In this document: one piece after another, positions 1-64,000 of the stretch
Numbering within the stretch: position 1 is the first letter of the stretch
Layout of the letters: every line of letters starts with the position of its first letter
Source: Vicugna vicugna
Lineage: Eukaryota
Direction of reading: 5' to 3'
DNA: 64,000 bases
Assembly (NCBI GenBank): GCA_013265495.1
Contig: MU057880.1
Location: 2,262,527-2,326,526 of the forward strand
Position numbers and translations under genes: made by a program
The notes under the pieces: generated by a model
Database searches by the model: none
The model's input: only the letters and a program-made list of their open reading frames with translations
Told to the model about the DNA's origin: nothing

Positions 1-28
1 ATTATTGAGTAAAAAAACATAGTTATGT

Positions 29-166
29 ATATAATACATATATATATATATACATATATATCTAGATATATATATCTAAATATATATGGCCATATATATA
101 TACATATATATCTAGATATATATATCTAGATATATATGGCCATATATATATCTAGATATATATGGC
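29..166. repeat. Complex (TA)n microsatellite with palindromic TCTAGA/TGGCCA interruptions
   Basis: A ~50-bp higher-order unit catatatatatacatatatatctagatatatatatcta(a/g)atatatatggc occurs twice, plus a shorter copy. Confidence 0.9.
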
Positions 167-191
167 ACTGTTATATTTTTGTGTTTTTTCC

Positions 192-308
192 TTTTTGGCG
201 GGTGGTAATTAGGTTTATTTATTCATTTTTAATGGAGGTACTGGAGATTGAACCCAGAACCTCGTGCATGCTAAGCACACATTCTACCACTGAGCTCTAA
301 CCTCCCCC
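192..308 (-). mobile_element. tRNA-derived SINE (camelid Vic-1-like)
   Basis: Reverse complement reads GGGGGAGG..AGCTCAGTGGTAGA..GCTTAGCATGCACGAGG..GGTTCAAT..AGTACCTCCATT..AATAAACCTAATTACC, with Pol III A/B boxes; matches the other copies in the window. Confidence 0.85.
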
Positions 309-1984
309 TGATTTTTTTTTCATCCCTAATTGCTAAATTGGTTACTCTTTTACACTGATGTTGTCTTACCAAACTGGTACTGAGTTTGTTCGGCTTTCTG
401 ATGGGCATGTTATTTTTGAGTAGAGCGTTCTTAACCTTGATTATTCATAGGTAAAAGGGTTCCTGGATACTTTCTTGGGGCCGGGTGAGTCCTGTGAAAT
501 TGTATGCCACTGTGTGAAAACTATGAGAGTCTGTACTGAGAGATATAATTTTCTGGCTTGAACGCTCCTGCCTTTCATCAGATTCTCAGAACTTTCTCAA
601 GCGATTGGTTTACAAGGATTTTAAAAAAAGTAGCTCTTGTTATACTTGGTTCAGAAGTTTAACCTACTTGAGGAATTCTGAAGCCTGGTTTTATAATTGG
701 AGCTATTATAAAGGAACAGAGAATTATAGGCATTTTGAGCAAATCATGTCAAGGTTTGTTTTGTCTCATGAGCTTCCTACGTTATTATATTCTTCTGCCC
801 AGACCGTCCCACAGCGTGCTCTCCACCATAGTGGTGCTACTGGATCCTTCTACCATACCATAATACGCACAGTCAGGTCTGCACACTGCCTGTCATACCT
901 CTCATCTGGCACAGAAAAATTAAGCTCTGGGCTAACTAAAACAAGTCTCGATCTTGGAATTGTGGTAAGAAAGGGAACCGTGAGAAGAATATCTCAAAAT
1001 TCTCCTTGTTTAAAATGGATATATGTGTGATTCTCAAGTCTGACCAAGAGAATGGGGATTCTTTTTTTAAAACAAGTACTTGACTTTTGATTTCAGAAAG
1101 GGAAAAATAGCTTCTTCCCTGAATGTGATCAGCTCTTTGGATGAAATCTTGCAGTTGCCTGCAGTTTTATTTTAGGGATCTCAACGGGATGGTGAAGTCA
1201 TTCCAAATATGAATTTAGTACAACTCAGGCCCACGGAAACAGATTTGATGGCATCGCAAGAGGGTGCTGACATCTTTGCTTATAATATAGTGAGGGACTT
1301 GGATCAATTCCTTTTAGGTGAGCTGTCCTCAGAAAGCAGCGGTGGGCGGAAGTTAACCCACATGCCATCCTCTTTACCCACTAAATGTTCTTTATAAATG
1401 TGTCTGCAGGTGAAATGTGGGCTTTACTCCTGCGTTCAGCCAGTCGACAAATGTTTGTTTATTAATTATCTGTCGTGGGTGAGGTGCTTTGTTATACTTT
1501 GGGGGTTACATTAGTCAAAGAACAATGAAAATAAAACAACTGCCTCAGCAAAGTCCAGGATCCTTTAAGAGTTTATTAATTAAATCACACAGATACGTTA
1601 AAAACTACGTAATCCAGTAAATAAATGAATATGCATGTGAGACTGTGTTCATTGTGAAAGATAAACAGTTTTTGCTTTTAGTATAGCTTCATTTTTCTGT
1701 ACTTTTTAACCGTAATAATAATGCATCTTTTAAATGCTCTTATCTTCTCTAAATTAATGTGGAATTTGTCATTTGTGAAAGAGTACCAAATTCTGGAAGA
1801 ATATTTACAGTTAGAAGTACAATTAATATCAACTCTCCTGTGCCAAGCAGTGGCATGAAGCCAGAATCCACCAAACGAATAATAATTGGTGAAAATGTCT
1901 CCCACTTCATTGGTAGGATTAGAAACACCCCACAAATAGCCCATTAGAAAGTGGTTAAGCAGAAAAAAGTTACTAGGATTATTC

Positions 1985-2473
1985 TTTTGTATTTTTATTG
2001 AAGTATAGTCAGTTTACCATGTTGTGTCAATTTCTGGTGTACAGCACAGTGCTTCAGTCATACATGAACATGTATGTGTTTGTTTTCATATCATTTGATA
2101 CTGTAAGTTACTACAAGATATTGAACATAGTTCTCTGTGGTATACAGTACGAACTTGCTCATCTATTTTATATATAGTGGTTAGTATCTGCAAATCTTGA
2201 ATTTATTCTCGAATCCCAATGTATCCCTTCCCAGCCCCTTCCCCCACCCCGCAAAAGGAGGCAAGAACATACAATGGAGTAAAGGCAATCTCTTCAGCAA
2301 GTGGTGCTGGGAAAACTAGACAGCAGCATGTAAATCAACGAAGTTAGAACACTCCCTCACATCGTACACACGAATGAGGTCAAAATGGCTTAAAGACTTA
2401 AACGTAAGACAAGACACTGTAAATGTCTTAGAAGAAAACATAGGCAGAACATTCTCTGACATAAATCTCACTG
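1985..2473 (-). mobile_element. 5'-inverted L1 insertion: antisense 3' end (~1985-2251) joined to sense ORF2 fragment (~2252-2470)
   Basis: Left part matches the L1 3' UTR/poly(A) seen elsewhere in the window. Right part translates [47 protein letters not shown] (L1 ORF2). Degenerate TSD taggatt(a/g)tt(c/a)tttt near 1974 and 2474. Confidence 0.85.
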
Positions 2474-3437
2474 TAGGATTGTTATTTTTGCTGCTGTTGT
2501 TTGCACCTACCTTGAAGTAAAGCACTGTGAAAGTAATAGGCATTACCAAGTTTCATGAAAACAAAGGAAAAGTTCTCCTCGGTGTGCTGAGCTGGGTAAG
2601 GAGGCTACCAGGGAAACAGACACTGAAGAATTCATCACTCAGATGTTTAGGTCGAAAGATTTCATGGAGTCATGTGATGTCGCAGGAAAAAAATAGGATT
2701 TAAACTCAAAAGACCTGGATTGAAGGTTAACGTTATCATTTGTCATTGGGGTCACTCGACATCCAGGTCTTCTGGGGACCTTCATGGTTTGTCTTTGTCC
2801 TGACACAATTGAAAATACCACCCTCTTTCATTCTCAGATATGTGTTGGTTTGGACAGGAAGCTATAGGGTCATCCAACTGTGACAGCCAACCCAATTTTT
2901 ACAGTAATGAAGTTTGCATAATACATTTGGTCTTGAAGGTGGTTGTGAGAGCTGGGAAAAACCTGTGTAAGAAAATGTTTTGTAATCTGAAAATCACTGT
3001 AAGAACTATGAAGAGGTATATAAATATTAGTGTATTTATTTGGGCAGGATGACTAAGGTGAATGTAGAAATGAGAGTAGGTTTATTTTAGTCACTCATCC
3101 TTGGACACAGTGGTGTTACTCTTGTGTGGTAGTTTTATTTTCCCAAAGTATGGTATGTTGAAATCAAGACACAGACCATGATGACAAGGATTATTGAAAC
3201 CTAGACTTGACTTGTGATTAGGAAAAGGGATAGATTCCATCGCATTAAAGTTTCAATGGCTTTCCTAAACTAAGTGAGAAAAATGGAACCAATTAGTGTG
3301 GAATTTCATCAATGTTCCATTGAATTTTGAATTTAAGTTCTTACAATTTACTTATTATCTTTAAGAAGTACTTACACATCCTTCTATGAGCTTTGGAAAA
3401 TGATAATAATTTTATTCTTTTTATAAGTCATTGCTAG

Positions 3438-3961
3438 TGTTAGTGAGTCCAAACTCATCCTGCTTGCTACATGACAGGCCAGTAAATCGGGAGAATGAGA
3501 TGTTTGTTGGGGCAAGGAATAATGACTTTATTCAGAAAGCTGGTCGACCAAGAAGATGGGGGATGAATGTCCTGGAGAACCGTCTTCCCCAAGTCAGAAT
3601 TCAGGCTACTTTTACACTAAAAGGGGAGGGGGTGTGGTTGGTTGTTGCAAACTTCTTGGTGTCAGAATCCTTTGTTCTTTCACCTGTCCCTGTAGATCAG
3701 GTCATAATGTCCCTATAAACCTCCAATAAGACACATGTTATTCTCTGTTCTGCAACTTTTTATCTCTATATGAATGGAAAAGTGTTACACCCTTAAAGGT
3801 CAGAGCCTTGAGGATGGGCTCTCCTGTCTATGTCAGGCTCTAGGCAACATCCTTTTACAAAAGGTGCAGAACCAGCATGACTGAGCCCAGGAAACAGAGC
3901 CCAGGGTTAGAGCCAAAGGAACAGGTCTAATATGGAGTCAGATTTGTTCTTTGTTGTTACA
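3438..3961 (-). mobile_element. Solo ERV LTR (copy 1)
   Basis: TG...CA termini; AATAAA on the minus strand at 3527-3532; collinear high similarity to 8733-9270. Confidence 0.8.
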
Positions 3962-4782
3962 GCAGTAATCACAAATGTTAGTATCCTTAGGAATTTGATC
4001 TTAAGTGAGCAATTTCTCAAAGGAAGCAAAAAAAAAAAAAAAAAAGGAAGCAGTTTCCATGGAGTGCTACTCCTGGACTCAGTTTTATTTCAGATGGTAC
4101 CATTTAATCTCTATCAAATGGTTGCATCTTAGCTTTTTGCACTTCTTCCTGAAAAGCTGCTAGAGGACCTGTGTTAATTTCAAACAAAAGCAAGCAAAAA
4201 CAGTTTTTACCAATAGCAAACGAGTTTCCAGGAAGAAGATACTAATTCTGCCGAAATCTAAGAAGCCATTCACCAAACAGCATATGGACTGCAGAAAAAA
4301 CTCGGCAAGCAAGAGCCAGCTCACCATTTGGAACTTTTAAAAATATAATTCAGGAGCAAGATATTAGGGGATAATGATGACTGTCTCACAGGGTTGTTAA
4401 AAATAGTAAATAGCTAGTGGATAAGGAAACATCTGGTCAGTGACCTGCAATTTTGAGTGGCTCCTCTATAAATGTGAGTTGAGTAGATGAGCGAGATTTG
4501 GAAAGAATGAGGCATCAAGGGAACACAGCCTACAAATAATGCTCTTTCTTTTATTTTTTTTCTATGCCAGCCAAGACCCTCTCCCTTATAGATTCGTACA
4601 AATGACCACAGAGAAAAGTTCATTTGACTGACTCAGATAACAATTATTACAGGCTTTTTGTGTCTTTTCAATCATTCAAATGATTTTTACTTCCAAAATC
4701 TGCCATTGAAGATTCTGAACCACCTAGATTGGGATTTGAGGTCACCAAAAGACTCAATTTTACTCTCTCTGTCTACTGGCAG

Positions 4783-4843
4783 GGAGGAACTATTCTCAAG
4801 CATCTGGACTGGCATAGAAAAGAGGAGAAAGAACATTTAAAAG
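4783..4843 (+). other. PDGFC: Candidate alternative cassette exon in PDGFC intron 1
   Basis: Pyrimidine tract ttttactctctctgtctactggcag ends at 4782; purine-rich body; strong donor AAG|gtaagc at 4844. No transcript evidence available. Confidence 0.55.
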
Positions 4844-7800
4844 GTAAGCAAAACATGTATTTTTGTTTACTCTACATTTTCAGCCTGTTCTCCCACACTC
4901 TAAGATAATCTCACCTGATCAAGGCTTGTCCAGTGAACCCTAGTAAAGAAGAGAACGTTTTAGGTGGACGGACACTCTTTGCTGATTCTTCCACAGGAAC
5001 AAGTGTAGACTTGAACAAGCCCTCCTTTCTTAATGGAAGTCTTTTCTGTCCTGGTGCTTCTAAATTTCCGCCTGGCTATGCCAGTGTTTCAGTACTGTTG
5101 TCATGTTGCTCGTGCTCTTCAGACTGCAGTGTGCTTGCTGAAACACCTCTGGTCTCATTTCTGTATTGTCTGATAAGTCAAAGATCTGGCATATTATTTG
5201 GACTGTTCCGGTGTAGCGAGGATTAGAAGTGTGTTTTGCAAAGTGTAATCGATTATTCTGGTGTTTTTTGACTTTTTTCCCCCTCTTTCACGTCTATTTA
5301 TTTTCTTTGGAGGAAAATACTGAATAAAAGGACCTTGTTAATTACTGAGTAAAAGGCTTAATACATATTTTTATCAGGTTTTGTGAGTTTTGTTTGTTTG
5401 GTTTGGTGTTTTGCTTGCCCATCATGGATCCTTTGTTTGGGTTACCACAGGGCGATCAGATCTTAAAGCCTGACCACTAGTTGTTATAAAATAAGTATTT
5501 TGATGGTGTGTGTGGTGGTGCTGGAATAGATCTCTGGAAATTTAAATCATGTAGTTTAAATGGTTAGTTGTTCTTAAGGCTTCTGTTAGGCATAGCTTTC
5601 TTAAAAAGCCATTATCTCAGCTTGAGCATATAACCACCATGTTATTAGTATTACTACACTTGCTGTAATTAAATTAAGTATAATTGGTACTTTCTCCTCT
5701 GTTAGTTTTCTCGGCTTTTCCTTGCCCCCTGGGCATGCATTTCTGTGTCTCTGTTCCATCCTTTGGACAATGTTCCATTTTTTTCAGGACAGGATTGGAT
5801 GCACTTATAGGGAACATGGGTGGAGAGTCTCCCAACTTCAAACTTGGACTGTACGGCCACGAATTTTCAAGGAAATACTCTGTTCAGACAGGTGTGTTCT
5901 CGTGCTGGGAGGCCACGGATGCAGCAGGTCCCTTTGCTGGCCAGGGGATTAAACTCACATCAACAGTGCGAATACCATAAAGAAGGATTCTTAAATCTTG
6001 TGGCATCTGACAACGTCCAGTCTGCCAGATGTGTCCTCAGAGTCTTCCTGGAGGTCAGAAGAGAGGAGAGTAGATATTTTTGGATAATGTTGAAGGAACT
6101 AGTGGTCCTGAGGTATTAGAGAATCATGTCTCCTCACAAATGGAACTTCTTTCTGGTGGACTTGGTCAAGTCCAGTCCAGCCCCTATTTTGAATTTTCAC
6201 TCAGAATTCAAAGACTTATCTTCTGGAATCTGTCCTGTCCTCTGTTTCATCTCCTCTTTTTAGACCACTTGCTTCTGGATCTTTGGTTTGTTTCTTGAAC
6301 TACCATCCTAAGACTAGCTGTGGCTGAAGAATTCTGCTAATGGTTATATTCAAGCCAGTTACACAATATCTTCATGTGTATGTTTACTTATTTTTTAATG
6401 ATAGACCCACGGAATGATAAAACAAAGGAAGCTGACAGGAGATAGCTTGGCATGCTTAGGTATTCTCAGGATCATGATGAAAACTGTCTTTGCTTTGAGA
6501 AATATAATTTAACTGATCTATTTTCCCACCAAAATTATGTGTTCTGTTATTAATTTATGGCACTCATGTCTTTGAAAAGCCTCACGTTTATATTTTATTA
6601 GTATTTTAACTTCCCTTTAAGATTGACGAGGGTTGTTGAACGTGGAGTGTGGGCTGGGGAGGTGACGTTTGCCTGCAGGCAGAATGGTGTGGATATTCAT
6701 GAGTGTTAAGTTGGTTTGAACTTAGCCTGTGAAAGGCAGTCCTGTCCAGTGTAAGTGTACTGCATTTATTCCTGCTCTCTTGGTGTGGAATTACTCCAGA
6801 AACCAAAGATCTTGCTACACATATAACTGATAAATCTCAAATAGTGCTTATGGAACTACAAACCCTTTATCAGTAATTGACAGCATTCCGAACATCAGAT
6901 GGGAGGACGTGATCTGTATGGAATTGACCAAATTTATTATTTTGCCTGCCTTTGGATGTTACTCGTAAGAAATTCGTAGGCTCATTACATATAAGTTATG
7001 TGCATTCACCTTGGAACATAAAATCCTAAATATAAGTAGAGAATCTGACTTTTCAGCGTTAATGACTGCTAAATATAATAAGATGGAAAGAAATGCATTC
7101 CTATTTGATCGTTTCTTAGGAATCATTTCCTTAGCCTAATGCAGACCTTGCCCTAAAACAGAATTTTAAATATTTTAAATATTCCCTGAGCTCATGAACG
7201 AATGGCCTTATTTGCCCTTTTTTGACAGAGGAAGTTTGTATTTGATTACCTTTTCATGATTATTACTCTTGATGAAATTGCTGGTTAACTCCATCTGAAT
7301 GTTATAAATTACACGTCCAGTACAGATGGAAAATTGACAGACGCTGGTTCTCCAAACAGACGAGGTTCTCCATTGAATACATCTTTTTCTTAAATAAGCA
7401 TGTTTGTTAGGCTGTACAATATGATTTTATGCTTCGTCGCGTTAGCCAGTTTTTGTCATAATATCTCATGTAAATGCATTTCGCTGCTTAAAACATTTCA
7501 GAGCTCCTAACTTTTAATGTAAACTTTCTACACTAAATAATTTAATTCAACAAGACAGTTGATTCAGTATTGAAAAATGAAATCACTATTGAACTTTTAA
7601 AGTGAATGTTTCTTTTGTAAAGCGAATTAATCCGAATTTATTTATCTCTGTTCATTCTGGTTTTGGCCTCCTTGTGGTATCTGAAATAACACAACTTAAG
7701 AATGAAAACTAATAGCATTGCCCAGACACGTTTCCCTGTAGTGGTGTGTCTAATGTGTGGTAGGCAATTATATTCATTACTAATTGGTATGAATCAAAAG

Positions 7801-8732
7801 CTTTAAGGAGATTCTGTGTATATATACTTGGCTCTTCATCCTGCAGGGTGATAGGTACAAAGATTATTGCTATTTGCCTCTCGTAATTGAGCTTTTGTAA
7901 TTTTAAAACATTATATCCTATTGTATACAACCAAAATAGGTGATTTTTACCATTATCTTAAGGCTCAAACGCCATACAGTCAAATCGTTACCATTTCTCT
8001 GTCTCATGCCTCAACACCAGAAGAATTTTGTAGATCTTCCTTGATGTGTCCTTTATGACTCAAAGTTAAGGTATTTAAGTGCACAGACAGGGAACACCAG
8101 TGATAATCACACCAGGATAACAGGCCGGAACCACAGCCACTCCTGGAAAACCTAAACACGTCACTATGCAGTGATTTTGGTTGCATTTATAAAAATCTTA
8201 ACTCTCATTGGCTTCAATAGTAAAAGTGAGGCACAGAGGTGGGCTGAGTTTGTTGTGTGGTTTGGGCTGGAATCTGGCTCCCAGTGGCTCTTCTACTGTG
8301 TATCTGTCTACCTCTGGGCACTGACTCTTCCATCAGACCGGATTCAACAGGACTGCTTATTGGATACGGCAGTTCTAAACCTCATGTCTGCACCCAAAAT
8401 GGTCCAATCCCCAACTGTTGAGAAAAAATAAATAAATGAATCATTGGATTCACTCTGACTGGCCCATTAGAGCCACCCATACAGTGAGGGGGATGGACTC
8501 GTATGTATCTCTGGATTTTGTCAAAGTGGGTGTGCTTCACAGAGGGTGAGGGGAGCTGGGAGGGTGCTCACTGTGAAGACTCTCTCTGTACATGAAAGGT
8601 CTGCTGTGAACGCCCTGAACACAGGCCCTCATTTCCTGCTGTTGCTCATAGTTAGACAGGAGGGCAATGGCTGAATTCTTTTACTTCTTATTAGACACAG
8701 AAGAATTCAAACCTTTTTTAAAAAGATAGTGT

Positions 8733-9270
8733 TGTTACTGAGTCCAAACTCATTCTGCTCACTGCATGACAGGCCAATAAATCAGGAGACAAGGTGTCGG
8801 GGCAAGGAATAGTGACTTTATTCTGACAGCCAGCAGGCCGAGAAGATAGGGGACTAATGTCCTGGAGAACCATCTTCCCCAAGTCAGAATTCAGGCTTCT
8901 TTTCTACTAAAGAGGGGAGGGGGTGTGGTTGGTTGTACAAACTTTTTGGAATCCTTCATTCTTGCAGCTGTCCACGTGTGTCAGCTCATGGTTCCCATGT
9001 GTGTCAGCTCATGGTGCCCCTGTAAAACCTCTAACAAAACAAACATCATTTTCTGTTCTGCAACTTGTTATCTTTATATAAGTGCAAAAGTGTTAATATC
9101 TTTAAAGGTCAGAGCCTTGAGAATAAGCTCTTCTGTATATTTCAGGCTAAAGGCAACATTCTTTTACAAAAGGTGCAGAGCCAGCGTGACAGAGCCCAGG
9201 ACACAGAGCCCAGGGTTAGAGCCAAAGGAACAGGTCTAATGAGGAGTCAGATTTGTTCTTTTCTGTTACA
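8733..9270 (-). mobile_element. Solo ERV LTR (copy 2, same family), with an internal ~23-bp tandem duplication near 8976-9020
   Basis: TG...CA termini; AATAAA on the minus strand at 8817-8822; similarity to 3438-3961. Confidence 0.8.
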
Positions 9271-9896
9271 GGCTAAGGAAATGACAACATTTCTTCAGTT
9301 ATCCTTTTCCCCTCCTTCTTCAGTCAGCGTGTAGGAGGGAATCAGAAATTGGCCATTTCTGCCAAAAAATGACAGCTTCTTGCTTAATCAATTTGATCCT
9401 TGTGAAAGTTGGATTCCGTATACGTATTGAACAATTCTGATTATCTTCCCTAGCAATCTCCTATCAGAAAAACTTGGTACCTGATAATCACTTTTCTTCC
9501 TCACTGTATTTGAACTAGATAGAATATGATGACCAAAGTGTCTCCTTCATGTAATACTGATTTGTAATTATCAAGGTAGTTAATTTATACAAATATCACT
9601 TCATTTGAACTTTAAAACAGCCTCTGGTTATCTTTAATTTATTTAAAAAAAACCCCTGATATCAAGTGTCTTGCCTAAAATCACAGGTTTTATCAGCACT
9701 GATTCATATTTCAAAGTTAAAATAATGACAATAATTGTGGCATTCTCAGTCTGGTAAAATTATAGAACATGTTTTATTTAAAAATAAGTTACCATGTTTA
9801 GAAAATGGCAAATCTCAGTAATGAGTAATCTGAAACCTGTCACCTTCAGCTAAAAAATATATATATATATATATACATATGTAGATGAACATACAC

Positions 9897-9956
9897 ATAT
9901 TTTACTCAAAGTTCATCTCTTATAATCATAGGTTGTATGAACTTTGAGTAAAATAT
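9897..9956. repeat. Perfect 20-bp inverted repeat with 20-nt spacer
   Basis: atattttactcaaagttcat (9897-9916) is the exact reverse complement of atgaactttgagtaaaatat (9937-9956). Confidence 0.95.
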
Positions 9957-10129
9957 CAATATGAATTAAGGGACTTTAGCTGGAGAAGAATATACATTGT
10001 AAAAGCTGCTTATTCTTATAAGTACGGTCTGAGGACGCTTAGGAATGAAAGATGGAATGTTGAAATCATATGTGAAACTGGTTTTTTTTTTTTGGCCATG
10101 TTCTATTATAGCAAGTTTCTTTACAGCAC

Positions 10130-10370
10130 CAGTGTATACTAGGCAGTGCCAGGTGCCAGGTATAAAGCGAGGTACAGGTGTGGACATGAAAATCCGTCTT
10201 CCCTGGAAGTTTTTCTGCCTCACTAGAAGGTCAGAGTGTGGTGGGAAAGAGAGAGACGTCAGCTCATACGTGATGATTAGAATGTGCACAATGAGGATGA
10301 AGGATTACATCCCCAAAAAGGGCACTTCTGACGTGGGTTTTGATAATTGAATATGGAGCTTACTGGTATA
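10130..10370 (-). mobile_element. Degenerate L2 LINE 3' fragment
   Basis: Resembles the L2 3' end in antisense (actaggcagtgccaggtgccaggtataaag...ccctggaagttt..ctcactagaagg). Confidence 0.45.
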
Positions 10371-13130
10371 CCTAGTCTAGGAATGATCCCAAATCAGAGT
10401 CCCAGAGCTGTCCCATTAAGAGGACAAGGCATTGTTTTGTTTCTGGTGTCCCAACCCCTCTGTACAGAGAGTGAACCTTAATAGGTTATCAATATATGAT
10501 TTCTGACTGCTCACCCCCTTGAGGAGTAAAATGATTAACTATGTTCTGGAATAAATTCAAGATCCTCAGTTGGACATATTTTAAATAATTATATTTGTTT
10601 TTTATGGCTTACTTAATGTGGCAATCTCTTTTATTTTTCCTCAGCGAACATTTATTCTTGTAATTTGTAAAAGGTGTGCGGTAGACATCACTAACTTTTT
10701 TGATTGTCTTTGTTTTAATTTGCCATTGTTTTAAAGGTATGGGAGATGGTAGATTGATTCAGTGATAAAACAAAAACTAGACTCTGAGTTTTCTGTCTAG
10801 CATATTATTGTACTTTTATATTAGTCATCAGAATTTAGAATATTAAGCACGAAAATGGTGTACTTGTATATAGTTTGGAATGTATATAGAGTGACTTGTT
10901 TGCATGTGGAATTCAAGTATGCCTTTTCTCTACAAAATCAGAAAAAGCTTAGGTGAGATTACTCTGGATTTTCTAGGCAAAAAGGTGCCAATTTATGGAG
11001 CCAGTGCAACTAGCCATATATACATATAGTATATAGGTATGCATATGTATATACGTGTGTGTATGTATATATATGTCATATGAGTTTAATCAACTTTTGT
11101 TAAAAGTGAAATTTGTTAATGGAGAGTTAATGAGATTGAAAGTAGAAATAGCCATATAAAAACTAGCAAGATTAAGGTAAAGAAATACTATCACAGACAA
11201 AAAAAAAAAAAAAAAAAAAAGTGGCGAGCAGAGCAAATTCTACCTTGCTCAGAAAATTCTTTTTTGATGTTATCTTTTTAAATAATACAACTTCTTCAAT
11301 AATTACATTTTTATTGCTTTTTATGATTCTCTTATCCCTGCCCCCTTTCATTCATAATAAATGCACCTGAAAGGGACCGACAGTATGAAATGCAGGGCAA
11401 ATATCGCGAAATCACTCTGATTTTAATGATAAGCTTACTGACTATATACAGATGTGTGATGACTCTTTGTTCTGAATTGTGTGTGTCCATGCATAGTTGA
11501 CAGTTTTGCAGTATTTACGTTATTAATCTCACATCCTTTCCTTTTCTGTTTTTGTTTCACGTTAGTTTTCAATGCTTTTTGCCTTAAGGAGAGTTGAGCA
11601 GGATAGTATGATATGGTGTATAATGTTAATTTTTAAAAATTTACTGTTTATGTGCATTTTCATTTTTCATGCTAATCTGATTATCTAGATAAAACAAGAC
11701 TTAGTCCCGTTTAGGGAACATTTGCAAGGAGTGTGTTGTAGATAATGATTTGGCTACAAGCATTTGGTTTATTGGCATTGGCACTTTCTCTGAGCATGCT
11801 GTCCATTGGACACAGGAAAAGCAAACGTTCCATAAAGTAGTCACAAAATCTATGCTTGCCTCATCCCTAAAACCCCAGTAAAGCTGTATGTTTGAAAAGA
11901 TGATTTTTTTAAACAACCAAACTATAAATGCAGAGTCTTAACTTGGTAGAACCTAGTCTAGTGTTTGTTGTTTCTTCTTCTCTTCTTTTTTTTTGATTAA
12001 AGGCCTGGTTGTTTGAGATTTACATAAAATGTTGACAGTCGTGTGCAAATCATATGTATTCGGTGCAAACCTCACTGTATTCTGAGATGATTTGAGGGAG
12101 CAGCAATTTAACTTAAAAGGACATTTACAATTCTTTTACCACAATTAAGGCCTAGCTTTTCAGTCTTTAAATTATGTTCAATTATAGTTTAATGGAATTG
12201 TGAACTATAAAGGAAAAAAAGATGCAAACTCAATTTAAGTATATACATTTTAGCCATGAGTGTTTTTGACTGGAGTTACAAAAATAGACTTCAGATCTTT
12301 CAGTGGCAATGTAGTGTTCTAGACTCCATATGAGGGAATAAACACTGCTGTATTTGTAAAGAGGGCCTTGAATGATATAAGGCACTCTTTTTTTTTTTTG
12401 AGACCAAATGGGGCAAATAGTAAATTTTAATAGACCTGACTGAAAAAAATAATTCATTTAAAAATGCTAGTTGCCAAAATGAGAAGGACTCTTGATATAA
12501 ACTAGTGCTTTAAAACTCCTCTGAAATATGTAGACTATTGTATTACTACTTACAGAGTGGGGAAATGTCTCATTTTTAAAGGAATTCTTTGAAAACTGAC
12601 AACATATTAATTTAGTTTTAGGAGTAAATTATCATTGTTTTCTTAAAAAAACTTGTCAGTATAGAGGAGAATTCATTTAACTGTGTTCTTAGGAGATAAG
12701 TCATGGTGATAAATGATGTGCATAGGAGAAATATTGATCATCTCATATTTGGCAGGATAGCCTATGGCTGTATTGAGCAATAGTATCCAATAAGAGGGAG
12801 CCTACTTCTGCTCAGGTTACTTATTGTTGGGGACAAGTTTAGGCACTGGGAAGAGAGCAGCTGAAATTAAACTGTTTAATTTAAAAATTCCATGGTGCTT
12901 AAAGCATATTTACCACTATGATGATACTCCCCATAATATGCACTGAATATATTTAAAGAAAATTACGTTTGTCTTTATCTTGTCTTCCTAATTAACAGTT
13001 AAACAATATAAAATAACACCTACCAGACTCATTGTTGAAACAGCTGTTTAAGAGAACAAAAAATTTGCTTTAAGAATTATAACTACAACTTGTTAAAATC
13101 ATGTTGGGCCTTTTAACAATAAGACAAATA

Positions 13131-13361
13131 TTCTTTTTTATTTTATTTTATTTTATTTTTTATGCTTTTTTAAAATTGAAGTGTAGTTGATTTACAGTGT
13201 TAGTTTCAGGTGTACAGCAAAGTGATTCAGTTATACATAGACATACATGTGTACATTTTCAGTTTCTTTTCCATTACAGCTCATTACAAGAAATTGAACG
13301 TCCATAATTCCCTGTGCCGTACAGGAGGTCCTTGTTGTTTTTCTATTTTATATGTAGTAAT
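13131..13361 (-). mobile_element. L1 3' end fragment
   Basis: T-rich tail, then ttgaagtgtagttgatttacagtgttagtttcaggtgtacagcaaagtgattcag..., the L1 3' terminus in antisense. Confidence 0.85.
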
Positions 13362-13569
13362 CATATCCTAACTAATGAATGACCCTTGACATTGTGTTTT
13401 CAATTCAGCGTTTCTTAGAGCAGTGTTCTTAAATTGGATTCTATCCCTATGAAATAGGTATTTTGAGTCACATGGATACTAAGTGAAATGTCATCGCCAT
13501 TACCATCACCGTAACTGCTGTTGAAGACTGGGGGCAAGCAGTCCAAATAGCTTTGTGCGTAGTGTAAGA

Positions 13570-14122
13570 TGTGCCCGTCCTCTCCTGTTATCTAAGAAAG
13601 GACCACTAACCAGCATCAAACACGCCTTGCTTGCTCTCAGCTCTTGGGCTCAGGAGTCCAGGCACTGGCCTGGGCCACTGGGCTTCTGCTCAGTGTCTAC
13701 AAGACTGAAACCATGGTGCCATCTAGCCTTGAGTCCTTTCTGGAGGCTGCCTAAGAGTCTGCTTCCAAGTCACGGATGTCTCTTGTGGCCTCGGGATGGA
13801 GTCCCCGCCCTCCTGCTAGCACTCAGCTCCCACACCTTCGGCACCTGGCTGCTTGTCTTCTCAAGGCCAGAAAAACACAGACTTTCCCTCCTGTTGAGTC
13901 TCTCTCCCACTTTGAATTTGTGAGTTTAGGAGGAACCCAACTTCTATTATGGGCTCACCTGTTAGGCGAGGCCCACTCTGCAGTCTAGCTTTTGATTAAG
14001 TCAGAGTTAACACACCTGATCAGGGGAGTCACAGCCCATCCTCCTCACAGCTCCTGCCCTCTCTGGGCAGGGGTCATACACACGTGAGGGACATCAGGGT
14101 CACTTAGAGTCTGCCTTCCAGA
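13570..14122 (-). mobile_element. Old MaLR LTR (MLT1-like)
   Basis: Ends ..gggtcacttagagtctgccttccaga and contains tttgattaagtcagagttaac..gatcaggggagt, resembling MLT1 antisense; boundaries approximate. Confidence 0.5.
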
Positions 14123-14197
14123 GTGGGAAGTGAGTTTATCAGTGTGAAATCAGAGTTTAAAATAATGAGTAGGGAAATTGGGCACTAGGGAATTCTT

Positions 14198-14423
14198 TGG
14201 TTAACAGGCAGGTATGATGGACAGATGCACAGTACTATGTATAAAAGAGATAAACAACAAGGACTTACTGTATGGCACAGGAGCTATATTCAGTGTCTTG
14301 TAATAACCTATAATGGAAAAGAATCTAAAAAAGAATATATATAAATATATAATAATTGAATCCCTTAGCTGTACACCTGAAACTAACACAACATTGTAAA
14401 TCAGCTACACTTTAATAAAAAAT
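14198..14423 (+). mobile_element. L1 3' end fragment
   Basis: ataaacaacaaggacttactgtatggcacaggagctatattcagtgtcttgtaataacctataatggaaaagaat...cctgaaactaacacaacattgtaaatcagctacactttaataaaaaa. Confidence 0.85.
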
Positions 14424-15570
14424 GAGGGGGGATTAGGGTGTGGGAGTGAAAGCATTGAAGAGGAAAAGGCAGAAAAATATAATAGAAAAAAGAAGAGAGA
14501 AGAAAAATGTACTTTAGTGTAAAATGTCATATGACTGAAGAGGCCTTAGACAAGTCTTTATTACACAGTTTGATGGGACATGCCTGAAAGGAGAAAATAA
14601 AATGAGAAACCTGTCATACTTCTGCAAGTAACTATGTGTTTATTGAGACTGGATGTTGGGAGAAGGACAAATAAAGGAAAAAGTGATGTTTATAATATGA
14701 TATAAAACAATACTCTTTATCTCTCTGTAATTACTGCAAATGCAATGTCCACTATCATAAAGTGTATCTCTAAATCATGACAACCAAAGAGGTACTCGTA
14801 GAATTTAAAATTGTTGTCTCAATATTACAAGTATATGAAAGTTGCACCAAAAAAAGGCCCCATTGGGAATTATACCGTGCACATGCCTTCAACGTCTGGT
14901 TTAGGACTTTTAAATTGTTTTAGAGATTGAATAAAAGATTGTTTAAAACTTTTTTTAAATGAAATTTAGCATACTTAAATGGATTGGATTTTCATGGCCT
15001 GAAAGAGCGTAATTCTCTTCTTAGATTTTCTTTGTGCGGATAACAAGCTGCTCATTTTCCATGTTTTGTCTCAGTATTAACTCTCAAGTGGCTGGATATA
15101 TGAACGCTTCTCTCTCAACAATACCAATTCGCCCTTCCCCTCTTCTCTCCCCAACAATCTAATCAAAAGAGAGAGATCATTAACATGATGTTGTTAACAA
15201 CGTAGTTCAGCATTTTGCAGAGCAGAAGGTTGCCGTGTCTAATAAACTTGGAAGCTGTTTTATACTGTAGTCTCCTCTTAGAAATTTAAAATTCATTTGA
15301 GCTTTTTAAAGTCACTGAGAAGTCCTGCAGCATTTCTTATAATTTACTATCTTCACAGAGTGCTGAAAGTTCCCTTACAACAAGGAATTGAGACCATTAT
15401 TTTGATCCCATTTCTTTTTTCAAGGTCATTTAAAGGTTGGGATCATCTGGTAATTATGGTTCATATGAAACTTGGGGCTTGTATTGGATAACTTTTTTCA
15501 GAAGTTCGTTTGAAACCCATAATTTTTAAAATGTCTAAGTGTGTGTTCATGCCTGTGTTTTTACTTTTAG

Positions 15571-15766
15571 GAGTACAAGATCCCCAGCATGAGCGAATTA
15601 TTACTGTGTCTACTAATGGAAGTATTCACAGTCCGAGGTTCCCTCATACTTACCCAAGAAATATGGTCTTGGTGTGGAGATTAGTAGCAGTAGAGGAAAA
15701 TGTGTGGATACAGCTCACATTTGATGAAAGATTTGGGCTCGAAGACCCAGAAGATGACATATGCAA
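15571..15766 (+). CDS. PDGFC: PDGFC coding exon (exon 2 equivalent), N-terminal half of CUB domain
   Basis: Translates (G)VQDPQHERIITVSTNGSIHSPRFPHTYPRNMVLVWRLVAVEENVWIQLTFDERFGLEDPEDDIC(K), recognisable as PDGF-C. Acceptor tgtttttacttttag ends at 15570; donor AA|gtaagt at 15767; 196 bp, phase 1 in, phase 2 out. Confidence 0.97.
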
Positions 15767-16000
15767 GTAAGTTATCACACTCGAAATGCCCGCAGAGTGT
15801 AACAACTCTTACAGTCTTTCCAGTTGCTTCACTTTGATGATGTGATTTTCAGTGCCATCTTTTGTTGTTATATTTTTCTGATGAGCCAAGAAATTTACAG
15901 CCTTGTTTATGGTATGTTTCTGTCTACTTCTGAAAATAATTTGAGGTGATCTGTGGTCAAAAATACATATTGAGTAAAACAATTTAAAATAAGGACTAGA

Positions 16001-16156
16001 GGGGAGAGGGTATAGCCCAGTGGTAGAGTGTCTGCTTAGCATAGCATGCACGAGGTTCAATCCCCAGTACCTCCATTAAAATATACATGTAAATAAATAA
16101 ACCTAATTACCTCCCCCCAAAGAAAAAGTCAAAATAAGTAAATTAATTAATTAAAA
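16001..16156 (+). mobile_element. tRNA-derived SINE (Vic-1-like) with TSD
   Basis: GGGGAGAGGGTATAGCCCAGTGGTAGAG head and A-rich tail; TSD aaaataagga(c/a)taga at 15986-16000 and 16157-16171. Confidence 0.9.
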
Positions 16157-17082
16157 AAAATAAGGAATAGAGAATTAAAAAGCCACGTAAAGGGATGCAG
16201 TGTGCCAGAGTTACCGTTAGTGCCCACAATTTTACGTCTGAGCTTCCTCAGCCAATTCAATAAAACAGATACTAAATTATTGAAAGAAAAAGCAGTATGC
16301 GTGGATACTTAGAGTACCCACAGGTACACATATAGATACATACACACACAGGACGAAGAAGAAACACACGTTCTGAAAGTAGATTTAGGAATGTCAGCTG
16401 ACATTCCAGTTGGCCAGGTGGAAATTCACCGTAATTCTAGAAGTGCTCACGAGCCAAAGTCACCTAGAGCATTTCACCCGGGCAAAGGACCACCTGCCGC
16501 ATAGCATACAAATACTGCTCCATAAACCCTGTGTGCATACGCTTGTCAAGGTTGGGTGGTCTCATGGGAGACTTTGACTTCAGTGTCATTTGTGTATCAT
16601 GCAAATATCTTCCCTGAGCTTCTTTGCAGGGTTCTTTATTTTCTCTTTGGTATACAAGTTCAAAGAGAATTTTTGCCTTACGGTATATTGCAGATAAATA
16701 TTTTAGTCCGGATGAAATAAACTTTATACTTGCTGTCACCATAATTTGTATCTTGACCATTTATATAGCGAGTTACATTCTGTTTCAGTTTCTTCTTTCT
16801 GTGGCTCTGCATCTCAGGGTTTTTTTTCCCTTACATGTGTAACCTTAGCCTTTGGAAACTAGACGTTGTCCTAGCTGTCGTTAGAGATGGTGTTTTCCAG
16901 CCCTTCATTTTATGGGTGAGGACACAGGGGCCAGAGAAGCCAAGTGAGCAGCGTGAGGTCTCATTCATGGTTTCTAACTAAACTGATTTTAAAATCCGTT
17001 TTCCCCACAGTGCTGTAGATAGTTTATCACCACGTTAAACTGCAGCTCTTGCCTTCTCGTCATACGGAGGGTCACATAATCC

Positions 17083-17340
17083 TGTCAAAATTGCCAAGGG
17101 TCTGAGATTTTGCCCTCCCCGCAGAGGAGCAGGTGAGCCTAGCACGGCTGCATGGACGCCGACCGCAGACCTGAGGCTCCCGGGTCAGAGACGAGGGGCT
17201 GAGGACAGCCCTCGCCAGAGGCCCAGTGCTCTCTGGCCCCGTCCCCACAGGTCCGGGCCAGGAGGGCCACGTGGCCCCTGCGCACCTGGTGCTTTACGTG
17301 GCAGGAGAGGCAGCACTGGAGGTGCGTGTGTGGGTGACTG
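17083..17340. mobile_element. Old ERVL-type LTR fragment (MER77-like), GC-enriched
   Basis: tgtcaaaattgccaagggtctgagattttgccct...ctcccgggtcagagac resembles a remembered MER77-family consensus; family name tentative. Confidence 0.5.
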
Positions 17341-20300
17341 TGATGCATTTATTAATCGTCAGATGATAAAAAAAAATAAACTGTCGTACAGAATGCCTCA
17401 CCTCGCGTGGGACTCAGCTTCACTCAGCCTGAGACTCAACCCCATAAAAGTGGCTCTTCCAATAGTTCTGAGGTCCCTTTCCTTGTGCCAGCCCGAGAGC
17501 ACCTGCTTCTCAGTCCTGCAACACAATCATTGTCCTGACTTCCCTTTTTTGACTCTGACTCCTGATTTTCTCTATAATTTTACCACATGTACGGATTTCC
17601 CTCTGTACTATCCCATGAAAAGTAAATTGCTTTTTGCTTGCTTTGCGTGATCCGATGGGACCATGCTGTGTGTTCACTTTTGTGACTTGGTACACATCTC
17701 AAAGCAAGCGGACTAAGCAGTACTATGTTTTTCAGTTCACGTCGATGTGGATGGCTTCCATCTTCTGTTTTCCCTGATGGACAGTGTTTTGTTGAATAAA
17801 CAGGCAGTCTTTCTGGAGTCTTCTACTTTGATGAATCTTTGGCTTGTTTCCAGTTCTTTCTCCAAAAGTGCAAGGAAACGTTCTCGGAGTCTGTAGCTAA
17901 GAATGGTACTGCTATCTTAAGACATTAATACTTTTCAACTTTACGAGGTGGAGTCAAATTATTTTTAGCAGTGACCAATTTACACTTCTACCAACAGTAT
18001 ACAAAAATTTGTTTTCCTGTGTCCTCCCCAACCTTTTGATCTGGCATTCCTCTAATTATGGGTAGTGTGGTTAAGTGTAAGATTGTGCCTCAGTGTTACG
18101 CTCTATCTATTTTTTCTTATGACTAATAAGGCTGAGGATTTTTTCACTTTGTTTCCAGCTGCTCAGATTTCCTCCTCTGTGACATGCCTCCTCATGCCTT
18201 CTGCTCAGTTTTTAATGGACCCTCTGGTTATTTTATAGATTATTTGGAAAAGAATTGACATCGTTATAGTAATGACACCTCCTGTCCTTGAGAACTTTGT
18301 TTCTCCTTTTATTCTGGTCTTTATTGTCCATATGGTTTTAAAATATTCTTTCTAAGGATTTATAAATCTTTTATAAAGATGTGGTGCATCATTATTCGCA
18401 TTTATTTCTTTGGTTTTTAATAGACTGTTGCTAAAGTCCCTTTTTGAAAGTGACATTTCTAATTATATATTGCTGATGTATAGAAATGCAGTCAATTCTT
18501 AAGTATCGCTCTTCTATCTAGCAAACTTGCTAAACTTTTATTTTAATCATTGTTCTGGCAGTTATTTTGGATTTAGCAAAAAAAAATCATGTGGTTGTGA
18601 AAAAGATTCTCTCTTGCTTTCAGTTCTTTCACTCTTTCTTTTCTATCTCTTACTAAGTTGTCAACTGCATTGGGACGTATCTCCAACTTCTTCCTGGTTT
18701 TAGAGTTTGCTTCTTTTAAAAATCAAACACTTTAAATTTGGAGTAACTTTAGATTTACAGAATGTGGCGAAGGTGGCACAAAGAGGTTCCATGATGCCAT
18801 GTCCCTCCGTGGTCACATCTTCTGGAACCAGGACACCTTTGCACAACCACGGGGTTAGTGTTCACACAGTACTGTTAACTAACCTACACACTTTCTGCAG
18901 GTGTCAGCATCTTTCCCTTCCCTGTCCTTTTTCTGTTTCAGGAGCCTCTCCAGCGTGAGCACTGCATTTAGCCTCTCGCCTTTCAGTCTCTTCCAGTCCG
19001 TGGCAATTTCTCTTCCCTTGTATTTCATGAGCTTGACACTCTTGAAGAGTATTAGTCAGGTATTTCACAGAATATTCCTCAGTTTAGGGTCTTCAGAGGA
19101 TTTCTCATGATTCCCCGGGGATGATGGGTTTGCAGGAGGGATTCCAGATCAGTGCGACACCCTTCTGTTCATAGTGAAGTGGAGGGTGCCTGCTGTGAAC
19201 CCCGCCGACCCTGATGATGTTGACTGTAATCCCTTGGGCAGGGCGGGCTTCTCGTCTGGGGAGGAGTTGCAGTCCCTTCATGAGCTGTTTGGAGCCAGGT
19301 AACCAAGTCCAGCCCGCGTTCAAGGAGGTAGTGGCTAAGTTCCACCTTCCGGAGGGGGGGATATATACAATCTACCATTTGGAATTCTTCAGTAAAGAAA
19401 ACTGTGCCTTCTCCTTCCCTCCCTCCCCCACACTGTCCATCCTTCCTCCTTTCCTTCCTTTATTTCTTCCATCATTTATATCAGTATAGACTCAGGGATA
19501 TTCATTATATTCAGCGTGTTATAATCCAGTGCTGTTGTTGTTCAGTTTGTTGCTGAAATTGTTTCACCTTTGGCCCCTGGAAGTTAAAGATTTGCTGTTT
19601 ACATACCGAGATTGACTAAGAAGATTGATGCAGATTTTCTTACTATTTGAAGTATATGATTTTCATGTATTATTTGTTCTTTACCTACGAGGCATTTTTC
19701 CCCCTTTGAGAAACATGTTTTATTCTTTTCATTTTGCTTTCAAAAGTAAGTTACAGACATGATGAGACTTTACTTCATGAACTAGGAGATTTCCAACCAA
19801 TTGTCTACAACAGTGTCACGTGCAGGAAATGTAACATTAGTATGGAACTATCACCAGATACATAGTGGATTTTCCAGTGTTTCCCATGATCCCAAAATGT
19901 TACCACTTCATTATTTTCTTTTTCTCCTATTATGTTTTGATTCAGTAATTGACCATTGACTGCGTTCAGTTATTGTAACTCTTTTCTTGGCTCTCACAAC
20001 ACTGCTGTTTTCTTTCACCAGTCCAGCCTGTTGGTCCTGCAGAACGTCTCTCAATTTCAGCTTGCCCGAGTCTGTCTTCGTAATTAAGCTTTGCTGAAAG
20101 ATTCTGGCCGGAATGTTCTCGAGGGGATGGGTGCTCCTGACTGACTGCCCAGAGTGTTGCTTACTGCATTCTCGGTGACACGAATTTGCTTTTTCTATCC
20201 TGTGTTAGATGCGTCCTGCCAGTTTTAATAATGTAGTATTTTAATTTTGTCACTTGAGGATTTTAATAATATCCAGTTTTCTTCTTTTAAATCATAGATC

Positions 20301-20867
20301 ATATATAGGAGCATATTGTTTGGTTTTCTATGTTAAATTTATAAGGTTTTTAAAATGCATTTTTACTATAGATTCCTAAATTAATTGTATTTTCAATAGA
20401 GAATACAGCCCTTTGTGATTATCTGAAAGTTAAGACTTGGCTTCATTTGCTTCCATTTTTTTAATTTTCCGAATGCGCCGCCCTTCCACTGTGGGCGGCA
20501 CCGCCGCCTGATGTGCGGGTACCTCACTTTTTGCACTTGTGCTGATGGCAGCATCCATATCTTTCCTGATTTTGTTTTCTTCCCGATACACCGATTACTG
20601 AGAAAGACGTGCTAAAGCTTCCTAACAGAGGATGAGTGTATTTATCAACTTTGCCTATAGGGCTGTCAGTTTGGGTTTTTATGTTTTTAAATCGTGCCGG
20701 TTGGTGTGTGCGAGCTCAGAGGTCTGAGCTGGTTTACTCATTGTTAATGTTTTGTTTTTACTTCAGAGTGTATTGTGCCTGATGTTCGTGTAGCTGCAAC
20801 AGGTGATTGTGGTTGTTATTTGCCTGGAAATCTTTCCCCCGTTACTTTCAACCTTCCTGTGTCCTTC

Positions 20868-20895
<28 letters not shown>
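20868..20895. repeat. (GT)n microsatellite, about 14 units
   Basis: Directly visible. Confidence 0.95.
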
Positions 20896-20898
<3 letters not shown>

Positions 20899-21042
20899 TA
20901 CTTGCATGTTACTGTGTGTCTGTGTGTTTTGGTTGTCTCTTGTGAGAAGAACATAAGAAACATTAAAAATGCAACTAAAAAAACTTTATAGTTTCACTTA
21001 GGAACTTGCTCTAGAACATTGATTCTTAGTATGCATATTTTA

Positions 21043-21527
21043 TTTTATTTTATTTTTTGGAGTTTAGTCAGTTTACAGTGTGTCAATTTCTGGTGTACAG
21101 CATCATATCTCAGTCATACATATACATACATATATTTGTTCTCATATTCCTTTTCACCATAAGTTACTACAAGATATTGAATATAGTTCTCTGTGCTATA
21201 CAGTATAAAGTTGTTGTTCATCTATTTTATATATTGTAGTTAGTATCTGCAAATTCCAAACTCCCAATGTATCCCTCCCACCCCCTTTCCCCTGGTAACT
21301 ATAATTTTGTTTTCTATGTCTGTGAGTCTGTTTCTGTTTTATAAATAAGTTCATTTGTGTCATTTTTTTGTAAGATCCCACATATAAGTGATACTATCAT
21401 ATGGTATTTTTCATTCTGTCTGGATTACTCCACTTAGAATGACAATCTCCAGGTCCATCCATGTTGCTGCAAATGGCATTATTTCATTATTTTTTATGGC
21501 TGAGTAGTATTCCACTCAGTAGAAATC
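21043..21527 (-). mobile_element. Younger L1 3' end with exact 15-bp TSD
   Basis: T-rich tail, 3' UTR and ORF2 end in antisense (ccatccatgttgctgcaaatggcattatttc..atggctgagtagtattcca); TSD agtatgcatatttta at 21028-21042 and 21528-21542. Confidence 0.9.
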
Positions 21528-22182
21528 AGTATGCATATTTTAGGTTGAAGGCTGGTATTTATTTTGCCCATTCCGTTTCTGCTCATTTTTCTGATTCTCT
21601 GTTTCTTTTCTTGCATTGGTTTAGTTTCTCTTCTTACCCCATTTTCTGTTCTGCTAATTTAGAAAGTGTACACCTATTTCTGCTTTTAAGTGGCTACCTT
21701 GGAAATCCACGTTGAACTTAGTATCTAGGGTGAGTTCTTATCTACCCACCTGCCCAGATACAAAATCACCTGAGGACGTTGGACTGCTGTGGGAAGAGCC
21801 CTGGCCCAGCTCACACGCCCTGCTGACAAGACAGGGCAGAGTTTACTGCTCACCACAGTGCCAGGGAGACCACCGGACAGCCTTGGGGAGTCTGGGGTCG
21901 GGAGCAGGACCAGACTTTCTTGAGGATTTGAAGTTGGGTTTCAAATGCTTTGTATGTTTTGACGTCCCAAGTTAAGCACGTGTTGTTATTGTTTCGTGTA
22001 ATCATTGTTTCTGTAGCTGTACCTCTGTCTGCTTTTGGTGCAAATGATTTCTTCTTGCGTTTTGGAATTGTAGGGGTGGGATTATTTTATTTCTTTAAGT
22101 ACAGTTTTCAACTTCAAGTGAAAGCCTGTTGGAAGTAAATACTCAATTCTTATTTATTTGAAAAGTTCTGTGTTTCAACTTC

Positions 22183-22508
22183 ATTCTTAGAAGTTGGTCA
22201 GACTCAATATGGAATTTGGGGTTCACTTTTATTCTTGGAAGTTGGTCAGATGGGACATGGAATTTTAGGTTCACCCTCATTCTTGGAAGTTGATGAGACT
22301 GGACGTGGAATTTTAGGTTCACCCTCATTCTTGGAAGTTGATCAGTCTAGACATGGAATTTTAGGTTCACCCTCATTCTTGGAAGTTGATCAGTCTGGAC
22401 ATGGAATTTTAGGTTCACTCTCATTCTTGGAATTTGATCAGACTGGACATGGAATTTTCCATTCACCCTCATTCTTGGAAGTTGGTCAGGCTGGACAGGA
22501 ATTTTTGG
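22183..22508. repeat. 48-bp minisatellite, about 7 units
   Basis: Unit attcttggaagttgatcagtctggacatggaattttaggttcaccctc starts at 22183, 22231, 22279, 22327, 22375, 22423 and 22471 (last one partial). Confidence 0.95.
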
Positions 22509-25500
22509 CTGTGCGTTGTTGTTTTTCTTCATAACGTGAAGATGCCATTCCACTGTCTTAAGTGTTGAGAAGTTAGGTCAGATTACTGCTGAGACACCCC
22601 CGCAGCCTCCCATTGGGTGGTACATTCAGGGTGGGAAGGAGGAATGGAGCTAGGACCCCGCCCCAGGCCCCTGTGTACCACCCGTGGCCCGTGAATCCCT
22701 GCTCCTGCACACTGAGGCTCGGCGGAGACCCACAGGATCCAGAGCATATTTGTCTCACTATAATCTTGGTGTCTTGTGCCTGTTTGTCCTCCTGAGAACT
22801 CTCTTATTGCCCTGACAGTTCAGTATTGCATTAAAGACAGTGGTTTTCTTTGAATCATTTGTTCAGCAATTTTTATTGTGCTATGCCAAGAGGAGTTTCA
22901 CTGCCTTTGTCTACCGTGTGGCTGGAAGCAAGACTGTTTCAAGCAAAGTAAAGTTTCTCTTAACAGGATTCAGCACTCTCAAGTTTAAATTTAAAGTTGA
23001 TCTTTTAAAAAATGGCAAAATCAACTTTTCTCCATGACAGTGCTAGAGAAATAAAATACAGATGTGCTGTTGCTGAAATGCATCTTATGAATGTAAACTG
23101 CCTCATTTTCAGTATTTTTTTCAAGCCTGAAACATAGGAGAGTCTGGAAAATGTGAATCAGTGTTTCAGCTGTGTCTGTAAAAGGACAGACTCCAGTGAG
23201 ATGTTTGACATTTTCCCCATGGCCCTAGAGGCTTCTCAAATCATATTTTATAAAGAAAGAGAGTTGTGTCTTTCTGCTACTGAAGGTGGATATTATTACA
23301 AAGAGCAAAGCAAGTCAGAGGCAAATTAGGTTCCATTGCTTTAACAGCCTGGGAAAGTGTGCAGGCAGCATGGTGGAGGTGTCGGTGTGGGGCTGGAGCA
23401 GAGGGACGGGGGTGTGTGTGTGTGCATGCGAGTGCACTTTGGTGTAAAAAATACCGAAGTAGGTCTTGTTTTTTAATATTGTCTGTGCCTGAGTGGTTCT
23501 TATATGAGTGACATATGGTGTCTTTAAAAGGTCTTATTTTTAGTGGAAAACTTTTTAAAAAATATTTTTGTTTGTTTTCCTTCTGACCTAAATAACTTAT
23601 ACTTATCATACAGTGTATTTTACAAAGAGAAAGACCGTAGGAACAGCATTTAAAATCAATCAGTCCAATTTAACATAGTGCCTGTTTCACCAAAAACAGC
23701 TGACTTTCTTTTGGAGGAAACTCTCACCAGTCCAATGGGGAAAGAATTTTATGATAGAAATGTTAAATACGCTAAATGAAATAAACACTTTTCTTAATAT
23801 TTAGAATTTGAGATGATCAAAATTGTTCGTTTTTCTGTAAAATTAAAGACGGCTCTTAGACACTTTCCTCGCTTCCTGCTGTTTGCAGTGGAATCCATGT
23901 GGCGTCATTGTTTGCTCATGTACTTACTCTTGAATTCAAGGCGCGTGTTCTGATCACTGTGTGAGGTCGGAGGGGGCTGCGCCCTCAGGTAGCTCACAGT
24001 CTGGGGAAAGAGGCAGACGAGTAAGTAGGCAATTAAGATCAAGGCCACCAGCCCCCGAAGATGTTTGTAAACACAGAGCCCGGTCATGACCGTAACTGGC
24101 GGCATCTAGATTGCTCTGTTGACCATTCTCTAATTGAGACTTAACTGTGTATCTTACCAGCAACAGTCTCCAAATAACTGCTGTTCATTATTATGGAGAA
24201 AGTAGGTGCAGACATTAACCCACCAGACAGACCTCAAAGACCCAAACACTCACTCTCTCTGTTTCCCTCCAGTAGACAGAACGTTCGAGTAGAGCGTAGA
24301 TTTCTTATATCAGCTTGTCAAGGACAGTGCAAGCTATAGCTGCTAACATTTTGAAGGAAACAATTATTTTATGAAAAGGAATAGAAAATATTTCTTAGTT
24401 CCGCTGCCATGCAACTGAAATAAAGGGAGACAGTGTTATTTAGCCGATAATGACCCTTAGAGACCCGTCCGTGCGTCATAAAAGAGTTAATTTTTCAAGC
24501 CAGATGTTTGCATGAGCCCCTTGTACTGATGAAGGGAGGGAAAAGGCAGCGCTAGTCATGATTGGGCATAAAGGACCTTACCCTTAAGCCCTGAGAGGTC
24601 CAAAGGCCTCCCGGGAAGCCCCAGGCCTCCGTGATCTCCAGAACCGGGGCTCGGAGTGCGCAGCGAGGCAGGGATGAGCACCTCTGACTGAGAATCCCAG
24701 TCCTGTTCAGATGGAAGAAAAGCTCAGGTGGGACAAAAGCGTCCGTGCCTTTGGAACGTGCGCTGTGGGAACCCTGGCGTAAGACCGGATGAGTTTTGCC
24801 TGGTATTCTCCGGTGTGCCTTCCGGACCCATGGCCAGGGGTAAGAGGACCAGGTTGGCTTGGAGTCCTGATTATTCATTCCCAAGACTTTCTGAAAGGGC
24901 CTGTCTGAGCAGAAGCAAGTGCAGGTGGGCTACCTAAACAGATCACTGCCCTTTTAAGGAAGAAGGGGAGAAAATTCAGTTAAAATAAAATAATGTGTGG
25001 GTTTTGGAGGACTGAGCCCTCCAGACAGAGCGAGGCTGGTTCCCGGGAGCAGGCGGTGCTGTGGGGTGTAGCTGGGGGCGGGGCTGGTTCCGGAGCCCTT
25101 GGGATGCTGGGCTGATGGGTTTGGATTGCCTTCGTTTGCTCTCCGAAGCTAAGGGTTTAGTGGCAGACAGAGCATGTTCTGGTCTCTATTATTTTAGATG
25201 AAAAAACTGACAGAAGCCACGCAAAACAGATGGGAGAAGAGTTTAAGGGCACTTAGAAGAGATGAAAAGAATTTTATTTCTCAAACACAAAACTTTACAG
25301 GTCGATAGTTGCTCAGCCCCCCCTCCACCTTGGCCTGATTGTTCTCCTCTTCATCTAAGGACAGCACGCACCCTCCTTTCTCACCGTCACCTGCTTCTGT
25401 GTTAAACTCCGTGTCGGGGTGGGGAGAGCGGAAGTGGGGGCTCAGGGACTGTGTGCGCCTGAACTCTCCATTGGGATGGATGCTTTGTACTTCAAAACGC

Positions 25501-25869
25501 CATCCTCTTGGTCCCAGGGCACAAGTTTTGGGAGGAACAAAATAACCAATTTCAACACTGCTGACAATCTAAATGTTTATATTAAAGACAGACCAAGGAA
25601 TAACTTAGTGTGTTAAGTGGCTGCTATGTTGCAGGGAAGAGACGCCTTCCTCATTCCTCCAAGGGTTGGGTCAGGTTCCCACAGGCTCAGAGTGGAGCCG
25701 AGGGTACAAGCCGCTGCTGGGTAGCTTCCGGGAGCCCTGCTGCTACAGCACTGCTGCACGTGTGCCGGAGCAGAATACATCCCCCTGCTAGGGAACAGCG
25801 TGAGTTGAAAGTGGGATTCGTACAAGAGTCACTCGAGGATTCTTTGAGTTTCAAATAATCACAAAAAAT

Positions 25870-26345
25870 TAGCCAGTAGCCGACTTAAAAAGGAAACGTT
25901 TGGATCTGTTACTGAACGTTTCAGGAATGGGCTTCATCCAGGTTTTGAATGGTGTCACCCACTCTGTCTCTTTTTCTGCATCTGTAGACCTGCTTCCCCC
26001 AGGGTTGACTTTCTCCTGCATCAGTCCGTCTTCGTAAAATGGCAGAGAAAACCAGAGAAGTGCCCAGATTTTAGCACTTGCGGTCTTTGAAAGAGCCAGA
26101 ACTTTTCCTGCCACAGTTCTCGAAAGGGTTTTGCTTGGCCTGGTTTGAGCCAGGTAGCCACCCTGGACCAGTTACCACAGGGGGAGCTACGAGCAGGTGT
26201 TACGGTGCCTGGCGAGATTTGGGTCACCTGCCCATCCTGAAGTGATGGACTGTACTGGTGGAAAAATGGTTCCTGAAAGCCAAACTTTCTTTTCCCATCA
26301 AAAGGAGGAAGAAGTGTGGGTGGTGCAAAAATCACCATCCCCACG
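25870..26345 (-). mobile_element. Old MaLR LTR (MLT1J/K-like)
   Basis: Motifs ggcttcatccagg, ttggcctggtttgagccagg..cctggaccagttacc and tgggtcacctgcccatcctg are typical of MLT1 antisense. Confidence 0.5.
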
Positions 26346-29300
26346 ATTGCTGTTGAGACCCAGAAGGAGTTAAGTGCAGCTTTGACATGTACACCTATTG
26401 TTTTTCTTGCCGGCACTTGTGGCCACAGAATCCAGTTCTCTTTAGAGTGAAGACGTTGCCCTTTCCAGCACCTCTTTTGAGTACAGTTAGCTCAATGTCA
26501 TAATTTATAGTTTTGTTATCCTTTGACCTCTGTAGCAATTACTTGTGTAACTTAAAAAAAAAAAAAGGCATTCCCGAGAGGGCTCAAAATGAAGGGTGGG
26601 GATCTGACCAAGTCTGAGATCAAGGGACTCTGCCCTTGGCTTAATGAGATGTTTTGGTTTTATGTTTTGAAATGTTCAAAATCAACATTCCAGCCGAGAA
26701 AGAATGAGTCGTGTAGCTCCCAGCACACATGTCTGGCTCGCCCAGTGCTGTCTGTTTCAGATCGTCTACCTTTGTCCCGGGGCCTGTCCGCCCTCCCCTG
26801 CTCCCAATACCACCCTCTTGTTTTACTTTCCATCCCTGCCTATCCTGTTTATTGCCCAGGTACTACTCTCCCGCAGTGATGCAGCAGGAGTTTGATGGGT
26901 TTTGCAGTCTGCGAGGATTTGGGGAGTATTTGGGTACCACCCAGTGCCAGGTCTGTACTTGGAGTTGCTACTGTGTCTTCCTCTGGGGTGATGGTGGGAT
27001 CTCCGGTTTGACTTTCCCACTGGCACAGTGATACACATGGGCAACTTCTGGGACCAAAGAGACGCCCATATCACTGGCTAGCTAGCTGGTTATCTTTCTG
27101 TATCTTTTTACCCCCAAAGAAAAACCACCCAAGATCAGTATACAGCACCAGAGTAACAAAGGACCTCTACGTGTATGAACCTTAAATACACTGTTATAAT
27201 TCTGCACTGGCCTCTCGCTCCTAAACTTAGTGTTTTATGCAGTTGAAAAAGGCAAAAACCAGCTATTTGCTTTTCGTTGTTGTTCGAACTTTGAAGACAG
27301 TGCATTGGAGAAACGTACCTTTTCCCCTTTTTGGAGTGCTGTATTAATATAGCACAATTATTACTGGTTTTGTAATTTTTCCTGATTTTGCCCTTCCCTG
27401 ACTCTTTTTAAAAAAACGTTTCCTCCCTCCACCCAGGTGTTGAACTTGATTGTACTGTTGGTCTGTTTTGAAATGCGTTGCCCGGTTTCTCTTCAGTGTT
27501 TCTGGACGTAAACTCATCTTGGTGATAAGAGCATGGCTGTTCCAAATGCCAGAATGACTTCTGACTATTCCAAGCTTTCCACTAAATATATTTTATCTGT
27601 GATTAGCCATTTGACTAACAATACTGGCTAACAGATGTTGTGAAACAAAGCAAAAGCAAAAAAAAAAAAAAAACCCAAAAGAATTTCTCTATTGTTTGCT
27701 TTCCTGTTAATTTTGGTTTAAAATATGTTTGCACTTGTCTGACTTGTGTTTGATCAACATTGATTAGCATATTAAAAGTCACTCTGAGCCTACCTAAAGA
27801 AAATAAAGGAAAGAAAAATTTATATCTCCAGTGTTAAACTATTAATACCATTTTGCTATACAGCTTTCAAACCGCAGGCTTTCTTCAAGTCAGCTGGCCG
27901 TGACTCTGAGAGCTGGGCGGGGTTCAGATGCCAGCTCTCTTTAGGGAATAGTCTGACTTCTGAAGAAGTCCGTCTTTAAGTAGCCACCTCCTCTGGCTTT
28001 TGCAGGACAGGGAGATGCTGACTTAGGGTTTACTCCTAACTGATGGATGGAGTTGTTTCTAATTATGATTTGAGTTCCCATCTAATGTTTTTGACGAACG
28101 AATCAGAAGACTGATGATTATTTTGCTGTGTCATTGACAGAGGTTAAGTCGGAGTGTTTAACAAGACCCTTCCAAGTTAACTTGAGCAATGTCATCGCGC
28201 CTGATTTGTGTGTGAAGGTGAGGATGGGAGTTAAGGGCCACCTTCCTGGCTTCCTTGGCCTTGTTGGTCGTCCCTACAGCTCCGTTTTTGGCAGCAGGGA
28301 TGGCATGAGTATTGTCCTCTTGTCCACGTTCAGTGCAGGTAAGGCAGGGCCCCTGTGTGCCCCAGAGGGCTGATTCTGTGAAGGCAAGAAGCAAACATGA
28401 CCATTCACTGAAACTAACAGAACAGAAATAAGGGGATTTTCTGTGTGTAAAAAGAGGATCTCAGAAATCAGAGAGAAATTTCTTTTATTGGATGAAAATA
28501 CTTAATGATTAAATGCTATGGAAAAGACCTTTAACATCTCATTAAGTCAAGTCAGGGGAACCTCACCTTATTAAGGACAATGTTCTAACGCGAGGGCTTA
28601 TGGTGCTCACTACTTGCCTACAGATGGGGTGAAACTGAATGAAGGTGATGATGGGTGCCTGTGTAAGCCACCGCCTGGCTTGACAACAGTTGGCAGGACC
28701 TCTGTGTGTTCCAAGATACCGACCCAAAGGTGGGCGGTGTGGAAGGAGGGCAGAAGTCTGATCCCCAGGGAGTGAACTTTGCCTCCGTGACCTCCAATTC
28801 AGAGCCCAAGAATGGTTAGTAATGTAGGGAAACACTTCTTTTTATATAGATCAGGATATATGTCCTTGCCCAGAGTAACGTATACCGTCTTTCATTTCTG
28901 TCTATAGGAACATTCAGGTTACTGGCACACAGAGCTGTGTGTTCCTATTCTGTTATTAAAACCCCAGGGGACACCATGATGAGAATGGATTCTTCCTCAT
29001 GCAGCAAGGTGAAATTCTGGGTGCATTTTTCAGCGCACACAGTATTGAGACTACTAGCTTGGAAAATGAAGAAATTCCATTTGTACTTTGCTCCAGGTCC
29101 CACACAGATGGCTTAGGTTTTTTAATAGGATGAATTGGCAACTCCTGCACGTGAGAGGATTTAATTCACTAGGAAGAACACTGGCTTGGATTGCCAGCCA
29201 CCGTTCAGACACATTTGTGTCATTTGTAGTTGGCTTTGTGGCCTGGGTTCAGTTACTTAACCTGTTTTATCATTGTATTCTTTAAATTAAATAAAATAAG

Positions 29301-29811
29301 GGGGCTGGATTCCAGATGAAGATTCAAGTCACTTCCAACATAGAAAGATCAGTTTCCTCGGTATGCCCACACACATAGGGTCACAGTAACATTTGTTTTG
29401 CCTTTATCCAAACAGGTAGTGCTTTATAAAAGTTCTTTGAAAATGTTAACGTACAAGGTAATATCATAACTCTTTTGTTCCTGTGGCAAAAACCACTACT
29501 GTAAAGTAGTTGTGTGTGTGCAGAATGGGGAAAGTTTCATCAGATAATCTTTTCTGGAATTTTTTTTTTCTTGAATGAGCATAAACCTGGTTTCTGGGAC
29601 CGTAACATTTATCATTATTATACTCTTATTGTGCATCACTTCTCTTTTTAAGATTTTTTTAACTGGAGTAGAGTCAGTTCACAGTGCTGTCAGTAAACAC
29701 ATTTTCTGGAAATGCCATACTGCACAATCCTTTCCTCTCTCAGCTTCCACACCTTGCACATCGCTTGGCCTCCTTCCTTCCCGTTTCTGAACTTTAAGAA
29801 TTGCCTTCCTC

Positions 29812-29948
29812 TATTCAATATCTTGTAATAACCTTTAATGGAAAAGAATATGAAAGAATATATGTATGTATATGTATGACTGGGTCATGATGCCATACAC
29901 CAGAAATTGACACATTGTAACTGACTGTACTTCAATTAAAAAAAAAAA
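29812..29948 (+). mobile_element. Short L1 3' end
   Basis: tattcaatatcttgtaataacctttaatggaaaagaatatg...acaccagaaattgacacattgtaactgactgtacttcaatt followed by poly(A). Confidence 0.85.
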
Positions 29949-32900
29949 TCACCTTCCTTTAAATTAATTTTAATGGGACAGAAATTTCCCTACTTAGGAA
30001 TCTATCAGGTGCTTAGTTCTTTCTTTTGTCATTTTCAAGCTTTGTGATTCAAGCCCAGGACAGACCCCTAAATGTGCCGGAACCAAGAGCTCTGGTTGAA
30101 CGTGCTGCTGAGAGGTCCTAGTGAAGGACCTACCCATCACACACAGGACACTTTGAAGCTTCATTGCTCAAAGAGCCAACCCCCGAGTTACTCCTCAGAG
30201 CTCCTTCAAGCACGTGGAAGAATGTTTGAGTAAATTTTCGAAGCTCAAGGACCCAGTGCTCCCCGGCCGCCTAGAGCCACAGGTTGCTCCCCAGATGGCC
30301 GTTGGCTTAACCCCTCCTCCTTTCTCAGCAGAAACCCCATGCTTTGACTTCAAAACCGTCATCCACTTCTTGACCTTTCTGTCTGCGGCACCCCATCTCA
30401 GCCCGTCCATTTGAATAAGCAAGCCACTTCATGATATCAAAATATTTGTGTGAACAGAAACAGTCCTAACTTATTGCCAAAGTGTTTCATGGGATTGTGG
30501 CAGGCGCTGTCTGTGCTGAGGCATCGGGGTTAAGCTCGGTGGTAGTGACACCCACACAGCATGTTGTCCTAGGGAATTGTGGCCCCAACTCTCTAATCAT
30601 AGTTTATCCATCACTTATGTAGACTAAGGGCTTCCAAAAGCGTGACTCTAAGAGTGGTACCTCACTCCCCATGTGGTGCCACTCCTCCTTTAGGCTCAGC
30701 AAAATTCCGAGGTTTATTTATTTCTCTCAAGAACTTAAAAAGGGGGAATTTCTTAGGAGCTAAGAAGAAGGTTTGAAACCCCATTTGGAGTTTTCCATGC
30801 AGCCTACAAAGAAAGAAGAGAAGGGAAGAGAGAAGGAAGAGAGGGTGGGAAGAAGATGATCTGGATGCCACAGGCCGTCTGCAGGGGACACTCCTCTCCC
30901 AATGTCCCTGTCACCAGGGCTGGGACGGAGAACCCTGGCAGGTAGTGGCCATGTAACCAGTGCTACCACCTACAGAGCACCTGTTTGGGAAGCCCTGACC
31001 TGGGTTAGTTAATCACATGAGCTCTTTCAGCCACTCTTCTTGGTAGAGATTAGTCCTAATTTACAAACGAGGACACAGGCTGAAAGAGGACATGAAAATT
31101 GTCCAAACAGACAGAGCTGGTAAATGGTAGAGACTGTCTTCCTACCTTGGCTCAAAGGTGAAGCATGATATAAGAGTAGAATTACCCCTGTCTCTACCGG
31201 CTGTTACGTTATTTGCTCAGCAAGAGAAACATCATTATCTGTCTTTTCCATTCATCACAAAACCGAATAAAAACAACACCTTGTAGAGTAAATCATTAAT
31301 ACAGCCATGATTGCATGACCAATTTACTTCCTCTCTGATGATTTTGATGATTAAGTGGTCACTGGCTTACCACACGTCATTCCTCCCCAAACCATTTGCT
31401 AATAATAGGAATTTATGGCCATCAAATCTTTATGGTCAGTGCAAAGTTCAAGTTTACTTACTTAGGCTCTGGTTGACCGTGCTGCGTTGGACAATGTGAG
31501 TTTCCCATCCCTGGACGGAGATTAAGTGTGAGCTAAGTGAGGGCCACTAAGTGTGAGGAGGCCTCAGGGACAGAGCACGGGCTTTGGGGAATATCCACAG
31601 GAGCCAGACACAGCGGTGTTTGAGAGAGACAAGATAATATGAAATTAATCACTGAATTACAAAGACTAGATTTACAAAGTGTAGAGAAGTCTGAACAGAA
31701 ATGAATAGCCTGGTGGAGGGTCACAAGTCCAGGAGATGTCAAAAGTTGATATTTAACTTCATGAACTCATCACTGGAAGGTGGCCTTTAGCTGAGGTGAT
31801 CCAAAATCTGGTGTGAATTAGACACTGAACAGTGACCAGCTTCTGGATGACAGGGGTATGAGAACGCAACTCCCTAAATACCAACCTGTAAGCCAGAATG
31901 AAATACGTTAAATTTAAATGAAAGATGTAATTGTCCAAGGTTCTGATCCCACAGAGAGGCAGATAAATAACCGTTGGTGGTTCTGTCTGTGGTGTATGTG
32001 GTGTGTGGGCCAAGGTGTCCTCAGAGAGTGGCTGATGAAAGAAGGCTGGTGTGTAAGGGAACCAAACCTCCCAACGTGTAGAGAAATTGGAGGAGGAGGA
32101 AGATCCAGAGTCGGGCTGGCTGTTGGAATCCTCTGGGTTGTGTTAGGGAGGGCCTGAAGTCATGGGATTTCAGGATGACGCGAGGAAATAGACTGAAATC
32201 TTTGGAAATGAACAACAGTATTTGCACTCACAACTTCCGGGCCAGGCTGCGTGTGATAAGGAAGGGTTAGTCGGAGACCACTTCATGACTCATTAATCTC
32301 CTGTTTAACAAAGCAGGTGGGGAGAGCTAGAAAGCCTTCGCTACAGTTCTGCTTGCTACTTCCTTGGAAGAAGTAAAAATGTTTAATCAAAGAGAATGAT
32401 TGATAATAAAAACAAGGCCGGAGGTTTACTGGAGAATATGTAAATACTGCTGTGCACTCCTTTCTTCAGTTCAGCGACCACTCCTGAGGTTGAGATGTAT
32501 GTCTCCCAACTTGGAGACAGAGACAGATTTCAAAACCAAACAGTGAGATTCCCCGACCACAGAATTCAAACACAGCAAGTTGCATAACCAGTATCAGGTT
32601 AGTGTGCTAGTGTGCTAGTGTGCAAATCAGAGTGCCCACCATGGTAATGATTAGTGTGTGAGAAAATGAAGGATAATTAACATCATAATGATTTTCTAAA
32701 AAATTGTGTCTAATTTATTATTCTGAATAAAGTCCAGTGTCCTCATTTTTTAAAAGCCACTTGCAGTTATTTTTGACAAACTCAGTCATGCTTGTATGTA
32801 ATGTGAATAGCCAGAATGAGATAAAGAAGGAAAAAAATATTCAAGAGTATAAATATTAGTTATATAGGGTTATTTCAAGACCATACATGGAATCAGGACT

Positions 32901-32969
32901 ATTTGGTTACCTACTCTGCCTGCATACATTTGTATAGAAATATGTAAGTTAGCATATATGTATGTGTAA

Positions 32970-33355
32970 ACTCACTCACTCACCCACTCATCCATCCACC
33001 CATCCATCCATCCATTCATCCATCCACCCACCCATCCTACCCACCCATCCATCCACCCATCCACCCATCTACCCATCCACCCGTCCACCCAGCCACTCAT
33101 CCATCAATCCACCCATCCATCCATCCATCCATCCACTCACCCACCCACCCATCCATCCACCCATCCTACCCACCCATCCATCCACCCATTCACCCACTCA
33201 TCCACCCATTCACCCACTCATCCACCCATCTACCCATCCACCCAGCCACCCAGCCACTCATCCATCCATCCACCCATCCATCCACCCATTCACCCACTCA
33301 TCCACCCAGCCACCCAGCCACTCATCCATCCATCCACCCATCCGCCCATCCATCA
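32970..33355. repeat. Degenerate (CCAT/CCAC)n tetranucleotide repeat, about 385 bp
   Basis: Directly visible; explains the H/P/S/T-rich 175-aa ORF. Confidence 0.95.
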
Positions 33356-33650
33356 CTCAGCAGTATTTAGTCCTTACTATGCATGAACTAAATGCCATGG
33401 TAAATAATGGGAATAAAACAATTACTAGATGGAGTCCCAGGCTCCAGGAGGCACTGAATAGTAAAGGAACAGGCATGCAAAAAATATAATTGAAAATTGT
33501 AATGAATGTGGTGCGGACATGCTGGAAAAGGTTGTGATCCTTCTGCCTGTGGGACTCCCAGACGGCGTCTCTCAGAAGATCCTATTCAGCTGAAATCTGG
33601 AGGATACATGGCATTGTGCCGAGTGAAGTGGGGGAGAAAATGCTACTGGC
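33356..33650 (-). mobile_element. L2 LINE 3' fragment adjoining the CCAT repeat
   Basis: ctcagcagtatttagtccttactatg...gtcccaggctccaggagg..gaatagtaaagg resembles the L2 3' terminus in antisense. Confidence 0.55.
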
Positions 33651-34684
33651 AGTATGGGGGTGGCCTCAGTCAACTGTTAAAGTACTGGGCATGGGACCCA
33701 TTGTTTTAGAGGAGTCCACGCTCCATATTTTAAAAGCTGCCACTAGGCAAGTTCTAAGTGAACCCAGTGCAACGTCCTGCCCAATGTGCTTGGAACCCAT
33801 TAGTCATAACTTAGTGATATAAAGTGTGTTCTTGACCTATGACAGGATTATTATTGTCGAGTTGCTGCTCTGAAAGATGTGATCATGTTCGCCATCTGGT
33901 GAGCAGCGCTGTCTCGCCTGGGTTGAGGTCCGCGGATGACTAAAGCCGAGTAGCCCACAATTACTCAGTTGCCCAAAGGCCCACATGTGGACTGGAAAGC
34001 TGTCTGTGTCATGAGATCCCTGAAGTTTGCAGAGGGTGGGGGCAGGGAGAGGACGCACATTTTGTCTTATCTCTCACTTTGCCGTGTTGTTTGAAGGACT
34101 TCAGTTGTCACGTCAACCCAAGGGAATGAATAGGTCGGTGTTCCTGCCTTAGTGTCACGTGTCACATAGTGGAGAGTGGGGACTTGGAGATTTAAAAATA
34201 AAGGAAAAAAGGAAAGAAACGCAGCCCCTGCCTTCCAAGCGCTTATATTCTAAGCTCGTGTCTTATGCAAATACATTATTATAAAGACATTTCACGGGGC
34301 TTTAAATTCCAGTTTGAATGACAGTATCAACAGTTCTGTCACTTAAACCAGGGAGCGTAAATTGCTCTGAGTGCCTACTTGTCAGACGTCGGTTTTGCCT
34401 GTATGTGGGGTGATTACCACAGCTTTTCAGATACATTTTTGAACCAATGAGGTCTCATTTCTGTTTGGTTCTATTAAATTACCAGAGTCATATTAATAGG
34501 AGGTTTCTCAAACTCGCACAGGACTTGGTCCTCGCCTACTTTATATGATTTTCTTGTTTATCTATAAGATTAATAAAATTAAGCAGTGAAATGAATGATT
34601 GATTCTTGTCATTTTCAGAGAGGAAGCTGAGGCTTAGTGGACTAAGTAGGTAGATAAAAATCTCTGAGTGTACAATGGAAGTCA

Positions 34685-34925
34685 GGGTGGGTGGAGGGGT
34701 AAATTGGGGTTGGGGATTTGCAGCTGCACACTAACTCTGTATGTAAAATAGGTAAACAGGTTTATACTGTACAGCACAGAACTACATTCAGTATCTCATA
34801 ATAGCCTATAATGAAAAAGAATATGAAAAGGAATACATGTATATGTATAAATGAATACTACGCTGTATATCAGAAATTAATACAACGTTGTAAATCAACT
34901 ATATTTCAAAAAAAAAAGAAAACCA
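34685..34925 (+). mobile_element. L1 3' end fragment
   Basis: G-rich tract, then tactgtacagcacagaactacattcagtatctcataatagcctataatgaaaaagaatatg...ttgtaaatcaactatatttc and poly(A). Confidence 0.85.
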
Positions 34926-35017
34926 AAGAAATTAAGGTGGGAAAAAAAAGTTATTCTGCCTTTTCCATCACAGAGTGAGAAATCTAAGAAAACATTGGAG
35001 CAAAAGAGAAAATGATG

Positions 35018-35155
35018 AGGGAGAGTGTAGCTCAGTGGCGGAGTGTGTGCTTAGCATGCATGAGGTCCTGGGTTCAAACCCCAGGGCCTCCACTAAATAA
35101 TAAATAACCTAATTACTTCCCCCCTTCAGAAGATAAATTAAAATAAAATAAACAA
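35018..35155 (+). mobile_element. tRNA-derived SINE (Vic-1-like)
   Basis: GGGGAGAGTGTAGCTCAGTGGCGGAG..GCTTAGCATGCATGAGGTCCTGGGTTCAAACCCC..ACCTAATTAC followed by an A-rich tail. Confidence 0.9.
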
Positions 35156-35280
35156 ATCTATTTTAAAAAGCTGAAAAAAGTTAGCATGCTGACTAACAAA
35201 AAGTAAAGTTGAAAGTGAAAAAGTTTTGAAAAAGAAATGCGGAAACACAGTGAATGACTGACGCATTTGAAAGTGCTGAG

Positions 35281-35580
35281 AAGGGCGGGGCCTTGTGGGA
35301 GCGCGGACCCCGCTGAGGGCCTGGGTGGGAAGCCTGGACACCGGAGCCGCTGGAGGGGTCGCCTTGCCAGAACGAGACAAGCAATCCAGAGCAGGGGGGA
35401 CATTTTAAAAGTGAGACGAGAAAACAGACGGCAAACCGGGGGCCGAGGAGGCCGGGCTGCGCGACGCTGCCCCGGGCGGGGAGCGCGGGCCTCTGTCCCT
35501 TTTCGCGCCGCGCGACGTGAGGTCGTCGCCTCCGCGGGACTCACCAGACCGACCCAACCAGCCACCGCCCGAAACGTTCC
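35281..35580. promoter_or_regulatory. Small intronic CpG island
   Basis: About 34 CpGs in 300 bp by hand count; GC boxes GGGCGGGG at 35283 and 35474; E2F-like TTTCGCGC at 35501. Confidence 0.6.
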
Positions 35581-36287
35581 CTTGAATCTGAAGGCTTCAG
35601 TTTAGTTTCTCGAGAAATGACAGTCTTTTTTTTTCCTCTCGCCTCATTCTGTGATCAGGTTCTGAGGGAGAGGTCACCCCACAGACCCCGTAAATCTTTA
35701 GTCATCGGAAATAAAGGTGGTGACCCTAGAAAAACACAAAGATGGAAGGTTTCAAAATTGCTAAGTAAACTGAAAAATAACTTATCCCAGCTCGAGTTTC
35801 TGGAGCTTACGTTTTTCTAATGTTTTCATAGTATTCCAAGAGATTAATTGTGTAGATTGATACTGAACATCCTTAAAGTAAATACCTGTCTGATTTCTTT
35901 GCATTAAAAGAAAAGTGTAAGCAGAACTTTAACTATCCTACCTATACTGTAAATATTTATACCTTACATACATACGTGTATGTGTGTGTGTGTATTTACA
36001 TCTGTGTGGGGTATGTGCACACACAAATACATGCATGTTTCTGTACAGTGGTCACTGAGGAAAGGCAGAAAGAGCAAACAAGATAACAATAAAATGCCAT
36101 TTCTACGAGTTCCACAACAAAGGTGAATGAGAAACTGGGAAGTCAGAAAATGGATAGAATTTTCATTAGATGATACAAAACTTCCATTAATTAAGCATCT
36201 TCCTTATGTCCTGTTGTTACTTCTTGGAGCCCCTCTGACTGGTGTATCTGATGAGGGATGAGGATATAATTCGTATCAGAAGAGTCA

Positions 36288-36380
36288 CGTAGCTTAGTGG
36301 TAGAGTGCATGCTCAGCGTGCACAGGGTCCTGGGCACAAGTCCTGGGTTCGACCCCCGGTACCTCCATCAAATAAATAAA
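36288..36380 (+). mobile_element. tRNA-derived SINE, short copy with internal gtcctggg duplication
   Basis: GTAGCTTAGTGGTAGAGTGCATGCTCAGCGTGCAC..GTCCTGGGTTCGACCCCCGGTACCTCCATCAAATAAATAAA. Confidence 0.85.
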
Positions 36381-37261
36381 GAGGCAGGTAACACCTGTGG
36401 CAGATGAATTCCAGAACGTGTTCTTGTCTTCCAAGGGATGACTTGGCTACACAGCATGTGAGAGAGACAAAGATATAAATTACAGATAATAGAAAATATA
36501 AATGCTAAAAACAAATGCTTAGAGTTAAAAAAAACAAAACAAAAACAAAAACTCACATCCAGGAACTGTACCTGAACTTTTCCAATTATCTTAAGAGGAA
36601 GAATATTTTTATTTCACTTCGGTGTATTCTTGAACAAACTCATTTTATCACCAGAAGGTAAATTCGTGTGTCCAAACAGATGAGCCTTTTGAAAGGATTT
36701 CTGCCGCTGGGCAGCCACTTAAATCTTTTCTTTTAAAGTCAGGCGTGAAGTCATAATAGCGCTGTGATAAGCGTGGCCTGAACTCTGTCCAAATTTTATT
36801 ATCACACTCCTTAAATATTTCCCTCAGCTTCAGATAAGCCCGTATCTAGTGGACCTTGGTGTGTATGCCGGGCACCAACAATGCGGCACAGATAAAAAAA
36901 TGAAACAACCTAACCGATCATCATTCTTTAAAAATGTCTTGATGAATGATGAAATGGCCTCCTGTTAATATGTGTGGGCACTGGAACCCAGCTATGCAGG
37001 GAACACACGTGAGTGGGTAGGAGACAGTGGACAGGAGGAGTGGTCTCTGGGGGGTCTGGGTGATGGTTAACTGTGGTTTCCTAAGCCCGGAACCGTCCTG
37101 GTGTTGGGTGGAGGAGAGTGTATTCATACCTCCTCTTTCCTGGCTTGAATATTGATGCCCTCTGAGTGAGCTTTGCTACCTACATTTCCAGTCCAACATT
37201 CCTGCTATCCTGAACTCAGGAGGTGGAACGCATGGCAGGAAGTCCTCCTGTTTTTTTTTTT

Positions 37262-37420
37262 TCTTTTTTCCCCTTTTTAAAAAAACATTTATTGAAGTGT
37301 AGTTGCTTGACGATGTTAGTTTCACATGTACGGCAGAGTGACTCAGTTATACGTGTGCATACACATGTGTTTTCTGTTCAGATTCTTTTCCATTACATGT
37401 TACCACAAGAAATTGAATCT
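37262..37420 (-). mobile_element. Short L1 3' end
   Basis: tttattgaagtgtagttgcttgacgatgttagtttc...gattcttttccattac..acaagaaattgaat. Confidence 0.8.
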
Positions 37421-37569
37421 AGGACGTCCTCCGTTTTCCCCTGTCCACCTACCTCTCCAGGCATGTTCTCCCTTTATTCTTACTCCGTGTATTGAAAGCA
37501 GACGGGAAAACAAGATGATAATTCATCAGAGAAAATTTTTGCTTAGTAGAAATGTTAATTTCATTTCTT

Positions 37570-37666
37570 TTTTTTTTTAATTTATTTTTTCCTGTAACGG
37601 AGATGCTGGGGATTGAACCCTGGACCTCGTGCATGAAAAGCACGTGCTCTACCCCCGACCACCCCC
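37570..37666 (-). mobile_element. tRNA-derived SINE with 18-bp TSD
   Basis: ctggggattgaaccctggacctcgtgcatg..agcacgtgctctacc; TSD atgtt(a/c)atttcatttctt at 37552-37569 and 37667-37684. Confidence 0.85.
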
Positions 37667-38667
37667 ATGTTCATTTCATTTCTTCAATTATTTCCTCAAC
37701 CGTCAGTACTGTGATGATTTAGTTGTGGGCACGTATAATAAAGGTGTGTTGCCTCACATTTACAGGAACTGTTTCTTTTTAATTATTACTAATTTAATAG
37801 TGCTTCACATGATACATGTTTTAATAAACAGCCACGCACCACGAAGCCTCACACTAGGTGCCTGGATGTTAATGAGGTTTTGTGCAGAGATGATGCAAGG
37901 GGCTTGAATGCCATGCCTTGGCTGGAGCGCGATCTCTGAATCCACGCCGTAGCGTTAGCTGCCCAGACCCTGGCATTGTGTCAGGAACTGCACAGTGATC
38001 CAAGGTGATGCTTCTGTCCAGGTGCACCGTCCACACAAGTTGTTGTCGACTGAGGATGGGTGACTTTGCATTTCAAGGGCAGGTCAGTCTCGGAAGGGAT
38101 CTGAGCAGGCAGGTGAGTGCCTGTTGCACAGTGACTCATTTACTGCCCACAGCCGTCACCAGTGATACTGGCGTTGTGCCTGCTTTGTAGGACGTAAGAT
38201 ACAGACACAAAATCTAAGAATTCACTATTTTTACAGTCTGTCGATGAATCTGCCTTCTATTATTACAATGGAAGGACCAACTGAGAGTAGTAATAGCAAC
38301 ATACTCTCGCTCGTGCTGTTCTAGGCAGGTGCACTTCAGGAAGAAAGGCCGGGGGGCTGGATCTGAGGTCTGCCCTGAGGCAGAAGCAGTGCTCTGTGCG
38401 CCTTCTGGCCAGGGGAGGAGCTGTGGGCTCTTCCCTGCATAGATGCGGTTGTGATGACAGCAGGTATTGAAGGAAAACTACCACTTACGCAGCAGCTTAT
38501 TTCTAAGTGCTTTACATAGTCTCTTGCTCAATCTTCACAACAGCCTTGAGAGTTAATGAATATTACCCTCCTTTGTAAGAAGGGAATCTGGGGAGTTTAA
38601 TCAGAATTCTCAACAATGGGTTTGGGGCTCAAAGAGTCTGTTTTGTCCTGTTCAGCTGGAGACAGTC

Positions 38668-38880
38668 CTGTGTGATGGTTAAGAATGCGGGCTCTGCAGC
38701 TGGGATGAAAAGTCCGCCCCAGCTCTGTTACTGGTCCCGGCGCCTCCCTGTACCTCAGTTTCCCTGTCTGCAGTATGGCTCCCATGATGGGACCTGCAGA
38801 TAGGGCTGTGTTTGGAGATTGAATGAGTCAATACTTATTATCTGGCACATAGTAGGGACTTCATACTGTTTGCTTTATTA
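38668..38880 (+). mobile_element. MIR SINE
   Basis: gtgtgatggttaagaatgcgggctctg..cctcagtttccctgtctgcagtatgg..gattgaatgag..tctggcacatagtagg (MIR core). Confidence 0.7.
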
Positions 38881-39030
38881 TGATGATTTTTTTTTGCACA
38901 AATATTTTAGAAGACTTGGGATTTTGATCAAAATTATTGTAAGACATGCCTTTTTGTCATTCAGTAACACTACTGGCATTTCTTCATAGTGTTTATGTTT
39001 TATTGGTTAAATTTATTACTACACATTTTT

Positions 39031-39312
39031 ATTCTTTTTTTTATTGAAGTGTAATTTTAGTTTCAGGTGTACAACAAAGTATTTCAGTTATACATATATA
39101 TACATACATGTTTTTTCAGCTACTTCTCCATTACAGCTCATTACAAGAAATTGAATAAAGTTCCCTGAGCTCTACAGTAGGACCTTGCTGTTTATCTGTT
39201 TTATATACAGTAGTATGTGTCTGTTAAGCCCCAACTCCTCATCTGTCCCTCCCCGCCCTTCCCCCCCCCAACCAGGAACCACAGTTTGTTTTCTCTGTCC
39301 ATGAGTCTATTT
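39031..39312 (-). mobile_element. L1 3' end fragment
   Basis: ttattgaagtgtaattttagtttcaggtgtacaacaaag...tttgttttctctgtccatgagtct; flanked by attact(a/c)cacatttttat repeats (probable TSD). Confidence 0.85.
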
Positions 39313-40254
39313 ATATTACTCCACATTTTTATAATTCTGCTGAAAGACATTTTTCCCTATTCAGTTTCTAACTTTTTTTGCTGTCCTAAAGAAAAACTGT
39401 TGATACTTGTATATTGATCTGATATTTATCCACTTTACTAAATTCTACTTTTCGTTCCAGATGGTTTATTAACACCAAAACCTTGACATTGTCTTTGACA
39501 CCTGTTTTTGTTCACACCCACACGATCTCATATCAGATCTGCCTTCAGAATATTCACAATGTGGAACCACTGTTTACATTCACATCCCCACTGTCCTTCA
39601 AGCCACACCACCCACAGCTGGGTTACCCCCAAGCCCTTCCCACCTCAGTGCTTCCTCGACCACAGTCTGCTCTTAAGGGAATCTGCGATCAACTCAGGAT
39701 CATTTTTCTCTTCTGTTTCTGTTACATTTATTTTCTTTCCTCTCTTATTAAATTAGCTAGCGCCACCCCCCCAAATGCTGAAAATAGTGGTGAGGATGCC
39801 CAGTCCTGTCTTTGTTCTAATGAGAGTGACTTTGATTTTACCTAATGTAATACTTACACTTAGTGTCTGTTACATAATTTTACCATGACAGTTTTTAATG
39901 TGTCAATTTAACTGACAGTTTCTTACTTTTCAGTTTACTCAGTTTTTATCTAAGGAGTTGATTCTGTCATTTTTTTCAACATTTGTTAATATAAGAGCAT
40001 CTATTTTTTTCTCCCTTGAATACTCTAAAAGGTCATTCTTACATTAATCCTCAAGTTCGTGAACTAAATCCATACACTGTCAAGAAGTATTCTTTCTTTT
40101 AATCCACTGATTGATGATATTTGATTACATTTTATTTAGAAGTTTTGCATTTCCCTCAATTTCGGAGTGAAATTGGTCTTAATTTGTCATGTTTGATACT
40201 GCCATTTCGAAGAACTTGGATACAATACTTTTTTTTCTATTTACTAGAAATTTT

Positions 40255-40492
40255 TATTTTTATCTTTTCCAGCTTTCTTGAGACATTGTTGACATAGAAC
40301 ATTGTGTAAATTTAAGAAGTGCCACCCGCTGGCTTGCTACACTCACACACTGCAGTAGGATTCCCTCCGTGGTGTTAGCAGGCAGCTCCATCGCACCACA
40401 TACTTCTGTTCCTTTTTTGTGGTGAGAACATTTACGATCTGTTCTCTTAGCAATGTTCAAGCATATGATGCAGCTTTGTTACCTGTGCTCAC
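40255..40492 (-). mobile_element. Older L1MA/MB-type 3' end
   Basis: tgacatagaacattgtgtaaatttaag...ttttttgtggtgagaacatttacgatctgttctcttagcaatgttcaagcatat. Confidence 0.75.
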
Positions 40493-41504
40493 TTAAACTA
40501 GCTTTTTTATTATTGTAATTCACTGAGTGAATATTTGCCATTTTCAGTTTTTTCACAATTGCTTACATAAAGTTGAAATGATATGTTCCTATAAAATCAA
40601 ATAGAACTCCTCTGTAAACCCCGTGCCACTGCTTTTTATTGATAACTGTTTGACAGTCTTTTCAGTTTCTTCCACTTATTAGTCTATTCACTTTTTCTAC
40701 TTTTTTAGTCAACCGTTATCATTTATGTTTTCCTAGTAAGTCACCTATTTCTTTTAGCTTTTCAGATTTAATTGGCATAAAGTTACTGAAAACATGCTTA
40801 CAGATGTTGATACATTTTTACCTGTGATTATATCCGCATTCCCAATGTATCTAAATTCTGGGTTCCCTCCCCCTACCCACCCCTCTCCCCCCTCCCCCTT
40901 CCTCTTCTCTGAGAACCAGCTTTTGGTTTTATTTCTGAATTCTAATTTTATATTTGATTATATCTTTTATAGCTTTTGTCTTCACTTGTTTTCACCTTAT
41001 ACTCATGTTTTGTTTTAAAATTTTTTCTAGCTTTGTAGATGGAATTCATGGCTTATATATTTGCAGTATTTTTATTTAGTAATAAAATCATTTAAAGCTA
41101 TTCCTTCCTACCAGCGACAGCTCCACGACACACACGTACACCTTCCCATTTCTTGCAGGTAGAACTCTCATATTTTCCTGAGAACTATTCCATCGTATGC
41201 TGTCTTTTTCTGTCTCCCTTGCTAATTGGTTTGACTTGCACGTTTCCTATGTAGGTTTCAAATTCTCCATAAAGGATTTAGTGTGCCCCAAATTACATAG
41301 TGCTGAGTCAATTAAAATAAATATCTGTAAAACTTATATGTCCAAATTATCCAGTTGACTGATCAGCTTAATCTGAATGACCCTTAGTGTTTCTCCAGCC
41401 ACTGAACAAGTTTTGGCCAATCTGAACAAAGACACACAAATTCTACACAATTAGGCCTCTAAATAGAGCAAGTATAAGTATACAGAAATATTTTAAATAT
41501 CACA

Positions 41505-41710
41505 GGCAGTGTGGCTTCACTCTTGAGAGCATGGGCTCTGGCATTCAGCCCCCAGAACTGGAGCCCTGACTTCACACTTGGTTGCTGTGTGACCTTGGCT
41601 GGGCACGTAGCTTCTCTGTATTTTATAATCTGGAAAATGGGCACAATGATACTGTCGACATTTCATGATTTTTGTGAGGATTGAACGAATTAATGTATAA
41701 ACTGCAATGA
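41505..41710 (+). mobile_element. MIR SINE
   Basis: gagagcatgggctctgg..gctgtgtgaccttggctgggcac..ttctctg..atctggaaaatggg..ttttgtgaggattgaacga. Confidence 0.75.
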
Positions 41711-43679
41711 ATATGTGTAATTATTATTTTTAAACTTATTTTTCAATATGAGGCAAAGCATGGGTAACCATTTTGGTGTCCAGACAGGGGTGTAAACGTC
41801 TTCCTCCGCGTCTGAGTCGCATTCTGATAACTGAAGTGTAAAGCAGCCAGCATGGTCAGGTGGTTGTCCTCTCACTCATGTCATTACCATCCCAGCAAGC
41901 CCAGGCTCCAGGGGACACTAGGAGGGCGATGAGTCTCCTCAGCCCCACGTGTACCTGTTGGCAGAGTTTCACAGGACCATCAGCTTCCACAATTCATGCG
42001 GTGGATTTCATCGACAGGGTTTTAGTTAGTAAGAACCAGAAACCACCTGCTTGGCTGGGCTGGTTTACTCCTGTTGAAGGACAGGCTGGGTGTGGGACAA
42101 TTATGTTTACCAGTGAATTTCTTTCTTTGGTTCCTCTTATCTTCACAGTTTTTAAATTCCCACAGGAGAAGGAAGATTTAGTCTACAATCCCAGACTTGT
42201 TTGTTAAACATAAAAGAACATAAATCCTCCGCAGGCCCCGGGGCTATGCCGGAGACGGGGAGTGAGCACAAAGCACTCAGTGCTGTGTGCTCTGTATCAG
42301 GTTCGCCCTGAGAAAGTGACATCTGACTGGCCCGTAAAAGAGGTTTAGTAAATCCCTGAAATAGCTGATGTGGGCACCTGCGCACCTTGGAACTTGATAC
42401 CCAAGGGTGCCTCACAGGGACTGCTGTGTCTCCAGAAAGTCACCTGGGCGTGTGCAGAGTCCTGACTCTGCAGATGACTCTGATTCGTAATTTCACTTTT
42501 ACGGGTCAGGTGTCATTTGGTGTCCTCTCCTTTCGTTCCCTTGGCCAGAGCCCAGACCATCCTTCATCATTGTCCTCTCTCGTCGTCTTCTTGATGTTCT
42601 GAGCCAAGTCCTGGTCAATCAACCAGCCAGCGTGTTCAATGCTTCCCAGATTCAGTACATGGCATGCTCTCTGAAAAAAAGGAAAAGTTCAAATTATTGG
42701 GGAAGATGATTGGATTTAATGCATGAGTCTTTTTCCAACTAAGGCAAGTTGGAAGAAAACAGGGAATCCAGTGGCAATATTTTTGTTTGGTTTTGTTTTC
42801 TATTTTGGAGATTTGATAGCGACCATGAGGCATGGAACCCTTTCCAGGTACATCTTCACTGGTTCTGTCTTACACAACTTGACTGTGATTTAAGTAACAG
42901 AACACTGTTTTTTGTAATCATACCCTTTAGCAAGAGGACTTACTGTTTTGATTCATCAAATTAATGGTAAAATAATGGGATGAAATTTAGAATTACAGTG
43001 TCATGTGACACCACGTCTGAAAAAAAAATCTTAAAACACCTAATTTACAATGAAAGAATTAGTCACATAACTTTAAGTTCTGCTGTTTAAAGGCAAAAAA
43101 CATAGGACTTTTTTAGACGTTCATTTCACTTAACTCCATGGAATGTGAAACTATGTAGATCTTTAAAACACTTTGATAAATGAATGCACCAGGCTTGTGT
43201 GAGCATGTGAGAATTAATTACCAGCTATCTAACTGCAAATCCAGAAATTGTTGTAAAGATTAGGGTACTTTTTTTTTAATGGCATCAAATTCAGTGGAAA
43301 ATCTTCATGACAAAAAAAAAGTAATAATGTACTTGTCTTTCCTTTGTTTTCAGGATAGTGATTTTTGCATCAGGATAAAAGTTAAATAAGGCAAAGTATA
43401 AAACTTAGTTATTCCTTAATGCATTCTTAACATTTTTAATCCAGATATTCCTGAGAGTGCTTAAAAACTGCTTAACTTTTAAAGCGCTTACAGATCAGAT
43501 TAACGCATAATGGTGTTTCTTTTTCAACAGAGATGGAAGGGAAATTATAGATAGTAAAATAGTGACGTGAGTTGTTAGGAAAGATTGTAAATAGTTATTT
43601 GGAAAATGGGCTGGAGAGAATTTTGGATGTTCCATGTTCGCCCAGCCAGTTTATCGAAAGTGACTATTGTGAAGTCATG

Positions 43680-43975
43680 CCGAGGCCGGTGGGTCCTGCG
43701 TGGTTTCGCCGCCTTTGACGGCTCCTTGGCGTGGACAGCTCCGGCCGCTTCCGCCCCTCGGACGCCCTCCTTCCCTCCCCTCTCAGTGCCGTGCCCTTCC
43801 TCGCAGCGGTTTCCCTCCTGTTTCTGGGTGTTTCTGTCACAAGGCCTTTTCTCTCCACCCACAGCAGAGATACTGCTGTTTCCGGGTACTCCTCAGACAT
43901 GTTCTGATCCAAAGTCTCTGTTGCTCCCTCATCGAAACCGTCACACTGGGCCTCCTATGCACTCAGGTGCCTGTG
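43680..43975 (+). mobile_element. L2 LINE fragment, CpG-enriched
   Basis: Pyrimidine-rich pattern (..gcctttgac..ggtttccctcctg..actcctcag..tctctgttgctccctc..cactgggc..) resembles L2 ORF2. Confidence 0.45.
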
Positions 43976-44350
43976 TGGGCCAGGGATGGAATTAAATGAA
44001 GATCTGGGCATTAAAAACAAACAAAACAAACAACCCCCCCCCCAAAAAACCCCACCAACATGGAAAGGAGACCAGGATTTTTAAAAACCAGGAAGAGGAC
44101 GTCCCATCGAAAGGCCTTTCCCCTTGGCCCAGCCTCAGTTTCCGTGAAGAAGTGAGGACCGGCCACCCTGATCTGGTGCAGCAAACGCTCCACGTGCCGG
44201 GGTGAGGCAGAGAATTAAACAAAGACACTGCCTCCCCTGGGGCTGACGCCCAGCCCAGAGCCCCGAGCCCTCAGGGAGGCCCACTAGGCCTAATAACATT
44301 TAGCATTGCTGAGGATTCAAATTTGCTTTTAAAAAAAAGACTGAAATCCA

Positions 44351-44497
44351 AGGGATGAGGGTACAGCTCAACGGTAGAGAGCACGCTTAGCATGCCTGAG
44401 GTCCCGGGTTCCATCCTCAATACTTCCTCTAAAATCAGATAAATAAATAAACCTAACTACCACTACCCAAAATAATAAGATAAAAAGTGTTTAAAGA
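44351..44497 (+). mobile_element. tRNA-derived SINE (Vic-1-like)
   Basis: GGGTACAGCTCAACGGTAGAG..GCTTAGCATGCCTGAGGTCCCGGGTTCCATCC..AAATAAACCTAAC; flanking aaagactgaa..tcca repeats (TSD). Confidence 0.85.
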
Positions 44498-44639
44498 CAA
44501 AGACTGAATTTCCATTTTTTCTGTGAAATTCGACCTTCGCCAATGCTGACTTCAATGTTTTCAAGATGGGTAGAGCCCAATAGAACGGTGCTTACCTGTT
44601 TGGGACATCAGTCCACAAAACAGTACCACAGTACCTGGC

Positions 44640-45040
44640 TCTGACATCCCCAGGCCTTCTCGCCCGCACCTGTTTTTCCCTCCTGACCTCCATCCACCTC
44701 TTGGTTTCTCATCCTCTGTTCAGGATCACTCATGCCCAGCCTCTTGTGTCTTCTGTTGCACTGTAAGTGTTGTCTTTCCGGCTGGAATGTATTTCCATTT
44801 CCCCTGCCCAACCCCAGTCAGGCAGTCCTCAGTGACAGCCCCCGTGTCCCTCCATGAGCTGACCTGAGTCCCACCTTGTGGAATCACCCTCACCCGCCAG
44901 TGTCCCACACGGTTCCCTGCATCCTCGCATGTGAGCTCTCCCTGCAGTGTTTTAGGAACCCTGAGCCCATAGAGCTGTGGTTTCATCCTGAGACATATCA
45001 CACAGCACTTAATACCAAGGCAGTGCTTCCTGTGTCCTCA
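44640..45040 (+). mobile_element. L2 LINE 3' fragment
   Basis: ctttccggctggaatgtatttcc..tgtgagctctccctgcagtg..cacagcacttaatacc.. Confidence 0.5.
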
Positions 45041-45683
45041 TGGAATGATTGACCAGGTTGTCCTCCAGCTGGTCGTGGTGGTGGCCTGTATCCCACAGGT
45101 TACCTCCCAGCACAGAACAAATAGGTACTTTGACGGAAGCTTTGTTCCACGTGGAAACCATCGTGATCTAAAAATCACTCTTTGATATGAGATTCTATCT
45201 GTAACTCTTGTACCAGGTGCGTCTGAAATAACCACTCAGTCTGCTTCGCCCCTCCCCCCTCACCCCGCCCCCACCTCTGCCTGGGCCCCCCTCACACATC
45301 CAGCAGAACGCCCAGAATGGTTATACCGACTGGCGTGTGCTTTCGTCATTTGTGACCCGGACTTGTCACATGATGGAGCAGGAACACTCTCTTCCTTTTG
45401 TACCTGAGTTTTCTTATTTATTCCTTTCAACTCCCAAGGGTACATTAAAAGGTAGGTGTGGCTGGGGGCAGGGGATGCAGGGCAGAGATGAGGGACAGAC
45501 TTCACCGAGTGGCCACTGACAGGTGGTACCGCTGTCCCAGGTACCTTTCTTGAAACACCCCTGTACACTAGGTCGCATTAGCCTCAATTTAAGAAAGGAA
45601 AATGAGACTGAAACAGGCACTGTATGCCATGAGAGTGCTCTGGTTAATTCTTTAGGACATTGGTTTGTTATACACTGTGTCCT

Positions 45684-45846
45684 TTTCTTTTTTCTTTTTT
45701 TTTAATGGAAGTACCATCAGTTACAATGTGTCAATTTCTGGTGTATAACACAATGTCCCAGTCATGCACATACATACATATATTCCTTTTCATATTTTTT
45801 CCAGTAAAGGTTATTATAAGCTATTGCACATAGTTCCCTGTGCTAC
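45684..45846 (-). mobile_element. Short L1 3' end
   Basis: T-tail, then cagttacaatgtgtcaatttctggtgtata..catagttccctgtgcta; tgtccttt repeats at both flanks. Confidence 0.85.
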
Positions 45847-45956
45847 CTTGTCCTTTTTCAACAGTTTTTTTTTCTTCTGTAAATTCACAGCTGCCCAATA
45901 TGTATTACTTTTAGTTGTCCAGTATCTACTGAATTTAGACTTCTGAAGAAATCAAC

Positions 45957-46675
45957 CAGTGGTTTTCATCCGTGTCAGACCTCCCTTAAGAAAAGTTTTG
46001 CAATGTCCTCTGTAGTATTCTGAAATGCAGCTCATAACAGTGATCATCTATTTATATGTGCAGCTGTTTAAAAAACAAATATAATGGCTTAAATGCTATG
46101 GAAAGCTGAAATAATAACAGTAATTGATAGCAAAATAATGTATTTAAGTACATAAATACACATGCACAGTTACAAGTAAGATGTTTATGTCCCTTAAGTA
46201 GCAGACTCATTGTGAGTATGACAGCTGTAGAAATAGACTAATATGGAAATGTTTAATTGTTTTCATTTGATGCAAATAGCGTAAGCAGTGTTCCAGGAAG
46301 TCATGTGATTTTCCAAAATCATAACTCTTGGTAAGGTTCCCAAGTATAGAAACTTCCTTCTATTTATTTGACAGTTGAATTTCTAGAAAGATTGGCTTAA
46401 ACTAAACCCGCAAAACGTCTTTGTGTTTCTAGGTGAGACAGTATTAGGTTCCAGACTCCAGTGAAGAGCAGCCATGTCACTTACATGAATGTCCAGAGAG
46501 CTGTTGGAAAGGCCTGGAGGCCACGGGGCCAGACACCCGTTTTCGGGACTTGCTATTGTTGGATGTCTGTTGGCCTGGCCCTTCCATCCCCAGCCACTGG
46601 CACAACCCAAAATGCCTTGACATGTGTCTGAAACGTTCTCTTCAGGGGCAGCACTGCTCTCCATGAGTGCCACTG
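45957..46675. mobile_element. Degenerate hAT-Charlie DNA transposon (MER20B-like)
   Basis: Termini CAGTGGTTTTCA ... TGAGTGCCACTG form imperfect hAT-type inverted repeats; MER20-like motif cacaacccaaaatgccttgacatgtgtc; no clear 8-bp TSD. Confidence 0.5.
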
Positions 46676-47091
46676 CTGGAAACTTTCAAACCCAAGTTAA
46701 CACTTGCTAGCAAAATAGTGTCACTCAATCCTTGGGTTTAAGATACTGAGTGTAGCACGGTGTAAAACAGAAGAATGTAGGAACTGGCTCGTTTCTTCCA
46801 GGGCTTGGCAGCCTAGCAACCAAGTTGGACCACTTGCAGAGATGTGGTTAATATTAAAGATGTGTGTTTATCAAAAAAAGAAAGATGGCGGCGCCGGGCT
46901 GAGGGCACCCAGGAGGGTCTCACTCACAGAGTCTCTGCATAGGACAGAGGGAGACTTGGAGACTGTGTCTGTAACAGGTGGCCCTAGACAGGCTTGGAAC
47001 ACGGATGAGGAAGGTGAACCAGAGTCTGACCAGGTGCGGAAGGTACTGTCGGAGGTCATAGGCAGTGATAATGAGAATTAAGATTGGAGCA

Positions 47092-47355
47092 GGGGGCGGG
47101 CATAGCCCAGTGGTAAAGTGTGTGCTTAGCACACATGAGGTCCTGGGTTCCTTCCCCAGCAGCTCTGTGAAAAAAATAATATAGATAAACAAACCTAATT
47201 ACCTCCCCCCCACACACATACAAATGAAAAAGATGCTCAAGAATACGTTGTATAAACAAAATGGAAATATCAATAAAGAGATGGAACACATAAAAAGAAA
47301 CCAAAAAGAAATTCTGGGGCTGAAAAGCACAATAACTGAAATGAAAAAAAAAAGG
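47092..47355 (+). mobile_element. Composite insertion: Vic-1-like SINE fused to an L1 ORF1 fragment, ending in an A-run
   Basis: SINE head ~47092-47232; 47233-47353 translates MLKNTLYKQNGNINKEMEHIKRNQKEILGLKSTITEMKK (L1 ORF1p coiled-coil-like); TSD gattggagca at 47082-47091 and 47356-47365. Confidence 0.8.
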
Positions 47356-47576
47356 GATTGGAGCAAAACTGTCAAATCCATATGGAAAATAGAAAGCTCG
47401 TGGTTCTTTGCTTGTGAATGCATTTTCAGTGTGTCTCTTCTTTGGAGTCTCTGACTCTGAATTTGGGTGAACCCCCAGCCGCAGTCCCTAGATGGATCCA
47501 TGGCGCCGTCCGTGGACGTGGAACATGAATCGCTGAAATCGTGGCTTTATGTCTCTTTTGTCTTCGTCTCTTGCAG

Positions 47577-47757
47577 GTACGATTTTGTGGAAGTGGAGGA
47601 GCCAAGTGATGGGAGTGTATTAGGGCGCTGGTGCGGTTCTGGCAGTGTGCCTGGAAAACAGATTTCTAAAGGAAATCAAATCAGGATAAGATTTGTATCT
47701 GACGAGTATTTCCCTTCGGAACCAGGGTTCTGCATCCACTACAGCATCGTGGTGCCG
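47577..47757 (+). CDS. PDGFC: PDGFC coding exon (exon 3 equivalent), C-terminal half of CUB domain
   Basis: Translates (K)YDFVEVEEPSDGSVLGRWCGSGSVPGKQISKGNQIRIRFVSDEYFPSEPGFCIHYSIVVP. Acceptor tcttttgtcttcgtctcttgcag ends at 47576; donor CCG|gtaaga at 47758; 181 bp. The first G completes AA|G (Lys) from the upstream exon, so the frame is continuous. Confidence 0.97.
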
Positions 47758-50700
47758 GTAAGAGTCACTCAGAAATCCTGTTGATCCCGATCGGTTGTTT
47801 GGTTACTCCTCCCGCCCTTTAAACCAGAGAATTAGGAAAAACAAGAACCAAAAACCTTTCCCTCACTTCATGTATCTTTTTAGTAAATGTCGCTGTATAG
47901 TTATCACAAATGACTTCAATTTTGTCACGGTGGATCATTAGTCTCTGGATTGCCCTTAACGTCCATGGTCTTACGGGATGTTTTACCTTTTTCCCCCGTT
48001 AAGGTGGCATCATTCCTTTCTGTACCTACCAAAAGTTGGGTTTTTTTAGACGTGTTGTTTACAAATATGCATGTAACATGTTTCTTTTTATCTTTTTCTG
48101 GAGAAAGGTAAACTTACTCTTCATTTCAAATCAATGTTCTAGTAAAATACACTTTAAAAAGTAGTTATCTGTTTTCCGACTTATCTTAATATTTATCCTG
48201 TTTAAATAATAATTTATGGCCTTTGTGCCCCCAAAAGGCATCTTTTGAAATTTCTCACGGAAATTTAAGAAACCTGTCTATTTTCTCTAATTATAATTGT
48301 TACTGTATTTTTGGTTGTGTTGCAATTGCTTGTACCCTGTATTTTCTATATCATTTCAAACATTTGTGTCTATTTGTTGCACTAAAATACTGAAAACCTG
48401 TTTGCTGTTTTTTGTCACATTCTGCTGAAAATGGTCATTCAGAAGTACTTCTATAACTATGCTGTCATCTACTATACTTTTAAAATATGATCAGTATCGC
48501 TGTTTGAAACGATATAACATGGACACCTTTAATGATTTTGACAAGTTTAGCAAATCAGCAGACATGCCGGGAGCAGTAGCGTGGGTTACATGCGTTAATA
48601 CGAGTGTTCTAATTGGGCACGAAAACAATGCACACAGCAGGCTAGGGATTCATGAGACAAACAAGCAATATTTAACTCAACGCGTTATATTCTGTTGTAA
48701 TGTTATGCAGAAATCTCCCTTTTTGATTGCCCAAATTCAGTTCTGTGGAATGTTATTTAAGCAGCTGATTCAATTACGAAATTTAAATACTATTTGAGAT
48801 ACAGCTGAAAAGAAGCAACAGAGTGTAAACTGAAGTTTGAAAATGATTATTTATTTATTTAGTAACAGACTCATTTATGGGGGTACAACTGAAGTTAAAG
48901 GAGACATCTCTAAACTATATACAGTGAGTTTACATGGTGTATCTTGACCAGTTTCCTTATGTAGATTGTTTACCATATCTGTATCTATTCCATTATAAAA
49001 TACTTTTCCCAGGATAGATTCACTACCATTTCCTTTGTTCATTCCCAAAATTTTTCTTAATGTAACTTTTTTTATTTAAATGTAATAAAATTTGGTAATT
49101 TCATCTAGAAATGTGTTAATAGTAGAAAAGAATGAACTTATCTAAAACACTTTGCCACTGTGATTATTTCTTTGACTAAAGCCACTAAGAATCTGTTTAT
49201 CACACTTTCACGGTACCCTACTTCACAAAACTTATGAGTATAATATTTTTTTAAGTCTAAAATGGCCTTGGGAGCCATGGCTACCCTTTCACAGAGTTAT
49301 TCAGTCCCTATTTTCAGTTTGGGTTTTAGCACATCTAATGTTCTCAAATATTTAAATATGAAACAGTTCAATTTTACCATAAAACATAATGGTAGTTCTC
49401 GTATCACAGCAAAGGTTTTATTTATCCCAAACCTGCGACAAAAATAAACTTGGAACTGAGAAGATATTTGTATTTTAAATGAACTAGTGTCTTCATATTC
49501 TGTGAATAGCGATCTAGCGCCATACCATTGAATAAGACATGAAAACTGAAAGGTGTCTATGCCAACACTAGGGGTTGTCTTTTTCTGTTTTTACCATGTC
49601 GTGAGTTAGCTGGTTGTGTGACCCAAAGAGTTGTGTGGATGAAATGAAGTATGTAAATACAAAAACACAGCACACGTATAGCATGGCTCAGTTCTGGCCC
49701 CACTGTAGTTTCTCGATAAGTAGTTGAATGCGGACTTGATCTTAAAACACAGTCACCCCAGCTTAACTAACAGCAGATTCCCTGATGCTCGTATGTCCAT
49801 ATGTAAGTGTGTATCATGTTCGTGAACCTGGAGATGAAAAAAGAACCGTAATTCCATCCTCTAGACCGAGAAGGGCCCTGCCCCCAGAGATGCGCTGTGA
49901 CCAAGGCCGGAAACTGCACCTGAGGGGCTTTGTGGAAAAGGTATCCGTGGTCGCATCATCGGAGTCGGAGTCAGTGCATTTTCAGATAGTTATCGAAATA
50001 GTTTGCTACGTTGTCCCTGTGGAACTTGGTGGCCGGGGACTCACACTTTCCTGGCCTCTGCTGAGTAGCTCTCCGTGTCTCTGCTGGTACCTAAGCGGAC
50101 CCGGGCCGGGCTGCAGGACCCGGGGACCCGTGGGGAAACAGCACAGAGGACCTTGTTCTAGTTTTTTTTACACTTAGGAGACAGCAGCCCAGGCTGGAAG
50201 AAATCAGAGAACACGGCCGTGGGCTCCTGCCTTGCCTGATAAGTGTGACCTGGTGATGTTAATCTTGCCGGATCGCTTTCCGGAGCAACTGTCAATCTAT
50301 GACTTTTAGCTTTGAGTCTTACAGGTTTTGGTTTACTTTGATGGCATATCTGCTGTTTCCTGAGTTATCCTGTCTTGAGTCCACAGATCGACCTGTCCTC
50401 CCATTCAGGGCACACTCATTCTCCGCTATCTCCCCAAGATATGAGGAGCGAAAACTCGATGAGTGATTTTGCCTTTAAGCCTTGCAGAGTGTTTTGAACT
50501 CTGACTGTGTCTGGCTAAATGACACCCCTCCCTGCCTGCCTTGCCCCCTGACACTCGCCAGGAGGACAGCTTCCATCAGCCCTGTCCATCACTGAAAAAA
50601 GTTAAGGGAAGAAGGTCTGCCTTCTGCAGAGTAGACTGTAAAGTTCCATGGCATTTGCCCAGGGACACATGCCCCTCCCAGCCCCTGGTTCATCTCTAAT

Positions 50701-51270
50701 GCTTCCTTTTTCTCTTTGTTGCCAGAAATGAACCTGAGAATGAGCACACCCAGCCCCCCAGAGACAGCGGTCTCACTGATGGCAAACCCACTAGGGCAGA
50801 GTAGGACCCTAGGGGCCACTGGCCACATGGGGTCTTAAATTTGTAATGATAACATGGTATTAACCACACGTCCCGAGTGGACTGTTAACCTCCCTGAGCT
50901 GCTCAGCGGTACCTCCCAGAAACTCCGCCGTTGCCCCAGGGCTTTCTGAGCCTGTGTGGAGAGGCGCTGACTTATGATTTACCATGTGTCCCACAGCAGT
51001 AACGAGGCGCCAACCGGAAAACTGAAGAATCGGGGTAACGATGCCAGATAGGCTCCTGGTCCTGGAATATGAGGCTGTATTGCCAAGGACACATTCTTAT
51101 CCTCCTTAAAGAGCTGAACTGTGGTTTCTTTTCTTTTCTTTTCTTTTTTCTTTCCTTTTCTTCTTTGTTTCTTGATTGAGGGCTGGAACCCCTAAGGTAG
51201 TTAAAGAAATGAGTGCATACTTACGGCTTTGTAGGCATGCATGTGTATAATTGATGTGTACCTGCTTTTT

Positions 51271-51439
51271 TTGTTTGTTTTGGGGTTTTTGTTTGTTTCT
51301 TTGTTTTGGTTTTTTGGGGGTAGGGAAGCAGTTCTATTAATTAATTCATTCATTAATTAATGGAAGTACCAGGGATTGAACCCAGGACCTCATGCATGCT
51401 GAGCATCCACTTTACCACTGAGCTCTACCCTCCACCCCT
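51271..51439 (-). mobile_element. tRNA-derived SINE with 12-bp TSD
   Basis: gggattgaacccaggacctcatgcatgctgagcatccactttaccactgagctctaccctccacccc; TSD tacctgcttttt at 51259-51270 and 51440-51451. Confidence 0.9.
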
Positions 51440-52120
51440 TACCTGCTTTTTATAATTAACTTAATAATTTGTATCTATTCACATGTAGAAAAAACGTTGA
51501 GTTTACTCACATTTTTTTTTCTGGGATAATGACAGTGAGCTTACTTTAATATTCTTTCTATTCAGCAAATAAGGGGGGCACCCCTGCAGCCTTCCTTGGG
51601 AGCAGGGGGGATATTCGATTCCAGTCAAGCCCTACGACTCTGTGGTTCCAATTACCATGTATCTTAGAAGCTGAGTTTTAAGGCATTAAAATTCTCAGAA
51701 ACGGTCTTTGCCACACATGTTATTAAAAATTATGTTTGCCTTTGTAAGATGATTCACCTACCATTTCTCCCTCAGCTAGTGAATGAGACAGCATGTAGTT
51801 AAGGAGTTTCTTACTGTTTTGAACAAAGTGATGCTGATCTAATGTATTTCATATCTTTTATACATAGATACACTTTCCTTAGTAATGATATACTTCCTGT
51901 ATCCCTGTCTTGATTCCCAGGTACTTTAGAATAAGGATAAGGCGTAAATAAAATTTATCTTTCCATTTGGCTACTTTAAGTTGGCATTCCAAGCTAAGTT
52001 TTACTTTAGAAAAACTTCAGCATAAGATGTTCACCTGAAATTGTAGCTAGTTGTTTGCAGCTTTAGGAAAATAGTTCTAGATGTACTATACAAACTTAAA
52101 ATTTTAGGACTTAAGAGATG

Positions 52121-52535
52121 ATCATATTAAGTGAAGTAAGTCGGACAGAGAAAGACAGATATCATATGATATCACTTCTATGTGGAATCCAAAAAAAATG
52201 ATAAATTCTACTTACAAACCACAACCAGACTCACAGACATAGAAAACAAACTATGGTTACCAAAAGGGGAAAGGGGAGGTGGGATAAATTAGAAGTTTGG
52301 GATTAGCGGATACACGCTATTATATATAGAATGGATAAACAACATCGCCCTACTGTATAGGAAGGGGAACTATTTTCAGTGTCTTGTAATAACCTATAAT
52401 GGAAAAGAATCTGCAAAGAAAATATATATATGTACGTGTATGCATAACTGAATCGCTTTGCTGTACGCCTGAAACTAGCATTGTCAACCAACTACACTTC
52501 AATAAAAAATAAAATTAGAAAACAAAACAAAACAG
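52121..52535 (+). mobile_element. L1 3' end (ORF2 end plus 3' UTR)
   Basis: atcatattaagtgaagtaagtcggacagagaaagacagatatcatatgatatcact..tgtggaatc...caactacacttcaataaaaaa; flanking ttaaaattttag repeats. Confidence 0.9.
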
Positions 52536-55500
52536 AATTTAAAATTTTAGAATTTTCATGCTATTTTCAAGAATTCTTTATAGAAACAAGTATTTCCCAG
52601 TCATACCCCGTTAGTAAATAATAGAAAAGAAATTCGTGCAAATTGATGCCACACAAAACACATTCAGCTTTATGATTGTGTGGAAGGGGTTAATAGCTAG
52701 TCTTTGGTTTTTGTTCCCTTCGTGCTGGAAGAGAAGAAAAAAAAAAAGGCCCAGTAGATTAGCAGTGAGAGATTGGGAAGAAATGAAGCAAAACTGAAGT
52801 AAAACAGTGCAAGCTTGTTTCTGCTTGGAGGCCACACACAATGAGAGCCCCACGCACAGTTCAGCTCTCTCCGAAGGAGAAGAGCATTTCTTGTTTAATT
52901 CTGGAGTAATTTATGGTAGGTTACGTGTGTTTTACTCTGGGGACTGCAGCATGAGCACCATGATTTTAAAATGTTAAGAAACCTCCAGGAGCTGAGAGGC
53001 ACCGTCTTTTCTCCTACTACCAGAAACCCTTATGAAAAAATTTTATTCTTTTTTTAAAATCTCAGCCTCCGTGTAAAGTACATCACACAGTTTTGTCAGG
53101 TGGTTACACGAAGCCGTACCCGTGTTTGAGACGAAATACACAAATCCAAACGTGAATATTTTTACGGCTTTTCCCCCTCTATATAGAAGTATTCTTCTTG
53201 AGTATAATTTTACTTGTAATCCGCACTTGCTTAAATGGTGATGAGAGTTGAGGATTTTCTTTTTCTCCAAGCTGGCTAACATTCTGAAGGGTTTTTAAAC
53301 TACTGTGGCTTTCTTGGAAAACGGTTTGATTGAATATTCTATTTTTAAACAGTTTTCACCTTAAGCTTTCTGGTCAGAAGTAATATCATAGTATTTTCAA
53401 CAGTGTATTTGCTCTCACTTTCAACCTAATGAATGGATCAATTTAGATGAAAAGCAATGGAAGTTACAGCTTTCATGCCATTAGATTCCTTGTATTTAGA
53501 TTTTTTCTTTATTGCCTGAAAAGGGGCGGGTGGGGGAATGAATGAACTGAAAGCTTCAAGTTGCTTCCCAGTTTTTTCTATTATTTTTATGGTTTTTACT
53601 TGTTCTTTTTAAATATGTATAACCACTGGCACCTGTTGGATATCACATATTTTTATTCTTATTAGTGAAATTACATCCAGACACTGATGTACATGAGAGA
53701 GGGGTACTATTTCTGCGGTCAGTTATAACCCCAACTGTGTGTTTTCCTGAAGAGCGATCTTGTAAAGGACTTGGGTCGAGGGTGAAGTCGTGCTCGGCCA
53801 GTGCTGGCTGCCGAGGGTGTGTGGTTTCTCGGGGCAAAGGCGTAGAAGGACACTTGATGCTCGAGGTGCCACTGAAGAATGCATGACCGATTGCCAAAGT
53901 AGTTATTAATTATGCAGGATGCGGAGAACAAAGCAGCTCAGTGCATATTGGTGTTGGGGGAAGAAGGAAAGGGGTGGGTATTTTTCCCCATCCCTTCTGG
54001 GTCTGCCAGTAGGGTTATCAGTGTTAATATCTCACGAAAAAAAAAAAGTCTTACCTGAGGCCAAGTTTGCTTTTATGTTCAGGGTAAGAAAAATTCCAGC
54101 CAACTCTCAAACAAGGCATCCGATTCACTAGTTCACTTTCTCAGGGAAGGAAAAAAAAAAAAAAAAGCAGCCGGGCTTGGGGGGGAAAAAAAACACAGCA
54201 CTTAGAGAAATATCACAGCCCAAATCCCTCAGGAAAAAAGTGTCAGATAATATACTTACGATTTGTAAAAATCCTAAATCCTTGTAACAAACTCCTGCCC
54301 TCCCATATTATTACATTCAACTGATTTGATCGAGTAAAACTTTAGGTTCAAACCTTTCAAAATAAAGTTTTATGTACCTTCTGAGACAGTTAAGAGGAAA
54401 TTTTGTTCTCTGAATTTTTTGGTAAGAGAGCATAGAAGTATCTCCATTATTGCATGTCTAAACTCCAGCCTGATACACTTTGGGATGATACGATTTTTAT
54501 TAAAATATACAATGTATTTGTATCTTTATGCAGGGAGTCTTGAGGTGGCAGCATTTTATTGCATCAAAGAAATGATACAGTTTTTTTGCAGAGGCTAAAC
54601 TCTTACTTGCCTAAGAGATGTTTAAGATGTTTTTTCAGCCAGCCTCGCCCCCCGGAACCCCATGCACTCTTTCACGCGAAGAGCATGGTCTCTCTTCCAT
54701 ATCTACTGATTCTTTTTGCCCTACCTAATTCCTGGCCCTCTAAAAATGAATTTCACAGACAGTGTGATTTGTAGTTAGCAAAGGCAGCTGTTAGTATAGC
54801 AGGAGGGGTAAAAGGCAGACAGACCATTTTAAGTTGATATACAGGGGGGCTGTAAATTAGAATTTAGACTAATTGAAAGCTCAGAAGTTGATTCACATTT
54901 TACCTCTAAAGCCGCAAAGATTTAAAAGCTTAGTGTTAACGCGCCAACTCAACCCAATGGGAAGAACTGTTCTCTGGAAGTAAGTTTGTTATAATTTAAA
55001 ATGATAAAATACTTTTCTTTAATACCCCCAACCATTTGCCTGTTAATGCTTTCAGCATTTATTGAAGAGTATGTGATGATACACTTTATTATGAGATAAT
55101 TCAAAGATGTGTATGCTATTGTTCTGTGTCTCTGAGAACTTAGCTTGTTTTCAAGAAGAAATAGACACACCTGTGGAAAATACAGTATGTGATTGTGTCC
55201 TGTTAGTGGTTTGGAAAGATTTTGAGAAGGAAGAGAGGCAGTTATTGAGAGCAGAGTGGATGTCATCACTCTTAGATTAAAGGGAAAAAAAGAACCAGCA
55301 AACAAACGAAAACCCTGAGACTTGCCGGGTGTAAGTTTGATAACAACTATATTATAAAAACCTGTCATGAGCTCATTAAAATGTATATTACTAGATGTCA
55401 GAGATTAGGATTCTGTGGTTCAGGAGCGATGCCCGGTTCTCTGCATTTTCATCAAACTTGCTTAGAAATTCTGACCTAAGATACTTCCACCCTGAACTTG

Positions 55501-58457
55501 GGGGAAGAAATTGCTCTATACTGTATACTGGGCAGGACGTAGCAAGTTTTGGGGGAAATATTTTTTAGAATCAAGCAAGCATGAATATTTTGTGGAACAG
55601 ACTGGAAACTGCTTGCATCTTTTCTAGCTGGCATCCCCATGTGTTCTCTGTTTTCAGGACTGCAGACAGAGTGGGATGTCCTGGTAGAATTAGATGGATG
55701 GATTTCAGTGTTTAGTCTTTGCATTTATTGTACCGACTTTTCTAAGTTATATGTGAAAACCTGTCAGTTTTATCAACTGTCCACGTCCGTTGCCCGTGGA
55801 GCCAGGACAGATGACCACCTGCCGCCTTTCCTGGGGTTCCAGGAGCTGGTCTGATGAGCTGCAGGTGGGGTGGGTCCGGCACTAGGGCACAGTTCCGGAT
55901 GATATATCCTTTTGTTCCGAGGTGTGAGATGCTCTCAGTAAACAAGACAGTGCCAATCATCAAGAAATGTTTCCTTCTCCTCCTCCTTGTTTCAACATGT
56001 AATTTTAATTTTCATCTGACACATACGTGTACATCATTTTAAAAGACAATTATTTCCCTTGGGCTGGTGACAGACACAGCAGTCGCCCCCACTTTCCCTG
56101 CCCCGACCACTGTCCCGCTCCCTTGGAGACAGACCCTCCCGGCTCTTGTATCTGGTCCTCTGAGAACTGACGTTCACCCTCGGGTCACGCACTTTGCCTG
56201 TGATGTCCTGCATCTTTGGTTTTAATAATTATTTGTGGACTCACATCTACTGACTTCAGACTCTGCAAGGTGAGGCTCTCCCGTTCTTCACAGCACCCCA
56301 TCGTCCGCTAGGTCCTAATCACATGAAGACCCACATGCACTGTGCATCCTGGTATCCGCAGAATCGTTCTTCTCAGTTGAGCCGTGAAGCTTTGGTTCCA
56401 TTTCCTTTCCTGCCCTGTGTTGTGTTTTCTGTTCCCTAGAGTTGTGTCATGCTGGCGTTTGCTTAGCTTTCTCTATGTTTATCACCGATTCGTCCCCAAA
56501 CCATCCCTCAAATGGTGTGGAGCTCAATACAGTCAGATGTGTTAGGTTTCCTGCTGGTGACATCTTCTGGAAGAAATCCCCGCTGAAACAGTTGGGGCTC
56601 CTCTGCTTTGGGCTGGTTGTCCTCAAACCTGCTGCACAGCTGTCATCCTTGGGGTCTCCTCCATCCCTGTCCCGGGTATTTCCTTGGCCACCTTCGTGAG
56701 TTACATCCATTGTCTGCAGAATCTTCTGTCTTCCTCTCTTCATTTACTTCTTGTTTGCGGAGGGAGTAAAGCCCCCATGAATTTCCTGGAAAGAAAAGAA
56801 AGAGGAAATGCCTGCGACCTTGCGTAACTGAAAATGCCTTTATTGAACCCTCGAACTTGAATACGTGGCTCAGTCTAGAGTGAGTTGACTACTTGGAAGC
56901 TTACTGGACATCCTGTGCACCTGATGGGGCTTGCTGACGTCGCTGTTTGCTGTCCTGTGAGCTGTCCTGTCACACTAGTTTCTTGAAACCCCCCAGACTC
57001 CTCTCACCTCTTTTCTGAGGGCATAAGCCTGCCAGTTCTCTGGGTTGAGAGCTGCGTGGAGTAAGACTGAGACACTCAGCATTCAGTAGAAAGGTTTTTT
57101 TCTCAGCCTCCTCCACACCCCACATGCAGAACAGCATCCCTGCTTCCGGCTCGGCTGGGCCTCCCGGACCGTAGATCCTCAGGTTTATTCTGTTCAGGGA
57201 ACACGTCTGAGCAGGGAGGACATCATTCTTCTCCCCAGCAGGGGTGTCGGTCTGGGGCGTCTTTATGGCTTCGGGATCCCAGCCCGTCCTCGCGCTTTCA
57301 GCCTCCCTGTCATGACCGGGGTCGTAGGTACCTGCCGCCACGTGGTCCCAGAACTTTTGGGTGGTTCTTCCGTGTAACACAGATGATTCCTGGCTTTGCC
57401 TCCTGCTGAACTGTCAGATCCACCAAGGCAAGGACTCCACGTCCACTTGCTTTTCCGTTTTCAAAATTTTATCTCAGTTGGCTCCTTTCCAATTTTCTTT
57501 GACTTTAAGTGATTGTGCATTTAAAAAATACCTTTAGAACAGAAACTACACCACAATCTTTTCCCTTTTTTTTCCTTTATTCATATAACAAAGTCCTTAT
57601 TAAAGACTAAGGTTATATTTGCTCAACAAAATATTCAGAAAGTCAGCACAGTATATCAAAGACCCAGTGCGAGCAGGTACCAGCCTCTGTAACTGGCTTT
57701 CGGAAAGGACCCTCTGTTATTCCCCCCCCACCCAGCCGGATAAAACTAGCCCCTGCAGAAGTTGCTCTGCGTTGATTATGTTAATATTATGTTTACTTTT
57801 TTGCAGTGGAGAGGCAAAGAGGGCTTGATTAGCTATTTAACACTTTCTGAACTGTGTTTCAGTATTAGTAGTAGCCACTAGAACACCAGCCATGATTTAT
57901 TCCTTATACGTATCAGTTGTAACCAAACAACTCCATATATAATCCATACATTTGGGAAAACGCTATCCTTAAAAACAGTCTTCAAATATTCACCTGCTTG
58001 AGTAACACTGTTCGTGTATTTGAATGTTCAGACATTAAAACTGGAGTTGCACAGCTTTTCCCTATTCCTTTAACTAAGGTGACACACTTGGAATGTCGTT
58101 TATTTAAGGTTACTTTGAAACCACATGAATCTGATTTTCTCTATAATATAACCATCAGTTTTACATCCTGTGACAGTCTTAGAACAAAACTAAAAGGTGA
58201 GTGCAATCAGTGTTATGTACTTTTGAAGAGGTTGATTTTTGAAAGTCAGGTGTGTTCTAAACATATTTTGGAAAGGAAGTGCATAACGTGACCAGCTTGG
58301 AAATAGTTGAATCAAGCAGAGGAGGATGGACGTATATTGAAGGATGCACTAGGCTTGAGGGGTGTTTTCATATCCTTTCATCCCTGTAATGCAATGTTAC
58401 CACCGTTTTGCAGAGTGTAATTCAGAAAAGTGAGGATATTAATTAAGGTTTCCCTAC

Positions 58458-59004
58458 TATTGCAGAAAAATGTGCTACAGCTGGGTGTTAACAGCTCAGT
58501 TGTGACAGCAACCTGGCTCTGGGCAAGAGACCAAGCAGCACTCGGAGGGTTGGAGGTTTATTATGCCAGCAAGCCCAGAATAGTTAACACTCCAAGCTCT
58601 GGAGGCTGTCTGTAGGTTTACACGGGCTTTTATAGGCTTCCAGTTTTACACTTTGCAACATCATATGCAAATAAAGTATACCAGAAGTTGACCAACCAGG
58701 AACAAGCTTTGTAGAAATAGACCAATCAGGAGTGAGAGAAATAACCAATCAGGAGTGAACTCCATGCAAATGAAGTACTACAAGTGGACCAATCAGAAGT
58801 GAGACTAATAACTAATCAGGAGTGAAGGAACTAACCAATCAGAAGTGAGCTCAGGGAACCAATAGAATTTTAGGGGTAAGTAAGCCGTTTCAGAGGCAAA
58901 AAGTGAGATAGAGCCTCTGGGCCAGGGAACTGGATGGTGCTGGCAGGAGAGTAGTGGCCCTGCCTAGGGGTCCTGCCGGTCTTTTTATGAGGCTTCCCGT
59001 CTCA
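58458..59004 (-). mobile_element. Solo ERV1-type LTR
   Basis: Minus strand TGAGAC...GCAATA (degenerate CA end); 4-bp TSD CTAC at 58454-58457 and 59005-59008; minus-strand TATAAAA at 58628-58634 and AATAAA at 58557-58562; tandem CCAAT units. Confidence 0.8.
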
Positions 59005-61315
59005 CTACTTCTGTTGAAGGCCAGGCTGCCTCTAGACTGGTTTGGGAAATATATTAGAAAGGAGAAGCAAATGTATTCCCATTAAAACACCTGAGTGTAA
59101 TTTCTGTTGATTATGGTGTCATGGATACTTTAGGAGCTTTGAGAAGTTGGTGAACTAAATCAGAATTCACCAATTCGGTAAAAAAATTCTAGTGGTAATA
59201 AATATCAACGGTTATCATCCTTTCTCCACACAGTTCCCTTTAAAATGCAAACAAGGCAGGTGTTTCTTTAAGAGTCACTTTCAAAGTAAACACAGTGTTA
59301 AGGCAAAAAAGTAAAAATGCATATGGAGTCAATATTTCACTGATCAGATTTCACCGATCAGTCAAATCCCATCACTATTGAGAAATTACACAGTTACATG
59401 TAAGCACCCCAGCGATCTTTTCAGCCCCAGAGTGGCTTTTCAGAAGGTGATCATCAAGGAAGCCTGGGAGGCTACAATTCTTATAGAGAAATAGGAAATT
59501 AAAATTGGAATACAGGCGTTAACTAGGCAAACGAGACTTCCTGGAAAGTCTGCGAAGCACCTACGTGGTGTGTCACTCACTCTGGAATACAAGAGCATTT
59601 TTGGTTTGAAATTAAGCACTTTGTGCCCAGTGTCTGAAATACGCTAGTCTCTTGGTAAGATTTCACGCAGATGGAAGTGGAAGCACTAAGGACTAATGTG
59701 GGGCAGGGAGATGCTGCTTGGCAGTTGTTTGCACAGGCGCTGCCTGGAGGCCCCAAGACACCCGGTGAACTGGGGGAGGAGATCTCTGCACCAGGATGTC
59801 TTGGTGTCTCGGCCCCAGGGCAGAGGTTCTGCACCTGCCTGGGTGTTTCCACTCTGGTTAAGGAAGTCAGCTTTTGTGTAAGTGTGAGTAAAAGCCGTTA
59901 TGGAAATTCTTTCCCCACTGCAAGCAGTAATTCAGGAGCTGGATTAAGGCTGTCATCTGTTGCCTGAAAATACTCTATGAATTATCTTAAGTACTTCCAA
60001 AGCAGGTTTGCTTAAGAAAGCTAAGATTTACATTAAAAGCCTTTTCTTTTTTTTTTTTCTGCCCCTTGGGAAGAATAATGGAAAAGGCTCTGAGGTGGCA
60101 ATTATCTAAGACTTTCAGATGAAATCTGAGCAGGGAACTGGGACTCAGCGTGGGTAACTCCCAAGTCAGCCCGTGCAAGGGTCTGATGACTTCTTTGAAA
60201 TTGTGCTTTTAGATTTCATAGTATTGCTAAAGAGGAAATGCCTTTTTCCAGAAGAATAACATTCTGATAGAGTTCTTTTTTTTTTTTAAGGCATTTTCCT
60301 GCCAGGTCTAAGTTAATGAAATAGTATTAAGTATAATTAGTTGTTTTAGGAGAAGACATGCTAAAGACACTGGATTGTTCCAGAGACAGAGACAGTGCCT
60401 GCCAAGGCTTGACCTCCCATGCTTGAGTGAGGCGGTGTTGAGACATGACATGTCCTTTGGGTGAGATTCTTTAGAAACCATCTCAAACCTTCTGACAGAA
60501 ATGTTTTCCTTTCTTTTGGGAACCTGATGAGTGATGCTTTGTGGTTTTCTAACCCCAGCGCTGCTCACAGTAGTAAAGAGAACCCCTGGGTCCACCCAGA
60601 TAGACGGTGTTTTGTTTTTAAAGCCAGGGGACCCCTCTCAGACTTGGTCTTCTCCTGACTTCCCCCTGAATGTAATGTTTTTGTGCTGCTTTGTCACCTT
60701 TGGGAACTCCAAAATTACTCCATGAGCAGATGTCAGGAAGGGTGCAGCTGATGGAAGTCTGTGATGGTGACAGAACATTAATTAAGTGACAGTACTGATT
60801 AAGAATTGTGCATTTGGGCTGCAGAGTTAAATCGGTTCCCCAACATCTTGGGATCGTGCGTTTCATTTACCCTGAAACGTTCTGTTTTCTCTTCCGATGG
60901 AACTCCTCCTTACCCAGGAGGGCTTCGCTGTCGGCCCTGGCTGGCCGCAGTCCCTGCGGTGTGAGTGGTGTGACATCCTTCTGCGTCACTGAGCAATTCA
61001 AGGGCCTGAAGGCTTTAGAAGCACCATCTTGGACCTTCTGTTGCAGGCCCTTTGCATCTGTTTTTTTCTTCTTTATTTAGACTGCAAGGCGGTGGCCAAA
61101 TGCAATTTAGCTTAATTAGGTGCTCAAGTCATTTGACTTGGAGAAATGTGTGATGTTGTTTTTTAGCTGTAGTTTTGTATTAAGCTGATTTTTACAACTC
61201 CAGCCTTCCTATGTAGATCATAGAAGTACCCACAGACCCATTTCTTCAATATCTGCTACTGGCTTGGGTTGTAGATACAGGTCATCTTGTTTATTCTTTG
61301 TAATAACTCTATGAG

Positions 61316-61470
61316 GGGCGAGGGTGTAGCTCCGTGGCAGAGCACATGCTTAGCGGGCACGAGGTCCTGGCTTCAATCCCCAGTGCCTCCATCAAAGTAA
61401 GTAAATAAACCTAATTACCTCCACCCTAAAAATTAAATAAATAAAACAAATTTTTTTTAATTTTTAAAAA
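61316..61470 (+). mobile_element. tRNA-derived SINE (Vic-1-like) with TSD
   Basis: GAGGGTGTAGCTCCGTGGCAGAG..GCTTAGCGGGCACGAGGTCCTGGCTTCAATCCCCAG..AAATAAACCTAATTACCTCC; TSD aataactcta(t/g)gag at 61302-61315 and 61471-61484. Confidence 0.9.
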
Positions 61471-63619
61471 AATAACTCTAGGAGAAATTATTCCCATTTT
61501 ACCTGGGAGAAAATACACTCAGAAAAATAGGAAGCTAGACTAAGGTGCAGAGCAAATACATAGGGAAAAACTTATAGTCAAACCATGAATCTCACCCACC
61601 GTGTATGATATCCCTAATCAACTTTCCCCAGTAAGAACTTTTTCTTAACATTTTATTTGGAGAAAAGTGCAAGTTGACCTTCATTTGTAAGAAAGAGCCC
61701 CGTACCCTCCACCTGATTTTCCCCAAGGGCGGCGTCTTGTGTGACTCTCCGTAGGGCAGTATCACGACAGTGACGCTGACACAGCCCCCCGACCTCCGAA
61801 AGACATTTTTGAATGAAAATGCATGACACCGTAGTAGGTAGTACATGAAAGTGTTCTGTGAAAAGACTCAGAAATAAAGGTTAAAAGGATGTTTCATGAA
61901 TCTGTAGTTTTTAAAACGCCTCCATCGAGACGAACAAGAGAGTACACATTTTTGCATCACTCGGTGGCTTCAGAATTTCAGCTGAAGCCAGGAGGGGAGT
62001 TTCTCATCATCTCCTTCATCTGAAAGTCAGTAGTGTGGCACAGAACCATCCTTTGCAGCTGGGAGGAGGACATCTATCATAGACGAAAGCTTACAAAACC
62101 AAAAATAATACCGCCCATCACCCCTCGGGACGTGGGATTCAGAGTGAGTGTGGGAAACCTCGTCGCTATAAATACATCCATGAGTAAGGCCCTGCTGCCT
62201 CTGAGACAGAGATGAATGAACTTTTAGGATGCTGAGAGCCTGAGATATAATCTATAGCTTTAAACTGATGTCAGGATTCAGAACTGATTGCTTGAAAAGC
62301 CCTTCATTTCCCCAGAATAGACTGATGACTTCAGGGCTACTAGATCTGTTCTCATGCAGAATGTGTATAATTTGGTTCCAATAGGTACGGTATGTGGGAA
62401 TATTTACATAGTCCGCGGAACTGTACCATTTGTAGAGGTTAAACTATTACAAAAGCAAAATACAGCAGCATGCGATGTTTTCCAGGTATGTTTTAATCCT
62501 AGAATTCAGTGGAATCCAGCTTACGAACACCCTGGGGCTGATTTTTTGTTTAGGTCACGACCTTTTCTTTAAGCAAGGATATGCCACTTTGAAGTCTTGA
62601 TGTATTTCTTCCAAGAATCACAGCCATGATGCTTTGATGTTGACTTGCAGTTGACTTTAAGTCAACCTGAGAACTCAAAGATACCTTTCGAAGCAGTCGA
62701 AGTGCAGAATTCCTGTAGGATGCTGTGAGGTTTTTCCCTCCTGTGCCCTGTCTGTCATCCCCACCTGAACAGCATCTTTGTATAGTAACTCATTTGGGAT
62801 GGAATCCTTCCAAAGCGCATTCATCTAAGTTTTCAAAGAGGCGACACCTGTTTGACTGGGTTACATAACGTGTAAATGAGGAGCGTTACAGGAACAAGTA
62901 CCACTGATAGGAACAGTTCGGGGAACAAATGCAGGTATTTCTTGGTAAGCGTCAAATCCAGCTGGTGGAGCAGAAAGGATGCCGGTAGCATTCTGTGGGT
63001 TATGGGAATCGTGGGTCTGCATGCTTTGCACGACAGGAAAGTTACCTGAAGCAGGAGGCCACTTGAGTGAAGGTCGGCTGAGATAATGCGTCTTGTCCTT
63101 TGTCCGGTTTTCAGATGGCTACTGCCTCATGCTGTGTCCCCGGAAAACTGGAAATTAAATGAGTGGGGCCAATGGAAACGTCGTTGGTAACTGCCTTCGT
63201 GTGTCTGTCAAGGCGGGAATGGGCTGCCCGGCACACTGTAGACGGGGAATGCATTTTTAGTCTCTTCTGTCAGTTTTCCTATGATTTAGCTCCACTGTGT
63301 TTTGAGCTTTAGAGGATAGCTTGACCCCTGGAAGTTACTTAGTTTGAAGGAGTGAGTTTTCTACTAGGGAGCTGCCCTTTAAGGAGAACTCTGGGTGAAG
63401 ATTTAGAAGGAGATAGTTTTATCTTATTGAACAAGTGAAATGACTTATGAAACGTATTAGATATTCACCAGAGTAGTGGGGGAGCGGGCTTTCCTTTTTT
63501 CCCTCCCCTTCCTCCTTCCTTCCTTAATGTTTGACTTTTGTTATTTTGAAGTTAGTATCTCACTCTGTGTTTACTTAGGGAAATGCCACACTTTCTTGTT
63601 TGTTTTTCAGCTCTCCTTG

Positions 63620-64000
63620 TTTTGTTTTGTTTTTATTGAAGTAGACTCAGTTTACTATGTTGCATCAGTTTCTGGTGTACAGCACAATGTTTCAGTCATA
63701 CATATAAATACATGTATTTGTTTTCATATTCTTTTTCATTACAAGTTACTACAAGATATTGAATATAGTTCCCTGTGCTATACAGAAGAAACTTATTGTT
63801 TATCTGTTTTATATATAGTAGTTAGTATCTGCAAATCTCAAACCCCCAATTTATCCCTTCCCACCTCGTTCCCCTCCTGGTAACCGTAAGTTTGTTTTCT
63901 GTGTCTGTGAGTCTGTGTCAGTTTTGTGAATAAGTTCATTTGTCCTTTTTTTAGATTCCACATATAAGTGGTACCATATGATACTTTTCTTTCTTCTCTT
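63620..64000 (-). mobile_element. L1 3' end, runs off the window
   Basis: tttattgaagtagactcagtttactatgttg..tttctggtgtacagcac...tttagattccacatataagtg; same family as 1985-2251 and 21043-21527. Confidence 0.9.

Follow-up and report, generated by a model that had tools for sequence, protein, structure and literature searches.

A probable camelid orthologue of an annotated premature-stop cassette exon in intron 1 of PDGFC

Fibrosis and tumours are among the settings in which the growth factor PDGF-C has been studied. Conserved poison cassette exons, which lead to nonsense-mediated decay (NMD), are short and frame-shifting, and place a stop far 5′ of the later junctions. Intron 1 of the vicugna PDGFC gene contains a stretch that looks like such an exon, followed within its first bases by a second AG that could serve as an alternative acceptor. 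The question is whether this stretch is a real exon and, if so, whether acceptor choice toggles it between NMD or truncation and a longer secreted isoform, as the original prediction proposed. The DNA analysed, referred to as the window, is a stretch of 64,000 nucleotides from contig MU057880.1 of Vicugna vicugna.

The gene in the window is PDGFC, with exon 2 at 15571-15766 and exon 3 at 47577-47757, while the later exons are found in L018 and L019. The window does not include exon 1 (L012:8272-8389), which precedes the cassette by 96,393 nt and carries 118 coding nt; whatever is joined to it is therefore entered in phase 1, as had been stated for exon 2. Over exon 1 and exon 2, the encoded sequence shows no difference from P0164, a camelid record of 345 aa. 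The 61-nt cassette sits between these two exons and is single-copy: the genome contains one further match to the cassette stretch, weak and 43 nt long; since common words were skipped in this search, there is still room for an old transposon origin of the stretch. The features to which the text refers are the following, all of them on the forward strand:

4758..4782, +, polypyrimidine tract and CAG acceptor of the cassette; the acceptor is matched by the start of the orthologous isoforms
4783..4843, +, cassette exon of 61 nt, located in PDGFC intron 1; shifts the frame when joined to exon 1
4785..4786, +, second AG (GAG), proposed acceptor of a 57-nt in-frame form; no sign of use in 142 exon-1-bearing records
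4815..4817, +, TAG that ends the exon-1 frame early, at codon 51 (CDS nt 151-153), with 26 nt of the exon still to follow
4844..4849, +, donor GTAAGC; 8/9 consensus positions, equal to the exon-2 donor score
15571..15766, +, PDGFC exon 2, where the CUB domain begins; entered in phase 1, identical to the camelid 345-aa record P0164, with PF00431 on relatives
15663..15665, +, in-frame ATG, Met71, with A at -3 and G at +4; starts a 275-aa camelid isoform (P0162)
47577..47757, +, PDGFC exon 3; supplies one downstream junction, which makes the premature stop NMD-eligible

Some other features of the locus deserve mention in their own right. The region upstream of exon 1 contains an out-of-frame ATG (L012:8127-8210), located 145 nt before the PDGFC start, that begins MWKLP; the N-terminally extended PDGFC records of a turtle (P0047) and of a bird-like entry (P0062) share this five-residue opening. 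Read by eye, this frame has 27 codons and ends before the main ATG; it may represent an ancient uORF of the PDGFC leader. The in-frame leader (L012:8128-8271) resembles the 51-52-residue N-terminal extension of pig and ruminant records (79% over 87 residues, exon 1 included), and an in-frame ATG is absent from the vicugna leader. At 195-320 of the window, a tRNA-like, SINE-looking stretch follows an AT-rich run and presumably resembles camelid SINEs.

The anatomy of the cassette holds up on recomputation. Both candidate acceptors, the CAG (4780-4782) and the AG that follows it (4785-4786), were placed correctly, as was the donor AAG|GTAAGC (4843/4844); the donor was rightly called near-consensus (8/9 positions match) and the exon body is purine-rich, as had been claimed, with 69% purine. 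Both translations were likewise reproduced. After the phase-1 junction the 61-nt form reads G-RNYSQASGLA-stop, while the 57-nt form has an open frame, G-TILKHLDWHRKEEKEHLK-G. The CAG acceptor has 14/18 pyrimidines and 29 AG-free nt upstream, compared with 13/18 and 29 for the exon-2 acceptor; together with the donor, it scores like the constitutive exon-2 sites, these scores being crude, training-free counts of pyrimidines and consensus positions.

Good sites of this kind are not rare in such a long intron. In the 105,500 nt of intron 1, 12 acceptor-donor pairs, including the cassette, reach at least its crude score, so site strength alone is weak proof of an exon. The 11 other equal-scoring pairs are found in the window at 2838-3057 and 5706-5891, and also in L003, L004, L006, L007 and L009. 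What raises the cassette above chance is that the annotated isoforms of other mammals use exactly the interval 4783-4843. The second-acceptor pattern, on the contrary, is not above chance: another AG follows 3-6 nt downstream in 23 of 132 equally good intronic acceptors, and 40.5% of 20,000 random 18-codon intron stretches are free of stops.

The comparison with other mammals covered 209 protein records, comprising 120 listed of 159 exon-2 matches, 5 exon-1 matches and 84 further cluster members; the large clusters were sampled at 15 members each of 135, 97, 50 and 98. This cross-species support is annotation, and protein records reveal only the lineages that have an open frame or a curated short isoform. 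Among them, one counterpart is J3KN71 (P0204; 50 aa; human, chimp and orangutan; 'PDGFC isoform 2' in Pan and Pongo), which consists of exon 1 followed by GRNYIQASGLA, where the window encodes GRNYSQASGLA and the same stop. It thus shares exon, acceptor, frame and stop with the vicugna cassette; nine of the ten residues after the junction glycine are identical, the exception being an Ile in human and a Ser here. We take J3KN71 to be classed as an NMD transcript. That inclusion at the CAG after exon 1 yields a premature stop, as originally predicted, agrees with this record, which ends at the stop residue of the window.

In mouse, the record D6RGS6 (P0122, 57 aa) is composed of exon 1 plus GRNYTQHLDWHRKEEKEH; it enters at the CAG position, so that exon 1 is joined to the same acceptor as in the vicugna cassette, and ends inside the cassette. 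After GRNY it has six bases against seven in the window, a net loss of 1 nt that leads into the other, phase-0 frame, and it terminates at KEH, near the 3′ end of the exon, where the window has Leu. If D6RGS6 is complete, mouse would have kept the early stop by a different route, though the record may be shortened.

A different set of 17 records among the 209 carries the phase-0 cassette peptide directly before exon 2, and passes from one into the other across the donor-side junction. They come from orangutan, Phyllostomus bat, fur seal, buffalo, sheep hybrid, guinea pig, hedgehog, donkey, horse and chinchilla, plus one record that clusters with guinea pig; P0038, which is among the 17, is a predicted protein whose reading frame enters from the intron. 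The orthologous peptides match 4783-4842 at 85-95% identity by tblastn, with 1-3 differences per 20 residues in the phase-0 peptide versus 1-5 per 64 in exon 2. All 17 begin with GG, whatever exon precedes; the two leading glycines indicate entry at the CAG position, since entry at the GAG would leave a single one. An attempt to identify the selected frame from the amino-acid changes was dropped, because these were too few and protein records do not reveal silent changes. No cassette peptide was found outside Boreoeutheria among the 209 records examined, nor in the camelid records among those listed.

Judged by these alignments, the vicugna 61-nt exon is the orthologue of the annotated human and mouse PDGFC intron-1 cassette. 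Taken as a whole, the reading that we consider very probable is that of a real, conserved and already annotated premature-stop cassette exon, of which this is the camelid orthologue. The cassette itself is not new, being annotated in human and mouse, and the camelid copy is ordinary. The idea of an orthologous regulatory exon stands in its first half, as J3KN71 and D6RGS6 use the exon; regulation is something that we infer. Outside the protein records, no description of a PDGFC poison exon, of the exon sequence or of the second acceptor was found in the openly accessible literature, subscription papers aside, and the accessible parts of PMC4741636 and PMC1779574 contain no description of the exon. 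Part of the words of 4740-4900 is present in 18 of 20 listed RNA runs, and half of the 15 sampled words in none. The word share is 0.47 in eight runs (three studies), and the other 10 holders have small shares or fewer than five words; these shares are blind to the difference between a spliced exon, intron and the DNA of a relative, and neither boundaries nor acceptor choice are read from them.

If the cassette is spliced in at the CAG acceptor, as is presumably the case in the vicugna, translation would stop at codon 51 and the including transcripts would give no full-length secreted PDGF-C. In the mRNA, the TAG at 4815-4817 lies 222 nt upstream of the exon 2/3 junction, and further junctions follow. 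Having junctions so far 3′ of it, the stop is NMD-eligible under the established junction rule (>50-55 nt), and most including transcripts would be expected to undergo decay. On this basis, the cassette is likely to lower the output of secreted full-length PDGF-C. In common with poison exons generally, it is short and frame-shifting, has its stop more than 50-55 nt before a later junction, far 5′ of the later ones, and is conserved at the protein level in records of primates, rodents, bat, carnivore, ungulates and hedgehog. It differs from them in that it belongs to a gene for a secreted growth factor rather than for a splicing factor, and the stop is start-proximal.

This proximity may have consequences of its own. 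Near the start codon, stop-triggered decay is often weaker and reinitiation is possible; with the TAG only about 150 nt from the start, some transcripts may escape decay and may be read from a downstream AUG. In human this would be Met164, giving 182 aa, and in camelids Met71, giving 275 aa; the 345-aa protein has methionines only at positions 1 and 164 in the former, and at 1 and 71 in the latter. Both the 182-aa primate and the 275-aa camelid isoforms are on record. Two out-of-frame AUGs, of 31 and 22 codons, precede Met71, so its use would be reduced, and the 275-aa camelid isoform could stem from other 5′ ends. The Met71 product would be devoid of the signal peptide and keep most of the CUB domain. 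As a separate observation, Met71 is found in camelids and many mammals, with Thr in human, orangutan and guinea pig, and 275-aa isoforms starting at this residue are annotated in many species.

These products recall a known form of the protein. Zhao et al. reportedly described PDGF-Cb, an N-terminally truncated human PDGF-C, in 2008 (in Exp Cell Res 314:2529). The accessible part of a review presents PDGF-Cb as a splice variant in which signal peptide and CUB domain are missing and which acts as a dominant negative by retaining PDGF-C (PMC12267214). A frame-shifting exon after exon 1 makes Met164 the first in-frame start in human, and the resulting product fits this description; the cassette is thus likely to be the exon behind PDGF-Cb. 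In camelids, the absence of both signal peptide and CUB domain does not hold, as the first in-frame Met71 lies inside the CUB domain: while PDGF-Cb starts at Met164 and lacks this domain, the predicted camelid product keeps most of it. The camelid escape product is therefore predicted to work like PDGF-Cb, yet to be distinct from it.

Several other explanations compete with that of a conserved stop exon. It is important to note that the phase-0 frame is free of stops in 10 mammals and in the vicugna, which is not required of a pure poison exon and counts against one. The acceptor toggle of the original prediction would make use of this frame: meaningful use of the GAG at 4785-4786 would yield a secreted PDGF-C of 364 aa in which 19 inserted residues precede the CUB domain. 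The 57-nt form is indeed open and in frame, the 10 mammals share the open peptide frame at 85-95% identity, and a 364-aa record could hide in the large clusters (15 members listed each of 135, 97, 50 and 98). Nevertheless, the exon-1 end KEQN continues into TI in none of the 142 exon-1-bearing records among the matches listed, entry is at the CAG position in each of the 17 peptide records, and a search for the peptide plus the exon-2 start in proteins of 278-2000 aa gave three matches, none of them the 57-nt form. The GAG was correctly judged the weaker site: it has 12/18 pyrimidines against 14/18, a CAG directly upstream and a G at -3, the least used acceptor base. A nearby AG (23/132) and an open 18-codon stretch (40.5%) are, moreover, common by chance, and as the mouse exon has changed frame, a 4-nt shift would probably leave the mouse frame unrestored. 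According to the accessible part of one study, small acceptor shifts of 1-4 nt largely reflect stochastic choice among nearby sites, that is, splicing noise, with 3-nt shifts dominating (PMC1449888). Unlike a functional tandem acceptor, the second site here is absent from the 142 records, which are annotation, and weaker by crude score. The toggle, for which no record speaks (0/142 use the GAG), is accordingly extremely unlikely, and use of the second AG probably amounts to no more than splicing noise. A broader proposal is a two-way frame switch, with a stop exon after exon 1 and, if the frame is restored by the GAG or by a second cassette of the kind modelled in buffalo, hedgehog, donkey and orangutan, a charged insert of 19-20 residues ahead of the CUB domain in a longer secreted PDGF-C; in mammals with Met71, the stop mode would lead to a 275-aa, CUB-bearing intracellular form unlike human PDGF-Cb. 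We regard this as unlikely.

The open phase-0 frame could also mean that the exon is kept for its phase-0 peptide as a dual-frame coding module, brought in frame by a second frame-shifting exon or an alternative first exon. In this sense, the buffalo, hedgehog, donkey and orangutan models consist of exon 1, an extra exon and the cassette, in frame, and seal, bat, horse, chinchilla and guinea-pig records place other first exons ahead of the cassette. The partner exons, however, differ between species; three of them map to three separate places of intron 1 here, at 50-70% identity, and that of buffalo has no counterpart at E<0.05. The three diverged camelid counterparts of the hedgehog, donkey and orangutan exons (L011:6423-6482, L003:527-622 and L005:8553-8627) are without a clear acceptor-donor pair matching the peptide, and none is convincing as an exon. 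The mouse record terminates in the phase-0 frame, and no selection is needed to produce such records, given that gene models choose the longest open frame. The frame-restoring partners look like sporadic, lineage-specific exons rather than a conserved switch; we consider a dual-frame module quite improbable. In the opposite direction, the stretch might be DNA conserved for another reason, such as a regulatory element, that is leakily spliced, inclusion being tolerated noise, or silent in camelids. Support in camelids lies in sequence, not in an observed junction; the sheep record remains similar into the intronic sequence on the upstream side (86% over 36 codons), and 11 other pseudo-exon pairs score equally. 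Against this, identical boundaries are annotated in primates, rodents, bats, carnivores, ungulates and hedgehog, and both splice sites are intact in vicugna; leaky splicing is in our view very improbable.

The early stop seems to be retained across boreoeutherian mammals, in mouse apparently via a different stop, and this favours a selected brake on PDGF-C over noise. If such a brake exists, skipping or inclusion of the exon could serve as a means to tune PDGF-C output. The predicted escape product would depend on the lineage, starting at Met71 or at Met164, which matters for animal models of PDGF-Cb.
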